From: Methanothrix sp.
GTDB taxonomy: Archaea > Halobacteriota > Methanosarcinia > Methanotrichales > Methanotrichaceae
Reading direction: 5' to 3'
NCBI GenBank assembly: GCA_037128175.1
Contig: JBAXWY010000012.1
Location: forward strand, 1 to 60,009
DNA: 60,009 nucleotides
Shown: piece by piece, positions 1 to 60,009 of the stretch
Layout: each line of letters starts with the position of its first letter
How positions within the stretch are numbered: the first letter of the stretch is position 1
Notes under the pieces: generated by a model
What the model was told of the DNA's origin: nothing
The model's input: the letters and a program-made list of their open reading frames with translations, nothing else
The model's database searches: none
Position numbers and translations under genes: made by a program

Positions 1-284
1 GCATTTCTTTTCCCACTTAGCATTGCTGCACGGTCGATGGGGCTGCTATGCGCCCTGAAAGGCAAAGCTGCAGATCGCTGCCGTGCTCACCTAACTTAAT
101 CTATTTTCGCAAAGCTTGATTTGATTGGATTATTATTACTACTATTGAGTGGAATTGTCGCAAATTAACCGGGTCATCATATCAGGCTTCTTAAACTCGA
201 TGCCTCTTATCAGGATGCGTTTCTCTTCGCTATGGCGGGAGAGCCTCATCTGCATGATTCTCGAAGCGTATTTCTCTTGGGCTA

Positions 285-1025
285 TCAAACGCTGGGTAGA
301 GATAAAATTGATTCTCGTTCGGCTATTTTGCGTGCCAACTCTTCCTCACCTTCAGGTACGGGGATCTCAATGTCGAATGGGGTGCGAATATTGAGTCCGA
401 CAAACTGGGTGAAGGAAAATATGAGCACAGCTGGCTTTTTTCCGGTTCTTTTGTGGAATGTAGCTGCCTCCATCTTCATCAAGAAGGAATGGAATGGATA
501 GACTGCCCCTTCATAAACAATCCCGTTCTCGGAGATATACGCTTCTCTGGGAGATCGAAGTGCATATTTCAGCGCGATTGCCGGCATAACCCTGGAAACT
601 ATGAAAAGGAAAACCATGAATGCAAGAAGAAATGCCCCGGTGATTGAGCCCCCCTCTCCGGCAAATATCATCATAGCCAGTGCGACGAGAATAAGCATTC
701 CACCAATAACGAGAAACATAGCCCGGTTTCTTTCTTGATATTTTGCATATTCTATCCGTGCACTCTGCTCTGCCTCGTCTGCTGAATAGATCCAGTGGGC
801 AAGCAGACTCCTGCCATTCAGAATTGAGTCCATGACCCTTGCCCGGTGGAAAAATAATGCTGCGACAGCAACTCCTGTAACTGCAAGGAAGAATGACACA
901 AAAGCGATAGCATAACCGCCCGACATGCCGTCAATAAAATAGAATGCGTAGATGCAAATGATTGTAAAGATCGCCGTCGAGAACAGCGATCTGTAACACC
1001 ATTTCCACTGAGTGTTCTCCATCAT
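285..1025 (-). CDS. Membrane protein with about four hydrophobic segments, function unknown
   Basis: ORF 285..1151; more plausible start at MMENTQ (1025). Two pairs of hydrophobic helices followed by a soluble C-terminus. Confidence 0.7.
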   Translation of the reverse strand: MMENTQWKWCYRSLFSTAIFTIICIYAFYFIDGMSGGYAIAFVSFFLAVTGVAVAALFFHRARVMDSILNGRSLLAHWIYSADEAEQSARIEYAKYQERNRAMFLVIGGMLILVALAMMIFAGEGGSITGAFLLAFMVFLFIVSRVMPAIALKYALRSPREAYISENGIVYEGAVYPFHSFLMKMEAATFHKRTGKKPAVLIFSFTQFVGLNIRTPFDIEIPVPEGEEELARKIAERESILSLPSV

Positions 1026-1317
1026 CTTTAATCTGCATCCATTATCTGGATAATAATCCTGGCGATATGATGCCATCCTGCAATTTATGAAGGTGTTTAC
1101 AAGAGGCAATCTGCGATGGATAGCAAGTTCACTAACATCAATCAAGATCATTACCCTGTATTATCCCAAAGAAAGGAGATTACATTGGCCTCCCAATCGT
1201 AGGATTCCATTTCTCGGTGGAAGGAAGGTAAGGAAACAATTCGGGTGATGAGGAGAAGCTGAAGCAAATATCTTTAATAGCTTACAGATCTACTAATCTA
1301 TAATAGGTGAGGTTGGC

Positions 1318-1671
1318 ATGAACAAGAAATTTGTGGCCTTATTGCTATTGCCAGCTATGTTGCTGGTAGCACCAATTTGCTTAGCACAATCGGATCATGA
1401 TAACGAACAGGTCTGGCTTCCACCCAGTTGGGTTTTTGGTAGTGGATACACCCCCTATGATTATCCTGGCAGTGTGGGCGGCTGGGGGTACGATCCATTT
1501 TCCTATTATAGCCACCAAGGGAAAACCTATAACTCATACCGCTATTCCAATTACTACTATCCCGGTAGTACCTGGTATCCGTCCTATTATCGATACAACT
1601 ACAACTATCCGTACACTTATCGCAATTATTGGTATCCATACACTTACCATAGCGGTTACTGGTGGTCTTGA
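1318..1671 (+). CDS. Secreted Tyr-rich low-complexity protein
   Basis: Signal-peptide-like MNKKFVALLLLPAMLLVAPICLA; Y/W/P-rich body; AGGTGAGG SD-like motif upstream. Confidence 0.7.
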   Translation: MNKKFVALLLLPAMLLVAPICLAQSDHDNEQVWLPPSWVFGSGYTPYDYPGSVGGWGYDPFSYYSHQGKTYNSYRYSNYYYPGSTWYPSYYRYNYNYPYTYRNYWYPYTYHSGYWWS

Positions 1672-1849
1672 TTATCTCCTGAACTGCTTCCAACATTTTT
1701 TCGGGATCTTTTACACGCCCGGCTTTAGGGATAGCTGGTTGATCGAGTAGATGGGTATAGCTTGATTCCTCGATGGATTCTTGACGAAGCAGTCTCAGTA
1801 GATAATGCCGCTTATGGGATGCTCAGTGGGAAGGTAGCGGCTCCGGCAA

Positions 1850-1893
1850 GCGTGCTCCCGCGTTCCCGCGCGTGCTGGCCTGGGGGCGGGCGG
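1850..1893. repeat. GC-rich cassette-separating element, copy A (truncated, degenerate)
   Basis: cgttcccgcgcgtgctggcctgggggcg matches the 5' core of copies B-E. Confidence 0.6.
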
Positions 1894-1922
1894 ATCTGAA
1901 TTGACCCCCCAACGCCCCCTCT

Positions 1923-2068
1923 TCATCTTTTTTGCTCAATCCTTTGGATTATCGGATACATGTTCAGGTACATGGGCGGAAAATTGCTGTTTTCATACTT
2001 CTTAATGAGGATAGATTATGGCTTTTTTCCAGAGGAATGATGCGTAGTTCCTGAGAAGGGATAATCAT
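1923..2068 (-). pseudogene. Internally deleted GNAT toxin remnant
   Basis: Hand translation: MIIPSQELRIIPLEKSHNLSS resembles the N-terminus of the intact GNAT at 4548-5111 (ISPEELSIEPLSTRFNLSP). It is joined out of frame to KKYENSNFPPMYLNMYPIIQRIEQKR* (compare RRMFLNIREAARQL). Confidence 0.6.
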
Positions 2069-2074
2069 ATCAAA

Positions 2075-2221
2075 TTAGAAAGGATGCTCTTTGTAGAGCT
2101 TGATGGCTTCCTTGAACATCTCTATCTGTTCCTTGGTGGCCTTTGGATTCTTGAGATCTTCAAGGAACTCTTTCGCATCTTCGCCTTCCAGTACCAGCCC
2201 TAGTTCTATGGGATGAGCCAT
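2075..2221 (-). CDS. Small 48-aa putative antitoxin of a GNAT TA pair
   Basis: MAHPIELGLVLEGEDAKEF...MFKEAIKLYKEHPF; paralog of 5111-5263; lies directly upstream of the GNAT remnant. Confidence 0.7.
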   Translation of the reverse strand: MAHPIELGLVLEGEDAKEFLEDLKNPKATKEQIEMFKEAIKLYKEHPF

Positions 2222-2349
2222 CTTTAAAACCTCTGACAAATGTTGGATATTCAATTTTCTTAAGGCTTTGCAGTAATCGACTGGCGAAGCTTTGCCAGGC
2301 TTGAGGTTAGCAAAAGCCGCCCGGAAAAAGCGATGATAGCGATGACTGC

Positions 2350-2447
2350 CGTTCCTGCGCACCCCTGCGCGCGTGCGGGCCTGGGGGCGCGTGGCCAGGG
2401 GACCGGGTGGGCCGACTGGTGGTGGGGTCGGGCCGAATTGCTTGGCC
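2350..2447. repeat. GC-rich cassette-separating element, copy B (partial)
   Basis: gcgcgcgtgcgggcctgggggcgcgtg...gggccgaattgc aligns with the first ~95 bp of copies C-E. Confidence 0.75.
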
Positions 2448-2554
2448 CTCTGACCTTCGTAAAGGCGCGTTAGTAAGCTTGCCTGTAGTTCTTTCGGTGG
2501 TGACTGATTCTCAGGAAAATTGAGGAGTTTTTTTTCGATTAGGAGCACACTGTT

Positions 2555-2809
2555 TCATGCGCTCATTTTCAGCTCTATTTCTCCAGCTACAAGTGGTCTT
2601 GTCAGAAGTTTTCCCAACCGGTACTCTTTCATGACCTCATCGATTTTCTCAGATACTACTGGCGTTACATACGCTTCGCCACAGCAACTGCACACAAGAG
2701 CGGGAACCTTTTTTATGACGACTAATTCTTCTCCCGCCTTCAATACAAGGTCCGTGGAGCCTTCACGCAGCTTGCTTCCACAAAGAGCGCACATATCAGA
2801 ATTTGTCAT
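2555..2809 (-). CDS. YgiT-type zinc-finger (MqsA-like) antitoxin
   Basis: CALC...VPALVCSCCGEAY pattern; ATGA overlap with the upstream DUF4258 gene. Confidence 0.8.
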   Translation of the reverse strand: MTNSDMCALCGSKLREGSTDLVLKAGEELVVIKKVPALVCSCCGEAYVTPVVSEKIDEVMKEYRLGKLLTRPLVAGEIELKMSA

Positions 2810-3120
2810 AATCGCCTCGTTCTACAATTCACCCAGCATTCATCATCCGGCCAATAGACGGTGATTACGCTGAGCCGATCTCCACATATGGCCACCACAA
2901 CATGGCAGGGGTTGCCGGATATAAATCCAAGCATCAGAGCAGCAGGACATGGCTGGCGATTCGGGTAATCTTCTATTATCTCTCCATTGGCTATTAAGCT
3001 TATCAGATCCTTCGTTGTCACATCCCTATCCGACATTCTGATTAGGGCATGCGTAGTGATGATATATCGGCGCTCGCTGACAAGAACTTTAATGCGCTCA
3101 AGCATATCGTTGGACTTCAT
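2806..3120 (-). CDS. DUF4258-family putative toxin
   Basis: T.HAL.RM..R, GEIIEDYP, HVVVA, ITVY.PD motifs typical of DUF4258; paired with a YgiT zinc finger. Confidence 0.8.
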   Translation of the reverse strand: MKSNDMLERIKVLVSERRYIITTHALIRMSDRDVTTKDLISLIANGEIIEDYPNRQPCPAALMLGFISGNPCHVVVAICGDRLSVITVYWPDDECWVNCRTRRL

Positions 3121-3177
3121 CAGCTTCTCCGTTGCCTTCTTGTATTCCTTGGCTTATCTGATTTTCTATGACCAGAA

Positions 3178-3331
3178 GCGCGCTTTCGTGTCCCCGCGCG
3201 CGCGTGCGAGCCTGGGGGCGCGTGCCCGTGGGCCCGGTTGGCCGTGGGGCTGGGGCCGGATTGCCGGAGGTGCTGCTGCCAGGAAGGGCGCGCTGGGATT
3301 GGACGGCGAGGAATTTGTGCTGCGGGTGATG
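3178..3331. repeat. GC-rich cassette-separating element, copy C
   Basis: tccccgcgcgcgcgtgcgagcctgggggcgcgtgcccgtgggcccggttggccgtggggctggggccggattgccggagg...ccaggaagggcgcg...gaatttgtgctg; highly similar to D and E. Confidence 0.9.
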
Positions 3332-3332
3332 G

Positions 3333-3808
3333 TCATTGAAAACGCTTCATAGCTTCCTTGGGATGCAGTACTTTAACCTTGAATCCCGCAGGCATACGAT
3401 ATTGATTGAGAACTCCATCGGTTGTAATAAAATAATCTACATCGTAGGCCATGGCATACCCTAAGTGGACCAGATCCGTAGGCGTCATCCGGTCATCTCT
3501 CCATTCGTTTCCATAAAGATTATGGCAGGCCTCTGCTACAGTCTGGTTAGGATGGAGAAATCGAACATTATAACGGTCCAAGAAGTCTATGAGATCATGC
3601 AGTTCTTCTACACTATGTCTTTTGCCTTCGAAACAGATGGCAGAAACTTCGCCAAGTACAGAAATGGGAATGCATAATGTCACCCCCTCACGAGTTCCTG
3701 CACAAGATATCAGTTTTTTATATCACCAGGGTAGATGCCTCTCCTCCGCTGGCTCTGGTCCCCCAAGGCAAAGAATAGCAGGTCCGCATCGAAGGTTACA
3801 TCGGTCAT
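3333..3808 (-). pseudogene. PIN/VapC toxin split by a frameshift at an A6C run
   Basis: ATG at 3808 gives MTDVTFDADLLFF...GDIKN* (TGA 3712-3710). The -1 frame continues LISCAGTREGVTLCIPISVLGEV...TDLVHLGYA...FITTD, supplying the remaining PIN acidic residues. Confidence 0.7.
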
Positions 3809-3966
3809 TTCTTGCTCCGGAAAGCTCTTCGTACCCTTTCCAGCATCTCATCGTGCTCCTCTTTTGTAATTGCCTTGATGATATTGCCATGAATATCGGT
3901 GATGCCGCCGTAAGGCATAGGATTATTGTGATCAAATTCGAGAGCTTCAGAGGTCTTATCTGTCAT
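3805..3966 (-). CDS. 53-aa putative antitoxin for the PIN toxin
   Basis: Hand-translated MTDKTSEALEFDHNNPMPYGG...RRAFRSKK*; ATGA overlap with the PIN start; below the ORF-track size cutoff. Confidence 0.6.
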   Translation of the reverse strand: MTDKTSEALEFDHNNPMPYGGITDIHGNIIKAITKEEHDEMLERVRRAFRSKK

Positions 3967-4097
3967 GTAGTCACCTTTTCTTGCAGGATCTTACTCTTGC
4001 AGAACAATCCATGTCGATCATCTAAATGCTTTACGGTGCGTTTGGAGCAGCCAAGCTTTGCATTTGCTGATAGACATGTATCTTTTGGCGCATCCAT

Positions 4098-4266
4098 GTG
4101 CGTTCCCGCGCGCGTGCGGGCCTGGGGGGCGCGTGCCCGTGGGCCCGGCTGGCCGTGGGGCTGGGCCCGGATTGCCGGAGGCGATGCTGCCAGGAAGGGC
4201 GCGCCGGGATTGGGCGGCCACGAATTTGCGCTGAGGGTAATATGCATGCAGGATCGTGATTGCAGC
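4098..4266. repeat. GC-rich cassette-separating element, copy D
   Basis: Full-length copy; shares the extension ggatc(g/a)tg(a/g)ttgcag with copy E. Confidence 0.9.
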
Positions 4267-4322
4267 CAGTGGAGAAAATATATCTGATGTTCAATCGGGC
4301 TAAAATAGTGGCTGACTTGCTG

Positions 4323-4390
4323 TTATGGATTCCATAAAGTTAAGAAGCTGACTCGCTTAAAGTCGCCGTCATTAGTGGCCATTTTCCCAT
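4323..4390 (-). pseudogene. C-terminal remnant of a PIN/VapC toxin
   Basis: Alternate frame reads MATNDGDFKRVSFLTLWNP*, resembling the VapC C-terminal T-N-D-x-D-F motif, directly behind a DUF104-like antitoxin. Confidence 0.55.
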
Positions 4391-4579
4391 TTTGTAATCT
4401 TCATGTGCTTCTTCTAGCCTTTCCCAGCATTTCACAATCCCAAAGATCTTACTGGTAGCACTCCTTCGGACTTTTATCTCGACTTCGTCGCCATCTTTTC
4501 GGTCCAGCTCTCCCAGTGGCTTGGGAACTTTGTCAACATATCGCGCTTTAAAGGTTGCTCTTTTCATGACATGGTCCAT
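4340..4579 (-). CDS. DUF104/AF2212-like antitoxin; C-terminus probably altered by the downstream deletion
   Basis: TFKARYVDKVPKPLGELDRKDGDEVEIKV resembles the AF2212 pattern (IxAxYxxGVxKPLxxLxLxEGxxVxI). Confidence 0.6.
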   Translation of the reverse strand: MDHVMKRATFKARYVDKVPKPLGELDRKDGDEVEIKVRRSATSKIFGIVKCWERLEEAHEDYKMGKWPLMTATLSESAS

Positions 4580-5111
4580 CCATCCAGGGGTCCAGAGACT
4601 CCAGAGGCTTTAGCTGCCGGGCAGCTTCTCGAATGTTCAAGAACATCCTGCGGCTCTTCTTCAGAGATCTAAATCCAAAATCCTCATAGAACTTCAGAGC
4701 ATCTTCTTTCGGATCGACCACCAGATATCTGCATCCGATCGGACCTTCAAGAGCTGCTCCGATGGCTAATAAAAGCAGATAGGTTCCAAGTCCGCGACCA
4801 TGAAGTCTCTTATCCACAGCAAGCCGGGCAATCAGAAGGCAAGGATAGATTGGATACTTGCCAACATCCGGGGGCTCATCATCGAGACGATCCACCCGAA
4901 CCGAATCTGCGACCAAAGCAATGTAGCCTGCTGCGCGGTCTCTGCAAAAGCATATGTGCGTCTTGTTGAGAAGGATTTGTTGTTCGCCTAATGCATCTTC
5001 TTTCAAGAACTCATTTAGATCGTCATCGCCCGAGTCAAATGGAGAAAGGTTGAACCTGGTGCTTAGAGGCTCGATGCTCAACTCTTCTGGTGAAATCTTT
5101 TCCCTGGCCAT
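4548..5111 (-). CDS. GNAT acetyltransferase toxin (AtaT/TacT-like)
   Basis: FDSGDDDLNEFLKEDA, LIARLAVDKRLHGRGLG (acetyl-CoA motif), FYEDFGF. Confidence 0.85.
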   Translation of the reverse strand: MAREKISPEELSIEPLSTRFNLSPFDSGDDDLNEFLKEDALGEQQILLNKTHICFCRDRAAGYIALVADSVRVDRLDDEPPDVGKYPIYPCLLIARLAVDKRLHGRGLGTYLLLLAIGAALEGPIGCRYLVVDPKEDALKFYEDFGFRSLKKSRRMFLNIREAARQLKPLESLDPWMDGPCHEKSNL

Positions 5112-5263
5112 TAAAATCTGCTGCGATTGGCTCTGTAAATCCGCTTGGCTTCTTTAAACATGGCTAACTGTCCTGGCGTAAATGCAGTGATCTCCTCGTT
5201 CTTCCAGAACTCCTTTGCCGCTTCACCTTCGAGAACCAAGCCGAGTCTGACTGGTTTTGCCAT
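5111..5263 (-). CDS. 50-aa putative antitoxin of the GNAT toxin
   Basis: Hand-translated MAKPVRLGLVLEGEAAKEFWKNEEITAFTPGQLAMFKEAKRIYRANRSRF*; TAATG overlap with the GNAT start. Confidence 0.75.
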   Translation of the reverse strand: MAKPVRLGLVLEGEAAKEFWKNEEITAFTPGQLAMFKEAKRIYRANRSRF

Positions 5264-5420
5264 TCTTTGCACCATCCTCAGGAATTCAATTATGTGCCGC
5301 TATTATTTAATGGTAATCGATCTTTGGAGGAAAACCTGAAGATTGAGCGTTGAAGCCGGTCAGGCGGCAGAAATCGATGGCTGAGATCATCGGCTTTGCC
5401 TGCAAAGCAGTCCTGACGGG

Positions 5421-5593
5421 GCGCGCTTCCGCGTCCCCGCGCGCGCGTGCGTGCCTGGGTGGCGCGTGCCCGGGGGCCCGGCTGGCCGTGGGGCCGGATT
5501 GCTGGAGGCGATGCTGCCAGGAAGGGCGTGTCTGGATTTGGCGGCGAGGAATTTGCGCTGCTGTTGATGGGCAAGCGGGATCATGGTTGCAGT
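5421..5593. repeat. GC-rich cassette-separating element, copy E
   Basis: Full-length copy with a short internal deletion relative to C and D. Confidence 0.9.
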
Positions 5594-5704
5594 CGGAGCA
5601 TGCGGGCAGGAGATGTTTTGGCGCAGAATTCTGAAAACCAAATAAAAATTTTCGGACCTGCGACCGTTCCCCTTTATTAATATGAGGAAACAAGCAATCT
5701 TCAA

Positions 5705-6415
5705 ATGGATAAGCCTGATTCCCATTATGTTGTTCCGCAGAATCGGTCCATCAGAGAATGGCCCGAAACGGAACGGCCCCGTGAAAAGTTGATCAAAGTG
5801 GGAGCTGAGGCTTTATCAGATGGCGAACTATTAGCAATTATTCTGCGAATCGGCAATCATGGGCAATCTGCAGAGGACTTGGGTCGTGAGCTCTTGGCCC
5901 GTTGGGGTGGATTGCCCGGATTGGATCGGGTCCATATTGAAGAGCTACTCTCTTTTCCGGGTCTTGGGATTGCAAAGGCAGCTCAGCTCAAAGCGGCGAT
6001 CGAGATAGGTAAACGTGTCCGAATACAGGAATCTCTGCCTCAAAGTTTCAATTCTTATTCGGAGGTAGTAGCTTATTTTGGTCCGCGTTTTGAGGGTAAA
6101 CGCTACGAATGCTTTCTTGCATTGTTGCTCGATGGCCAGAATCAATTATTGGCGGAACGAATGATTACAGAAGGCATTCCAACTCAGGCGACTATTTACG
6201 TTCGAAGGATTATGGAAGAAGCCCTCAGAGCATCAGCCAGTTCTTTCGTTGTTGTTCATAATCATCCTTCTGGAAACCCTCAGCCTTCTTCAGCGGATGA
6301 TGAGACAACGAAAAATTTAAAAATTGCCTCAGAAGTACTGAACCTTGTTTTCCTAGACCACGTCATTCTTGGTACAGGCAGCTATTACAGCTACGCAGAG
6401 CATAAGAGGATTTGA
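5705..6415 (+). CDS. radC: RadC family JAB-domain protein
   Basis: RPREKL...LSDGELLAI N-terminus, HhH GLGIAKA, JAMM motif HNHPSGNPQPSSAD, LDHVI. Confidence 0.92.
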   Translation: MDKPDSHYVVPQNRSIREWPETERPREKLIKVGAEALSDGELLAIILRIGNHGQSAEDLGRELLARWGGLPGLDRVHIEELLSFPGLGIAKAAQLKAAIEIGKRVRIQESLPQSFNSYSEVVAYFGPRFEGKRYECFLALLLDGQNQLLAERMITEGIPTQATIYVRRIMEEALRASASSFVVVHNHPSGNPQPSSADDETTKNLKIASEVLNLVFLDHVILGTGSYYSYAEHKRI

Positions 6416-6436
6416 ATACGCTAAAGGAGCAAATGA

Positions 6437-6710
6437 ATGGTGTCAGATACCTACGCAAAAGCTGATGAGATTCAGATAAAAGGCAGTCAAATTTTTAGCC
6501 CGGTAAGGCAAAAATGGCTCCTGCTCACTCCTGAGGAGCTAGTGCGCCAAGAATACTTAAAAATATTAATACAAGAATATGATTATCATCATAACCAGAT
6601 TGCCGAAGAAATGGATGTGACAGGTCGCGGCAGTGCCCAGGCCCGCGCTGACTTTGTTATCTGGCGCACATCTAGGGATAGGCTGGACCAAAAACCACCT
6701 CTTATTTTTT
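6437..6710 (+). pseudogene. Truncated type I restriction HsdR N-terminal-domain gene
   Basis: R.KW...TPEELVRQ.Y...L...Y.Y...I.EE...RADFVI motif; similarity stops at the palindrome at ~6713. Confidence 0.7.
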
Positions 6711-6712
6711 AT

Positions 6713-6740
6713 GAATACCCCGCAGCTTGCTGCGCGGGTG
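6713..6740. mobile_element. Palindrome resembling an IS200/IS605-type subterminal hairpin
   Basis: gaataccccgcagcttgctgcgcgggt: imperfect inverted repeat at the junction of two gene fragments. Confidence 0.4.
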
Positions 6741-6754
6741 CGCCGCCGTTTCAC

Positions 6755-7085
6755 TAAGGAGAATAAAATCAAACACATCAAGGCTCGCGTCAAGCATCCT
6801 CAGACCAATGGAAAATTAGAAAAATGGAACGACACTTATGAACGCAACAGGTTTAGGTTCGAGAATTTTGACAATTTCATGAATTGGTATAATACGGTTA
6901 GATTTCATGAATCGCTGGATACAAAATGGTATCTACAGACGCCAGATATCGCATTCTGGTCAAGGCTGCCGGATGGGTGCAAATTGGGAATGTTCCTGAA
7001 TCGGATGGAGACTGAATTAAATGGTTGCTGAAGAATATAACGATCCGGCCGGAGTATATAAAGTCCAAACATTCGGGACTCTACA
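6755..7085 (+). mobile_element. IS481-family 3' remnant (integrase-core C-terminus plus terminal repeat)
   Basis: IKHIKARVKHPQTNGKLEKW...WYNTVRFHESL (rve C-terminal motifs); ends in ...ttcgggactctACA, i.e. TGTAGAGTCCCG on the reverse strand. Confidence 0.75.
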
Positions 7086-7158
7086 GTAAAGCTTCAATAC
7101 CAATAAATAGAGATAGTACTGTATAGTTATGTGACAAAGGCAATACATTCGATCACTT

Positions 7159-8370
7159 ATGACAATAAAACAAGACCCAACAGAACGCGAGGGGAAAAGT
7201 CGCAGCATCAGCATCCCCGTCAAACCTGCCGTCCTCATCTGGGCAAGAGAGAGCGTGGGCAGGACAGTCAAAGAAGCGGCTGCCATGCTTGGCGAAAGCG
7301 AAGAGCAGGTCTTGCAGTGGGAAGCAGGCCAACAGCAGCCCCTGCTGCACCAGGTAAAGGCCCTGGCCAGGTTTTATAAGCGCCCTCTTGCCGCATTCTT
7401 CCTGCCTGGTCCCCCGCAGGAACTGTCTCTCCCCCACGATTTTCGCACCCTTCCCGATGAGAATGAGATACCGCTGTCTTCCAAAACCAGGCTTGCCATG
7501 CGCCAGGCAAGGAGGCTTCAGTCCATAGCCTCAGAGCTAAAAGAAGACGATGAAGGCGATTTTCATGCTCGCATTGGGCGAGCGTTGCTATCCGATGATC
7601 CGGAAGCGTTGGCCAGCAAAGTTAGGGAATCATTAGGTATTTCATTGGAAGAGCAATTGTCCTGGGAAAAAGATACTAGCGCCATGGATCGGTGGAAAAA
7701 ATCCGTTGAAAGCCAAGGCATTCTCGTATTTCAGATGTCAATGCCCCTGGAAGAAACAAGAGCGTTTTCATTTACCGATGGAGGCCTGCCGGTAATCGTA
7801 ATAAATACAAAAGACGCCTTGAAAGCCAGGATCTTTTCATTGTTCCATGAACTGGGACACATCCTTTTAAATGAAGGCGGAATATGCGATCCGAGCAAAT
7901 TGGGCGGAGAGGAATCCACTAAGAAAGACAGGTCCATCGAGGCTTTCTGCAACTTTTTTGCCGGCGGCGTTCTAATTCCAAAGGAAGGTTTGCTTTGCCA
8001 TCGCTTAGTTGTAGGAAAGACACCTTCCTACAAATGGCCAGAGAGAATTCTTGGCACAATCTCCAATGATTTCAAGGTGAGCAAAGAGGTTGTTTTAAGA
8101 AGGCTGCTCATAGCTGGATTGACCTCCCGAGAATTCTATTCCCTTAAGCACAATGATTGGATGAAAAAAGAAAAAAAACCGGATTCTGCCAAGGGAAAAG
8201 GCATCAAAAGAGATATTCCCAGAGAATGCCTTCAGCGAAACGGCACGCCATTGACCTCACTTGTCCTCGATTCATACAGAAACGAAAGGATCACCACCAG
8301 CGATGTAGCCGACTATCTGGGAATTCGCGTTAAGCATATTCCTCGAATAGAAAAGCTTCTTGAGGCCTAG
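7159..8370 (+). CDS. XRE-HTH plus ImmA/IrrE (peptidase M78) protein
   Basis: N-terminal HTH (WARE...QWEAG...P); FSLFHELGHILL HExxH motif; EAFCNFFAG. Confidence 0.88.
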   Translation: MTIKQDPTEREGKSRSISIPVKPAVLIWARESVGRTVKEAAAMLGESEEQVLQWEAGQQQPLLHQVKALARFYKRPLAAFFLPGPPQELSLPHDFRTLPDENEIPLSSKTRLAMRQARRLQSIASELKEDDEGDFHARIGRALLSDDPEALASKVRESLGISLEEQLSWEKDTSAMDRWKKSVESQGILVFQMSMPLEETRAFSFTDGGLPVIVINTKDALKARIFSLFHELGHILLNEGGICDPSKLGGEESTKKDRSIEAFCNFFAGGVLIPKEGLLCHRLVVGKTPSYKWPERILGTISNDFKVSKEVVLRRLLIAGLTSREFYSLKHNDWMKKEKKPDSAKGKGIKRDIPRECLQRNGTPLTSLVLDSYRNERITTSDVADYLGIRVKHIPRIEKLLEA

Positions 8371-8372
8371 AT

Positions 8373-8858
8373 TTGATCCAGCTTCGCTTGCAGGAAGGCT
8401 ATTGCATTGATACATCGGCATTGATTGACATGCACACCAATCATTATCCACCTGATATTTTTCCAGGCTTGTGGAAGGACCTTGAATCCCTTGTCGATCA
8501 GGGATTGCTAATTGCACCCGATGAAGTCTTTCACGAAATATGTGTGAAGGATGATGGATTAGCAAAATGGGGAAAGTCCAACAAAAAAATGTTCATTCCC
8601 CTTGATGTTGATCAAAGTCAAGAAGTTTCACGTATCCTGGAAAAATTTCCTGGCCTTGTAGATCAGAATAAAACGATTCCTGAGGCTGATCCGTTCCTAA
8701 TCGCGTTAGCAAAGTGCAGAGCCTGGACGGTTGTTACATCAGAACGGCCCAACAATAGCCCCGTCAAGCCAAAGATACCGAATGTATGCAAGAGCCTTAA
8801 TGTAAGATGGATCCGATTATTGGAGTTTTTCAGAGAGGTTGAATTATTATATAAATAA
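8373..8858 (+). CDS. DUF4411 PIN-like protein
   Basis: YCIDTSALI, EVFHEI, ADPFLIALA, VVTSE, KIPNVC; usual partner of XRE-ImmA genes. Confidence 0.85.
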   Translation: MIQLRLQEGYCIDTSALIDMHTNHYPPDIFPGLWKDLESLVDQGLLIAPDEVFHEICVKDDGLAKWGKSNKKMFIPLDVDQSQEVSRILEKFPGLVDQNKTIPEADPFLIALAKCRAWTVVTSERPNNSPVKPKIPNVCKSLNVRWIRLLEFFREVELLYK

Positions 8859-8900
8859 TATTATATTAATAGTGGCTGAAAGCAGAAAATAAGAATGAAT

Positions 8901-8955
8901 GTTCCCCCGGGCGGCCTGCCCCCGCGCGCGCTCGCCCGCCCGCAGCTCCGCTGCC
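8901..8955. repeat. Short GC-rich element upstream of the MNT-HEPN pair
   Basis: Contains ccccgcgcgcgc, also the 5' core of copies C and E; strong GC spike in AT-rich intergenic DNA. Confidence 0.4.
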
Positions 8956-9087
8956 ATGGATACCGAAGAGCCTGGCATTTGCATGATCAGTTTCGTCAAT
9001 GGCGACATCAGTATGCTTCTACCCCTGCCGGAAACGCATACGTTTAAATTTCATGCCGTCTTATTATACTTCAGAGTCCGACCAGAT

Positions 9088-9384
9088 ATGCCCATGAAAA
9101 TTGATGAACTGCTGAAAGCCAAGCGCCAGGAGATCCTGGACATAGCCGCCAGGCACGGTGCCCATAACCTTCGGGTCTTCGGCTCCGTTGCCCGAGGAGA
9201 GTCCGGGCCGGAGAGCGATCTGGATATTCTGGTAGAGATGGAGCCAGGAAAAAGCCTATTGGATCATGTGGCCCTAATGCAGGACCTCGAAGACCTCCTG
9301 CAGCGAAAGGTGGATGTTGTTAGCGAGAGAGCCCTGCATTGGTACATTCGGGACAAAGTGCTCGCTGAGGCTACGCCACTATGA
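9088..9384 (+). CDS. Minimal nucleotidyltransferase (MntA-like antitoxin)
   Basis: VFGSVARGE...SDLDILV motif; start at MPMKID rather than 8899. Confidence 0.9.
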   Translation: MPMKIDELLKAKRQEILDIAARHGAHNLRVFGSVARGESGPESDLDILVEMEPGKSLLDHVALMQDLEDLLQRKVDVVSERALHWYIRDKVLAEATPL

Positions 9385-9725
9385 AGGATGATCGGGTTTA
9401 CTTGATCCATATCTGGGAATGCATTCAACGCATCGAGTCTTACTCTATTGAAGGCAGGTCTGCATTTTTGGCATCTACAATGATGCAGGATGCAATTATC
9501 AGGAACTTTGAGATTATTGGAGAAGCCACCAAGCATCTATCTTTGGAGATGAGACAATCACATCCCGAAATCCAATGGCGAGGACTGGCAGGATTTCGAG
9601 ATGTGCTAATTCACAATTACATGGGAGTTGATTTGGTCGAAGTCTGGAACATCATTGAAAATGAACTCATCCATATCAAGAGCAGCCTTGAGCCAATAAT
9701 GACTGAGCTTCAGTTACTTCCGTAA
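9381..9725 (+). CDS. HEPN/DUF86 toxin (HepT-like)
   Basis: DAIIRNFEIIGEA and RDVLIHNY (RX4HXY); ATGA overlap with the MNT gene. Confidence 0.9.
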   Translation: MKDDRVYLIHIWECIQRIESYSIEGRSAFLASTMMQDAIIRNFEIIGEATKHLSLEMRQSHPEIQWRGLAGFRDVLIHNYMGVDLVEVWNIIENELIHIKSSLEPIMTELQLLP

Positions 9726-9728
9726 GAC

Positions 9729-10421
9729 TCACTTTCTCCCGATCCTCTCCACCCCGTCCCCTCTCGCCAGGTACAGCTCGTCCAGGTTGTCGAAAATCCC
9801 GTGCTCCACCACACCCGGAATGGGGCTGATTTTCGCAGCCAGACCCTTCGGATCAACGATAACCCCAAAGTCCACATCCATCACAAAGTTGCCGTTGTCC
9901 GTGATCACCGGCCCGTCCTTCCTCACGCCCTGTCGCAGCACCGGCTTTCCGCCCAGCTCCACCAGCTTCCGCTCCACCAGCCGGAAAGCAAAAGGCAGAA
10001 CCTCCACCGGCACCGGCCAGGTGAGCTTTTCCACATACTTGCTCTCATCGGCTACTATTACGAACCGCCGCGCTGAGCAGGCCACCACCTTCTCTCGCGT
10101 GTGCGCCGCTCCCCCGCCCTTGATGACGAACAGGTTATGGTCAACCTGATCGGCTCCGTCGATGGCCAGATCCAGCACAGGGTGCGAATTGAGCGTGGTC
10201 AGTTTTATCCCTGAGGCGATGGCCAGATTCTCGGCCTGAAAGGAGGTGGGAACTCCCCAAAAGTCCAGCCCCTCCTCTTTCACTCTTTCGCCCAGCCGCT
10301 TGATGGTCCAGGCCACGGTTGAGCCCGTGCCCAGGCCCACCACCATGCCGCCCTTCACTAAATCTGCAGCCGCCTCACCGGCAAGCCTTTTGGCATCCGC
10401 ATTAGCAGAAACGTCTTTCAT
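9729..10421 (-). CDS. rpiA: Ribose-5-phosphate isomerase A
   Basis: [25 protein letters not shown] motifs. Confidence 0.95.
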
Positions 10422-10448
10422 GAAAGCCTCTAAATAAAATGGATTTAA

Positions 10449-10518
10449 CTTTTGTGTCTTTGTTCCTTCATGGTGAACCCGGAACGACGCTCACCACAAA
10501 GACACAAAGGCACAAAGG
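10449..10518. repeat. ACAAAG-periodic inverted repeat pair
   Basis: tttgtgtctttgttccttcatggtga facing tcaccacaaagacacaaaggcacaaag. Confidence 0.75.
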
Positions 10519-10556
10519 ACGAAATTCTGGTCTCCTTCCTACCCTCAACCCTTAGC

Positions 10557-12167
10557 TCACACGATCTCGCTCTTCACCGTGGTGAACACCGGTCCACGCA
10601 GGTCCATCTTGTGCTTGTAGCTGGTGATGTACCTCTCCAGAGCTGGATGGATCTTGATGTTGATATCCCCAGGGCTTCTCACGATGCGGGCGCGCGTCTC
10701 CGACTCCAATCCGGCCATGGCGGCCACCTCGATCTCGTAGGCGGCCAGCGCGGCAAAGGCGTCGATGTACTTGATGCCCGTGCTCACGCCCTCGTTGAAG
10801 GCCTCCTCCCAGCGGGAGGTGCGGGGAATGCCCATAATGTTCTGCTTGTGCACCACGATCTCGTTTTGGGCAGCCGGGCCGCACAGCTTTGTGTTCTCCT
10901 CTGGCTCGACCACGGATACCTTGACTTTTCTCCCGAAGAGCTCCCCCTCCCAGGCCGCAAACTGGCAGGGCGAAGTCGTCTCTCCATGCTCGGTAGAGAC
11001 AGCAACCACAGCCTGTGCTATGGCCTGGCCGGCAGGCGTTGTGGGCAGCTTCTCCACGGATATCATCTGCGCCATCTCCCGGGCGGAAAGCTCCCAGTTG
11101 GTCTGGAACTGCGGATAAGAGAGGGCCCGCATATCCTGGGAGTTATGCAGTATCATGGCAATCCTCTCCACACCCAGCCCCAGGTTCATGACTGGATAGG
11201 GAATGTCGTACTGGGAGAGGGCTGTAGGCGAGTAGATGCCGAAGGTGGCCACCTCCACCCATCCCGACTTGTATTTGGTGGCCGAACCGACCAGGCCGGG
11301 GTGGTAGGCAAAGACCTCGATCTGCGTTCCGGGAATGTAGTACTTGCTTCGCTTGTCGTCCGGCCGGAACTGAAACTTCTCAAAGCCAAACTGGCTGAGC
11401 AGGCCGTCGGCAACCGCTTTTCCGTCCTCCACGCTCACATCTTCATCCATGATCACGCAGCTCGCCGAGTAGTAGCTCATCAGCCGTGCCGCATCCTCCG
11501 CCTGTTCGCGCCGGAAGCAGCGGTCCACAGAGAAAAGCTTGAGCGGCAGCTTTGTGCGGTGATGAAGATTGGAGAGCGACAAAAACCATCCCGAGGTCAT
11601 GTGGCTTCGCAGCGTGCGCGTCGTGGCCTCGGCCTTCAGCTCCCTAAACTCAGGAAATACCTTCTCCAGGACGACAGAGATGAGGGCATCATGAGCGCCC
11701 AGGGCTTTGGCGATCTCCTGCACCAGGTCGTCGCCCTCCACCTTGCCCTTCTTGTAGCCGTGCAGAATCTGGCGCAGGGCCTCTGCCTCTTCCCCGGAAA
11801 GTTCCCGGCCCAGAAGGGCACTTACCTGAGAGATCCTCTCATCGGACATGCCTATATCGGGCCGGGGCAACCCCGCCAGGTAAAAGCAGCGATCCAGCAC
11901 GGCCAGCGCCTCCGAGCCGAACTGGCGGTAAACGTCCGATGCTTCGACCATCACCGGGTTCATGGCCTCGGAGAAGCCCAGCCGGATGTAGGCCTCCCGA
12001 AGCTTCTGAATGGTATCGAATATGGGGTGCACTGCCCCGAAAGAATAGCTATTTCTGGGATATTTCTCGTTTAGGGAAGGCTTGCCGAGATACTCCTTCC
12101 CCTGCTGCCAGGCCTTATCGAAATCCTCTTTGGCAGCCTCTTTAATCAGGCTGGGATCAAACTTCAT
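10557..12167 (-). CDS. sepS: O-phosphoseryl-tRNA(Cys) synthetase
   Basis: TLRSHMTSGWF, FSVDRCFRREQ, MNLGLGVER, LCGPAA motifs; 536 aa. Confidence 0.95.
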   Translation of the reverse strand: MKFDPSLIKEAAKEDFDKAWQQGKEYLGKPSLNEKYPRNSYSFGAVHPIFDTIQKLREAYIRLGFSEAMNPVMVEASDVYRQFGSEALAVLDRCFYLAGLPRPDIGMSDERISQVSALLGRELSGEEAEALRQILHGYKKGKVEGDDLVQEIAKALGAHDALISVVLEKVFPEFRELKAEATTRTLRSHMTSGWFLSLSNLHHRTKLPLKLFSVDRCFRREQAEDAARLMSYYSASCVIMDEDVSVEDGKAVADGLLSQFGFEKFQFRPDDKRSKYYIPGTQIEVFAYHPGLVGSATKYKSGWVEVATFGIYSPTALSQYDIPYPVMNLGLGVERIAMILHNSQDMRALSYPQFQTNWELSAREMAQMISVEKLPTTPAGQAIAQAVVAVSTEHGETTSPCQFAAWEGELFGRKVKVSVVEPEENTKLCGPAAQNEIVVHKQNIMGIPRTSRWEEAFNEGVSTGIKYIDAFAALAAYEIEVAAMAGLESETRARIVRSPGDINIKIHPALERYITSYKHKMDLRGPVFTTVKSEIV

Positions 12168-12197
12168 GCTTTTGTAGCTCCAGGAAATTGGTCTTTT

Positions 12198-12306
12198 CTT
12201 TGTGCGTCCTTTGTGGCTTTGTGCCTTTGTGGTTTGGTTTTTTTAGGTAGATGTGTGGGATTAGAGCTTACTACCACCCTCACCACAAAGACACAAAGGC
12301 ACAAAG
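12198..12306. repeat. ACAAAG-periodic inverted repeat pair
   Basis: ctttgtggctttgtgcctttgtggt facing caccacaaagacacaaaggcacaaag; the latter is identical to the arm at ~10492. Confidence 0.8.
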
Positions 12307-12330
12307 ACGACTCTATTGTTCTATTACCCT

Positions 12331-12963
12331 CTATTTTTGGTGCAGCTCGCGGAAACGGCAGAGCGATTCCTGCATCTTAGCCAGCTCCAGAGCATTGGTG
12401 AGGTCGCCTCTCGTCCTCTCCAGCATGCTCCGGGCCAGGTCGCTCTTGCGGCGCAGGCCGCGGGTGATGGCATCCGGATAGTCGAAGAGCATGAGCAGGT
12501 AATAAATCTCCTCGATGACGCCCAGGAAGTACTCGCCTTCCGCTGCCCGCCCGGCGCGAATGAGGTCGAGAATATGGCGGCGCAATTCCCCCGTAACGTC
12601 TCCCAGGCCCGCTAGATAATTAACGGGCTCGACTCCCACCTCATCGACAGTCAGGATCTCATGCCGGGTGGTGATGGAATAGACACACCTGGCTTCAGCA
12701 TACTCCTGCTCCGCTCCATCCACAAATCCAGCGTAGCGCACATCCTGGTGATCCTTCAGGGCCCCCCGAATTCTCTCCAGTCCAAGGGCCGCCTCCCCCA
12801 TGAGCCTCTCCGCTGAGGTCAGGTCATTCCTATGCACGGACCGGATGGAGGACGAGCAGAGGCGAATAACCTCGCGGGAGAGGCGGAATGCCTCTTCTCG
12901 GGCACGGTCTTTGCAGTCAAAGCCGGCCAGCATGCTTTTAGACAGGTTCTCGAAGATCGACAT
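12331..12963 (-). CDS. Translin/TRAX family protein
   Basis: RE...LSREVIR, QEYAEA, YLAGLGDVTGELRR, LRRKSD. Confidence 0.88.
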   Translation of the reverse strand: MSIFENLSKSMLAGFDCKDRAREEAFRLSREVIRLCSSSIRSVHRNDLTSAERLMGEAALGLERIRGALKDHQDVRYAGFVDGAEQEYAEARCVYSITTRHEILTVDEVGVEPVNYLAGLGDVTGELRRHILDLIRAGRAAEGEYFLGVIEEIYYLLMLFDYPDAITRGLRRKSDLARSMLERTRGDLTNALELAKMQESLCRFRELHQK

Positions 12964-12975
12964 AATAATTGGGCC

Positions 12976-13764
12976 TCACTTGATGTTCATCATCATCTTC
13001 AGGCGATTTACGGACCTCTGTCCCTCCTCCAAAGAGCGGGACTCTGTGACAATGCGGCCGCTATAATCCTTTAAGGCTAAAGCTACCTTTTTCCATGGGA
13101 CGGTGCCGTTTCCCACCGGCAGGTGCTCGTCTCTCTCTCCATGATTGTCGTGCACGTGAGTGTGAATGATCTTGTCCTTAAACGGCAGGAAGCTCTCCAC
13201 ATTTCCATTAGTGTTGGCATGGCCTACATCAAAAACAAAGCCCACATTCTCACGGTCCACCGTCTCTATTATTCCCAGAACCTCTTCCGGCTGGCGGCCT
13301 AAAATGGCAGGCATGTTGACCATGTTCTCCACGGCAATTCTCATGTCCAGATTTTTGGCGTGATCGCATATCTGCTGGATGCCAAGAATGCACTGCGACC
13401 AGGCGGCATCTGGCATATGCATTCCCAGAGGCGAGAAGTGGCCGGGATGAAGCACAGCCAGGCGGGCGAAGTCGCTGGCAAGATCCAGGCAGCTTTTCAT
13501 CTGCCGCACCGTCTCCTCCCAGATAGGCTGGTTCACGGAAGCCAAATTCAGGTCGGAGTAGGGCAGATGAATGGTAATAATTAGATCGGTAGTCTCGACG
13601 ATCTGTTTTGCCTCAGACAGATTCTCTCGTGTCAGCTTCTGCTTTCCTTCATTTACGATCTCCCAGCCGCTGTAGCCCAGATCTTTCAGTTGATAGGCCC
13701 AGTCAAAGGGCCTGTCCACCAGCTTGCTGGAAGAGAAGCTAAACACCCGCTCCTCCCTGCTCAC
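12976..13764 (-). CDS. Sugar phosphate isomerase/epimerase (AP endonuclease 2 TIM barrel)
   Basis: HLPYSDLNLAS, VENM, FDVGHA, HVHDNHG..DEHLP.G.G. Confidence 0.85.
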   Translation of the reverse strand: MSREERVFSFSSSKLVDRPFDWAYQLKDLGYSGWEIVNEGKQKLTRENLSEAKQIVETTDLIITIHLPYSDLNLASVNQPIWEETVRQMKSCLDLASDFARLAVLHPGHFSPLGMHMPDAAWSQCILGIQQICDHAKNLDMRIAVENMVNMPAILGRQPEEVLGIIETVDRENVGFVFDVGHANTNGNVESFLPFKDKIIHTHVHDNHGERDEHLPVGNGTVPWKKVALALKDYSGRIVTESRSLEEGQRSVNRLKMMMNIK

Positions 13765-14197
13765 CCTCTTCCAGCCCGCCCTCTCCTAGCTCACTTTGAT
13801 CAATCTCTCTGACCGGCACGCCGTTCACGGTCTCAGGCGCCAGCCAATTGATGACGCCTTCGCCTCCCGTGATCTGCACATGCAGTGATCCCAGGGCCTC
13901 CTCTTCCGGAGGAAAGCTCACCAATCCCATCAAAGCGGCTTGCTTGCTGAGAAGGAAGGCAGTGGTATTGCCCACCAGTGTGCGCAGCATCACCTTTCGG
14001 GCCGTGTCCAAAATCTCTTGCCTTCTCAAAAGCTCATGCAATGTCTTAAGGCTATCCGGGCCGTTGTAGGCCTCAATCTTGTCGGCGCGAATGTCCATTA
14101 TCAGACCGGGAAAGATGTTCTCAATGGCCGATACGACTTTCTCCACGCGTTCCGTGGGCCTGACGGATGAGCAAATAGTAACCTCGATCGTTCTCAT
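13739..14197 (-). CDS. UPF0201/DUF54 RNA-binding protein
   Basis: VRPTE..EKV..AI.NIFP, ILDTAR, KQAA. Confidence 0.8.
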   Translation of the reverse strand: MRTIEVTICSSVRPTERVEKVVSAIENIFPGLIMDIRADKIEAYNGPDSLKTLHELLRRQEILDTARKVMLRTLVGNTTAFLLSKQAALMGLVSFPPEEEALGSLHVQITGGEGVINWLAPETVNGVPVREIDQSELGEGGLEEGEQGGAGV

Positions 14198-14202
14198 CGC
14201 CT

Positions 14203-15444
14203 CTAGATATGGCTTGTCTTGTATCTGAGGACGGCAGCAATCCCGCCAAAGGCCTTGTAAAGCTGCTCACCCTCCTCAAACTCCGTGGAGATGATTTTGA
14301 CCTCTGCTTTACTCTGATCTGCCAGCTTGGATAGTTCGGAGACTATATCCTCTTCTCCGGTGATGGTTAGAGTACCCCCGCACTTCAAGCAGTTGCCCAG
14401 TGACTCAGATGCCTTCGAGCGGGTTTGATTGTCGGAAAAGTCGCAGCTTCTGCTGGTGCATTCGATCTTAGCTCGCGTCTTTCTCAGATCCTCGGAGAGA
14501 AGAAGGATCTCTACTGCCCCGAGTTCCAGGTTATGGCGAACCTCATTATCACCGTAAGCCGCCAGACCTTTGTCGGAAACCAGTTCCTTCATGAAGCGGC
14601 GCATGAGCATTTTGTCTTGCGTCACCTCTAAATCGGAGAGTTGATCTTGAGCGGCATCCACCAGCTCGTACAATCCAGATTCGTCGGTATAAGAGACATC
14701 CAGGGCGCCCAGAACCTTTTTCTGCAGCTCGTGATGCAAAAAGCCCCCCTCCACAAACTCTTCTTTGGTAGGAGAAGGCCCGCCTACCAAGATGCCTTGC
14801 AGATCCTTGGCATCGATGGCTAGGAATGCTTCGTTGGCCGATTCTCCTATCCGTTTGTAAAATTCGTGTATGGCGATGAGACGTAGTTGCTGGAACCTGT
14901 GGCTGGACTGGCCACCTTTTCTCTGCTTGCCCGGCACGGTAGAGGTGAGGTGCTTTATAGGTTCTGTGTATTTGCCCTTTAAAATGCCAATGGCCGCCTC
15001 GCGCCGGTCCAGTACGATAAGCCCGAAGGTCTTTTTGTCGGCCAGCATCTCCTCGAGCGGCGCCAGTAGAAATGATGAATCGCAGTGGTATCGGTAGGTT
15101 ACCAGGGGGTCGGGCGGCTCTAAAGCTACGCTGTACATCTCAGTTCGATTGGCTCCGGCATCCACGCTGCCGATGAATATGACTACTCCGTTGGCAGGGG
15201 GCTTGGGGATGAGCTTGAGTCGGGACATGGCCGACTCAAGGGAGCCCTGCACGGAAAGTCTGGTGACACGAGATTTTATGTTGGCTGCCTGCCCGTACTC
15301 TTCACGTAGCTGGCTTGTGACATCATAGATCTGCTTATCGGGGGGGATATAAAGGGAAATTAGCTCAGTCCCTCGACCCGTCTTGCTTCTCAGGCCATCG
15401 AGAAGACGCTTAAATTCATATTTTTCCTGTGCAGTGAACTCCAT
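14203..15444 (-). CDS. prf1: Peptide chain release factor aRF1
   Basis: GRGTELISLYIP, NIKS, YHCD, GGQS; start at MEFTAQEK (15444). Confidence 0.95.
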   Translation of the reverse strand: MEFTAQEKYEFKRLLDGLRSKTGRGTELISLYIPPDKQIYDVTSQLREEYGQAANIKSRVTRLSVQGSLESAMSRLKLIPKPPANGVVIFIGSVDAGANRTEMYSVALEPPDPLVTYRYHCDSSFLLAPLEEMLADKKTFGLIVLDRREAAIGILKGKYTEPIKHLTSTVPGKQRKGGQSSHRFQQLRLIAIHEFYKRIGESANEAFLAIDAKDLQGILVGGPSPTKEEFVEGGFLHHELQKKVLGALDVSYTDESGLYELVDAAQDQLSDLEVTQDKMLMRRFMKELVSDKGLAAYGDNEVRHNLELGAVEILLLSEDLRKTRAKIECTSRSCDFSDNQTRSKASESLGNCLKCGGTLTITGEEDIVSELSKLADQSKAEVKIISTEFEEGEQLYKAFGGIAAVLRYKTSHI

Positions 15445-15499
15445 CGGGAATCTCCCAAAAACACTCACGGCCAAGATATAAAAGGCTTCTTCAACTCGC

Positions 15500-16836
15500 G
15501 GGGTTAAGGGGTCAAGGAGTTCCCATTCTTTAGGGTGGGGAGGAATTGGACCCCTTACATGATTACTTTCACCTACAACAGATTGATATAATATCAGGTG
15601 AATGTACTTAATCATGCAGCTCACAAAAACCATTATCCTGAAACTTGATTCGCTAGATAACGATCTAGCCGAGCTGCTAAAAGCCTTCTCGCAAGGCATG
15701 AATTACACCTCGCAATTCGTGTTTGACATCGGCAAGCCTGTCGGGGGCGGCCAGATCCAAAACGCCACATACAGGCATCTACGAAACAATCTTAACCTGA
15801 AATCTCAGATGGCTTGTAACGTAGCTCGCCAGGTGTCGGGAGCTTACAAAACGCTGCAAAGTCAGATCGACAAAAAGGAATCTGAATGGCAACTCCTAGA
15901 TTTCGATCCAACCTCGGCCACATTCTCGTTTGAACGCGATTTCACGTTATCCAAGGACACCCTTAGCATAACCACATTGGCGGGACGCAAAAGATACAAG
16001 CTCCTGAATTACCAGTACGCTCAGAAATACCTAGACGGATCTTGGAACTATCTGGCATCCAAACTTTGTTTACACAAAGACGGAGCTTACTTTTTCCATC
16101 TGGCCTGTGAGAAGGATATTCCAGACAAGAATATAGTTGATGCAACTACTTTCATGGGCGTTGATGTCGGCATAAATTGTCTAGCTGTTGCCTCGACGAC
16201 TGACAAGGAATGCAAATTCTTTGCAGGCGGCGAGATTAAGAATCACCGAAACATTAGATCCAAGGAACGCCGGAGACTTCAGAAGGCGGGCGGTCGCTAT
16301 TTGGGCACTCGATCTAGCATGAGACTTCTACAGAAGTTATCTGGTCGAGAGACACGGTTTATGACTGCCATGAATCATAATGTATCTAAAAAACTCGTTC
16401 AGTTCGCAATGCAAAATGAAGTCTCCGTAATCGGTATGGAAGATTTGACAGGTATTAGGAAGAGAACGGAAAGCAAAGTATCCAAAGAGTTTAGGTACGA
16501 GCATTCCAGCTGGGCATTTCGACAGCTACAAGGCTTTGTGGAATACAAAGCCAAAGAAGCCGGGATAGTTGTAATCTACGTGAATCCTGAATTTACTTCC
16601 CAAACCTGCCCTAGATGTAACCACATCAGCCGAAATAACCGGAAGGGCATAGCCTTCCGATGCGAAAAATGCGGTTACGAAACCCATGCCGATAGAGTTG
16701 GTGCAATGAATATTGAGCACCGAACACGAGACTTGAGGTATATCCTTGAGTCTCAGGGCGGTTTAGTCAGCCCGCCAGACGCGACACGACTTTTTACGTA
16801 GTCGCAAGCCACGTCCTTCAGGGCGTGGTAGTTGAC
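15500..16836 (+). mobile_element. IS200/IS605-family element, tnpB-only (IS1341-like)
   Basis: Left hairpin region ggggtcaaggagttcccattctttagggtggggaggaattggacccc; right end aagccacgtccttcagggcgtggtagttgac; no tnpA. Left boundary approximate. Confidence 0.8.
15614..16801 (+). CDS. tnpB: RNA-guided endonuclease TnpB
   Basis: RuvC-I GVDVG, RuvC-II MEDL, zinc finger CPRC...CEKC, RuvC-III ADRVGAMNI. Confidence 0.92.
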   Translation: MQLTKTIILKLDSLDNDLAELLKAFSQGMNYTSQFVFDIGKPVGGGQIQNATYRHLRNNLNLKSQMACNVARQVSGAYKTLQSQIDKKESEWQLLDFDPTSATFSFERDFTLSKDTLSITTLAGRKRYKLLNYQYAQKYLDGSWNYLASKLCLHKDGAYFFHLACEKDIPDKNIVDATTFMGVDVGINCLAVASTTDKECKFFAGGEIKNHRNIRSKERRRLQKAGGRYLGTRSSMRLLQKLSGRETRFMTAMNHNVSKKLVQFAMQNEVSVIGMEDLTGIRKRTESKVSKEFRYEHSSWAFRQLQGFVEYKAKEAGIVVIYVNPEFTSQTCPRCNHISRNNRKGIAFRCEKCGYETHADRVGAMNIEHRTRDLRYILESQGGLVSPPDATRLFT

Positions 16837-16920
16837 GAGGAGATTTATAAAGCCTGAATAGAACTAGCAAAATTCGATAGATTCAAAAACTATATAAAGA
16901 TATAAGTTATCTTATAATCT

Positions 16921-19089
16921 ATGAATCAATTAGTCGTTCTCCAGGAAATTTATGCATCTCTTTCTAAAGGAGGTGATGGTCTACAAAAAATCGATAGTAA
17001 GGCCATCGAAGGAAGTTGTCCCGAACACTTAGGTAAATTGCTGGAAAGCTCCCGGAAGGGCAGAATCGACGAGGAAGTTTGCCGCGAACTTTCTCTTAGG
17101 CTCCAAGATGTTTATGAGATTAAGCGGCTGGGCGATATATGCCGCAGGGTGGATCTGCCTGATCTCGCTATAAAAACATACAACCGGGCTCTGTCTCTCT
17201 GCCGCGATCCGATTCTGCGACCGGTGCTGCAGAATAACCTGGGTCAAGCCTTCGTCCATCAGGGAGATCTGGCGAAAGCTGCTTTCTACTACCAGAAGTC
17301 TGCCGACTGCTTTGCCAAGGAGGGGGATCATATCGGCCTTGCCCATGTATTGGGGAATTTGGGCTCTGCCTACCGGAAGAGTGGGGAATGGGACAAAGCG
17401 ATAGAGCACTGTTACCGCAGCCTGAAGACCTTCGAGGAGAAGGGTGACGATCTCGGCATCGCTCAGATGACGGGAAGCCTCGGCCGGATCTATGCTGATA
17501 TGGGCGAGAAGGAGCTTGCTGCCCGATACTTCGAGAGAAGCCTGACCGACTTTCAGAGACTGGGTGATAAAAGGAGCACTGCCTGGGTGCTGGACCGGCT
17601 GGGAAGAATTGCCGGCCAGAGAATGGACTGGGATAAAGCACTGTGCTACTTCAATTCCAGCCTCTCTTTGTTCGAAGAGCAAGGCGAAAGTCAGAGCCAG
17701 GGAATTGTTCTATCCAATCTGGGACGCATCTACCTGCAGATGGGTCAGGCAACTGCTGCTCGCGAACCTCTGGAGAGAGCCGTTCTGCTCATTTCCCGCC
17801 AAATAAAGCCCAGTTATCAGAATGCCCTCTATTGCCTGGCGAAAACTTACAGCTCCCTGGCAAAAAATTGCCTGCAAGAAGAACCGGGCCGATCATCCAG
17901 CCGGCAACAAAGGCAGGAGGCCTCCCAGCTATTCGTCCTGGCTTCTAACCGTTATCATGAGCTGTCATCTACCCTTGAGGAAGGCCAGGCCGAGATCAAG
18001 GTAGCCGAGGCAATTGCAAAGAGCAGGTCCTATCTGGCCATGCTTGGTGGGGATGTCCAGGGCGAGGAGGCGCTGATACTGGTGGAGAGGGCCCAGACCT
18101 TCCTGGACAATGCAGCTCTAAATGCCAGTGATGGCAATAAAGCCGGGATCCTGGGCCTGCAAAGAATCATCGCCGGCATGAAGGAAGTCTACAGCATTGG
18201 GCTTTTAGCAAACGATCCCTTGATGTTGACCCGCGCCCTGAACAATGCCTCGGAGTATCTCATGGGAGGGACCCAGGGGTGGTCATCAGAGGAGGCGGGC
18301 GGCTTTCTTTGCCAGGCCCTGAAAGATATCAATGCCAGCGTAGATATGCAGAGATCGGGAAGAGATGCGACCGAGAAGTTGCAGGCTGCAGCCGTGGCTT
18401 TGCGCCAAGCAGAAAAGAATTTAGATGGGAAAGAAAGCAGCGCAAATAGGATTGCACAGGCCGCAGAAATCCTGGAGGGGCCGGCAGCAAACGTAAGTGG
18501 GCAATGCCAGGCCGCCCTGCAACTTATTGCCGGGGTTATGATGAGCAATTCGCTAAACAAAATCGATGATAGTAATAGCATATTTACCTGGGATGAGTCT
18601 CTGTATCTCTCGCCCGTGACCGAAAAGGGTGAATTTGTGGTTAATATCAAGATAAATGATCTGCATGAGCCCGAGTCGGAACCCATAGCAAAGACGGACC
18701 TGCCGGTCCTGGAGGTCTCAAAGGAGGGGTATGTGGCAAAAGACCTGATCTTGGCGGATGGCTGGCTGGTCCCAATCAAAGTCGACCTGGCCTGCAAGAG
18801 TTACGGCCAGCTTCTATTGCCGGCCATAGGGCAGCAATTCCGGGCAAGTAAGGAAATGCCCCTAGCAAGTAAGGAAATGCCCCAAAAACCTGAGGACGGG
18901 AAGCCTGAGCCGTACGAAAAGGCTCTTTCAGAATCTAATGAATTCAGCGAAGCCGTCCCAGATGCCGAAATAGAGATCGAGTCTCAAGAAAGCCCCTTCA
19001 GCCGCTCGAAAGCCGTATTCCTCCTCAAGGTTATGACGGCTCTCTTGGTGATGCTGCTGGCAATAGAGGCAATACTATACTTGATATAG
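16921..19089 (+). CDS. TPR-repeat protein with C-terminal membrane anchor
   Basis: Several LGNLG..Y...G....A...Y..SL repeats; hydrophobic C-terminus; start uncertain. Confidence 0.8.
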   Translation: MNQLVVLQEIYASLSKGGDGLQKIDSKAIEGSCPEHLGKLLESSRKGRIDEEVCRELSLRLQDVYEIKRLGDICRRVDLPDLAIKTYNRALSLCRDPILRPVLQNNLGQAFVHQGDLAKAAFYYQKSADCFAKEGDHIGLAHVLGNLGSAYRKSGEWDKAIEHCYRSLKTFEEKGDDLGIAQMTGSLGRIYADMGEKELAARYFERSLTDFQRLGDKRSTAWVLDRLGRIAGQRMDWDKALCYFNSSLSLFEEQGESQSQGIVLSNLGRIYLQMGQATAAREPLERAVLLISRQIKPSYQNALYCLAKTYSSLAKNCLQEEPGRSSSRQQRQEASQLFVLASNRYHELSSTLEEGQAEIKVAEAIAKSRSYLAMLGGDVQGEEALILVERAQTFLDNAALNASDGNKAGILGLQRIIAGMKEVYSIGLLANDPLMLTRALNNASEYLMGGTQGWSSEEAGGFLCQALKDINASVDMQRSGRDATEKLQAAAVALRQAEKNLDGKESSANRIAQAAEILEGPAANVSGQCQAALQLIAGVMMSNSLNKIDDSNSIFTWDESLYLSPVTEKGEFVVNIKINDLHEPESEPIAKTDLPVLEVSKEGYVAKDLILADGWLVPIKVDLACKSYGQLLLPAIGQQFRASKEMPLASKEMPQKPEDGKPEPYEKALSESNEFSEAVPDAEIEIESQESPFSRSKAVFLLKVMTALLVMLLAIEAILYLI

Positions 19090-19117
19090 GCCGCAGTATC
19101 ATGTCTGCCTGGCAAAT

Positions 19118-19705
19118 ATGAAGAGAAAGCAGCTTGAGATGATGCTGGAGCGGCTGGAGGGCTTTAGTCGGCCCTCTTTTCAAAGGGAGCAATATGCAAC
19201 GCCGGCCTCTGTCGCCGCAGAGATGCTTTTCCTGGCAGGAATGCGCAAAGAGCTTGGTACCGTCTGTGACCTGGGCTGCGGGACGGGCGTGCTGGCCATA
19301 GGCGCGGCCCTACTGGGTGCGAGGGCCATTGGCGTGGAGATCGACGGCGATGCTTTGGCCATAGCCAGGAGAAATGCAGAAAAGTTAAACGTGGATGTGG
19401 ACTTCATCCGCGCCGATGTGAGAACGCTGGCTCTCAAGGGCATCGATACTGTGGTCATGAATCCGCCCTTTGGAGCCCAGAAGGCGAGTGCTGGAGACCG
19501 CGCTTTTCTTTGCACTGCCCGAAAAATCGCCAAGACGATCTACTCTCTGCATAATCAGGGAAGCGAAGCATTCATGAGAAGCTTTATGAAACCCTGCACG
19601 GTGCAGGAGATCTATCGCATTTCCTTTCCCTTGAAGAGATGCTTTGAGTTTCATAGCCAAGATGTCAAGGTCATTGAGGTTGAGCTATATAGAATAACAT
19701 GCTAG
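19118..19705 (+). CDS. METTL5-family SAM methyltransferase
   Basis: EQYATP, DLGCGTG, MNPPFG. Confidence 0.88.
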   Translation: MKRKQLEMMLERLEGFSRPSFQREQYATPASVAAEMLFLAGMRKELGTVCDLGCGTGVLAIGAALLGARAIGVEIDGDALAIARRNAEKLNVDVDFIRADVRTLALKGIDTVVMNPPFGAQKASAGDRAFLCTARKIAKTIYSLHNQGSEAFMRSFMKPCTVQEIYRISFPLKRCFEFHSQDVKVIEVELYRITC

Positions 19706-19792
19706 GATGCCAGACTTTAGATACTAGTAGCACTATCAATTCTAGGTGCTAGTGATGATACTGGATTTATATAGAGGAATCATAGAGGAATT

Positions 19793-20353
19793 ATGATGGA
19801 CGGTAGCTTTGTACTTCCTGGAGATGTGGTGGGATCGACCGAGGAGTTTGTTCCCGGAGACTGCACCTACGCTCGGGCAGGAACGATTTTTGCATCTACG
19901 GCTGGCCTGGTCAAGATCGATTCGAGAGCCAGATCCGCGAGTGTCATACCCAAGACCAATGCTCCTGTAAAGCTCTTTCAGGGTGATATCGTGGTGGGGG
20001 AGGTAATTGATCTCAAGGACAGTCTGGTCATAGTCTCGCTGGCCTTCAAGAAGGGGCATGAGGACAGACCCATCTCAGATGAGGAGGCGACCATTCACAT
20101 ATCCAATGTGAGAAACTCCTATGTCAAAGACCTGCGTCACCTCTTCTCGCTCCGCGATATTCTTAAGGCCAAGATCATCGACGAGAGACAGATGAGGCTT
20201 ACTACGGGCGACGAGGATCTGGGCGTTATCAAGGCCTACTGCACTCGTTGTCTTGCGGGCCTGGTCAAGAAAGAAAGCAAATTGGTCTGCCCCAATTGCG
20301 CCAATACCGAGACGCGCAAGATGAGCTCGGCCTACGGTCTGGGAGTGGTATGA
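19793..20353 (+). CDS. csl4: Exosome RNA-binding protein Csl4
   Basis: VLPGD..G..EEF, S1 domain, LGVIKAYC..C...C..C...ETRK zinc ribbon. Confidence 0.92.
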   Translation: MMDGSFVLPGDVVGSTEEFVPGDCTYARAGTIFASTAGLVKIDSRARSASVIPKTNAPVKLFQGDIVVGEVIDLKDSLVIVSLAFKKGHEDRPISDEEATIHISNVRNSYVKDLRHLFSLRDILKAKIIDERQMRLTTGDEDLGVIKAYCTRCLAGLVKKESKLVCPNCANTETRKMSSAYGLGVV

Positions 20354-20628
20354 TGAATTTGAAGATTATTAAGAAGACGGAGAATCAGGCCATTATCGAG
20401 TTTGTGGGGGAAGGGCATACTATCTTGAACTTGCTGCGAACCGAACTTTTGGCTGATGAAAGGGTGCTGATGGCCACCTACGACACCAAATTTCCCATCA
20501 TGGACAACCCCGTTTTCCGGCTCACGACCTCTGGTGTAGACCCCATAGTTGTTTTGAGAGAAGCTACTGGACGCATCATCGGCCAGTGCGAGGAGTTTTC
20601 CAGGCAGTATGCAGAGGCTGTAAAATAG
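20350..20628 (+). CDS. rpoL: RNA polymerase subunit L (Rpo11)
   Basis: GEGHTILNLLRTEL; conserved csl4-rpoL order; ATGA overlap. Confidence 0.9.
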   Translation: MMNLKIIKKTENQAIIEFVGEGHTILNLLRTELLADERVLMATYDTKFPIMDNPVFRLTTSGVDPIVVLREATGRIIGQCEEFSRQYAEAVK

Positions 20629-20707
20629 TTGGATTAAAATCCGGCTTTTAGTCTGCCTCATGGCAGGCTTTTTGCCGGCCGCATTTATTTCTGGTTATGG
20701 ATTTTCT

Positions 20708-21874
20708 TCAGTGCAATCGCTCGATAAGATCATTGGGATCCATCAACCCCAGTCTTTGCCAGATGATGTAGATCCCCAGGAACATGCCGGCTATGCCGCC
20801 AAGGTTGGCCATAACGCTCACCAGTAAGACTTTAAATAGTCTGTTTTGTCTCATCTGATCAAGGCTTCTCATCCGGCTAAGCCTCCTGAGATCTCCTACC
20901 GTCGGTTTCTGCTTGCATGCCTCCACCGTTCCTGCAAACAAACCTGCTGCAACAAATGGAATCAGAGTTGTCAACCAGGCCACCATGAGCGCTGTCAGGG
21001 CAGAAAGAGGATGCCCTCGGGCCAGGATCACTCCTAGTGCACTCAGGCCTCCTGTTATCGCGAACCAGATAACGAAGGCCAGCACAGTTTTTCTGCTGGA
21101 CTGTGCATTTACCAGGACCAGCGCCATGGCTGCCAGGACCAGCAATGTTAGAGCCGCCCCCAGGATCTTGATCGGTGAGACCTTTCTGCCTGGCTCTTTC
21201 CCGGTTTCCAGACTTTTAGTTCCAGCCTCAATATTGTCCAGCGCCCCCTTTATCCTCTCTACATGACCCGCATCAACTACAAACAGGACACTTCCCTCTC
21301 TGGAGAGTTGGAAGAGCTTTTCTGCAAGGTATGAATCATGCTCCGTCTTTAATGCATCAGACGCTTCTGGAGAGATCTGGCTAAGATCTGAGATCATCTG
21401 CGAGGCGGCATCATTTGAGATAAGGCTGTCTTCCTTGATTTTGTCCTTTTGCTTATTCATTTTGACCTGGATCGTAAAGCACAAGACACGGAGCTTATCC
21501 AGAAAACTCATATTGTTCCAAAAACGCTCCAGAATTGCACTCTCATTACCGCCCAGTGATTCCAGGCGGGCGCCTGCTTTATCAGCAGCTGCGCATGCCG
21601 CCTGTATCTCCGATCCCGGCTTAGTGTTTCCATCGTCCCCGATTTTCTCATACCTGTTGGCCATGAGCATCTGCACCAGGAGCAGAAGAATTTTGCTGCC
21701 ATTGAGAAGCACATGTATCTTGAGCTCCTCTTCTGCATCCTCTAGGCCAGTTCTGGATTCATGGCAGTCGCGGCAAAGCTCAAAGGCCACGATATGGGGC
21801 TTCAATTCCTCAATTGCTCTGGCAGCTTGGGCGGTCTCGATGATTGTTATTTTATTTTCTTCTAGATTCTTCAA
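20708..21874 (-). CDS. TraB/PrgY-family membrane protein, divergent
   Basis: KP.IVAFELC, KPGSEI.AA, VDAGH, GHPLSAL, ANLG C-terminal TM region. Confidence 0.75.
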   Translation of the reverse strand: MKNLEENKITIIETAQAARAIEELKPHIVAFELCRDCHESRTGLEDAEEELKIHVLLNGSKILLLLVQMLMANRYEKIGDDGNTKPGSEIQAACAAADKAGARLESLGGNESAILERFWNNMSFLDKLRVLCFTIQVKMNKQKDKIKEDSLISNDAASQMISDLSQISPEASDALKTEHDSYLAEKLFQLSREGSVLFVVDAGHVERIKGALDNIEAGTKSLETGKEPGRKVSPIKILGAALTLLVLAAMALVLVNAQSSRKTVLAFVIWFAITGGLSALGVILARGHPLSALTALMVAWLTTLIPFVAAGLFAGTVEACKQKPTVGDLRRLSRMRSLDQMRQNRLFKVLLVSVMANLGGIAGMFLGIYIIWQRLGLMDPNDLIERLH

Positions 21875-22034
21875 AGTTGGTAACCTTGGGATGCAATAAC
21901 GACGATAGTCTTTTAAGTTTGCGCTTGGGATTGGCCATTTGTCGAAATAAATATGCAGCAGTGATCACAGATTTAATATAACTTTGGATTGCAATTATAA
22001 GAAAATACAATAAATAAGTTCGAAAGGGGATACA

Positions 22035-24596
22035 CTGCTGGCTAAGAATTTTGATATAAACACCGCTCAAGGCCTATCTGATGCCGAAGCTGCAAAACTG
22101 CTAAAAGAAGTTGGCTATAACGAGTTGCCTTCATCCAAACCTCGCACCATCTTAGCCATTGCTCTGGAGGTTGTTAAGGAGCCTATGTTTCTCCTCCTGG
22201 TGGCGGGCGGTCTGGTCTATCTATTGCTCGGTGATCTCCAGGAGGCCTTGATGCTGCTGGGCTTCGTCTTAGTTGTCATGGGCATTACTTTTTTCCAGGA
22301 ACGAAAGACCGAACGAGCCCTGGAGTCTTTGCGAGACCTTTCCAGTCCCCGTGCTCTGGTAATCCGGGATGGCGTTGATAAAAGGATAGCTGGAAGGGAT
22401 GTCGTTCCTGGTGACCTTATCGTTCTTGCGGAGGGCGACCGCGTGGCTGCTGATGCGGTATTGCTCCGCAGCACTAACCTTTCCGCAGATGAATCACTTC
22501 TCACTGGCGAATCTGTCTCAGTACGAAAGGTATGCTGCGAGAGCACGGAAGATTTACCTGTGATGGCAAGGCCTGGTGGGGACGATTTACCCTTTGTCTA
22601 CTCGGGAAGCCTCGTTGTGCAGGGCCAGGGCGTTGCAGTGGTCCGGGCCACGGGAATTAACACCGAGATTGGCAAGATAGGAAAGGCTTTGCAGAAAGTC
22701 GAGTCCGAGGAGACGGCGCTGCAAAAAGAGACGAATTTGCTGGTAAGAAACCTGGCCATACTCGGCCTGAGCCTATGCTTGTTGGTAGTGATTGCCTACG
22801 GCATGACCAGAGGCGACTGGCTGCAAGGACTCCTGGCAGGCATAACTATGGCCATGGCCGTGCTGCCGGAGGAGTTTCCCGTGGTTTTGACCATATTTCT
22901 GGCCTTGGGCGCATGGAGAATCTCACAGAGCAATGTCTTGACCAGGCGCGTTCCCGCAATAGAGACACTGGGTTCAGCTACCGTGCTCTGTGTTGATAAG
23001 ACCGGCACTTTGACCATGAACCGTATGAAGGTGAAGAAGATATTCGCCGGCAGCGAGTTCTTTGAACTGGATGATGGTAAAAAATCTTTGCCGGATGCTA
23101 TCCATGAGGTAATTGAGTTTAGCATTCTGGCGAGTTCGATAGATCCCTTCGATCCCATGGAGAAGGCCTTCCGAAAACTGGGCGAGGACTACCTGGAAAG
23201 AACTGAGCACATGCACAGGGACTGGGAGCTGGTAAAAGAATATCCGCTATCAAAGAAGCTGCTGGCCATGTCTCGCGTCTGGAGATCGCCCTTTGGAAAA
23301 GAGTATGTGATCGCGGCCAAAGGAGCGCCCGAGGCCATAATAGAGCTGTGTCACGTCGATTTGAATCGGCAAGAGGAGCTTTCCCGGGCGGTTCAGGTTA
23401 TGGCAAAGGAAGGTATGCGGGTCCTGGGCGTCGCCACTGCATCCTTGCAAGAGATGGATTTGCCGGATGGACAGCACGGCTTCGATTTCAAATTCATGGG
23501 CCTGATCGGCATGGAGGATCCGGTTCGTCCGGGCGTTCCTCAGGCCATCAAGGAGTGCTATTCGGCAGGAATAAGAGTAGTAATGATAACTGGAGACAAT
23601 CCCGGCACCGCTCAGGCCATAGCCAGGCAGATCGGATTTCCATCAGATCAGGTAATTACTGGCCCCGAGTTAGAGAAATTGAGCGATCAGGAACTTCAGA
23701 ATCAAGTCCGAAATATCTGCATCTTCTCCCGGGTTATGCCGGAGCAGAAGCTGAGGCTGGTCTTGGCCTTAAAGGCTAACGGAGAGGTCGTGGCTATGAC
23801 CGGCGACGGCGTGAATGATGCGCCCGCCCTCAAAGCCGCTAATATTGGAATTGCCATGGGCAAGAGGGGTACGGATGTGGCCCGCGAGGCGGCATCTCTG
23901 GTGCTCCTGGACGACGACTTCTCGTCAATAGTCAAAGCAGTGAGGCTAGGCCGCCGGATCTTCGACAATATCAAAAAGGCCATGGCCTATATCCTGGCCA
24001 TCCATGTGCCTATCGCAGGCATGTCGCTTATTCCCGTGCTCCTGGAGTGGCCGTTAATCTTTTTCCCGATTCATGTGGTATTCCTTGAGCTAATCATCGA
24101 TCCCGCCTGCTCAATTGCTTTTGAGGCTGAACCCGAGGAAAAAGATGTAATGCAGCGGCAGCCACGCGACCCGAATAAGCCTCTTTTTAGCCGGCGCACA
24201 TTGGGCCTCAGCTTGCTTCAGGGAATCAGTGTTCTGATCATAGTCCTGGCAGTCTTCGCAGTTTCACTTTATCGTGGTCAGGGTGAGTCTGAGGCAAGAG
24301 CCATGACTTATACTACGCTCGTCATTGCCAACCTTAGCCTGATACTGGCAAATAGGTCCTGGTCCCGGACAATTTTAGAGACCATGAGCACTCCCAATCC
24401 CGCTCTCTGGTGGGTAGTGGGAGGGGCCCTTGCTTTCTTAGGATCGGTAATCTATGTTCCCTTTATCACAGAACTATTCGGCTTTGCCCATCTGCATCTC
24501 ATCGATATCGCCATTTGTTTCATGGCAGGGATAGCGAGCGTTCTATGGTTTGAAGGACTGAAGATCATCAATAGAAAACGAGGATTTATCCCTTAG
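22035..24596 (+). CDS. P-type cation-transporting ATPase (type II, Ca2+-like)
   Basis: TGES, PEEFP, DKTGT, TGD, GDGVND motifs. The frame extends upstream through GLSDAEAAKLL...GYNEL to CTG codons at 22035/22038. Confidence 0.9.
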   Translation: MLAKNFDINTAQGLSDAEAAKLLKEVGYNELPSSKPRTILAIALEVVKEPMFLLLVAGGLVYLLLGDLQEALMLLGFVLVVMGITFFQERKTERALESLRDLSSPRALVIRDGVDKRIAGRDVVPGDLIVLAEGDRVAADAVLLRSTNLSADESLLTGESVSVRKVCCESTEDLPVMARPGGDDLPFVYSGSLVVQGQGVAVVRATGINTEIGKIGKALQKVESEETALQKETNLLVRNLAILGLSLCLLVVIAYGMTRGDWLQGLLAGITMAMAVLPEEFPVVLTIFLALGAWRISQSNVLTRRVPAIETLGSATVLCVDKTGTLTMNRMKVKKIFAGSEFFELDDGKKSLPDAIHEVIEFSILASSIDPFDPMEKAFRKLGEDYLERTEHMHRDWELVKEYPLSKKLLAMSRVWRSPFGKEYVIAAKGAPEAIIELCHVDLNRQEELSRAVQVMAKEGMRVLGVATASLQEMDLPDGQHGFDFKFMGLIGMEDPVRPGVPQAIKECYSAGIRVVMITGDNPGTAQAIARQIGFPSDQVITGPELEKLSDQELQNQVRNICIFSRVMPEQKLRLVLALKANGEVVAMTGDGVNDAPALKAANIGIAMGKRGTDVAREAASLVLLDDDFSSIVKAVRLGRRIFDNIKKAMAYILAIHVPIAGMSLIPVLLEWPLIFFPIHVVFLELIIDPACSIAFEAEPEEKDVMQRQPRDPNKPLFSRRTLGLSLLQGISVLIIVLAVFAVSLYRGQGESEARAMTYTTLVIANLSLILANRSWSRTILETMSTPNPALWWVVGGALAFLGSVIYVPFITELFGFAHLHLIDIAICFMAGIASVLWFEGLKIINRKRGFIP

Positions 24597-24691
24597 ATGC
24601 CAACATCGTTATCTCTGATTTTTCAGATTTTTCGGAAAAGCTTATATTCTCAGAATACAACGCAATTGCTATAATGGCCTGAGGCGCAAAA

Positions 24692-24967
24692 GTGACCACA
24701 AAAGATGAGAATGAACCCTGCTGCCGGCCAAGCGAGATCGGTAGTTGCAGCGTAGAGTCGATTGTAACCATAGACGAGAGAGGACAGATGGTCCTCCCCA
24801 AAGAGATCCGGGAGAGAGCAAAGATAAAGCCGGGAGACAAGCTGGCTTTGCTTAGCCTGGAGAAAGACGGCAAGGTCTGCTGCCTATCTTTGATCAAGGT
24901 GGAAGAGCTGGAAGGCATGGTCAAGTCCCGGCTGGGTCCGGTAATAAACGAGGCTTTTAAGGAATAG
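24692..24967 (+). CDS. Cys-rich AbrB/MazE-fold regulator (HgcC-like)
   Basis: VESIVTIDERGQMVLPKEIRE..I.PGDKL; CC motifs at the N-terminus and mid-protein. Confidence 0.8.
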   Translation: MTTKDENEPCCRPSEIGSCSVESIVTIDERGQMVLPKEIRERAKIKPGDKLALLSLEKDGKVCCLSLIKVEELEGMVKSRLGPVINEAFKE

Positions 24968-24971
24968 GCAG

Positions 24972-25802
24972 GTGGAAAAGATGAATGATCAAGATCTGAA
25001 GAATGCGGTAAAAGAGAGCTACTCGCGTGTGGCAAAGAACGCGGGATCTTGCTGTTCGTCAGGCTGCTGTGGATCGGTTAAGCCCCAGCAGATCAGCAAG
25101 AAGGTCGGTTACACCGATGAGCAGATAGAGGCCGTGCCCGAGGGATCGAACCTGGGGCTAGGCTGCGGAAACCCGATTGCATTTGCCTCCTTAAAAGATG
25201 GTGAGACCGTCCTGGACCTGGGGTCGGGAGCCGGATTTGATTGCTTTCTGGCATCAAAGATCGTAGGCTCGCGGGGAAAGGTCATCGGTGTCGATATGAC
25301 GGCAGAGATGGTGGCGCGGGCAAAAGCCAATGCAGTTAAAGGTGTCTACAGCAATGTGGAGTTTCGATTTGGTGAGATCGAGGCCCTGCCGGTCGAGGAT
25401 AATACCGTCGATGTCATCATCTCCAACTGCGTCATCAACCTGGTGCCGGACAAGGAGAAGGCCTTCCGGGAGGCGTTCAGAGTTCTTCGCCCCGGCGGCA
25501 GGCTGATGGTCTCGGATATCGTCCTATTGAAGGGACTGCCTGATTTCGTCAAGCAATCGATTAAGGCTTACGTGGGATGCATCGCAGGAGCCCTTCCGAA
25601 GGATAAGTATCTGGACGCCATAAAGTCTGCGGGATTCAAAGACGTCTCTGTAATGCAGGAGTCCATCTTCCCCTTGGACTGCATGACCAATGATCCTACC
25701 GGTCAGGCGATTCTAAAGAGTTTGGATGGATCTATGGAAGATATAAAAAAAGTTGAGGGCTGCATATCCAGCGTGAAGGTCAGCGCCTTCAAACCTGAAT
25801 GA
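24972..25802 (+). CDS. arsM: Arsenite S-adenosylmethionine methyltransferase
   Basis: SCC..CC, LGLGCGNP, LDLGSGAGFD, ISNCVINL, GCIAGA. Confidence 0.9.
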   Translation: MEKMNDQDLKNAVKESYSRVAKNAGSCCSSGCCGSVKPQQISKKVGYTDEQIEAVPEGSNLGLGCGNPIAFASLKDGETVLDLGSGAGFDCFLASKIVGSRGKVIGVDMTAEMVARAKANAVKGVYSNVEFRFGEIEALPVEDNTVDVIISNCVINLVPDKEKAFREAFRVLRPGGRLMVSDIVLLKGLPDFVKQSIKAYVGCIAGALPKDKYLDAIKSAGFKDVSVMQESIFPLDCMTNDPTGQAILKSLDGSMEDIKKVEGCISSVKVSAFKPE

Positions 25803-25811
25803 AGGATTCCA

Positions 25812-26849
25812 TTGATGATCGAGATAGACGGCTCCTTTGGAGAAGGCGGCGGCCAGATTGTGCGCACAGCCGTGGCGCTATCGGCAGTGACGGAAAAGCC
25901 CGTGCGCATAACCAGGATCCGGCAGGGCCGGCCCAAACCCGGCCTGGCGGCGCAGCATGCCCGGGCCATAACGGCATTAGCCGCAATTTGCGATGCCAGG
26001 ACATCGGGAGTGACGCCGGGTTCTTCCGAGATCGTTTTCACGCCGGGAGAGATTCGGGGCGGCAGCTACAGGGTTGAGATTGGAACCGCAGGCAGCGTGA
26101 CATTGCTCATGCAGTGCCTTTTGCCGGCGCTGCTGCGGGCCGATGGTCCTTCTTCTCTGCAAATTCAGGGAGGGACGGATGTACAATGGTCTCCTGCGGT
26201 TGACTATTTTAAAAATGTCTTTCTGCCTGCTCTATCCTCTTTCGGGATCAAGGTGAGCCTGGAGGTTTTACAAAGAGGATACTATCCCCTAGGCCAGGGC
26301 GAGGTGCTCTTAGAGGTCGAGCCGGCAAAGCTGAAGGCCTCTCAATTGGCAGGCAGGGCTTGTGATGCCGGGCAGATTATTCAGAATATACAGAATTCTG
26401 TGCAGGGAGTGTCTCACTGCTCAAGTCTGCCCGAGCACGTTGCTGCCAGGCAGGCCGACTCGGCGGCAGAGGCGCTACAGCAGGCAGGCTTTTCTGCTCA
26501 AATATCTCGTGAGGCTCTGCGGTTGCCCTCTTTGGGAAGCGGCATCACTCTTTGGTCCGGCTGCAAAGGGGCGAGCAGTCTTGGCGAGAGGGGGCTGCCG
26601 GCGGAAAAAGTGGGCAGAAGGGCGACAGAGGAGCTGATTATTGAGCTAAGATCAGCCGCCACTGTGGATGTGCACCTGGCCGACCAGCTCATTCCCTATC
26701 TGGCCCTGGCAGGAGGAAGCTGTACGGTGCGGGAGATTTCTCTGCACGCCAGGACCAACATCTGGACGGTCGGGCAGTTCCTGGATGCAAAAATTGAGAT
26801 CAAAGAGGAGAAAGGGCTCTTTCGGATGGAGAGCGCCCTTGGGCAATGA
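25812..26849 (+). CDS. rtcA: RNA 3'-terminal phosphate cyclase
   Basis: DGSFGEGGGQIVR, PGLAAQH, GGTDV, GYYP.G.G, HLADQL. Confidence 0.93.
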   Translation: MMIEIDGSFGEGGGQIVRTAVALSAVTEKPVRITRIRQGRPKPGLAAQHARAITALAAICDARTSGVTPGSSEIVFTPGEIRGGSYRVEIGTAGSVTLLMQCLLPALLRADGPSSLQIQGGTDVQWSPAVDYFKNVFLPALSSFGIKVSLEVLQRGYYPLGQGEVLLEVEPAKLKASQLAGRACDAGQIIQNIQNSVQGVSHCSSLPEHVAARQADSAAEALQQAGFSAQISREALRLPSLGSGITLWSGCKGASSLGERGLPAEKVGRRATEELIIELRSAATVDVHLADQLIPYLALAGGSCTVREISLHARTNIWTVGQFLDAKIEIKEEKGLFRMESALGQ

Positions 26850-26862
26850 GCTTGGGGATCGT

Positions 26863-29800
26863 TTAATCTTCCTCAAAGCTAAATTGCTTGAACTTAAGGG
26901 TCCTGCAGTTCTCGGATACGGTCCTAAGGGTCCTTTCACCCGCACCGCTCGGAATATCAGCCTCGATCTCCATAGTAACCTTGACTTTTGCCCCAATTTC
27001 CAGTTCAAGATGTTGAATGATAGCTTCTGCGATATTACCGGCATCTCTCCCCGCTCTCTTCGGATCCAGTTCCACGGTACCGAAGAATCGACGGACCTTT
27101 TTAGGTGCTTGAATGACCTCTTTTTCGTCTCCAGATTTGTTCTTCTCTTCCTTATTTCTGCTATCGTCTTGTGTCTTTCCCTCGCGTACTGCCCTAGCTT
27201 TTGCATCCTCGTCGATCTGCGCCTGGGCTACATCCGGTTTGACAAGTAGACTTTCACCGTCGTCATTTATTGTGCTTCGGCCCGTTCCAAATACCAACCC
27301 AAGATATCTTCCGTCCTCGTTTAACCGATCGGCATAGCCAAAGTAATCCTGGCCGACAAGCCCGGACGAAATTGCATTCAAGAGAACATCCTCGTTAGCC
27401 AGACGGGGCAAGTAGAGATATGTGCAGAAGTATCCCCATAGCTTGCGGATACTTACGTGAGGTACGTCTTTCCAGAGTAGTCTCTCCAGTTCCATCTGCA
27501 GGCGGGCCGAAGACCATTTAACTATCAGTTGCTCATCGGCCAATAGCCTCTTGCTGACCTTTTCCGGGAGCAATTCCTTATCGGAGCTGTTAATCCTGGC
27601 AAAAATCCATGTTATGCCTGCTTCATCGGGTCGCTCTTGTGTTGGAACCAATAGCCAGATGAAGGTCTCTGTCATTCTTGAGCTGACTGCTTCCTCGGAA
27701 CGCTTTATTCCATCTTTGACCTGTTGTCTCTGGAAGGAATCGAGGTTAAGTGTGTCTGTGTCTTTCTCAATAGACCTCCAGGCCAATAGCTGCCGTACAG
27801 AGTGGCGCAGCTCATAAAGGCGCTCGCTATCTGGGGCAACGAAGACCAGCATATTTCTGTAGATTCTTGGTCCCGCTCCTCTCTCGCTTAATATTTTTGA
27901 TGCTTGATCAAGCGCCGAGCTTGGTGATCCTTTCTTGGAGCTGTGGGAATATTCCGGCCCCAGGATCACGAGCCTTGCCTCCATCTCATCGTTCACGTCG
28001 GCTGAGGTGGAGGGAGCGATGTGTTGAAAAGCAAAGTTGCCGGCGCCCTGTCTCACCCTTAGCCGATTGACGATCTCTAAATCAACATCTTCCGGACGGC
28101 GCAGAAGATCCTCGGCTCTGTCCGCAGCTTCTCGGTTTACGCTGGGCTTGGTATCAAACCAGTATCTGCTTTCATTGCCGAAGAGATAGGTGAGCTGCTC
28201 GCTCATTCTACGCAGGGCATCTCCAAAGGTCGCCGGCACCTCTCCTGGCTGGACGCAGCCGAGCTTGATTCTCAGCTCCTCCAGGCCGCGCACCTTTTGG
28301 GCACCCACTGAAGGAGCACTGCCGATGAAAACCGTCCTTGAGACGCGCCGACAGGCAGAGTAGCGGCCCAGGTTAGGATTGTCCCTATCGATGGCAATGG
28401 GCTTGCTGGTAGGACCGTCAATATCTGTATCTATGATGGGACCCCAGCTATCAGGAAGATTCCTGGTGATCTCGAAGCGGACATCGGCGCTGTCCAACGG
28501 CAGAGTCCCAGGCATGATGAGCAGGGATTTGTCGTTGCGCTCCCAAAGATCGTGGATAACCGCTGCCATGAGCCGCAGCACGCCGCGAGTGCGCTGGAAT
28601 CGCTCCAGAGTAGACCAGTCCTGGTAAAGCCGGTCGAAAAGCTCGGGATGAATGGGATAGCAGTCCTTCAGCCTGCGCTCGTAGTCGGAATCGGCGCAGT
28701 CTCTGGGAAATTCGCCCCGGTTTTGGCGGTATAGTTCGGCGAAGGCTCGGCAGACGGCGTCCCTGGATACATAATCGGTCATGGGCTCAAAGAGCCGCCG
28801 ACGGACGATGGAGAAGCTCTCTTCGGCATTGGCGGGCCTCCAGACGGCCTCGACCCGGCCAAAGATGTTCTGGATGCGCCGGAGGGCCTCCTGACCTGCG
28901 TCTCCTCCTATCTCGGCATTGGAGGCGGGGATGCTGGCCACAACCAATGCTCTCTCGGCTCTCTTGGCGGCCTCGGTCAGGGCCTGGACAAAGGTCATAT
29001 TGGCCTCAAAAGTCCCCGCGGACAGCCTGGTCTCGTGCTCGGAGCGCGGCTGGTAGAGATTGCGCAAAAATGCGATCCACTCATCGATGAGGATCAAGGC
29101 GGGACTGAAGCGTTCGAATAGCTCTTTGAGGGTGTCGGAGCCAGGACTAGTGCCGGTGGCATCATTTTCGGCGACCATGCTGTAACCCTCCAGGCCGCCC
29201 AGTTGATAGGCCATCTCTCCCCAGAGTGTGTTGACCTTGATTCCTTCCGGCTTGGCTGTGCCCAGAGCCACATTCAGTTTGGTGCCCACAAGAACCGCTC
29301 TGTGAGCCACGGGAAGCCTATCGATGCCTAGTTCACTGAGCACCTGCTCAAATCCCTGGATCTTGCCGGGAGTGAGAGCCCCGCCTGCCAGATGGTAGAG
29401 AGCGATCATGCTGTGCGTCTTGCCGCCGCCGAAGTTGGTCTGTAGCTCAACCACGGGATCGCTGGATAGGCCAGAGAGCCTCTTCAGACCCAGCACCAGC
29501 AGATGCTTGAGGCCGTCTGTGATGTAGGTGCGACTGAAGAATTCCTCAGGATCACGGTACTCGTTTTCGGCCTCTCCAGTTACGACCTGAGATAGATCTG
29601 CGGCGAACTCAGCCTGGCGGTAGCGACCGTTTGCAACATCTGGATGAGGCATGGCAATATCGCGCCAGGATTTAAGGCCAGCCAGGGGCCTTGACTCGGT
29701 GACGATCTCAGCGCTCTTCTTCAGCTCCCGTTTTGTTTCCTCTTCGAAGCGCTGGCGCATCATCTCCCTGGCGCTGGCCTGAATGGACGAAGCCTCAGGC

Positions 29801-30198
29801 GAGGAGATCATCTCCAAAAGGCGCTGCATGGTATCAAGAGCGCGGTAAGCGTCTTCTGTGGAAAAGGCCTGTTGATGGGCCCAGCGGTTTCTGATCTCTC
29901 GCAGCTCGCTGATGTAGCTTCTGCCAGAGTGTCCCAGCTTTGGCTGGAAAACATCTCGGGACCAGTTCTCCCATATTATTACGAGCAGGGCCATGATATC
30001 CAGCCGGGCGAACCTCTCCTCTTCCGTCCCTCCCGCCTGGGCTTCGGCACCCATTCTTGTTCCTAGGGTCTTCTCTACTCCGTCCAAAAACCAGATGTTG
30101 CCAAAGAAAGCCTTCAGCTCCCTCTCCACAAAGGGCTGGATGCCTTTTTTTAGGACCTCCAGCCCTTTGCCGACCCGCTCGTGATTGCTAATTGCCAA
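26863..30198 (-). CDS. Swt1-like HEPN domain fused to DUF499 (BrxC-related) AAA+ ATPase
   Basis: N-terminal RNRWAH (RX4H); PHPDV, EFAADL, Walker A FGGGKTH, LIDE, YPIHP, FQRTRGVLR; likely TTG start at 30198. Confidence 0.85.
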   Translation of the reverse strand: MAISNHERVGKGLEVLKKGIQPFVERELKAFFGNIWFLDGVEKTLGTRMGAEAQAGGTEEERFARLDIMALLVIIWENWSRDVFQPKLGHSGRSYISELREIRNRWAHQQAFSTEDAYRALDTMQRLLEMISSPEASSIQASAREMMRQRFEEETKRELKKSAEIVTESRPLAGLKSWRDIAMPHPDVANGRYRQAEFAADLSQVVTGEAENEYRDPEEFFSRTYITDGLKHLLVLGLKRLSGLSSDPVVELQTNFGGGKTHSMIALYHLAGGALTPGKIQGFEQVLSELGIDRLPVAHRAVLVGTKLNVALGTAKPEGIKVNTLWGEMAYQLGGLEGYSMVAENDATGTSPGSDTLKELFERFSPALILIDEWIAFLRNLYQPRSEHETRLSAGTFEANMTFVQALTEAAKRAERALVVASIPASNAEIGGDAGQEALRRIQNIFGRVEAVWRPANAEESFSIVRRRLFEPMTDYVSRDAVCRAFAELYRQNRGEFPRDCADSDYERRLKDCYPIHPELFDRLYQDWSTLERFQRTRGVLRLMAAVIHDLWERNDKSLLIMPGTLPLDSADVRFEITRNLPDSWGPIIDTDIDGPTSKPIAIDRDNPNLGRYSACRRVSRTVFIGSAPSVGAQKVRGLEELRIKLGCVQPGEVPATFGDALRRMSEQLTYLFGNESRYWFDTKPSVNREAADRAEDLLRRPEDVDLEIVNRLRVRQGAGNFAFQHIAPSTSADVNDEMEARLVILGPEYSHSSKKGSPSSALDQASKILSERGAGPRIYRNMLVFVAPDSERLYELRHSVRQLLAWRSIEKDTDTLNLDSFQRQQVKDGIKRSEEAVSSRMTETFIWLLVPTQERPDEAGITWIFARINSSDKELLPEKVSKRLLADEQLIVKWSSARLQMELERLLWKDVPHVSIRKLWGYFCTYLYLPRLANEDVLLNAISSGLVGQDYFGYADRLNEDGRYLGLVFGTGRSTINDDGESLLVKPDVAQAQIDEDAKARAVREGKTQDDSRNKEEKNKSGDEKEVIQAPKKVRRFFGTVELDPKRAGRDAGNIAEAIIQHLELEIGAKVKVTMEIEADIPSGAGERTLRTVSENCRTLKFKQFSFEED

Positions 30199-30251
30199 CT
30201 TCCCAACTCTCCCTTGTACTGAGATCTGACTTTTTTTATTATCCCGTAGTA

Positions 30252-30881
30252 TTAAACTTCCCAATGGGGTGCAAATACTTCAAGCGCTTTTAGAGTTCTC
30301 TCTAGGCTGGGGGAATGCAGGCGTGCCTTTGAGGGGTTCCACGCCTCCCTGACAAAGGAAACCAGCCGTTCGTTGTATGCAGGGCCCTGCTTTGCAGTGC
30401 TCCTGATTCTTGGTAAAATATCCTCCCGGAGGTCTCGCTTTCTTGAGATTCGGGCTAAATTGATCAGATGCGCCTTGGGATCGCTCAAATCATCGGGATT
30501 TTTTGGTAGTTTATCTCTGGCGATGCCAAGAAATTTGGCGAAACCAAAGCGATCCGCAAGCAACCATGATTCTACTTCCCTTACAGCGATGCGAAAAATG
30601 AGATTGTGATTTCTCGCCACCCGTAACCACTCTCGAATCATCGAAGGGGCGCACTCCCTCATATCCAGGTCAGTGAGGATCAGGTACGGCATGCCTTTCG
30701 ATGCGTCATTAAATCCAAAGATGTTTCTTTTTAGATAACCGTATCCGCGCCCGCTTAATTGTTTTCCAACGCAAAAGCGCTTCTCCGAAGAGAGCAAGCT
30801 CGGGCTTTGAAGGAGTCGGAGGAGAACTTCCAGACTAAGGTCATCCTCATATGCCAGATTGATGGGGATTTCGACAGTCAA
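30252..30881 (-). CDS. DUF4276-like (TOPRIM-type) putative nuclease
   Basis: YED near the N-terminus, TDLD, EVESWLLAD, SPSL; adjacent to an ABC ATPase. Confidence 0.65.
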   Translation of the reverse strand: MTVEIPINLAYEDDLSLEVLLRLLQSPSLLSSEKRFCVGKQLSGRGYGYLKRNIFGFNDASKGMPYLILTDLDMRECAPSMIREWLRVARNHNLIFRIAVREVESWLLADRFGFAKFLGIARDKLPKNPDDLSDPKAHLINLARISRKRDLREDILPRIRSTAKQGPAYNERLVSFVREAWNPSKARLHSPSLERTLKALEVFAPHWEV

Positions 30882-30882
30882 A

Positions 30883-32028
30883 TCAAATGCCCCACGAACT
30901 CAAGGCTCTCTGAGGATTGGTTATTGGAAGCAGGGCGTCTGCAATACTTAAGCCACCCTCCAGAAGGTCGTTTATCTCTTTTTGCGAAGTTGCGACCTGG
31001 ACCTCAGTACCTTCAGGGCCGGGTATGAGAAGTAAAACTTCCTCGCCGCCGATTCCTTTGTCCGAAAGAAGATCAGGACTGTGGGTGCTCAGCATTACCT
31101 GCCTTTTTGTCTGTCTTTGCAGCCTTGAGATCATAGGAGCAAGCTTACTTACTATCCCTGCGTTCAACGAAAGCTCAGGCTCTTCAAGCAATAGAAGCGA
31201 TTTTCCCTCCTGGAGCGACCAGAGAAGGGCAATTAAACGAAGAGTACCATCAGAGAATTGATCCTCTCGTTGCTTTCCGGCTTTTGGCCGCCAGTGAGTA
31301 TAGACTGCCTCAAGATGGGGGGCACCGGTTTCGTCCTTGATGAAAGAGAGTTCTTTGAGTTGAGGCACAACGTCGTGGAGTGCACTCTCGATCTTATTCA
31401 GCCGAGAGCTTCTGGTCTTATCGCTCGTTTTAGCGAGGTCCTCCAGGAATCTTTTGCCAAAGGGGTCGCCTGGCATATCCTGGCCAGGGAATGCATCAGG
31501 ATAGCGAAGAAGCTGGGGTACGAGGTGCATGTACTGGATGGTGGTTAAGAAGGCAGCGATCTCTCTGAAGAGTAAATTTGAATTGATCTGCTCAAGGTGG
31601 GTCTGGGTAAGACGTTGAGCATCTTCTTTATCGTGCTCGTCGGGCCTGTCTACGATCAGCTCATTGTCCGACCAAACTTTCTCGTAAACCAAGACAGGAC
31701 GACGCTTTCCTCCTTTTTCCTGGGTAATGCCGATAGCGTACTTCCATTTGACCGGCTCCTCAGAGGACTCGGCCAGATGAATCTCGACCTCGACATTTGA
31801 GCTTCTCCTGGCAGAGAGGCACCGGATCTTAGGAAGGCGTCCCCGGTCAGCTACTGCTTTCTGAAGACCGCCCCCATCCTTGGCGATGTCGCGGAGGAAG
31901 CGGAAGACATCCAGGAGGTTGGACTTGCCAGAGGCATTGGGGCCGACCAGGATAATCCTTTCCTGCAAAGGCACGTCTACGCTCTGGAAGTTGCGCCAGT
32001 TCTTCAGAATCAGCCGGGAGATGATCAT
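30883..32028 (-). CDS. ABC-type (AAA_21/SMC-like) ATPase
   Basis: GPNASGKS, FSDGT signature, LLLEEPE Walker B, STHS H-loop. Confidence 0.88.
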   Translation of the reverse strand: MIISRLILKNWRNFQSVDVPLQERIILVGPNASGKSNLLDVFRFLRDIAKDGGGLQKAVADRGRLPKIRCLSARRSSNVEVEIHLAESSEEPVKWKYAIGITQEKGGKRRPVLVYEKVWSDNELIVDRPDEHDKEDAQRLTQTHLEQINSNLLFREIAAFLTTIQYMHLVPQLLRYPDAFPGQDMPGDPFGKRFLEDLAKTSDKTRSSRLNKIESALHDVVPQLKELSFIKDETGAPHLEAVYTHWRPKAGKQREDQFSDGTLRLIALLWSLQEGKSLLLLEEPELSLNAGIVSKLAPMISRLQRQTKRQVMLSTHSPDLLSDKGIGGEEVLLLIPGPEGTEVQVATSQKEINDLLEGGLSIADALLPITNPQRALSSWGI

Positions 32029-32067
32029 CTATGGATATTACTATCTCGAAGTATTTTAACTCTCGGA

Positions 32068-34875
32068 TTATTGAAAGCTATCCAGGTCCCTCTGAGCCTC
32101 TTTTTCCCGGGAAAGCTCGGAGAGCCTGGGCCAGACCATCACCAGTGAGTTGTAGGCCAGAGCCTCCTGGCTCCAGCTCTTCCGCTCGCAGATGGAGTAG
32201 AGCCGGTAGGCCAGGTCTCGGGCGTTCTGGGCGTGGCCTCCCAGTTTTTGCAGCAGCACTGCTGCGCCCCCTTCGCCCCGGCTCTCCAAAGCCAGGATCA
32301 GGTACTGCGTCGCTTCCCAGACGGTGAGGCGGCTGTCCGATTCCGGCGACCAGGAGGCATCCATCTCCTCTCTTTTCAGCAGCCGGGCCCTGCCCGCACC
32401 GGCCTTGAGGATTCCCGCCTGAATCATGCCGGAGACTGAGGTGTTCTTGGCTTTGGAGAGCGTCTCAGCATCACCGAAGGGGCCTTCGGTCATGCCGTAC
32501 TGCTCGAACCAGGATAGAGCCCAGCGGGTGTCGGCATCGTACTCGCCCTCCTGCTCGGAGAGGTACTCGTCCAGATGGACATTGATCAGTTGCAAGGCCG
32601 TGCGCACACGCATGGGCTCGCCGTTGGCCTCCAGGACTTTGCAATAGCGGGAGAAGATGGACATGCCAGGACCGATGGCCGCCTGGGCCAGGTCCACGGG
32701 AGCGATGTTGCCCTTTTGCAGTTGCCGCAGGGCCTCGGGCAGCTCCCGCTTCAGGGCGGAGAGAAACTCCCGGCGGGTGGCCACGGGCGCGTCTTCAGGA
32801 CGGGGGCGGCAGACGAGGACGATGGAGGAAGCGAGGGCGTTAGAGCCAAGTGAAATGCTCCTGCTATTGCGCTCTGTTCTCATCGGCCAAGTGCCAGTGA
32901 TAACAAATTTGGCATCAATGAGTCCATCTAGCATGGTTTCCCAACCAGTTGAAGCAATTGTAGCTGTAATTGATTTTATATTGCCTTTTTCTTCGTCCTT
33001 TTCAGTTTGCTTGAACGCGTAATAAACGGTAACAGGATAATTTGGATCAGCGCTGATTCTTATATTTTGAAATGTATTCTTTAATCCATCCTCAAAAAAT
33101 AATCGAGCTTTTTCCTTGTCACCGTTAAACCGATAAGGTGTTGCCACCAATTCATTCGCCATTGGTACAAGCAAAGTACTAAAGAGATCTGGATATACAT
33201 TTTTCAAAGATCGCCGAAGCCAAATATAGAAATAGTTAGAAAGATCTGCGTATCCAATATTATCGTAATATGGTGGATCTGTTGAGACAATTTGCAGAGA
33301 ATCATAGCTCGATTGTAATGTAGCATCTATCTGACGAGAGAATCCTTTAGCTGTTGTGGGTAAGCCTTTCTGAAGCGCTTCAGCGATTCCATCAAGGCTA
33401 ACTGATAAATCCCCCGCAGCACCAGCTAAGGGATTTACTTCAGCAAAATCCCAGACCATTGGAAGCGCTTGTTTTGTAAAAGTATGGGCAGCTTGATCTC
33501 TGCTCTGACTCCATGTCACAAGAGTGCTATTATAATCAGTCAGCTTCGAAAGGCCGAAAGCAAGATATGTGGCGACTGAATCCGCATACGCCTGCGCACC
33601 CAAGCCATCTTCATTACTGCCTAGGCCATCGTCCACTAGACCCACCGCCTTAGCATCCTTCAAGACTCGATACCTGACCTCGCCAACAAGGTCGCTTGAT
33701 GCCGTTAATGTGACAAGCTGGCGAGAAGTGAAGAGGTCCCCAAATGTTGTCATTCCGTAGTTTGGCGTTTTGAAATCACGCGGATTATTTGGCAGTTCGA
33801 TATCAGGTTTCCAGGCAGGTTCAACACCGATAGCCAAGTTAGCATGGTCCAACAATGGTGAAATGTAAACTCGTCCGCGTTCGCCTTCGACAACAATTGC
33901 CATAAGCTGCGCCACCATCCGCTTTGCCTTTCCTTCCGCCCGGATGTGATTGAAGCCTACTGACGTTCCACAGGCGATACAGCGCGCTCCCCGGCGGTTG
34001 ACTGTACCCTCTGGTGGTTGTCCTTGGCCGGTCTGAACTTCGAATCTGATAACACGATTATTACCACTACTATCAATCAAAGGCTGCGTCCACGCCTCTT
34101 TTCCCTTTTTCGTGGAAAGCGAAAACGACCTCACCAGAGGCATCATCGCTCCGCAGGCCGGATTGGGGCACTTCACAGTCCTGGTCCAAAGCCAGGCGAT
34201 AACCGTGGCCTCGCTGCCATCGGCAAGCTTTGCTTTCGGATAAAGGTGACCAATCCTCTTTTCGGCCTCATCCCGCATCCATTTTCCGTAGTAGCGCACG
34301 TCCTCAGCTAAACCGGCGGCCCCCGGCCAGTCCTGCCCCTCGATCTTCTTTTGCATATTCTTGCGCGCCTCAGGATTCACGGGCGGCATTCCGGCAAACT
34401 GGGGTGGGATCTCGATAAGGGCCTTGGTGATCAGTACCGCTACGGGATTCAGATCGCTGCCGTGCGCCTCCAGGCCCAGGCGCTGCGCTTCCAGGGGAAT
34501 GGAGCCGCCGCCGCAAAAGGGATCGAGGACCGGGGGTGGATGGCCGTTCGTGGCCTTCAGGATCTCCCGGCGGGCTTCGTTCAAAACAATCTCATTGTTG
34601 GTGTTCTCCCAGAGCACCAGCCGCTCGATGATCCGGAAAAGTCTCTGGCGCTCCGTCTCCTGCGCCTCCTCGGTGGGAAACTCTTCGGGACGGCTGGAGG
34701 GATCGTCAACGATGGAGGCAAAGAGCACCGCTCGGCAGGCGGCCAGCGGGCGCCGTGCCCACCAGAGGTGCAGCGTGGAGGGATGGCCGTGGCGGATGGA
34801 CTTCTCCCGAGCCGAGGCTACGTTGATGGCCTCCAGGGGCAGGGCGACCTCGATGAGCTTCTTGCGGTAGGGCAT
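32068..34875 (-). CDS. DUF1156 adenine-specific DNA methyltransferase
   Basis: LHLWWARRPLAACRA, DPFCGGGSIPLEA, TDPPYY catalytic motif. Confidence 0.9.
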   Translation of the reverse strand: MPYRKKLIEVALPLEAINVASAREKSIRHGHPSTLHLWWARRPLAACRAVLFASIVDDPSSRPEEFPTEEAQETERQRLFRIIERLVLWENTNNEIVLNEARREILKATNGHPPPVLDPFCGGGSIPLEAQRLGLEAHGSDLNPVAVLITKALIEIPPQFAGMPPVNPEARKNMQKKIEGQDWPGAAGLAEDVRYYGKWMRDEAEKRIGHLYPKAKLADGSEATVIAWLWTRTVKCPNPACGAMMPLVRSFSLSTKKGKEAWTQPLIDSSGNNRVIRFEVQTGQGQPPEGTVNRRGARCIACGTSVGFNHIRAEGKAKRMVAQLMAIVVEGERGRVYISPLLDHANLAIGVEPAWKPDIELPNNPRDFKTPNYGMTTFGDLFTSRQLVTLTASSDLVGEVRYRVLKDAKAVGLVDDGLGSNEDGLGAQAYADSVATYLAFGLSKLTDYNSTLVTWSQSRDQAAHTFTKQALPMVWDFAEVNPLAGAAGDLSVSLDGIAEALQKGLPTTAKGFSRQIDATLQSSYDSLQIVSTDPPYYDNIGYADLSNYFYIWLRRSLKNVYPDLFSTLLVPMANELVATPYRFNGDKEKARLFFEDGLKNTFQNIRISADPNYPVTVYYAFKQTEKDEEKGNIKSITATIASTGWETMLDGLIDAKFVITGTWPMRTERNSRSISLGSNALASSIVLVCRPRPEDAPVATRREFLSALKRELPEALRQLQKGNIAPVDLAQAAIGPGMSIFSRYCKVLEANGEPMRVRTALQLINVHLDEYLSEQEGEYDADTRWALSWFEQYGMTEGPFGDAETLSKAKNTSVSGMIQAGILKAGAGRARLLKREEMDASWSPESDSRLTVWEATQYLILALESRGEGGAAVLLQKLGGHAQNARDLAYRLYSICERKSWSQEALAYNSLVMVWPRLSELSREKEAQRDLDSFQ

Positions 34876-34876
34876 G

Positions 34877-35380
34877 TTATCCTCCTTGACAGTTACTGGG
34901 TAAAATTGAAGATATTAAGGACTGGCGGCCCAAGAGAATGATCTGATTCAATAATCCTGAAGGTTTCGATTCACTCTCACTCTTGAAACCACCTGATGAC
35001 AAGGAAAAATTGATGTAGCAAAAAGATTGAGGAGGCACAAAATCAGGTATTAGCTCAACAGGATCAATCGGATCTTCGAATTTCTCAACGTTCTTGATCT
35101 CGATAGCGAATCCTTTCTTGTTATTCTGGAAATAGTTAAAGAATTCTCGTTCATTCAATCCTGAAAATTCATTTAGACGATCCCATAAGCTCTCTGGTCG
35201 ATCCTCTATTATATCTCCTACTCTAAATGCTCCAATAATCTTCTTTACGGGAGATGAGGAATAAATATATACAATATCTAAATAGTTTTTCTTAAATATT
35301 ACTTTTCGAAACTCATACTTCTTCCGACCACTTATTATCGATTCGGCATATTTTGGTTTAATCGATAGTAAAACGTTCAT
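34877..35380 (-). CDS. ASCH-domain protein
   Basis: LLSIKPKYA..I..G.KKYEFRK, IYSSSPVKKIIG, PPQSFCY. Confidence 0.85.
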   Translation of the reverse strand: MNVLLSIKPKYAESIISGRKKYEFRKVIFKKNYLDIVYIYSSSPVKKIIGAFRVGDIIEDRPESLWDRLNEFSGLNEREFFNYFQNNKKGFAIEIKNVEKFEDPIDPVELIPDFVPPQSFCYINFSLSSGGFKSESESKPSGLLNQIILLGRQSLISSILPSNCQGG

Positions 35381-35401
35381 CGATGCCGCCCATAGTTATT
35401 A

Positions 35402-36148
35402 TTATTCGATCCTCTCCCACAACGATTTTATTTTCTCTCGATAACGTTTCACACCTTCGATATATTCTCTGTTTTCTTTTTCTACATCGATTAACTTCCC
35501 CTCGTTCAGAAAGGCAAAGAGGGTAATGTCTCCATGTGGCTCTAAACCCTTATGGCAGGTCTGACACAATGTAATCAAATTGTCATCTTCTGTCAGTCCA
35601 CCCACTCCAAAGGGACGAATATGATGTACATGAAGCTCAATATCAGTATAGTCTCTGTGGCTCCGACCACAAATTGCGCATTTGTAGCCCTCTCTTTTTA
35701 TGATTTTCATACGCAGTTTGGGTGTAGGTGCCTTATTGAAAGCCACATTAGGTAACGATTCAACTGATTTGAAGCCAGCAAAACCAGAACGTACAACTTC
35801 ACATGGCTCGACCAATTCACGCAAGGAAGCTCTTCCTTGGACAATGCTCTTCTCGATAAGGACGTTGCCGCCTAGGAGAAAAAAGACCAAAAGATGAGAA
35901 TTAGTATTTACGACTAAGTAGTATTGTCCAATGGATTTCCAAGCATCTGCCATGCACTCGGGATTCACAATAGAAGCAACTCGAAATTCTTTTTTTAGGT
36001 CATTATCAACTAATCCGCAAAAGTGCGTTTGAGCATCCCAAACAATTTTGCCGGATTTATTAGCATACAAAGTGAGCGCATAATACTCCTTGTCCGGTTT
36101 AATCAGTCTCATTTCTTTAATTATAGATTCTATGGATGCTTTCTTCAT
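35402..36148 (-). CDS. HNH endonuclease with uncharacterised N-terminal domain
   Basis: CAICG...LHVHHI.P...GG....NLITLCQTCH. Confidence 0.85.
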   Translation of the reverse strand: MKKASIESIIKEMRLIKPDKEYYALTLYANKSGKIVWDAQTHFCGLVDNDLKKEFRVASIVNPECMADAWKSIGQYYLVVNTNSHLLVFFLLGGNVLIEKSIVQGRASLRELVEPCEVVRSGFAGFKSVESLPNVAFNKAPTPKLRMKIIKREGYKCAICGRSHRDYTDIELHVHHIRPFGVGGLTEDDNLITLCQTCHKGLEPHGDITLFAFLNEGKLIDVEKENREYIEGVKRYREKIKSLWERIE

Positions 36149-36193
36149 CGTAGTCTCTATCCCGAACCTGAGTGCTTGCTTTCCCCAAACCTT

Positions 36194-39100
36194 TCAACGA
36201 GGACCTTCTGCTCCGACAAGAAGATCATCGATTGAATAATTCACGCTCTCCGCCCCGAAGTCCGGCTCCTTGCCAAACGGCTTTCGGGAATACCACAGCT
36301 CTGTCTGATCCCCATCCACCAGAACGATGGCCAGAATATAGTCCTCCGGCTTGTTCAGCCCGGTCAGGATCTCATTCTTGGTAATCGTAATTATATCCGC
36401 ACCAGCAGCCCGGCCCTTGACCTCGATGAACCGCAGCCTTCCACCTTCCTGCGGCTCTGTATCCTGCCTTCTGGACTCGATGTCATAGCCGCAGTTCTCC
36501 CGACTCACATCCCTGGGCTCGTAGCCCTGCCGAGCTTCTGCCTGCATCACTATTCGCATGGCGATCTGCTCCATCCTGGCCCTCTCCGCGGCATTGACCG
36601 AGAGGCTCTCTCCACTCTTGCGTCCCATGACCCTGTCCAGATATCCCTGAGGCACTATTAGAGCGCCGCCAACAATCACCGGCGGCATAGGCGAGAGCCT
36701 TCTCTCCTGCTCCAGCTCAGTTATTCGCTTTTGCAAGCGGCCATCCAAATCATCCGCTCTTTGCTGAGCTTTGGCAGAATTGATTTTGGCATTGACCTTC
36801 CCGGCTCTTTCCTGTTCTCGCAGCTCATTTGCCCTATGATCCCAGTAGTTGATCTCCTTGGTGAGCCTGTCTTTGACCGCGATCAAGGTCTTGGCAATCA
36901 TCTCCTCACGCCTCTCTTTTACCTCGCATAGGTGCTGAGGAACCAGGTGCTCCACTGCATAGGAATAGGCCATCTCTTCCAGGCCTTTGCAGATCCATGC
37001 CTCTTTCATCAACGGCTTGAGGATCTCCTGCTCCTCAACTGTAGCTGGGCGGTAGTCCAGATAAGGCGCGTAGCCGACGTTATTTGCCTCCTGGCCCGGT
37101 CCGATCTCCACAAACTGCATCCTCTTGGAGACTACCCTGTACTCGCCGGACTTGGTAGTCCTGGCGTCCTGGATAGAATGCTCTAAATAAACCAGAGCCT
37201 TCGCCTTTTCTCCCGGATCACCGGGGTCGATGAGAACAGCTCCGTTCTTCAGCAGATCCCTGTACCGCTCCAGAATAATGTCAATAACCGCATCCAAAAG
37301 AGGATGGCCAGGGCATACGAAAGCGGACAATGGCTTTCCCGGCACATTGATCATCTCCTTCTCGAAGCATATCCGCTCGTACCGCGTCAGCACGGCCTCT
37401 CCTGTTCCAATCATTCGGTCTCTATTTCTGATGACGGCAGGGACATGGCTGATCTCATAGCGTTTCGGTTCACGCTCCCGGATGCTTCCACCCAGCAGCT
37501 TGAAAGCCTCCAGGAAGAAAGATGCGATGAAATGAGGCTGCAATCTCCTTGCCAGAGCCCTCTCCATATCTTCTTTTATCTGCATGACCTGGCTTACGTC
37601 CATGCTGTCATGCACCAGGGCGTGTTCTTCTATCAGATCAATGAGCTGCTGCTTATCCAAAGCCTCGTCTACGACCTGATTTAGCCAGGCGCGGGCTTCT
37701 GGACTTTCGCCTTTCCTTATCGCTTTTATGAGCAGCTCTCGCAGCGATTTATTCTCAAATGTAACTTTTCCCAGGATGTTAAAGACCTTGCCGCCCAGAG
37801 CCAGGCTCTCCTCCTCCAGCTTTCGCAGCAAGAGATTGTAGACCTCGCCCTCTCGGGTCTCAGCAGCCACGAGATTCCAGAGGTGGCAGATCTCGGTCTG
37901 TCCTATCCTGTGAATCCGGCCAAAGCGTTGCTCCAGGCGGTTGGGATTCCAGGGCAGGTCGTAGTTGATCATAAGATGTGCTCTTTGAAGGTTGATGCCC
38001 TCGCCGGCAGCATCAGTGGCTACTAATATCAGAATATCCTTATCCTGGGTGAATGCCTCTTTAGCTTTTTTCCTTTCTTCTCGACCCATGCCACCGTAAA
38101 TGGTCGTAACAAATTCCGGATGCCCCAGTTGGTTTCTGATGCGTTCGGACAGATAGTTCAGAGTATCCCGAAACTCTGTGAATATCACCAGCTTTCTTCT
38201 GTGGCCGTGAGCGTCGAACATCTCCGGATTGTTATCGAGAAGCTTGGATAGCTCATCCCATTTCCTGTCCTTCCCGCTGGCCCTGACCTTTCTGGCCAGA
38301 CTCTCAAGGTCTCTTAGAGTGGATATCTCCATTTCCAGCTCGGCTATGGTCTGAGAAGCTGTGGCCAGATCCGTTACCTTCTCCTCGGTCTTCTCTATTT
38401 CCAGGTCGGGGGAATCCTCTAGATCCTCCATTTCCTCCTCGGTGAGACTGGGCAGATCTTTTGCGGCCTCTATCCGTGCTTCAGAGCCACGCTTTTGCAA
38501 TTTCTCTTCACGTAGCCGCTTCTCAAGGCGTTCTTTCCTGCGCAGCAAGGATTGATAGATCGCCTCCGGCGAGGAGGCCAATCGACGCTGCAATGTTGTT
38601 AGGGCAAAGCCAACCGTTCCTTTTCGTCCTTCGTTCTCCAGTGCATCGGCCCGGTTGAACTCTTCCCTGACATAATCTGTGACACGGGCATAGAGATCCG
38701 CTTCAATACTGGTGAGGCTATAGTTTACAGTGTAGGCGAGCCTCTGAGGAAATAATCGCTTACCATCGAATTTGAGAAGATCCTCTTTCACCATGCGTCT
38801 CATCAAATCTGAGACATCGACGCTGTGCACGCCGTCGCGGAACTTTCCCTCAAATCGATCCCCATCGAGCAGTGCCATGAAGAGTTGAAAGTCCTCTGGC
38901 TTGCCATTGTGCGGAGTCGCTGTCAGCAATAAAAAGTGCCTGGTAATTCTGGAAAGAAGCTTGCCCAAGTTATAGCGCCTGGTTTTTTTCACCTCGCCCC
39001 CAAAAAAGGTGGCGGACATTTTATGAGCCTCATCGCAAATTATGAGATCCCAATCCGTCTGCTCAAGCTTGGCCTGTAGCTCATCATTTCGACTTACGTG

Positions 39101-39721
39101 ATCCAAACGCATGATGACCAGGTTCTTTTCAGCAAAGGGATTGCCGCTGCGAGAAGCCTCGACTGTCTCTTTGGTGATGATATCAAAAGGCAAATGGAAT
39201 TTGCTGCCGAGCTCATCTTGCCACTGTTCCACGAGGCTGCCAGGAGCGCAGATTAGGCACCTATGAAGATCTCCCCTGACCAAAAGCTCCTTGATGAGAA
39301 GCCCAGTCATGATGGTCTTGCCTGCGCCTGGATCGTCCGCCAAAAGAAAACGCAGCGGCTGGCGAGTAAGCATCTCAGCGTAAACTGCCGTTATTTGATG
39401 TGGTAGTGGGTCTACGAGCGATGTATTAACGGCAAGCAGTGGATCAAATAGATATGCCATCCGTATGCGGCGCGCCTCCGAGACCAACCTGAACAATTTG
39501 CCATCGGCATCGAAGGACCAGGGAAGGCCAACGGATGCAATCTCTAATATTGGTTCACGATCACGGTATAAAAGCTCGCATCTTGGGCTGCCCGAGCTGT
39601 CCTTGTAGGTCAGCTCCACTACATTGGAGCCGTGCCATTTCGCCTGAATCACTGTGATGAGGCCGTCAGGCAGTATGCCCTTGACCATTGCTCCTGGTGT
39701 AAGTTCCTCTAGTCGCGCCAT
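36194..39721 (-). CDS. SNF2-family helicase with C-terminal DUF3883 (NOV) nuclease domain
   Basis: LADDPGAGKT, DEAH, TATPH, GEGINLQ, EQRFGRIHRIGQ; C-terminal GYDIES...FIEVKGR; start MARLEEL (39721). Confidence 0.9.
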   Translation of the reverse strand: MARLEELTPGAMVKGILPDGLITVIQAKWHGSNVVELTYKDSSGSPRCELLYRDREPILEIASVGLPWSFDADGKLFRLVSEARRIRMAYLFDPLLAVNTSLVDPLPHQITAVYAEMLTRQPLRFLLADDPGAGKTIMTGLLIKELLVRGDLHRCLICAPGSLVEQWQDELGSKFHLPFDIITKETVEASRSGNPFAEKNLVIMRLDHVSRNDELQAKLEQTDWDLIICDEAHKMSATFFGGEVKKTRRYNLGKLLSRITRHFLLLTATPHNGKPEDFQLFMALLDGDRFEGKFRDGVHSVDVSDLMRRMVKEDLLKFDGKRLFPQRLAYTVNYSLTSIEADLYARVTDYVREEFNRADALENEGRKGTVGFALTTLQRRLASSPEAIYQSLLRRKERLEKRLREEKLQKRGSEARIEAAKDLPSLTEEEMEDLEDSPDLEIEKTEEKVTDLATASQTIAELEMEISTLRDLESLARKVRASGKDRKWDELSKLLDNNPEMFDAHGHRRKLVIFTEFRDTLNYLSERIRNQLGHPEFVTTIYGGMGREERKKAKEAFTQDKDILILVATDAAGEGINLQRAHLMINYDLPWNPNRLEQRFGRIHRIGQTEICHLWNLVAAETREGEVYNLLLRKLEEESLALGGKVFNILGKVTFENKSLRELLIKAIRKGESPEARAWLNQVVDEALDKQQLIDLIEEHALVHDSMDVSQVMQIKEDMERALARRLQPHFIASFFLEAFKLLGGSIREREPKRYEISHVPAVIRNRDRMIGTGEAVLTRYERICFEKEMINVPGKPLSAFVCPGHPLLDAVIDIILERYRDLLKNGAVLIDPGDPGEKAKALVYLEHSIQDARTTKSGEYRVVSKRMQFVEIGPGQEANNVGYAPYLDYRPATVEEQEILKPLMKEAWICKGLEEMAYSYAVEHLVPQHLCEVKERREEMIAKTLIAVKDRLTKEINYWDHRANELREQERAGKVNAKINSAKAQQRADDLDGRLQKRITELEQERRLSPMPPVIVGGALIVPQGYLDRVMGRKSGESLSVNAAERARMEQIAMRIVMQAEARQGYEPRDVSRENCGYDIESRRQDTEPQEGGRLRFIEVKGRAAGADIITITKNEILTGLNKPEDYILAIVLVDGDQTELWYSRKPFGKEPDFGAESVNYSIDDLLVGAEGPR

Positions 39722-39960
39722 GGTTAGTGTCACTTGAGATTTAATGTTTATAAGCTTTCTATCTTCTTCTCGTTGAAACTCTCGCTGAACCATGGTCAGC
39801 GATAGTCGTCCTTCGCATTCTTACAAGCTAAACGCTATCCTCAACCTATTTTAGGGGAAAATTATTTATCACAAACAGGCATAATTGTATAGGTTAGAAC
39901 CCAAAAAAATCCGATTCGCAGAATCACAAAAACAAGAAGTCGTCTTTTCCGGGAAATGAA

Positions 39961-42900
39961 ATGCAACTCAATGACGCACTGCAGAGACTATGCCAGCTTC
40001 GGGCTCGATTAGATGATCTCAGGATCAAAAGCCAATCAGGCCCAGCCTTTCTATGCGAGACGCTATTCGATGCTTCCTTTGAGATGCAAGCTATAGAAAA
40101 ATTGCTGGAAGAAAAAAGCAGCACAGATATATCGCAGCACTATTTTCTGGAAATGATCATAAATTCTTTCACTGATCCTTTATTCGTCAAAGATAGGCAG
40201 CACAGATACGTATTGGTCAATGCCGCCGAAAGCAACTTTACCGGCCGAAAACATGAAGAAATGATCGGCAAGACAAGTAACGATTTTTTCCCCAAAGAGC
40301 AGGCTGACATTTTATGGGAAAAGGATGAAGAGGTCTTTGTCACAGGAAGAGAGAACGCAAATGAAGAATCTGTGACCGATGGCCGGGGCATTGTTCGAAC
40401 CATGCTCACCAAGAAGACCGTATACGTAGATAAAACCGGCAATCCGTTTCTGGTGGGCATTGCAAGAGACATCACAGAGAGCAAAAAGATCGAGGAGAAG
40501 CTGAAAAAGGCTCATTATGAACTGGAGAAGAGGGTCCATGAGAGAACGAAAGACCTAGAAAATGCCAACCAGGCCTTAACTGATACCATGGATTACCTCG
40601 ACAAAATAATTAATTCTATTGGCGACCCAATTCATGTCAAGGATCGGCAGCACAAGGTAATTCTGGTCAACGATGCCGCATGCAAGCTCTTCGGTTGCTC
40701 AAGAGAGGACATTTTGGGCAGGACCGCTTATGAACTGTTCCCCTCTCGAGAGATGGCAGAAATCTCCTGGCATAAAGACGAGGAAGTATTTACCACAGGA
40801 GAGGAGAACGTTAACGAGGAAACGAATACCTACGCTCCCTGCGTGACCTGCACCGTCCTGGTTAAAAAGACGCTTTATACGGACAAATCAGGAAATAAGT
40901 TTCTAGTGGGAGTGACCCGAGATATCACTGACCGCAAGAGGGCGGAGGAGGCGTTGCGGGAAAGCGAGGAGCGCTACCGGCAGCTGTCCGAGGACATGCC
41001 TGTTTTCGTTTCTGCGTTTCTTCCCGACGGCACTGTGACCTATCTAAACAAGACGCTTGCGGAATGGGAGGACCTGGCCCCCGCCGAAATGATCGGGAGA
41101 AACTTCTACGAATTTCTGTCCCCTGACGACCAGGAAAAGGTCAGATCAATTCTTGGCGCTCTGACACCGCAGCAGCCCATTGAGACCCACGAGCAACGAT
41201 ATCTCAGGCAGGACGGCAGAGTGGTCTACCACGAGTGGACCAACCGGGCCTTTTTTGATGAGGTGGGCCAGCCCACCCGCTATCAAGCCGTCGGGTTGGA
41301 CATCACTTCTCGCAAGCAGGCCGAGGAGGCGCTTCAGGAGAGCGAGATAAAGTATAGCCTGCTGATAAACAACGCTAACGAATCAATCATCGTCGCACAA
41401 GACGGTCTGCTTAAGTTTGTCAATCCCAAGACGCTTAGCCTGTTGGAAGTGAATTCGGAGCAGGAACTCATTGATAGACCATTTCCCCAATTCATCCACC
41501 CGGATGATCGGAGCATGGTGGTTGAAAATTACCGGCTACGGATCGCAAATGAGGCCGCACCGCCCCGGTACGCTTTCAGAGTGGTGACTCCAGAAGGCAT
41601 TGTCAAATGGGTGGAAATCAATGCGACCTTGATTGAATGGCAAGGCAAACCAGCCACGTTGAATTTACTCACCGACATCACCGACCGCAAGAAGGCGGAG
41701 GAAGCTCTTTTAGGATCGGAGCAGCGCTTAATGGATATCATTGATTTTCTGCCCGATGCTACCTTCGTCATTGATCGAGAGGGAAAGGTGGTGGCCTGGA
41801 ACAGGGCCATCGAGGCCATGACCGGCATCTTAACCAAGGATATCGTCGGGAAGGGCGATTATGAGTATGCATTGCCCTTTTATGGATCTCGCCAGCCCAT
41901 CCTCATCGACCTGATTTTAAAAGCTGACCGAGAGATCGAGAGCAAATATGACCATATTGAGAAAAAAGGACGAGTTCTCAATGGAGAAGCCTACATGCCC
42001 AACATGCGAGGCGGAAGCGTCTACCTCATGGGCAGTGCTGCTGTTCTCTATGACTCTGCCGGCAATGTCTTTGGGGCCATAGAATCCATCCGCGACATCA
42101 CAGAGCAAAAACAGGCTGAAGACCTTCTCATTGAGGCAAAAGAGGCAGCAGAAGCGGCGGCCCGGTCAAAATCTGATTTTTTAGCCAACATGAGCCACGA
42201 GATCAGAACGCCCCTCAATGCCGTATTGGGTCTGACCGGATTGCTCTTGAACTCGGACTTGAATGCGCAAGAGAGGGATTATGTAGAGACGGTGAGAAGC
42301 TCCGGCAACACCCTGCTCTCGGTTATAAATGAGATACTGGACTTCTCCAAAATAGAGGGTGGCAAGATGGAGCTGGAGTGCCTGCCCTTCCATCTGCATG
42401 AATGCATTGCTGTAGCTGTAGATCTGGTGAAGGCGGCTGCAGATCAAAAAGGGCTGGTTATGAAATATTGCCTGGATGAAGCAATTCCTGCATACTTCAA
42501 GGGCGACGTTACCAGGCTTCGTCAGGTATTGGTCAACCTGCTCAGCAATGCTGTCAAGTTCACGCATGCCGGGACGATCGAGATCTATGTGACAGCAAAG
42601 CCGATACAGACTACCGATAGCAGACTATATGAGCTTCATTTTTCCATTAGCGATACCGGCATTGGAATTCCTGAGGAAAAGCTGGACAGACTATTTCAAT
42701 CGTTCTCCCAGGTAGATTCAACCACCACACGCAAGTACGGGGGAACCGGCCTGGGCCTGGCCATCAGCCGTAGATTGGTGGAGCTGATGGGCGGCGAGAT
42801 ATGGGTGGTCAGTCAGCCGGGATCTGGCTCCACCTTCCATTTTACAATTACTGCAGAGGAGGCGGAAGAAATATCGATTCCCGTCGATTCCTGCGCCGAG

Positions 42901-43305
42901 AAAGCAAAAATGCATCCCAGCCAGGGGAAGGCCGGAACGCTGCGCATTTTGCTGGCGGAAGACAACGCCATCAACCAGATGGTCGCCATTCAGATGCTAA
43001 AGAGGCTCGGCTACAGCGCAGATGTGGCAGGCAATGGTCTCGAGGTCCTACAGGCAATAGAGCGCCAGCCCTATGATGTTGTTCTCATGGATGTGCAGAT
43101 GCCGGAGATGGACGGCCTGGTGGCCGCGCAGGAGATCCGCAAGCTTTGGCCCAAGGGGCCTAGGATCATAGCCATCACCGCCTACGCCCTGAAAGGCGAC
43201 CGGGAACGCTGCCTGGCTGCCGGCATGGACGATTACATCAGCAAGCCCATTGTGATCGAGGAGCTAAGACGGGTTTTAGAAGAGGGCGTTGAGAGACACG
43301 AATGA
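39961..43305 (+). CDS. Multi-PAS hybrid sensor histidine kinase with receiver domain
   Basis: Five PAS/PAC repeats ending in DIT; H-box [12 protein letters not shown]; N, G1, G2 boxes; receiver LAEDN...LMDVQMP...KP. Confidence 0.92.
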
Positions 43306-43329
43306 TAGTAATAGTAATTAAGGGATTCT

Positions 43330-43405
43330 GAGCAGGAGTGTACCCCCCCTTCCCCATCACTCCTGCCCATGCGGTAAGGACAAGTCCCCACTCTCCTAAC
43401 CCGCC
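43330..43405 (-). ncRNA. Candidate small RNA (two hairpins downstream of a TATA-like box)
   Basis: Stems gcaggagtg/cactcctgc and gcggtaagga/tcctaacccgc; minus-strand TTATTAA at 43434-43428. Confidence 0.3.
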
Positions 43406-43544
43406 GAATAGTCGATTATCGCCGAAGTTAATAACCCTTTTTTTCATGTAGAGGTTATGTAGATCTGATCTAGGTCATTTGTGATTGAGATGATTTTTTT
43501 GTCGAGCGAATCTTATTTCTACTGTTACATAAATACGTGGGTGT

Positions 43545-45086
43545 ATGGGCAAGCCATTGCATTACAATCGATCACTAAATTTTATAATAATTGTTATTAT
43601 TTTTTCCCAGATAGGTATCTTCAGTTCTACCGGTCTCACAGATCTGGATTATCATCTCAGCAATCTGAAAAATGCTGATGGTTTCGTCTCTGCCAGACAG
43701 AGCTTTCATGGCGGCAGCAGTGCAGAGCTATCCATAAACAGCGAAGGAAATTATGCCCGGATCTATATCTATCTGGACCCTCCGCTACCACTTGAAGATC
43801 TTGATCAGCTCAGCATGTGGATATATCCCGAATCGGGCGATGGAACTGTCCAAGTTGAGCTTTATTTTGACGGCGATGGGGACGACAGCTACGACAGCAA
43901 AAATCTCCAGGATGCAAGGATTCTCTCGCAAAAAAAATCATGCTCAGCAGTGGGAATGTCCAATCATACCTGGAATGAACTTGATGGTTTTGATCTGGAA
44001 TATGAGAAGTATAAGGACGGAGAATTCCTTCCCGGAAGTCTTGATGACTGCAAGGACCGGCTAGAGGGAAAGAGAATTGTGAAAATTTACATTACGATTT
44101 ATAAAGACATCAAGGTATCCGATACATCTGCATTTATCGATTACATTAAGATTGGCGACGAGATAATAAGTTTCGAGCCTCTTGAAAAGGAGGATGTAAA
44201 AGACGGCCCCTCTTCCGCGACCCCGGGAGGCCTGATGACCTACACCATAACCTATGGAAATAATCAGCTAGAGCCTGCCGATCTGATCGTAAAAGAGGAT
44301 TACGATCCGCGAACGGTGTTCATCGAATCCTATCCACCTCCCGATCCCGGCACCACCAACACCTGGACCTTCCCCAATCTTCCGCCGGGCGCTCACGGCC
44401 AGATTGTGATCAAGATGAGGAGCCTTAAGCCCTCTGCTCGGGCCAGCATAGATGGCCAAGTTTCTGGCAAGGGCCTTATGTCCACAGAGGGCAGGCTCTC
44501 TACAGAATTCGAAAGTTACCTGGTCACAAACAATGTACATATCCTGGCGGGCGAGTTCAACTTTTCTGCATCAGCCACTACCAGAATCCGGCCTATAATC
44601 GGTTCGGTCCTGCAATACGGCGAGCATGGAGCAGGTGACTATCAGGCCGAGGAGCAACTGGCGTATAATTCGGTGAGCATCAACGTAGAGCGCAACATCC
44701 TTGCCCATAGTTCTCCTGGCCTTCTCAACCTCTCCCAAAATCGTATCCCTCTTCTCCTGCGAGGGGGCTGGTCAGCAAATCTGCGGGCCGAGAACGACTA
44801 CAGAGACATTCGCTGGAGCGATAGATACTACGAGGCTAAGAGTCTCAACCTCAGCTATAAAACGCAACTGGGCAAGACCCTCTCTTATCTGGAGACAGAC
44901 GCCCAGGTCCAGGGCCTGGCTGATCGCACCGCCTACTGGCCGAATGGCTTCACCGATACGCATCTGGCCGGCAACTTCACGCTGGCAGGCAAGGCCAGAT
45001 GGAAGTGGGCTAACAAGACCGTAGGCCCGGAGAAGGAGTGGCTGGAGTGCAGCTGCCCGATGGAGCAAGGGGGAACGATCTCATGA
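43545..45086 (+). CDS. Secreted or membrane-anchored protein with a DUF11-like domain
   Basis: N-terminal hydrophobic stretch; PG..MTYTITYGN...V.ED...WTFPNLPPG DUF11-like pattern. Confidence 0.7.
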   Translation: MGKPLHYNRSLNFIIIVIIFSQIGIFSSTGLTDLDYHLSNLKNADGFVSARQSFHGGSSAELSINSEGNYARIYIYLDPPLPLEDLDQLSMWIYPESGDGTVQVELYFDGDGDDSYDSKNLQDARILSQKKSCSAVGMSNHTWNELDGFDLEYEKYKDGEFLPGSLDDCKDRLEGKRIVKIYITIYKDIKVSDTSAFIDYIKIGDEIISFEPLEKEDVKDGPSSATPGGLMTYTITYGNNQLEPADLIVKEDYDPRTVFIESYPPPDPGTTNTWTFPNLPPGAHGQIVIKMRSLKPSARASIDGQVSGKGLMSTEGRLSTEFESYLVTNNVHILAGEFNFSASATTRIRPIIGSVLQYGEHGAGDYQAEEQLAYNSVSINVERNILAHSSPGLLNLSQNRIPLLLRGGWSANLRAENDYRDIRWSDRYYEAKSLNLSYKTQLGKTLSYLETDAQVQGLADRTAYWPNGFTDTHLAGNFTLAGKARWKWANKTVGPEKEWLECSCPMEQGGTIS

Positions 45087-45117
45087 CAATGGTTTGACTG
45101 CAAATTCACCCATTGGG

Positions 45118-45185
45118 TCGAGAGGGCCGGAGGAAGGCCCTCCCGAGGAGGTCTTAATGGCGAGCCCCAAACTCCCATCTCGCCA
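45118..45185 (-). ncRNA. Candidate small RNA (two hairpins downstream of a TATA-like box)
   Basis: Stems gagggcc/ggccctc and tggcgag/ctcgcca; minus-strand CTATAAAT at 45213-45206. Confidence 0.3.
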
Positions 45186-45306
45186 GTTAATCCGTCTCTT
45201 TTATAATTTATAGCCCTATTTTTCATGTACGGGTCATATTAAGAACATCTAGATAAGCATGAATCATTACCGCAAGCCTATTATTCTCAAAGCCGGGCAT
45301 GCTATT

Positions 45307-46221
45307 ATGGCCATGAATGTGCAACGTTTCATAGAGGATGCCATCGAGGAAATCAGGCGCGACGTATTGGGACGCGCCATCATAGGTTTATCGGGTGGCG
45401 TGGACAGCTCGGTATGCGCCATGCTGGCCCATCGCGCCATCGGAGACCGGCTGGTTCCGGTTTATGTGGACTCGGGGCTCATGAGGCAGTTCGAGTCGGA
45501 CCGAATCGAGCAGCTCTTCCAGGGAATAGGCCTGGTGCGCGTGAATGCTCACGATCGGTTCCTCAATGCCTTGAAAGGGGTCACAGATCCGGAAGAGAAG
45601 AGGATGATTGTGGGTGAGACCTTCATTCGTGTCTTTGAGGAGGAGTCGCGCAAGATAGGCGGCGATTGCCTCATGCAGGGCACAATCTACCCGGACAGAA
45701 TCGAGTCTGAGGGTGGCATCAAGGCTCACCACAATGTGGGGGGCTTGCCCCGTTGCATGGAATTCAAGACCATAATTGAGCCCCTGCGCGACCTGTACAA
45801 GGACGAGGTTCGTGTAGTGGCGAGGGCTCTGGGCCTTCCCCCGGAGATCAGCGAGAGGATGCCCTATCCTGGGCCTGGTTTGGCGGTACGGATCGTGGGC
45901 GAGGTCACATCCGAGAAGCTGGATGTTGTGCGCAAAGCCAATGCCATTGTGGAGGAAGAGGTCGAGAAATTCAGCCCCTGGCAGGCCTTCGCTGCGCTCC
46001 TCGGCAAAGCCACGGGTGTGAAAGGCGACGTCCGGATCTACGGCTGGGTGGTGGCCGTCCGTTCCGTCTCCTCCCGAGATGCCATGACGGCGGAAGCGAT
46101 GGAGCTTCCCTGGGAGACTCTGAAGCGCATCTCCAGCCGCATCACTGGCGAGATTCCCACCGTGTCCAGGGTGGTCTACGACTTGACTCCCAAGCCTCCG
46201 GGGACAATCGAGTTCGAGTGA
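45307..46221 (+). CDS. guaA: GMP synthase ATP-pyrophosphatase subunit (subunit B)
   Basis: [39 protein letters not shown]; no glutaminase domain. Confidence 0.93.
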
Positions 46222-46380
46222 ATGGCTCTGTGAGCGATCAACCACAAAACTCTTTTTGCAGGTAGCTCTTTCAGATAGGTGACTCAAGGGGCCCGGAAAG
46301 ATCAAGCTGGAGATAGAGCTGGCCCAGAAGATGCTCTTGGCTCTCCACGACTCGCCCGGATCTCTGCCGTGCTCTTCCCT

Positions 46381-46455
46381 CGCCCCGCGCAGCCACTCGC
46401 CGCTCCCGCAGCCGGGCACGGATGTCCGCCAGCTCCACTCCCCGCCAGCAGGCCA
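46381..46455. repeat. GC-rich element (second family), left copy
   Basis: 17-bp cccgcgcagccactcgc at 46384-46400, identical to 46807-46823; both copies also contain gcagccgggc. Confidence 0.6.
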
Positions 46456-46510
46456 CTCAGAAGCCGTCAGGATCTACCAAAAATTTATAATTATCGGTAG
46501 ATTAACGGTA

Positions 46511-46730
46511 TCACGACAACAAGTAACGAGTCTCTTTGAAGCGCCCCTCTTTTCGTAGTTGTCCCGCCTTCTGCATCTTCTGCAGCAGATACCTTGCCCT
46601 AGCTTCGTTTACGTCCAGCATAGAGGTCGGCTGGGGTGCCTGTGTGGGCGGCCTTGGCTTCCACGCCCTCGAGCTCTCCGTGTCGGAGGCAAAGGTCGGC
46701 GATGAGGCGGAGCATTGATTCGCGGTCCAT
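46511..46730 (-). pseudogene. Internally deleted AlbA_2(Schlafen)/wHTH gene remnant
   Basis: MDRESMLRLIADL...GELEGVEAKAAHTGTPADLY (AlbA_2-like start) joined out of frame to MLDVNEARARYLLQKMQKAGQLRKEGRFKETRYLLS* (winged-HTH-like end). Confidence 0.5.
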
Positions 46731-46804
46731 CTGATTGTCCTTTTGGATATTGCTTATTTATCTCACTTTGGGAAAGGAGATCCGCTCTATCCCCAGCTTC
46801 TCTC

Positions 46805-46867
46805 GGCCCGCGCAGCCACTCGCGTGCTCCTGGCGCCCGTGAGCGAGCGGCAGCAGCCGGGCCGGGA
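46805..46867. repeat. GC-rich element (second family), right copy
   Basis: Direct repeat of the 46384 motif. Confidence 0.6.
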
Positions 46868-46936
46868 GGTCGAGCACCTCATGGCCAACCCAAGCCCGAA
46901 ATATTTGCAGTTGCTCCCATGCGAATAGTATTCGGA

Positions 46937-47263
46937 CTAGACCAAGCTCATGAGCGGATATTTCTTTTCTGCGTCGTACTCCAGTTTGGCATTGACCACC
47001 TCGCCCTCGTAATCTATCTGCACCTTCGCGATTATCATGCGCCCTTCCAGCTCGCCGTATCCAAAGAAGTTCTCCTTCAGCATCTGCCGGTTTATGCGAA
47101 CGCGGACCTCTTTCACGTAAGGCTGCAGGGAGATACTTTCTTGCATGGCCTCTTCCAGGCCGGCTGCTGTCTTGAGGCTTACAGGCGCTCCTACGAACTG
47201 ATGGTAGAGCGCGCCAAGCTTGATGCCCGCCTCAAAGGCGGCTATCTCCTTTTTCGTAGGCGT
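46937..47263 (-). CDS. mptD: Archaeal dihydroneopterin aldolase
   Basis: The frame upstream of the called ATG reads EIAAFEAGIKLGALYHQFVGAPV, then SISLQPYV, GYGELEGRM, YPLM. Probable ACG start at 47263. Confidence 0.85.
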   Translation of the reverse strand, partial: TPTKKEIAAFEAGIKLGALYHQFVGAPVSLKTAAGLEEAMQESISLQPYVKEVRVRINRQMLKENFFGYGELEGRMIIAKVQIDYEGEVVNAKLEYDAEKKYPLMSLV

Positions 47264-47916
47264 GAAATCACCACCGGACTGGTCAGATAGAGAGTGATAA
47301 GCGCTATGACTACAAGAGTGGCATAAAGAATATCGTGCTGGCGGAATAGGAACAATCCCACCACAAGAAAGATGCCGCCCAAGATAATCATGACGCGAAG
47401 ATCTCGAATTTTGGGATAGGAGATGCTGCTTGTCATGAGCAGCGCCAAAAACAGCATGAGGACAATGGTGAGTGTCGGCCTGCCCAAAAGGACGCTGGCG
47501 GAAAGAGCTATGCCGGCGGCCGGAATAGGAAGTCCCTCAAAGAACGAATCGCTTTTGCCGGAGACGACATTAAATCTGGCCAGGCGCAGCGTCCCGCAGA
47601 GCAGGAAGAAAATGCCCACCGGCCAAATGTAGGAAGGAAGATGAAAGGCGGAGATGGCAAGAAAAACAGGTGCTGTGCCAAAGGAGATCAGGTCTGCTAA
47701 AGAGTCCAGGTTGGCGCCCAGGGGACTGCCGCCCACCTTTCTCGCCAAAAACCCATCCAGACCGTCGGCCATTGCTGCCAGAAGTATGAACACTACGGCA
47801 TACTGGGGATAAATGCTGCCCCAGGCTCCGCCCGCGGCAAGAAGTGCCAGAAATCCGAAAACGACATTTAAAAGCGTGAATAAGTCCGGCAGCCGAATAA
47901 CCCGGAAGACATTCAT
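47242..47916 (-). CDS. pssA: Archaetidylserine synthase (CDP-alcohol phosphatidyltransferase)
   Basis: DGLDGFLAR...G..LDSLADLISFG, LRLARFN, FEGLPIP. Confidence 0.9.
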   Translation of the reverse strand: MNVFRVIRLPDLFTLLNVVFGFLALLAAGGAWGSIYPQYAVVFILLAAMADGLDGFLARKVGGSPLGANLDSLADLISFGTAPVFLAISAFHLPSYIWPVGIFFLLCGTLRLARFNVVSGKSDSFFEGLPIPAAGIALSASVLLGRPTLTIVLMLFLALLMTSSISYPKIRDLRVMIILGGIFLVVGLFLFRQHDILYATLVVIALITLYLTSPVVISRLRKRR

Positions 47917-48500
47917 GAGCTCCTCACTGCAACCACCGTTTCTCCCGCTCGGACTTTGTCGCCCTTATTTACCAACAGATTGTAGCCGCAGGGAATGCTA
48001 ACTTCTACTCTCGAGCCGAAACGGATCATGCCAATTCTTTCTCCTCGCGAGACCTGATCACCGGGTTGAACGTAGCAGATGATCTTTCGGACCAGAGTTC
48101 CCGTTATCTGGCATAGCTCCATTTCACCGTCATCGGTCTCCAAATACATCCTGTTCTGCTGATTCTTGCAGGCCCGCTTCATAAAAGCAGGCCGGTGGGT
48201 GCCTTTCCTGTATTCGATATCGCGCACCACTCCGTCCAATGGTGCTCGGTTTACATGCACATTGGAGGGACTCATAAAGATGGTAATCTTCTGCGGCGTG
48301 GCCTGAATAATTTTTCCGTCGGCTGGCGAAAGCATGCCTTCCCCCCCCGGAAGGCGATCCGGGTCCCGGTGAAAGAATATCATGAAAACAAATCCAGCTA
48401 AAGCAACGCCCGTCATGTACCAGTGTCCTGCTACGGCCAGCGCAGCACTGAGAAACATGGGCACCGATATCCATGCGGTGGAATTTCTTGCCAGCTTCAT
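47913..48500 (-). CDS. psd: Archaetidylserine (phosphatidylserine) decarboxylase
   Basis: FHRDPDR, SPADG, HVNRAP, GMIRFGSRV pyruvoyl cleavage motif. Confidence 0.9.
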   Translation of the reverse strand: MKLARNSTAWISVPMFLSAALAVAGHWYMTGVALAGFVFMIFFHRDPDRLPGGEGMLSPADGKIIQATPQKITIFMSPSNVHVNRAPLDGVVRDIEYRKGTHRPAFMKRACKNQQNRMYLETDDGEMELCQITGTLVRKIICYVQPGDQVSRGERIGMIRFGSRVEVSIPCGYNLLVNKGDKVRAGETVVAVRSS

Positions 48501-49276
48501 GCTGCATCTCCTCTTCCAGGCTTGATCTCTGCTGCCAGCTCATCAATGATTGACAAAAGCTCCGGCAAGAGCAGGAATACCAGGTAAGATATGGCCAGGA
48601 GCGCTAATGTCGATCCTACTTTGGCAATTATATTATGAGCGATATCAAAGCTGCCTTCCCCAAACCAGCTCCATCCGTAGGCCATGAGTACAAATCCATT
48701 TCTCACAATGTTCAAGAGATATATGGAGAATGTGGATGCAGCCAGCGCCGCAAGCTTGCGACCCAGTGGTGCCTCAACCGACAAAATCACTCCGGCAAAA
48801 AGGGCAATGCTCTCAATGGCCGTGCAGGCCAGGATGATCTGCACCGACCGGCCGTTGAGGCTCATTATGTTCCAGCTCTCCATGATCACGGGTACGGAGA
48901 GGAATTGTAGCATCTTTGCGGTTACAAGGGTGGTAAATCCAATCAGCCATACCTGAAGGACCTGTATTTCGGCAAATGGAAAATAGATAATTCCACAGAC
49001 GGCAGCCGCATAGCTCGCCCAATAGCATGCCTTTGATGAAAAGCCCCTGTTCATAACAATCCAGGCCATGTAGAAGCTCAAGAGACCTGCCACTAAAAAG
49101 AGGGCCACATTGAAGTAGTCCTCGATGGCCAGATAATGCTCGATCTGGCCTAGCCAGAAGAAGGCAAAGAGGGCCCATCCAGGAACTGCGATACGGCTGA
49201 TCCTGGTCAGGGCCGATGCTAGGAGTAGAACCAAGCTAATCCAGAGCAGATAGGAAACCAGCCATTCCAGCATCAT
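48497..49276 (-). CDS. artA: Archaeosortase A
   Basis: Multi-TM; IILACTAIESIALF (catalytic Cys), LNIVRN, AHN; start placed at MMLEW. Confidence 0.88.
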   Translation of the reverse strand: MMLEWLVSYLLWISLVLLLASALTRISRIAVPGWALFAFFWLGQIEHYLAIEDYFNVALFLVAGLLSFYMAWIVMNRGFSSKACYWASYAAAVCGIIYFPFAEIQVLQVWLIGFTTLVTAKMLQFLSVPVIMESWNIMSLNGRSVQIILACTAIESIALFAGVILSVEAPLGRKLAALAASTFSIYLLNIVRNGFVLMAYGWSWFGEGSFDIAHNIIAKVGSTLALLAISYLVFLLLPELLSIIDELAAEIKPGRGDAA

Positions 49277-49352
49277 CAATCCTAGAAGTACCACAGGTTT
49301 ATTTAGCATTATCTACTTACATCTGATTTTAGGGTAGGGACCAGGGATCTAT

Positions 49353-52300
49353 ATGAATCGAAATATTTTAATTATTATCTGCTTAATTTTGACCGCTTTC
49401 TCCTTGGCACAGGCAGCAAAGCTTCCTTCTACTGCCGATCAGAAGATCGATCCAGAGCTTTCACACCTGCTCGCTAAGCAAGGGGATGGACTGATCCATG
49501 CGGAAAAGATCCCTGTAATTGTGATGCTCAAATCGGCCGTCCCTTCCAATCCAAACCGTCTTATCCCGGAGAACCTCATTTCTAACGACCTCACGGTTAG
49601 GTACCGGTATAGTCTCATCCCCGGTCTGGCAGGAGAGGCTACGGCGATTGCCATAAAAAAGATTGCAGAAAGCGACCTGGTATCGGGAATTTATTTTGAT
49701 GGCAGAACACAAATATCTTCACTCGACGACAACGCATCTCTGGATGAATCGCTCTCTCTGGATAAATATATTTCTCCTGCTCAAATTATAAAGGCGGACA
49801 AGCTTTGGGAAAAGGGGATCGACGGTCAGGGAATAACCGTGGCGGTAATCGATTCAGGGATAGATAAAAATCACCCTGACCTGATCGGCAAGGTAGTAGC
49901 CGAGAAGAATTTCCTGGCAGATGAGATTACGGCAGACGATCTGCTGGGACACGGAACAATGGTGGCCGGAATCATTGCCGGCTCAGGTACGGCCTCCAAT
50001 GGAAAATACAAAGGAATTGCTCCCGGAGCAAAGCTGATCAGTGTCAAAGTAATCGATGGCAAAGGGGACGGCAAAGTTTCGGATATCATCGCTGGAATTG
50101 AGTGGGCCGTTTACAATGGGGCTGATGTCCTTAGCCTGAGCCTGGGTGGCATAAATCTGGGCGAGACCAATCCGCCCATAACCATGGCTGCGGACAATGC
50201 CGCAGGTGCCGGAGTCGTGGTCTGTGTGGCGGCAGGCAACCGCAACAGCAGTGAAACAGGGGGCCAGGTGGCAGGAACCACAAGCCGCCAGGTTGGCCGG
50301 GGGACACCCGCAGACTTATCCCAGACCGACGGGGCCAAAAAGGATGTATATTATCTCCTCGTCCCAATCGTCCTGGCTCTTCCGCCGGGCTTGATCGACT
50401 CCCCGGGTGATGGTGTAAAGGTTATCACCGTGGGAGCCACGGATGCGAAGGGCCACATCGCCGGATTTTCCGGTTCAGGGCCCACCAGGGACGATCGGAT
50501 CAAGCCCGACGTTGTGGCACCGGGCGTTGATATCATCTCCATTGTGCCCGTCGGTGTGAAAAGGCCGAAATCCGTAGATATTTATTATTCTCAAGAGTCG
50601 GGCACCAGCCTATCCGCACCAGTAGCGTCGGGCATGGCTGCACTGCTCTTGCAGGCCAACAAAAACCTGAGCGCGGCAGGCGTCAAAGCGGTCATGACCC
50701 GGGGAGCAAAAAAACTGGATAGCACCCTGGGCGAAAGTTACGAAGAGTACTATCAAGGCGCAGGAATGCTGGATGCGCTTTCTTCTTATGATCTACTTTT
50801 GAATAATAGTAATAATAGTAATCTCTGTGGAGCGATTCCGGATCGCTGGACGGCAGGTCGCTGGGCATACCTGCCGGCAGGAAAAGGAGTATATGTGGGG
50901 CTGGATACGGGCGCAGACAGGCCGCAAAAGAAAATATACGCTCTGGCTCCGGGCGATGAAGACTGGAATTTGCGCTTTGTGTTTTTCAGCGATAAGGAGA
51001 TCAAAAACCTCAAGACTTCAGTGCAGGGTGATGTAGCCGGTTGGGTAAGCCTGCAAACGTTGCCGGAAACGATTCTGGCCAACGATCAGTTTGTATTTGC
51101 GGCTTCGATTACTGTGCCGCAGGATGCCCTTCCCGGGCATTATAACTGCACCATTGAGTTCTCAAAAGAAAATGAGAATCTTCTCCAGATTCCCATCAGC
51201 GTGAATGTGGCCATGCCCTTGAATATCTCCCAGGGAGTAGCCAATAAGACAGGATCACTTATTGGAAACGAATGGCATTACTACTATCTGGAGATGAAGC
51301 CCGGAACCACTGAGTTTGAAGCATCTCTAAAGTGGCAGCAGGACACCAACCTGGACCTATTCCTGCTCTCCCCCACCAGCGAGTATTACACCGGTGAGAA
51401 GATAAGCCGGCAAGAGAAAAAGAAGATACAGAGCCCGTCATCGGGAAAATGGCTTATTGCCGTACATAGTGAAAATGCATCGCAGGTGGCCAATTACACA
51501 CTGCAGGTAGAACGATCTCAGTTGGAGACTTCACCTATACGTTGGAGTCTGGAGTCTGCATCTGCCGGCACGAGCACGAAGACTCAGTTTGCACTGAGGA
51601 ACCTTGGACGGTCTCTGCAAAACCTCAGCTATAGCGGGGTGATCGAGAACACCACTATCCGGGAGTTTGAGGGCCATGTGGGATATAAAGAAACATGGAA
51701 TAAAACCGTAAATGTCACAAAGAGTACAAAAAAGATCTCGGCAGAGTTAAGCTCAGTTGGTGGCAGCAACGACAGCGAGGTTGCGCTTGTCTTCGAGAAT
51801 CCCAAGGGCACTGCCAGCGAGGAGAACGTGGCCTTGGGAACGGGCGATATCGGTCCTGTGGAAATCAGCAATCCTATGTTGGGCAACTGGACGCTAAAGG
51901 TTTACGGATACAACGTTCCTGAGTCGGGAGAGTCTTTTAGAGTTCGTGTCAAGGAATATGCAGAGGAAGAGTGGACCTGGATCACAACCAGCGGCCCAGA
52001 GCGATTAGAGAGCGACTCCAATGGGACGGTGGAGGCAAATCTCACCATACCAGAAGGTACATGGCTTCCCAGGCTGGATGGATACATAAAAATCTCTTCA
52101 GACAGCCACACCTTTGAGATTCCGGTGAGCGTGACCATAGCAGGCAGCAGGCTGACGGGCCTGACAGAAGAAAAGGCAATTGATCGCGACAAGGACGGCC
52201 TCTTTGACGACCTGACTTTGGACTTTGGCCTGAACATCACAGCGCCCGGAGAGTTTCGGCTAAACGGGGTGCTTGTCGATTGCAGCGGCAACTGGATTGG

Positions 52301-52934
52301 AACAATAGATCGCAGCTTTCTGCTCAAAGAGAGCGGAAGCATAATGGTCAACGCCAGCGGCACCGATATTTGGAGATATGGCAAGTGCGGGCCACTACGA
52401 ATTCAAAACCTGATACTTTACGATAAGAGTGGAAGCTACATCGATCGGTTCGACAAAGAGATCATCATAAACCGGGAGCCAAAAGAGTTCCAGCCACCAG
52501 TCGCCTATTTGACCGGCGAGTATGTCAACCGGACGACCCGCTCCGCCATAGTCATCGGGGTAAATGTGACTGTCATCAAGCCCGGCCGGTACAAGCTGCA
52601 GGGCATCATTGTGGATGACGCCGGCGACGAAGTAGGAGAAAAGATCGTAGAGAGCAATCTCTACGCCGGCAATGTTACAATGCTGCTGCAGTTTGATCCC
52701 GCGCTCTTCAGGAGCCTGGGCGAGGTCTCAGCGGTGCATCTGGTGGATCTGGTCCTGAGCCAGGGGACGCGGTCGCTGGAGAGAAGGGAGGAAGCTTGGA
52801 GTTCGCAGGATATGGACCCGCAGGCATTCGAGGTTGGCACGGAGGTGAGGAGCAGTTCTTCCGGGCGACCTGTGGTCAAGCTGGGCGGCGCCAGCGGGGT
52901 GCGGCTGGAGAACGGAACGGCGGTCATATCCTGA
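49353..52934 (+). CDS. Secreted subtilisin-like S8 serine protease with PPC/Ig-like C-terminal domains
   Basis: Signal peptide; VAVIDSG, GHGTMVAG, SGTSLSAP triad motifs; DLDL-type PPC motif. Confidence 0.9.
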   Translation: MNRNILIIICLILTAFSLAQAAKLPSTADQKIDPELSHLLAKQGDGLIHAEKIPVIVMLKSAVPSNPNRLIPENLISNDLTVRYRYSLIPGLAGEATAIAIKKIAESDLVSGIYFDGRTQISSLDDNASLDESLSLDKYISPAQIIKADKLWEKGIDGQGITVAVIDSGIDKNHPDLIGKVVAEKNFLADEITADDLLGHGTMVAGIIAGSGTASNGKYKGIAPGAKLISVKVIDGKGDGKVSDIIAGIEWAVYNGADVLSLSLGGINLGETNPPITMAADNAAGAGVVVCVAAGNRNSSETGGQVAGTTSRQVGRGTPADLSQTDGAKKDVYYLLVPIVLALPPGLIDSPGDGVKVITVGATDAKGHIAGFSGSGPTRDDRIKPDVVAPGVDIISIVPVGVKRPKSVDIYYSQESGTSLSAPVASGMAALLLQANKNLSAAGVKAVMTRGAKKLDSTLGESYEEYYQGAGMLDALSSYDLLLNNSNNSNLCGAIPDRWTAGRWAYLPAGKGVYVGLDTGADRPQKKIYALAPGDEDWNLRFVFFSDKEIKNLKTSVQGDVAGWVSLQTLPETILANDQFVFAASITVPQDALPGHYNCTIEFSKENENLLQIPISVNVAMPLNISQGVANKTGSLIGNEWHYYYLEMKPGTTEFEASLKWQQDTNLDLFLLSPTSEYYTGEKISRQEKKKIQSPSSGKWLIAVHSENASQVANYTLQVERSQLETSPIRWSLESASAGTSTKTQFALRNLGRSLQNLSYSGVIENTTIREFEGHVGYKETWNKTVNVTKSTKKISAELSSVGGSNDSEVALVFENPKGTASEENVALGTGDIGPVEISNPMLGNWTLKVYGYNVPESGESFRVRVKEYAEEEWTWITTSGPERLESDSNGTVEANLTIPEGTWLPRLDGYIKISSDSHTFEIPVSVTIAGSRLTGLTEEKAIDRDKDGLFDDLTLDFGLNITAPGEFRLNGVLVDCSGNWIGTIDRSFLLKESGSIMVNASGTDIWRYGKCGPLRIQNLILYDKSGSYIDRFDKEIIINREPKEFQPPVAYLTGEYVNRTTRSAIVIGVNVTVIKPGRYKLQGIIVDDAGDEVGEKIVESNLYAGNVTMLLQFDPALFRSLGEVSAVHLVDLVLSQGTRSLERREEAWSSQDMDPQAFEVGTEVRSSSSGRPVVKLGGASGVRLENGTAVIS

Positions 52935-52976
52935 CTTGGGAATTAGGCACACCACATAATTTCGCGCCTATGCACC

Positions 52977-53530
52977 TTCTCGCGTCTCTGCGGTTAATAT
53001 TAGTAGCTGAATAATCAAACTCTGGGGGTTACGAAATTATACCGCAGAGTCGCAGAGAACGCAGAGGACGAACGAACGGAGACGACGACCAAAGTGGATT
53101 TTGGATCATAAAAGAAGAGAGTCAATTTTTCCGACAGCCCTCCACGCGCCCGCCCGTACTCGCGCGGGACGCGGGCTCGTTCCCGTACCCGCAGGCGGGA
53201 GCCATTGCCTGCGAGCACCTTCGCATGACCAGGTCGTAGCTTTTCTAAACTAAAAAACATATTTTCCATAAAGCCTCCAATCTCATCAACGTCTTCCATC
53301 GTATTGTTTCAAAGCCCGCCTGACGTTGAGGGCGCCCGAGCACTTCCGCGCGCAACACCCGTGCGCGGCACTCCGGCAGATAGACGGCAGGAGGAAACGC
53401 AAACTGCCCCAAAGCACAAACTCCTGAAAACCAGAGACAAACGCCATCTCAATGCGTTGCCAGCGATAATTAAACCCACGGGTACGGAAATTATACCACA
53501 GAGGCACAGAGCACACAGAGGACGGACGCG
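52977..53530. repeat. Nest of ACAGAG/GCAGAG-periodic repeats and GC-rich elements
   Basis: ctcgcgtctctgcggt (~52980) inverted to accgcagagtcgcagag (53041); direct repeat gaaattatacc(g/a)cagag..cagag...cagaggacg at ~53033 and ~53488. Confidence 0.7.
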
Positions 53531-53601
53531 GAGACTTTAATTCCGTCCAAGAGGAGAGATTAAAAGCGTAGACTGGAATTGTAGATTGCAAAGGATCTCA
53601 G

Positions 53602-54597
53602 ATGTCGCTCTTTCACATAACTCGTCAATCGGGCATCCCCCTGGTGGGGTGCATCTACTTCGGCGTGGTCGATCGGGGCAGCAGCCTGCTGCAGATCAGG
53701 CCGAGCTGCGGCTGCAATCTCAATTGCCCCTTCTGCTCAGTGGATGCGGGCCCGCACTCGCGGTCACGCGTCACAGACTACCAGGTGGAGCTGGACTATC
53801 TGATGGAGGCGGTGGAGGAGATCGCTCCCTTTAAGGGGCCGGGGGTTGAATGCCACATCGACTCACCTGGGGAACCCATGCTCTATCCGGATATCGTGCC
53901 GCTGGTAGAGCGGCTCAAGGCCATAAAAGAGGTTAGCGTTGTCTCCATGCAGAGCAACGGCACTCTCTTTGATGAAGAGCGAATCCGGGCACTGGAAGAG
54001 GCCGGATTGGATAGGATCAACCTCTCCATTCATTCTCTGCAGCCGGAGAAAGCGGCCTTTCTGGCGGGCATGCCCGGCTTTGACATCGAAAAGATAAAAC
54101 AGTCGGCAAAGAGCATTGCCGAAAGCAAGATCGACCTCATGATTGCGCCCGTTTTAATTCCGGGCATCAACGACGAGGATATGCCAGAGCTTATCCGCTT
54201 CGCCCAGGAGATAGGCGCGGGAAAGAGGTGGCCGCCCCTGGGAATCCAGAAGTTCGAGCACTACCGGCTGGGCCGATCACCAGGTAAGGTCAAGGCCCAG
54301 AACTGGTGGCAATTCTACAATCGTAGCATGAGCGAATGGGAGAAGCAGTTCTCCATTCCCCTTCGCCTCAAGGCCCAGGATTTCAAGATTGAGAGGCGGC
54401 CCGTGATCCCCACGGTCTTTGAGAAGAAAGAGAAGACCTGGGTGGAGATCAAGGCACCGGGTTGGGTGAGCGGAGAACAATTAGGTGTCGCGAAAAACCG
54501 GGTCGTATCGGTGGTGGACTGCCCCATAAAGCTAGGCAGCGTGCGGGTGCAGATTGTGAGCAACAAGCACAACATCTACGTGGCGGTGCCGTGCTGA
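53602..54597 (+). CDS. Archaeal radical SAM protein with C-terminal TRAM-like domain
   Basis: CNLNCPFC motif, GEP, QSNG, PGIND. Confidence 0.88.
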   Translation: MSLFHITRQSGIPLVGCIYFGVVDRGSSLLQIRPSCGCNLNCPFCSVDAGPHSRSRVTDYQVELDYLMEAVEEIAPFKGPGVECHIDSPGEPMLYPDIVPLVERLKAIKEVSVVSMQSNGTLFDEERIRALEEAGLDRINLSIHSLQPEKAAFLAGMPGFDIEKIKQSAKSIAESKIDLMIAPVLIPGINDEDMPELIRFAQEIGAGKRWPPLGIQKFEHYRLGRSPGKVKAQNWWQFYNRSMSEWEKQFSIPLRLKAQDFKIERRPVIPTVFEKKEKTWVEIKAPGWVSGEQLGVAKNRVVSVVDCPIKLGSVRVQIVSNKHNIYVAVPC

Positions 54598-54641
54598 ATA
54601 TTATGCTGTCCTAAACATTGTTCCTGATGATACCGCTAACT

Positions 54642-55331
54642 CTAAATGTCTCTGGACATGCGCGAGAGCCGGTTGATCAGCCATTTGGTGAGAAATCCCG
54701 TCAAGAAGCAGATGAACATGATGGAAAACTCCCGGCTCTGGGAGCTGCCGTCCATGGCGATAAAGCCGGAGCTGACGAACAGATAGGCCATGAAGCCGAA
54801 GACCATGGCCAGCAGCGGTATGGCCATGTACCAGAGTCTCTTGTAGCGCGAGGCCATACCATAGCGACGCAGGTCGTCGGCAATCCCCGTCATTATCTGG
54901 GCAGAGGAGCCCAGGCCCGCGAAGAACGAGGACCAGAGGGGCACGCCCAGAACGCTCACCTCGGAGAATCTGGTGATCAAAAAGCTGAAGAGAATGATGG
55001 CCAGAGAGGCAAAGATCACGGCATAAAGCCCGTAGAGCTTGAAGAAGTAAGAGAGGGTGCGCAGGCTATGAAACCGGGAGCCTTTGATCTTGATCTTGGA
55101 ATCGTTGATGGCAGAGGTAAGCTCGTACCTGGCCCGGTCGCAGTAGAGGAATGACTCGGAGAGGTTCTCCTTGTTGAACTCCTTTAAGGCCAGGACGTAA
55201 AAATCATAGCTGTCTTTTATGTCGATGGAACTTCGGTGGGCTGCCTGAAGCATGCGGTCCAGTCTCTTGAGGTCTACTTCCACCTCAGAGCATGATTGCG
55301 GGATAGAACAGGCTTTAGAGTCAGTGTCCAC
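54642..55331 (-). CDS. Membrane protein, function unknown
   Basis: Soluble N-terminus followed by four hydrophobic segments. Confidence 0.7.
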   Translation of the reverse strand: MDTDSKACSIPQSCSEVEVDLKRLDRMLQAAHRSSIDIKDSYDFYVLALKEFNKENLSESFLYCDRARYELTSAINDSKIKIKGSRFHSLRTLSYFFKLYGLYAVIFASLAIILFSFLITRFSEVSVLGVPLWSSFFAGLGSSAQIMTGIADDLRRYGMASRYKRLWYMAIPLLAMVFGFMAYLFVSSGFIAMDGSSQSREFSIMFICFLTGFLTKWLINRLSRMSRDI

Positions 55332-55503
55332 AACTAAATTAGTAACTAGATTAATATAAATAGTTTTCGTGCAACAAAGAACTCGCCTAACATATTAAAA
55401 ATAATTTTTCTTGATTTGAATGTTTGATTGTCTGAGAAAAATCATAATATATCACGATTGGACTTTTCCCCCAACATAAAATAATAGTATAATTACTATC
55501 GGA

Positions 55504-55713
55504 TCATACTATCGCCACTTTCCTCGCAGCTCTTATCTGGTGAAGAAGTTTCTCCTTAAGCGATCCCTTATGCCTTTTATTGGCAGAGGATGCGGTGGTA
55601 TACTCGGGCAATGCTATCATATGAATCTCCTCGATCATGCTCTCGGCAATGTTGCAGCATTCGTCCATGCCGCGATCCAGGGCGGAGCGGTTTTCTTTAA
55701 TAACTTCTTTCAT
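55504..55713 (-). CDS. Small hypothetical protein
   Basis: 69-aa ORF in an otherwise AT-rich intergenic region; no motif recognised. Confidence 0.4.
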   Translation of the reverse strand: MKEVIKENRSALDRGMDECCNIAESMIEEIHMIALPEYTTASSANKRHKGSLKEKLLHQIRAARKVAIV

Positions 55714-55894
55714 ACGTTTAGATAATCTGTCTTCATTAAAAAATTTTTCCCTCGTTAAAAATAGATGCGATCATCAAAAAATCCTAAGAATCAGTCAATT
55801 CTGGACCTGCCCGCGCTCATTTGCGGCGTGCAGACGGAAAGCCTAGGGCGCTAGGCCGCCATACTTTAAATACTCCGTGGAATAATTATAGGCT

Positions 55895-56458
55895 ATGCTT
55901 GATGATCAGATCTTCTGTCCTACCTGTGGTGCCGATACTGAGCATACAATGATCAAATCCGGCCAGGAGAATCTAGTGCGTTGCGAAGAATGCGAGACGG
56001 TTCATTCCGTGCAGGTAGAGCGCGAGCGGCTGGTCAATCTCAAAGTCATAGTGAGCAATGACGAGCAATCATCGCCATACTATATCCGAATCCCGGCTAA
56101 AGATGTGCTGCACGTAGGAGATGAGCTTTTGGTGGACGATCCCGCCAAAGATGTGGTCATGACAGAAATCTCATCTCTGGAGACGGATCGGAGGGTCAGC
56201 AGTGCTCCTGCTGAGACTGTAAAGGCCGTCTGGGCAAGGGCCACGGACGATGTGCCCCTCAAGATATCTGTCTATCGAAACGGCAATACCCATTCGTTCA
56301 AGATCCTCGTTTCCGGCGATGAGGTCTTTGAGGTGGGGGAAGCCCGAAAAGTGGAAGGATTCAAATTCGTGATCGTTAAGATGAAGCTGCGCGGCGAGGG
56401 TTTTGCCGATATGGCTGAGGCCAAAGACATACAACGAGTTTGGGGTCGAGAGCTTTGA
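55895..56458 (+). CDS. HVO_0476-family zinc-finger protein
   Basis: CPTC...H.......VRCEEC..VH; precedes pcm as in other Euryarchaeota. Confidence 0.8.
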   Translation: MLDDQIFCPTCGADTEHTMIKSGQENLVRCEECETVHSVQVERERLVNLKVIVSNDEQSSPYYIRIPAKDVLHVGDELLVDDPAKDVVMTEISSLETDRRVSSAPAETVKAVWARATDDVPLKISVYRNGNTHSFKILVSGDEVFEVGEARKVEGFKFVIVKMKLRGEGFADMAEAKDIQRVWGREL

Positions 56459-57084
56459 ACAGAGAGCTACTCTTGGACAGCTTGCAGGGCAGCGTAAAAG
56501 AATCTGTCATATCAGCCATGTCGCGGGTTCCAAGAGAGCTCTTTCTCCCTGTTGCACTCAAAAGCCGGGCATACGACGACACACCTCTTCCCATAGGCCT
56601 GAACCAGACCATCTCCGCTCCTCACATGGTGGCCATAATGTGCGATCTTCTCGATCTGCAGCCGGGAATGACCGTCCTGGAGGTGGGGGGAGGAAGCGGC
56701 TATCATGCCGCGGTAATGGCGGCAATGGTAGGCTCCACTGGCATGGTATATTCTGTGGAGCGCATGCCGGAGCTGGTAGCGATGGCCAAAAGGAATCTGG
56801 AAAACGCCGGCATAACCAATGTGACCATGATCGAGACCGACGGAAGCCTGGGCCTGGCGGAGCATGCCCCCTACGACCGCATAAGCGTGGCTGCGACCGC
56901 TCCCAGGATTCCCGAGCCGCTCAAGCAGCAGCTGCGGGTGGGCGGCAAAATGGTCCTTCCTGTGGGCCGGGACTATCAGGATCTTTATCTGGTGACAAGG
57001 AAGAACGGCTTTTGTGTGGAGGAGAAGATGGGCGTGATCTTCGTTCCACTCATCGGAGAAGAGGGTTTCAAAGAAAAGATCTAA
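56455..57084 (+). CDS. pcm: Protein-L-isoaspartate O-methyltransferase
   Basis: VPRELF, QTISAPHMVA, LEVGGGSGYHAA, APYDRI, FVPLIG. Confidence 0.93.
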   Translation: MNRELLLDSLQGSVKESVISAMSRVPRELFLPVALKSRAYDDTPLPIGLNQTISAPHMVAIMCDLLDLQPGMTVLEVGGGSGYHAAVMAAMVGSTGMVYSVERMPELVAMAKRNLENAGITNVTMIETDGSLGLAEHAPYDRISVAATAPRIPEPLKQQLRVGGKMVLPVGRDYQDLYLVTRKNGFCVEEKMGVIFVPLIGEEGFKEKI

Positions 57085-57114
57085 TATATTTGCGGTTACG
57101 ATGACACTTTTAGA

Positions 57115-58623
57115 ATGAAGCCCTTAGCAATCATAATCATGGACGGCTTCGGCATAAGCCCAATAGTTGAGGGCAATGCCATAGCCAAGGCGCATAAGCC
57201 CAACTTGGAACGGTTCTGGAAGAATTACCCGACGACCACTCTGGCCGCTTCGGGCCTGGCTGTGGGTTTGCCGCGCGGCCAGATGGGCAACTCAGAGGTT
57301 GGACACCTCAACATGGGGGGCGGCAGGATCGTCTACCAGGACTACACCAGAATCAGTCTGGCGGTTGAGCTGGGCACTATCGCCGAAAATGCGGTTTTGC
57401 TGCAGGCTATGGAAAAAGCAAAAGGGGCCAGGCTGCATCTGATCGGCCTCTTATCGGACGGCGGAGTGCACAGCCACAACACTCACCTTTATGCGCTTTT
57501 GCAGATGGCTGCGAAAATGGGCCTGGAAGATGTTTATGTGCACGCTGTTTTGGACGGCAGGGATGTGCCCCCCCGAAGTGCGCTCGCTTATTTGCAGGAG
57601 CTAGAGGAGAAGTTCCAGCAGATCGGCACGGGCAAGGTGGCAACCGTCTCGGGTCGCTACTACACCATGGACCGGGACAAACGCTGGGAGAGAGTGGAGA
57701 AGGCCTACCGCTGCCTCACAATTGGCGAGGGGCAGCGAGCCGCTACAGCCAGGGAAGCGGTGGAAAACGGCTACCTGCGAGGCGAGAATGATGAATTCCT
57801 GCAGCCGACTCTGGTAGACGAAAATGGACGGGTTAGGGATGGGGACAGCATTATTTTCTTCAATTTCCGGCCTGACAGAGCCCGCGAGATAACCAGAGCC
57901 TTTGTTGATAAGGATTTTCAGGGCTTTGCCGTGAAAACGATGCGGGTTTCTTACACCTGCATGACTCAGTACGATGCCACATTAAACGTGCCCATTGCCT
58001 TCCCTCTGCAAAACCTGGACGACACTCTCGGCCAGGTGATAAGCCGAGCTGGTCTGCGGCAACTGCGTATTGCCGAGACGGAGAAATATGCTCATGTCAC
58101 TTACTTCTTTAACGGCGGAAAAGAAGAACCCAATCCTGGAGAAGACCGCGCCCTCATACCGTCTCCCAAAGTGGCCACCTACGACTTAATGCCGGAGATG
58201 AGCGCCTTCCTGGTTCGGGATGAGGTGATGGCACAGATCGACTGCGGCAAGTATGACCTCATCGTCCTCAATTTCGCCAATCCCGATATGGTGGGCCACA
58301 CCGGCATATTCGAGGCCGCTGTGCAAGCGGTAGAGGTGGTGGACGGATGCGTGGGCGCAGTTGTGGATGAGATCCTCAAGAAGGGTGGCGCCGTGCTGCT
58401 CACTGCCGATCACGGCAATGCAGAGAAGATGATCGATCTGACCTCCGGCCAGCCGCATACCGCTCACACCACCAATCCCGTGCCCTTCACGCTGATAATA
58501 AATGACGGCCAAAAGTACAGCCTGCGTGAGGATGGTATTTTGGCAGATATTGCGCCCACGGCACTGGAGCTCCTGCATATCCCCCAACCGAAAGCGATTG
58601 ATGGAAAGAGCCTCATCAGATAG
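57115..58623 (+). CDS. gpmI: 2,3-bisphosphoglycerate-independent phosphoglycerate mutase
   Basis: MGNSEVGH, GGVHSH, DGRD, ETEKYAHVT, DMVGHTG, TADHGNAE. Confidence 0.95.
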   Translation: MKPLAIIIMDGFGISPIVEGNAIAKAHKPNLERFWKNYPTTTLAASGLAVGLPRGQMGNSEVGHLNMGGGRIVYQDYTRISLAVELGTIAENAVLLQAMEKAKGARLHLIGLLSDGGVHSHNTHLYALLQMAAKMGLEDVYVHAVLDGRDVPPRSALAYLQELEEKFQQIGTGKVATVSGRYYTMDRDKRWERVEKAYRCLTIGEGQRAATAREAVENGYLRGENDEFLQPTLVDENGRVRDGDSIIFFNFRPDRAREITRAFVDKDFQGFAVKTMRVSYTCMTQYDATLNVPIAFPLQNLDDTLGQVISRAGLRQLRIAETEKYAHVTYFFNGGKEEPNPGEDRALIPSPKVATYDLMPEMSAFLVRDEVMAQIDCGKYDLIVLNFANPDMVGHTGIFEAAVQAVEVVDGCVGAVVDEILKKGGAVLLTADHGNAEKMIDLTSGQPHTAHTTNPVPFTLIINDGQKYSLREDGILADIAPTALELLHIPQPKAIDGKSLIR

Positions 58624-58633
58624 GAAGACCAAA

Positions 58634-58936
58634 ATGGTGAAAGTGCCACAGAAATACGAAGAATGCATTTATTGGAAGGACCAGGATGACGGCTTTCTTG
58701 GCTATTGCCAGCATCCCAAAGCCCGAACCGGTGAGCCGTGCATTCTGAATGTCGAAGACTATTGCCCACTTCGGGACCCAGCAATGGTCCAGGAGCCGGC
58801 ATCAGTCCGTAAATGCTTGATCTGTGGCAATACCATGAGTTCGGATGAGTATGAGGCTAACGGCTGTATTTTCTGTGGTTCCAATGCCGAGCCACTATTC
58901 TGTTCGGAGTCTTATGATGTACGCGATCGGGAGTGA
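58634..58936 (+). CDS. Small Cys-rich putative zinc-binding protein
   Basis: C..W...GYC.H...C......C plus CLIC and CIFC pairs. Confidence 0.6.
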   Translation: MVKVPQKYEECIYWKDQDDGFLGYCQHPKARTGEPCILNVEDYCPLRDPAMVQEPASVRKCLICGNTMSSDEYEANGCIFCGSNAEPLFCSESYDVRDRE

Positions 58937-59054
58937 AAGGAGACTCTGGACTCTTGGTCGGTCAAATACCATAGCAGAGGTTGCATAATTGCCAATTCCT
59001 CCAGTTCCCGGATAGTAAGTAAAGCATATATCTCTCAAGCACTTCTTAGAATCT

Positions 59055-60009
59055 ATGAAGTTGATCCATGTAGCATTCATCATTTTGCTGGCATTGATAG
59101 CATCAGCACAATGTCAGCAGACTGCCGAAGATTGGTTAAACAAAGGCGATTTGCTTCTTAACTCAGGTAAATATAATGAGTCCATCGACGCCTACAACAA
59201 GTCCATCGAGCTTAATCAGTCATATGCGGTGGCATGGTGTCATAAAGGCAGTGCTCTTTTTAATTTGAGCCTGTATAATGAGTCTTTAGTGTGTTATAAT
59301 AAAGCAATTGAGCTAAATTCATCCGAACCAGCTTACTGGAACAACAAAGGCGATGCACTATACTTCTATACCATCAATTATAACGAGGTCCTCAAAGCCT
59401 ATGAAGAGGCCATCAGGCTCAATCCCAAGGATGCCAGTTCCTGGACTGACAACGGCAATGCTCTACATTTCCGGAACAATGAGGATGAGGCTTTTTATTG
59501 GTACCTCAAAGGCGTGGCTCTCTATAACAAAGCCAAGTACGACGAAGCCGTCAAGGCATATGATCAAGCCATCAAGCTGGATCCATCTGAACCAAATTAT
59601 TGGATTCACAAAGGCAATATTCTCGATCACCAAGCCAAGTACGACGAAGCCGTCAAGGCTTACGATGAAGCTATCAAGCTGAATTCATCCGAGCCAAGTT
59701 ACTGGAACCGCAAAGGAGTTGCTCTCTATAACCTTGGCAAGTACGATGAGGCCGTCAAAGCTTATGATGAAGCTATCGGGCTGAATTCATCCGAACCATT
59801 ATACTGGATCAACAAAGGAGCAACACTCTACACCCAAGCCAAGTACGACGAGGCCGTCAAGGCTTACGATGAAGCTATCGGGCTGAATTCATCCGAGCCA
59901 AGTTACTGGAACCGCAAAGGCGTGGCTCTCCAGAACCAAGCCAAGTACGACGAAGCCGTCAAAGCTTATGATGAAGCTATCGGGCTGAATTCATCCGAAC
60001 CATTATACT
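59055..60009 (+). CDS. Secreted TPR-repeat protein (runs off the window end)
   Basis: Hand-translated MKLIHVAFIILLALIASAQCQQTAEDWLNKG...; 34-aa repeats W..KG..L....KYDEAVKAYDEAI.L; missing from the ORF track because no stop lies in the window. Confidence 0.9.
   Translation, partial: MKLIHVAFIILLALIASAQCQQTAEDWLNKGDLLLNSGKYNESIDAYNKSIELNQSYAVAWCHKGSALFNLSLYNESLVCYNKAIELNSSEPAYWNNKGDALYFYTINYNEVLKAYEEAIRLNPKDASSWTDNGNALHFRNNEDEAFYWYLKGVALYNKAKYDEAVKAYDQAIKLDPSEPNYWIHKGNILDHQAKYDEAVKAYDEAIKLNSSEPSYWNRKGVALYNLGKYDEAVKAYDEAIGLNSSEPLYWINKGATLYTQAKYDEAVKAYDEAIGLNSSEPSYWNRKGVALQNQAKYDEAVKAYDEAIGLNSSEPLY

Follow-up and report, generated by a model that had tools for sequence, protein, structure and literature searches.

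The repeat array and its cassettes

The window, a stretch of 60,009 nucleotides from a Methanothrix sp. genome, holds five directly repeated copies (A to E) of one element, with toxin-antitoxin (TA) genes between them (Table 1). Sequence and profile searches placed all five copies where the original prediction had put them, and copies C, D and E are 84-90% identical to each other (E-values of 1e-40 to 1e-47). When the whole 2.96-Mb genome (99.8% complete) was searched with a profile of the repeat, only these five copies were found, all within 3.8 kb, and the next best match had an E-value of 1.4. Confinement of the copies to a single locus rules out scatter through the genome in the manner of REP or MITE repeats, the outcome that the prediction itself had named as speaking against it. 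The element resembles REP/BIME and MITE sequences as a short GC-rich intergenic repeat, but its copies are neither dispersed nor palindromic.

Table 1. Features of the repeat array and its immediate surroundings (positions in the window)
Feature	Position	Strand	Evidence or remark
Leader-like sequence left of copy A	1762..1835		motif ...GGTAGCGGCTCCGGCA... also present left of copies in L015, L024
Copy A	1836..1930	+	nhmmer: left block (model 28-82) joined through an internal deletion to the right-block tail
Short-type GNAT toxin gene, two remnants	1926..2068	-	tblastn: residues 1-24 and 149-176 of 176
Small antitoxin of the short GNAT cassette, intact	2078..2221	-	tblastn: 97.9% over 48/48 residues against the L021 antitoxin
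Copy B, full length, diverged YgiT-associated right block	2350..2521	+	nhmmer: model 42-205
YgiT/MqsA-type zinc-finger antitoxin	2555..2809	-	NCBIfam TIGR03831, 3.6e-11
DUF4258 toxin-like gene	2806..3120	-	Pfam PF14076, 3.7e-22
Copy C (conserved core ~3178-3335)	3156..3371	+	repeat searches
PIN-like toxin gene, two frames	3333..3808	-	translations: N-terminal piece 3710-3808, main ORF 3333-3683
Putative 53-aa antitoxin of the PIN-like gene	3805..3966	-	position and overlapping stop/start
Copy D (conserved core ~4098-4250)	4054..4282	+	repeat searches
PIN toxin remnant, last 20 residues	4326..4385	-	tblastn; intact in G084
DUF104/AF2212-like antitoxin	4340..4579	-	Pfam PF01954, 5.5e-07
GNAT acetyltransferase toxin, long type	4548..5111	-	Pfam Acetyltransf_10, _1, _7
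54-aa antitoxin of the GNAT toxin	5111..5275	-	homologous to the antitoxin at 2078-2221
Copy E, last copy, followed by radC	5385..5600	+	repeat searches
RadC-like JAB protein, right flank, not a cassette	5705..6415	+	Pfam RadC 5.9e-36, UPF0758_N 8.9e-27

As predicted, each insert carries TA-type genes on the minus strand, and the individual assignments held in part. The GNAT pair between copies A and B has kept its antitoxin, whereas the toxin is reduced to fragments. In the following insert, the zinc-finger gene scored under the cut-off of the Pfam MqsA_antitoxin profile. The toxin of the presumed PIN pair between copies C and D is PIN-like by language-model look-up only, its look-alikes being PIN/VapC clusters at 0.92, which we treat as a lead; the gene is split by a frameshift, and its main ORF encodes 115-116 aa in four of four loci. 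Its start overlaps the antitoxin stop (ATGA), and its stop codon abuts copy C, in agreement with the original description. This ORF and three small partners matched no known family in Pfam or NCBIfam; the antitoxin at 2078-2221 and the 53-aa putative antitoxin found no family in either collection, and the 54-aa antitoxin, from a family of 13 members adjoining GNAT genes, found none in Pfam. For the insert between copies D and E, described as a GNAT pair plus DUF104-PIN, the GNAT toxin, its antitoxin and the DUF104 gene are present, whereas only the C-terminal end of the PIN toxin is left; the intact homologue in G084 matches Pfam PIN at 4.5e-15.

The state of the first two copies does not point to the polar decay, or age gradient, that had been proposed. 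Copy B, taken to be partial, is full length, and its diverged right half is a variant seen with the YgiT cassette in further species, recurring in L015, L024, L075 and L082. Copy A owes its shape to an internal deletion also present in G012 (L019 9109-9222, 95.7% identity), and its tail matches the right end of the copy at L021 10906-11109. The sequence preceding copy A is similar to the cassette-specific leaders on the left side of other copies and so, judging from the alignments, may perhaps be a relic of a further cassette. At the other end, the junction between copy E and radC recurs in L022 and L081.

A bipartite spacer linked to its neighbouring cassettes

The repeat is a non-coding, G-rich, bipartite spacer of 170-230 nt, with 1-nt indels between copies. 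[quoted passage not shown] The apparent repeat thus arises at the boundary of two adjoining units, from the left block of the first, a short linker rich in G and in indels, and the right block of the second. A nearly invariant tract of 24 nt occupies model positions 61-84, the indel-rich middle ends at an invariant GGATTGC, and islands of sequence are still conserved in the strongly diverged copies of G020. A search of positions 1-12000 against Rfam gave no match at E-values up to 1.

Each block tracks its own cassette, the left block the one to its left and the right block the one to its right. Left-block identity was 0.870 for pairs of copies sharing only the left neighbour, 0.864 for full orthologues and 0.795 for unrelated pairs, while for the right block (model 119-165) pairs with only the right neighbour in common reached 0.855, orthologues 0.837 and unrelated pairs 0.755; the pair counts overstate the sample given the non-independence of orthologous copies. 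Copies begin to track their right neighbour at model position ~121, which places the exchange zone at ~85-120, the least conserved and indel-rich stretch and a poor substrate for homology-driven crossover. Half copies also occur: right-block-only copies at the left ends of arrays in L013 and L021 start at model 119-120, and left-block-only copies form two junction classes, one of six copies ending at 115-125 and another ending at 117. Other junctions fall at 82, 94, 99 and 106. For the largest junction class, at GGATTGC, a single ancient deletion between two GATT microhomologies is an alternative reading.

The original prediction had further described the spacer as a structured, folded site, which our analyses do not support. 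DNA and RNA folds of copy D were no better than those of shuffled sequences on either strand (z = +0.7 to +1.6), and neither a dyad-symmetric core nor a hairpin found support in the repeat, whose two halves share a G-rich strand and lack mutual complementarity. Consensus folding energies were -11.3 kcal/mol on the plus strand and -0.9 on the minus strand. The plus-strand consensus structure is weak, with 7 double-change pairs versus 2.3 in shuffles, each in a single sequence, and no consensus structure was found on the minus strand.

Cargo and cassette order among relatives

The repeat was detected in 13 of 58 other Methanothrix genomes, mostly as arrays, in none of 46 genomes from the 15 other genera of the family, and in none of the viral contigs or plasmids searched. 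Across 17 loci, 34 inserts are bounded by two copies, and in 32 of these the TA homologues are confined to the minus strand; one has them on the plus strand only, and one has none. The cargo comprises at least seven types, including the type II TA families DUF4258 with a YgiT finger, GNAT, AF2212-like and PIN. Related operons also occur outside such arrays: a long GNAT pair directly adjoins rpiA in G009 with no repeat, and for PIN-like pairs in G090 and G098 even the best repeat match, with E = 0.13 across 26 nt, is unconvincing. The arms were thus either added when the cargo was recruited or lost afterwards.

Both the content and the order of the cassettes vary between species; fixed content had been named beforehand as an observation against the prediction. 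The order is short GNAT, YgiT/DUF4258, PIN-like and long GNAT in this genome, YgiT, GNAT, PIN (family F34), PIN-like and YgiT in G013, and PIN-like, GNAT, YgiT and PIN (family F5) in G084. Breakpoints had been expected at the repeat, which is true of the blocks shared with G013, whose ends lie in or at repeat copies, but not of two deletion junctions in G012 and one on a metagenome contig, which lie outside the copies. Rearrangements made without use of the repeat occur in G012, where window position 2320 is joined to 5121, and in L076. The core of the original prediction, a cassette array punctuated by a site other than attC, holds.

Mechanisms that could have shaped the array

The attC boxes R'' (RYYYAAC) and R' (GTTRRRY) do not occur together in any of 58 copies, the five copies in the window have neither box on either strand, and no box pair at 40-135 nt spacing was found in 1700-5700. 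IntI is likewise absent from the genome (best TIGR02249 score 40.7 bits versus a cut-off of 265), in line with the original statement that the element lacks these boxes and the window an integrase. The recombinase acting in trans that had been postulated gained no support: within the flanks screened (up to 5 kb per locus, many loci being short contigs, with 10 unclear ORFs checked against Pfam), no recombinase or transposase adjoins any array. This genome has two intact tyrosine recombinases, the kind of enzyme whose co-occurrence the prediction had proposed to check, but neither tracks the repeat across the genus; they are present in 9/14 and 7/14 repeat-positive genomes versus 26/45 and 18/45 repeat-negative ones, and G084 (97% complete, five copies) has neither. 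A canonical integron was therefore rejected on its missing boxes, missing IntI and fold no better than shuffles. We consider a remnant in the form of an attC cluster lacking integrase (CALIN) extremely improbable for the same lack of boxes and IntI, and because the spacer halves are both G-rich and mutually non-complementary and its 170-230 nt exceed the usual length range of attC. The co-oriented, TA-rich array would nevertheless suit a CALIN, and most archaeal integrons reported so far are CALINs (PMC9668308).

Other known systems share some of these features. The array is reminiscent of tandem accretion of integrative elements at one attachment site, in that units are separated by full composite sites and some array ends carry half sites, but the units here measure 0.4-1.1 kb and carry no integrase, and flank comparison gave no shared core from which an attB could be defined. 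Xer/dif sites are 28 bp long, with two inverted arms around a 6-8-bp spacer, and the Xer-dependent pdif modules of Acinetobacter plasmids are bounded by such 28-bp sites in alternating inverted orientation. Like the present units, pdif modules are small, include TA pairs and are bounded by sites on which a host enzyme encoded elsewhere would act; the sites described here, in contrast, are long, chromosomal and all in direct orientation, and none was identified as Xer-type. Orphan toxin-immunity cassette arrays of polymorphic toxin loci such as cdi and rhs also place toxin and antidote modules between homologous segments that allow swaps by homologous recombination, but their repeats are coding fragments of a main toxin gene, whereas the present spacer is non-coding and has no main gene. 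Integrons differ in having attC core boxes, a hairpin, IntI and attI, and their attC travels nearly whole with the upstream gene, whereas the spacer described here, 170-230 nt long and restricted to one genus, consists of halves belonging to different cassettes. Likeness to sedentary chromosomal integrons and CALINs, among them the archaeal ones of Ghaly et al. 2022 (PMC9668308), extends to small co-oriented cassettes at one chromosomal locus, richness in TA pairs with their own promoters, and spacers conserved within a lineage while order and content vary between relatives.

The main rival to an exchange of units by a trans-acting enzyme is homologous recombination alone, a substantial possibility that we rate only a little below it. 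RadA-driven unequal exchange, deletion, duplication and gene conversion between direct repeats of 170-230 nt would permute and prune vertically inherited TA cassettes over time. Repeats this long in direct orientation are bound to recombine, the model calls for no recombinase, in keeping with the failure to find one, and duplication followed by deletion can reach any cassette order. The between-species identity of cassettes (83-96%) lies in the same range as that of the flanks (91-95%), as would fit vertical inheritance with rearrangement. Within-genome excess similarity is limited to the repeat centre (+0.04 to +0.07 at model 85-144, where C, D and E of this genome are 0.91-0.95 alike), and in the 85-112 windows copies within a genome are as alike as orthologues or more so, which means that gene conversion acts on the centre. 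Copy D, which at model ~126-142 carries the window-type variant rather than the one accompanying its right neighbour elsewhere, bears such a conversion patch. The spacer may be prone to breakage on account of its high G+C content and its tract of alternating CG, or these features may be products of GC-biased gene conversion. Homologous recombination does not, however, account for at least seven unrelated TA operons having gained both arms in the same orientation (32/34), or for both blocks staying fully linked to their own cassette. Furthermore, exchanges fall in the least conserved part instead of the nearly invariant tract, and none of the arrays showed a recent tandem duplicate, since the GNAT and YgiT cassettes that occur twice are old paralogues about 80-85% or less alike.

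A spacer with a function but no mobility, such as an insulator, terminator or protein-binding boundary needed by each TA operon and subject to ordinary deletions only, appears very improbable. It would explain the islands retained even in diverged copies and the position of the element between convergently insulated operons that each have a promoter-proximal region of their own; RNA-library contigs (2400-2611 and 2371-2543) that extend from the 3' end of YgiT into copy B's right block are weak evidence since such libraries can hold DNA. It fits poorly with differences in cassette order, not content alone, between species, with the same operons occurring elsewhere without the element, and with the lack of an oligo-T tract or terminator-like hairpin in it. 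Also very improbable are tandemly inserted transposon-like units. Their ends would be recognised by a transposase whose gene lies elsewhere, such as an IS200/IS605-type HUH enzyme; each new unit would insert beside the end of a resident one, with the variable middle as the insertion joint. Two different ends fully linked to the cargo, a hypervariable joint between units, half copies at array ends, Y1 transposase genes in the genome (5 matches) and an ORF beside the G012 array whose translation looks like a candidate TnpB all agree with such units. However, the ends have no supported hairpins, a transposon would be expected to scatter beyond one locus, no transposase adjoins an array in the screened flanks, and the Y1 genes lie only on contigs other than that of the array, which does not qualify as an IS200/IS605 element.

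We tentatively favour an integrase-less cassette array in which two-armed units would be swapped whole at the spacer centre by a putative enzyme acting in trans, and found no description of such an array in print. The units have two arms, each linked to its cassette, and the spacer between units has a central exchange zone; the arrays are limited to one locus and one genus, with neither attC nor IntI. Each unit is a TA operon with two different non-coding arms, and whole units would be reassorted, lost and gained through exchange at or just left of GGATTGC. They might move as circles, each with a single joined left-right site, and reinsert at a resident site, with the putative enzyme encoded elsewhere and homologous recombination also acting on the copies. 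In that its units recur in varying order among related species, the row behaves as an integron would, but it has neither the sites nor the enzyme of one.

A single array of toxin-antitoxin cassettes

The window makes up one entire contig of a 2.96-Mb archaeal genome that is 99.8% complete. The five direct repeat copies of the original prediction were recovered, and copies C, D and E are 84-90% identical to one another over 127-159 nt (E-values 1e-40 to 1e-47). BLAST and an unfiltered profile search of the genome both returned these five copies alone, the next best match having E = 1.4. Genome-wide scatter is thereby excluded: the element is genuine, well above chance expectation, and is no dispersed REP or MITE. 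The polar decay read into copies A and B was not upheld, since their forms are common to other species and represent a set of inherited states, with no gradient. Copy B is full length, and its right block is a diverged variant that also precedes the YgiT cassette at four other array loci (L015, L024, L075 and L082). Copy A consists of a left block and the tail end of a right block, brought together by an internal deletion, a form found with 95.7% identity in the related genome G012.

As first described, every insert holds minus-strand toxin-antitoxin (TA) genes, several of the toxins being decayed. The GNAT pair of insert A-B stands on its antitoxin side only; in insert D-E the GNAT pair and the DUF104 antitoxin were confirmed, and the PIN toxin proved to be a remnant. 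The supposed PIN pair of insert C-D is less secure, because its toxin-like gene has no match among Pfam or NCBIfam families and resembles PIN by language-model look-up only (0.92). The start of this gene overlaps the stop of the adjoining 53-aa gene; further on, a run of A disrupts its frame. The same frame split occurs in the L015, L022 and L024 cassettes, with a main ORF of 115-116 aa in 4/4 loci (window included). It could be either an ancient frameshift common to all four or a programmed one.

Features of the array, the repeat and the neighbourhood
Feature	Position	Content	Strand
Repeat copy A	1836-1930		
Repeat copy B	2350-2521		
Repeat copy C	3156-3371		
Repeat copy D	4054-4282		
Repeat copy E	5385-5600		
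Insert A-B		intact 48-aa antitoxin; short GNAT toxin in two remnants	minus
Insert B-C		DUF4258 gene (3.7e-22); YgiT zinc-finger antitoxin (3.6e-11)	minus
Insert C-D		53-aa gene; toxin-like gene split over two frames	minus
PIN-like gene of insert C-D	3333-3808		minus
Insert D-E		GNAT toxin and 54-aa antitoxin; DUF104/AF2212 antitoxin; last 20 residues of PIN toxin	minus
Left block of repeat	model 38-84	includes 10-17-nt alternating purine-pyrimidine tract	
Middle of repeat	model 85-118	indel-rich, built of G-rich sub-repeats	
GGATTGC	model 119-125	almost invariant	
Right block of repeat	extends to model ~205		
Diverged copies in G020, locus L097 (G020:C1)	5524-5733 and 7078-7137	flank GNAT cassette; profile search	
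Tyr-rich secreted protein, window	1318-1671		plus
Tyr-rich secreted protein, locus L021	8205-8633		minus
Shortened HSDR_N_2 ORF with rve_3 fragment after it	6437-7031	type I restriction R subunit N-terminal domain (4.7e-11)	
Two modules past the array	7159-9725	HTH-Peptidase_M78 (ImmA/IrrE) with DUF4411; nucleotidyltransferase (MNT) with HepT	
24-nt stretch	8917-8940	79% identical to left-block start; at 5' end of MNT ORF	
Transposase-like ORFs, locus L019 (G012:C3)	5894-8436	ORFs resembling transposase fragments; TnpB-like protein	

Anatomy of the repeat and its exchange zone

The repeat profile was built from 58 copies at 23 loci (the window, 16 genome loci and 6 metagenome loci), leaving out three metagenome contigs identical to the window and one that is a shorter copy of L075; 24 near-full copies were aligned, with poor reliability in the variable middle. 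The repeat is richer in G+C than the genome (~65% versus 51%) and has a G-over-C skew of +0.21 on the plus strand. A protein-coding repeat was considered and rejected: minus-strand ORFs are out of frame, copy C being shifted relative to D and E, and the 1-nt indels that separate copies mark the repeat as non-coding. We also rejected a G-quadruplex as the defining feature, the canonical plus-strand motif being present in 18/30 full copies, versus 31% of mononucleotide shuffles, and missing from copies C, D and E of the window. What is conserved is the alternating purine-pyrimidine tract, with a median of 13 nt, a length reached or exceeded in 2.7% of shuffles.

The element had also been predicted to fold. 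Copy D folds no better than dinucleotide shuffles (z = +0.7 to +1.6 for DNA and RNA, both strands), and the RNAalifold consensus energy is weak on the plus strand (-11.3 kcal/mol) and essentially nil on the minus strand (-0.9). In the plus-strand consensus structure 93.8% of cells pair, double changes affect 7 pairs versus 2.3 in shuffles, each in one sequence only, and variation consists mostly of C to U opposite G. Because the two arms of its long-range helix come from different cassettes, we regard a folded site as unsupported. Rfam returned nothing for window 1-12000 at E up to 1, and scans for sigma-70 promoters and intrinsic terminators, both with models ill-suited to Archaea, stayed at chance level.

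We then compared copies between genomes, each labelled by its left and right neighbours.

Likeness of repeat copies between genomes, by shared neighbour
Pairs sharing	Left block (38-84)	Right block (119-165)
Left neighbour only	0.870 (n = 92)	0.760
Right neighbour only	0.805	0.855 (n = 44)
Both neighbours (orthologues)	0.864	0.837
Neither neighbour	0.795	0.755

In sliding windows, no linkage to the right neighbour is seen as far as model position ~118; it reaches +0.12 at 121-130 and rises outwards. By reading of the alignment, a dimorphism at 85-93 tracks the left neighbour in 4/6 copies, and an indel at ~137 tracks the right neighbour in three independent contexts. It follows that each block moves with the cassette it belongs to, and that exchange occurs between ~85 and 120. 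Half copies fit this picture in part. Two orthologous right-block-only copies, located at the left array end in genomes G015 and G101, start at 119-120. Among left-block-only copies, one junction class has six members, ending at 115-125, and a second class ends at 117; further truncations lie at 82, 94, 99 and 106. The large left-block-only class could also stem from a single deletion between GATT microhomologies.

Copies from one genome whose neighbours differ resemble each other more than such copies from different genomes do, by 0.04-0.07, but only at 85-144; in the 85-112 windows they are as alike as orthologues or more so. Copies C, D and E are 0.91-0.95 alike at the repeat centre, and copy D contains a conversion patch. 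Homologous recombination is certainly active on the repeat copies.

Cassette order, distribution and neighbourhood

As anticipated, the same cassettes occur in other species, with 83-96% identity and in different orders. The order is short GNAT, YgiT/DUF4258, PIN-like and long GNAT in the window genome; YgiT, long GNAT, PIN (family F34), PIN-like and YgiT in G013; and PIN-like, GNAT, YgiT and PIN (family F5) in G084. Breakpoints were expected at the repeat, and all ends of the blocks shared with G013 (window 1888, 3332/3333, 4100, 4203 and 5497) do lie in or at repeat copies. The expectation does not hold for every rearrangement: G012 joins window 2320 to 5121 and 5471 to 9186, and in one metagenome contig a DUF104 fragment is fused to the PIN-like gene. 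TA homologues lie on the minus strand only in 32/34 inserts bounded by two copies (17 loci), many of which are orthologous and hence non-independent; of the remaining two, one has plus-strand TA homologues only and one has none.

Similar cargo also exists outside arrays. The long GNAT pair of G009 lies directly beside rpiA, with no repeat detectable by the unfiltered profile, and for the PIN-like pairs of G090 and G098 no repeat was convincingly matched, the best hit having E = 0.13 over 26 nt. Homology of this armless cargo to the window cassettes stops near the operon, spanning window 4577-5325 for the GNAT pair and reaching ~50 nt upstream of the antitoxin start, which indicates that the arms are a property of array membership. 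The GNAT pair/rpiA/SepRS junction is found on two G009 contigs, at loci L098 (C7) and L099 (C6), reflecting either duplication or redundant assembly. No empty site was found through the flank genes, which are 59 kb apart in the complete genome G020 and unlinked in G086, and in a search for attB the flank of the G101 and G015 arrays, which is present in 47/59 genomes, revealed no shared core at the junction.

At E up to 1e-4, the repeat has matches in 13/58 further genomes of the genus, as against 0/46 genomes from the family's 15 other genera. The former count is a lower bound, as G020 is BLAST-negative yet holds two strongly diverged copies enclosing a GNAT cassette. A scan for exact 19-mers across prokaryotes, with each species represented by one genome, returned only Methanothrix/Methanotrichaceae arrays and single hits in high-G+C bacteria, the latter being chance matches; viral contigs and plasmids gave no repeat. 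Most positive genomes have arrays with 0.7-1.3 kb spacing in a similar general neighbourhood, whose shared members include a Tyr-rich small secreted protein, radC, ImmA-DUF4411, MNT-HepT and rpiA-SepRS. No description of the array was found in the part of the literature covered: the main text of a paper on archaeal integrons (PMC9668308) does not mention Methanothrix, Methanosaeta, Halobacterota or Methanosarcin-, its supplementary lists aside, which might include Methanothrix, and the portion of PMC4158269 covered does not describe this array.

Beyond copy E lie radC, a broken HsdR-N/IS fragment, an ImmA/IrrE-DUF4411 pair, an MNT-HepT pair and rpiA, placing the array in a TA and defence island. 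The HSDR_N_2 ORF is cut short and followed by an integrase-core (rve_3) gene fragment. Contig depth peaks at 6658-6974 (128 in run X6 versus ~8-16 in adjoining bins), as expected of a multi-copy insertion sequence. The two modules just past the array have no repeat. In G012 the left block of the last copy is joined directly onto the MNT gene, and the 24-nt stretch at the MNT ORF of the window, which the profile search of the genome did not report, may be chance or a relic of a further copy. Small secreted proteins with an extreme content of Tyr, Trp and Pro stand beside arrays in several species; that of the window matches no Pfam family. At L019, the transposase-like ORFs sit immediately left of the gene for a Tyr-rich protein and a short array.

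Readings of the array

The original prediction likened the array to an integron with a non-attC site, and attC core boxes are indeed missing (0/58 copies). The two repeat halves are not mutually complementary, and the best score of the genome against the IntI integrase model is 40.7 bits versus a cut-off of 265. The array is therefore no integron, and a canonical CALIN, an attC cluster lacking its integrase, is scarcely credible. A recombinase acting in trans had been proposed. None was found beside the arrays in the flank of up to 5 kb screened per locus, which carries membrane or secreted proteins, a histidine kinase, an OLD-type ATPase, a phosphorylase-like gene and unknowns. The genome encodes two intact tyrosine recombinases, each on contigs other than the window. 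Neither type tracks the repeat, relatives occurring in 9/14 and 7/14 repeat-positive genomes versus 26/45 and 18/45 negative ones, and G084, with five copies and 97% complete, has neither. As to the suggested HUH transposase, the Y1 transposases of the genome are unlinked to the array. Transposon-like units seem very improbable, and so does a purely regulatory spacer.

The data agree with units that carry two dissimilar arms and whose exchange occurs at the centre of the composite spacer. That homologous recombination alone reshuffles such units is only slightly less probable than the reading favoured below: it needs no enzyme beyond those found, but it leaves their origin and orientation unexplained. 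We tentatively favour a site-specific-like exchange by a putative trans-acting enzyme, because each arm is fully linked to the cassette it belongs to, exchange falls in the stretch where homology-driven crossover would be least favoured, many unrelated operons have been recruited in one orientation and no recent tandem cassette duplicates were seen in the arrays. A TA unit would be excised as a circle bearing one joined left-right site, and the putative enzyme would act in trans at the spacer's centre. The sequencing-run data are Logan contigs, which cannot show circles; none spans the array, assembly being interrupted at the repeats. A single RNA-library contig connects 1869 with 2371 in register, but it extends for only 21 letters to one side of the joint, has a depth of 4.2 and is too weak to weigh. 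A second, independent form of gene-cassette capture, with circular TA units, a ~190-nt bipartite site, a fixed GGATTGC crossover and a putative off-array recombinase, is a more doubtful proposition.

To our knowledge, among platforms that stockpile and reshuffle gene cassettes only integrons are well understood, and we know of no explanation for the birth of these cassettes. The array of Methanothrix, an abundant and globally important methanogen genus, resembles integrons in its single locus, single orientation, TA cargo and permuted order but differs in anatomy, each unit carrying two different arms. If the GGATTGC crossover is real, the array would be a cassette system of Archaea that has no relation to integrons in either site or enzyme, and a dedicated enzyme, if it exists, would represent a new recombination system in Archaea. 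If there is no such enzyme, the array would show to what extent ordinary homologous recombination acting at a spacer can imitate an integron, and would call for caution with many 'integron-like' arrays reported from metagenomes.
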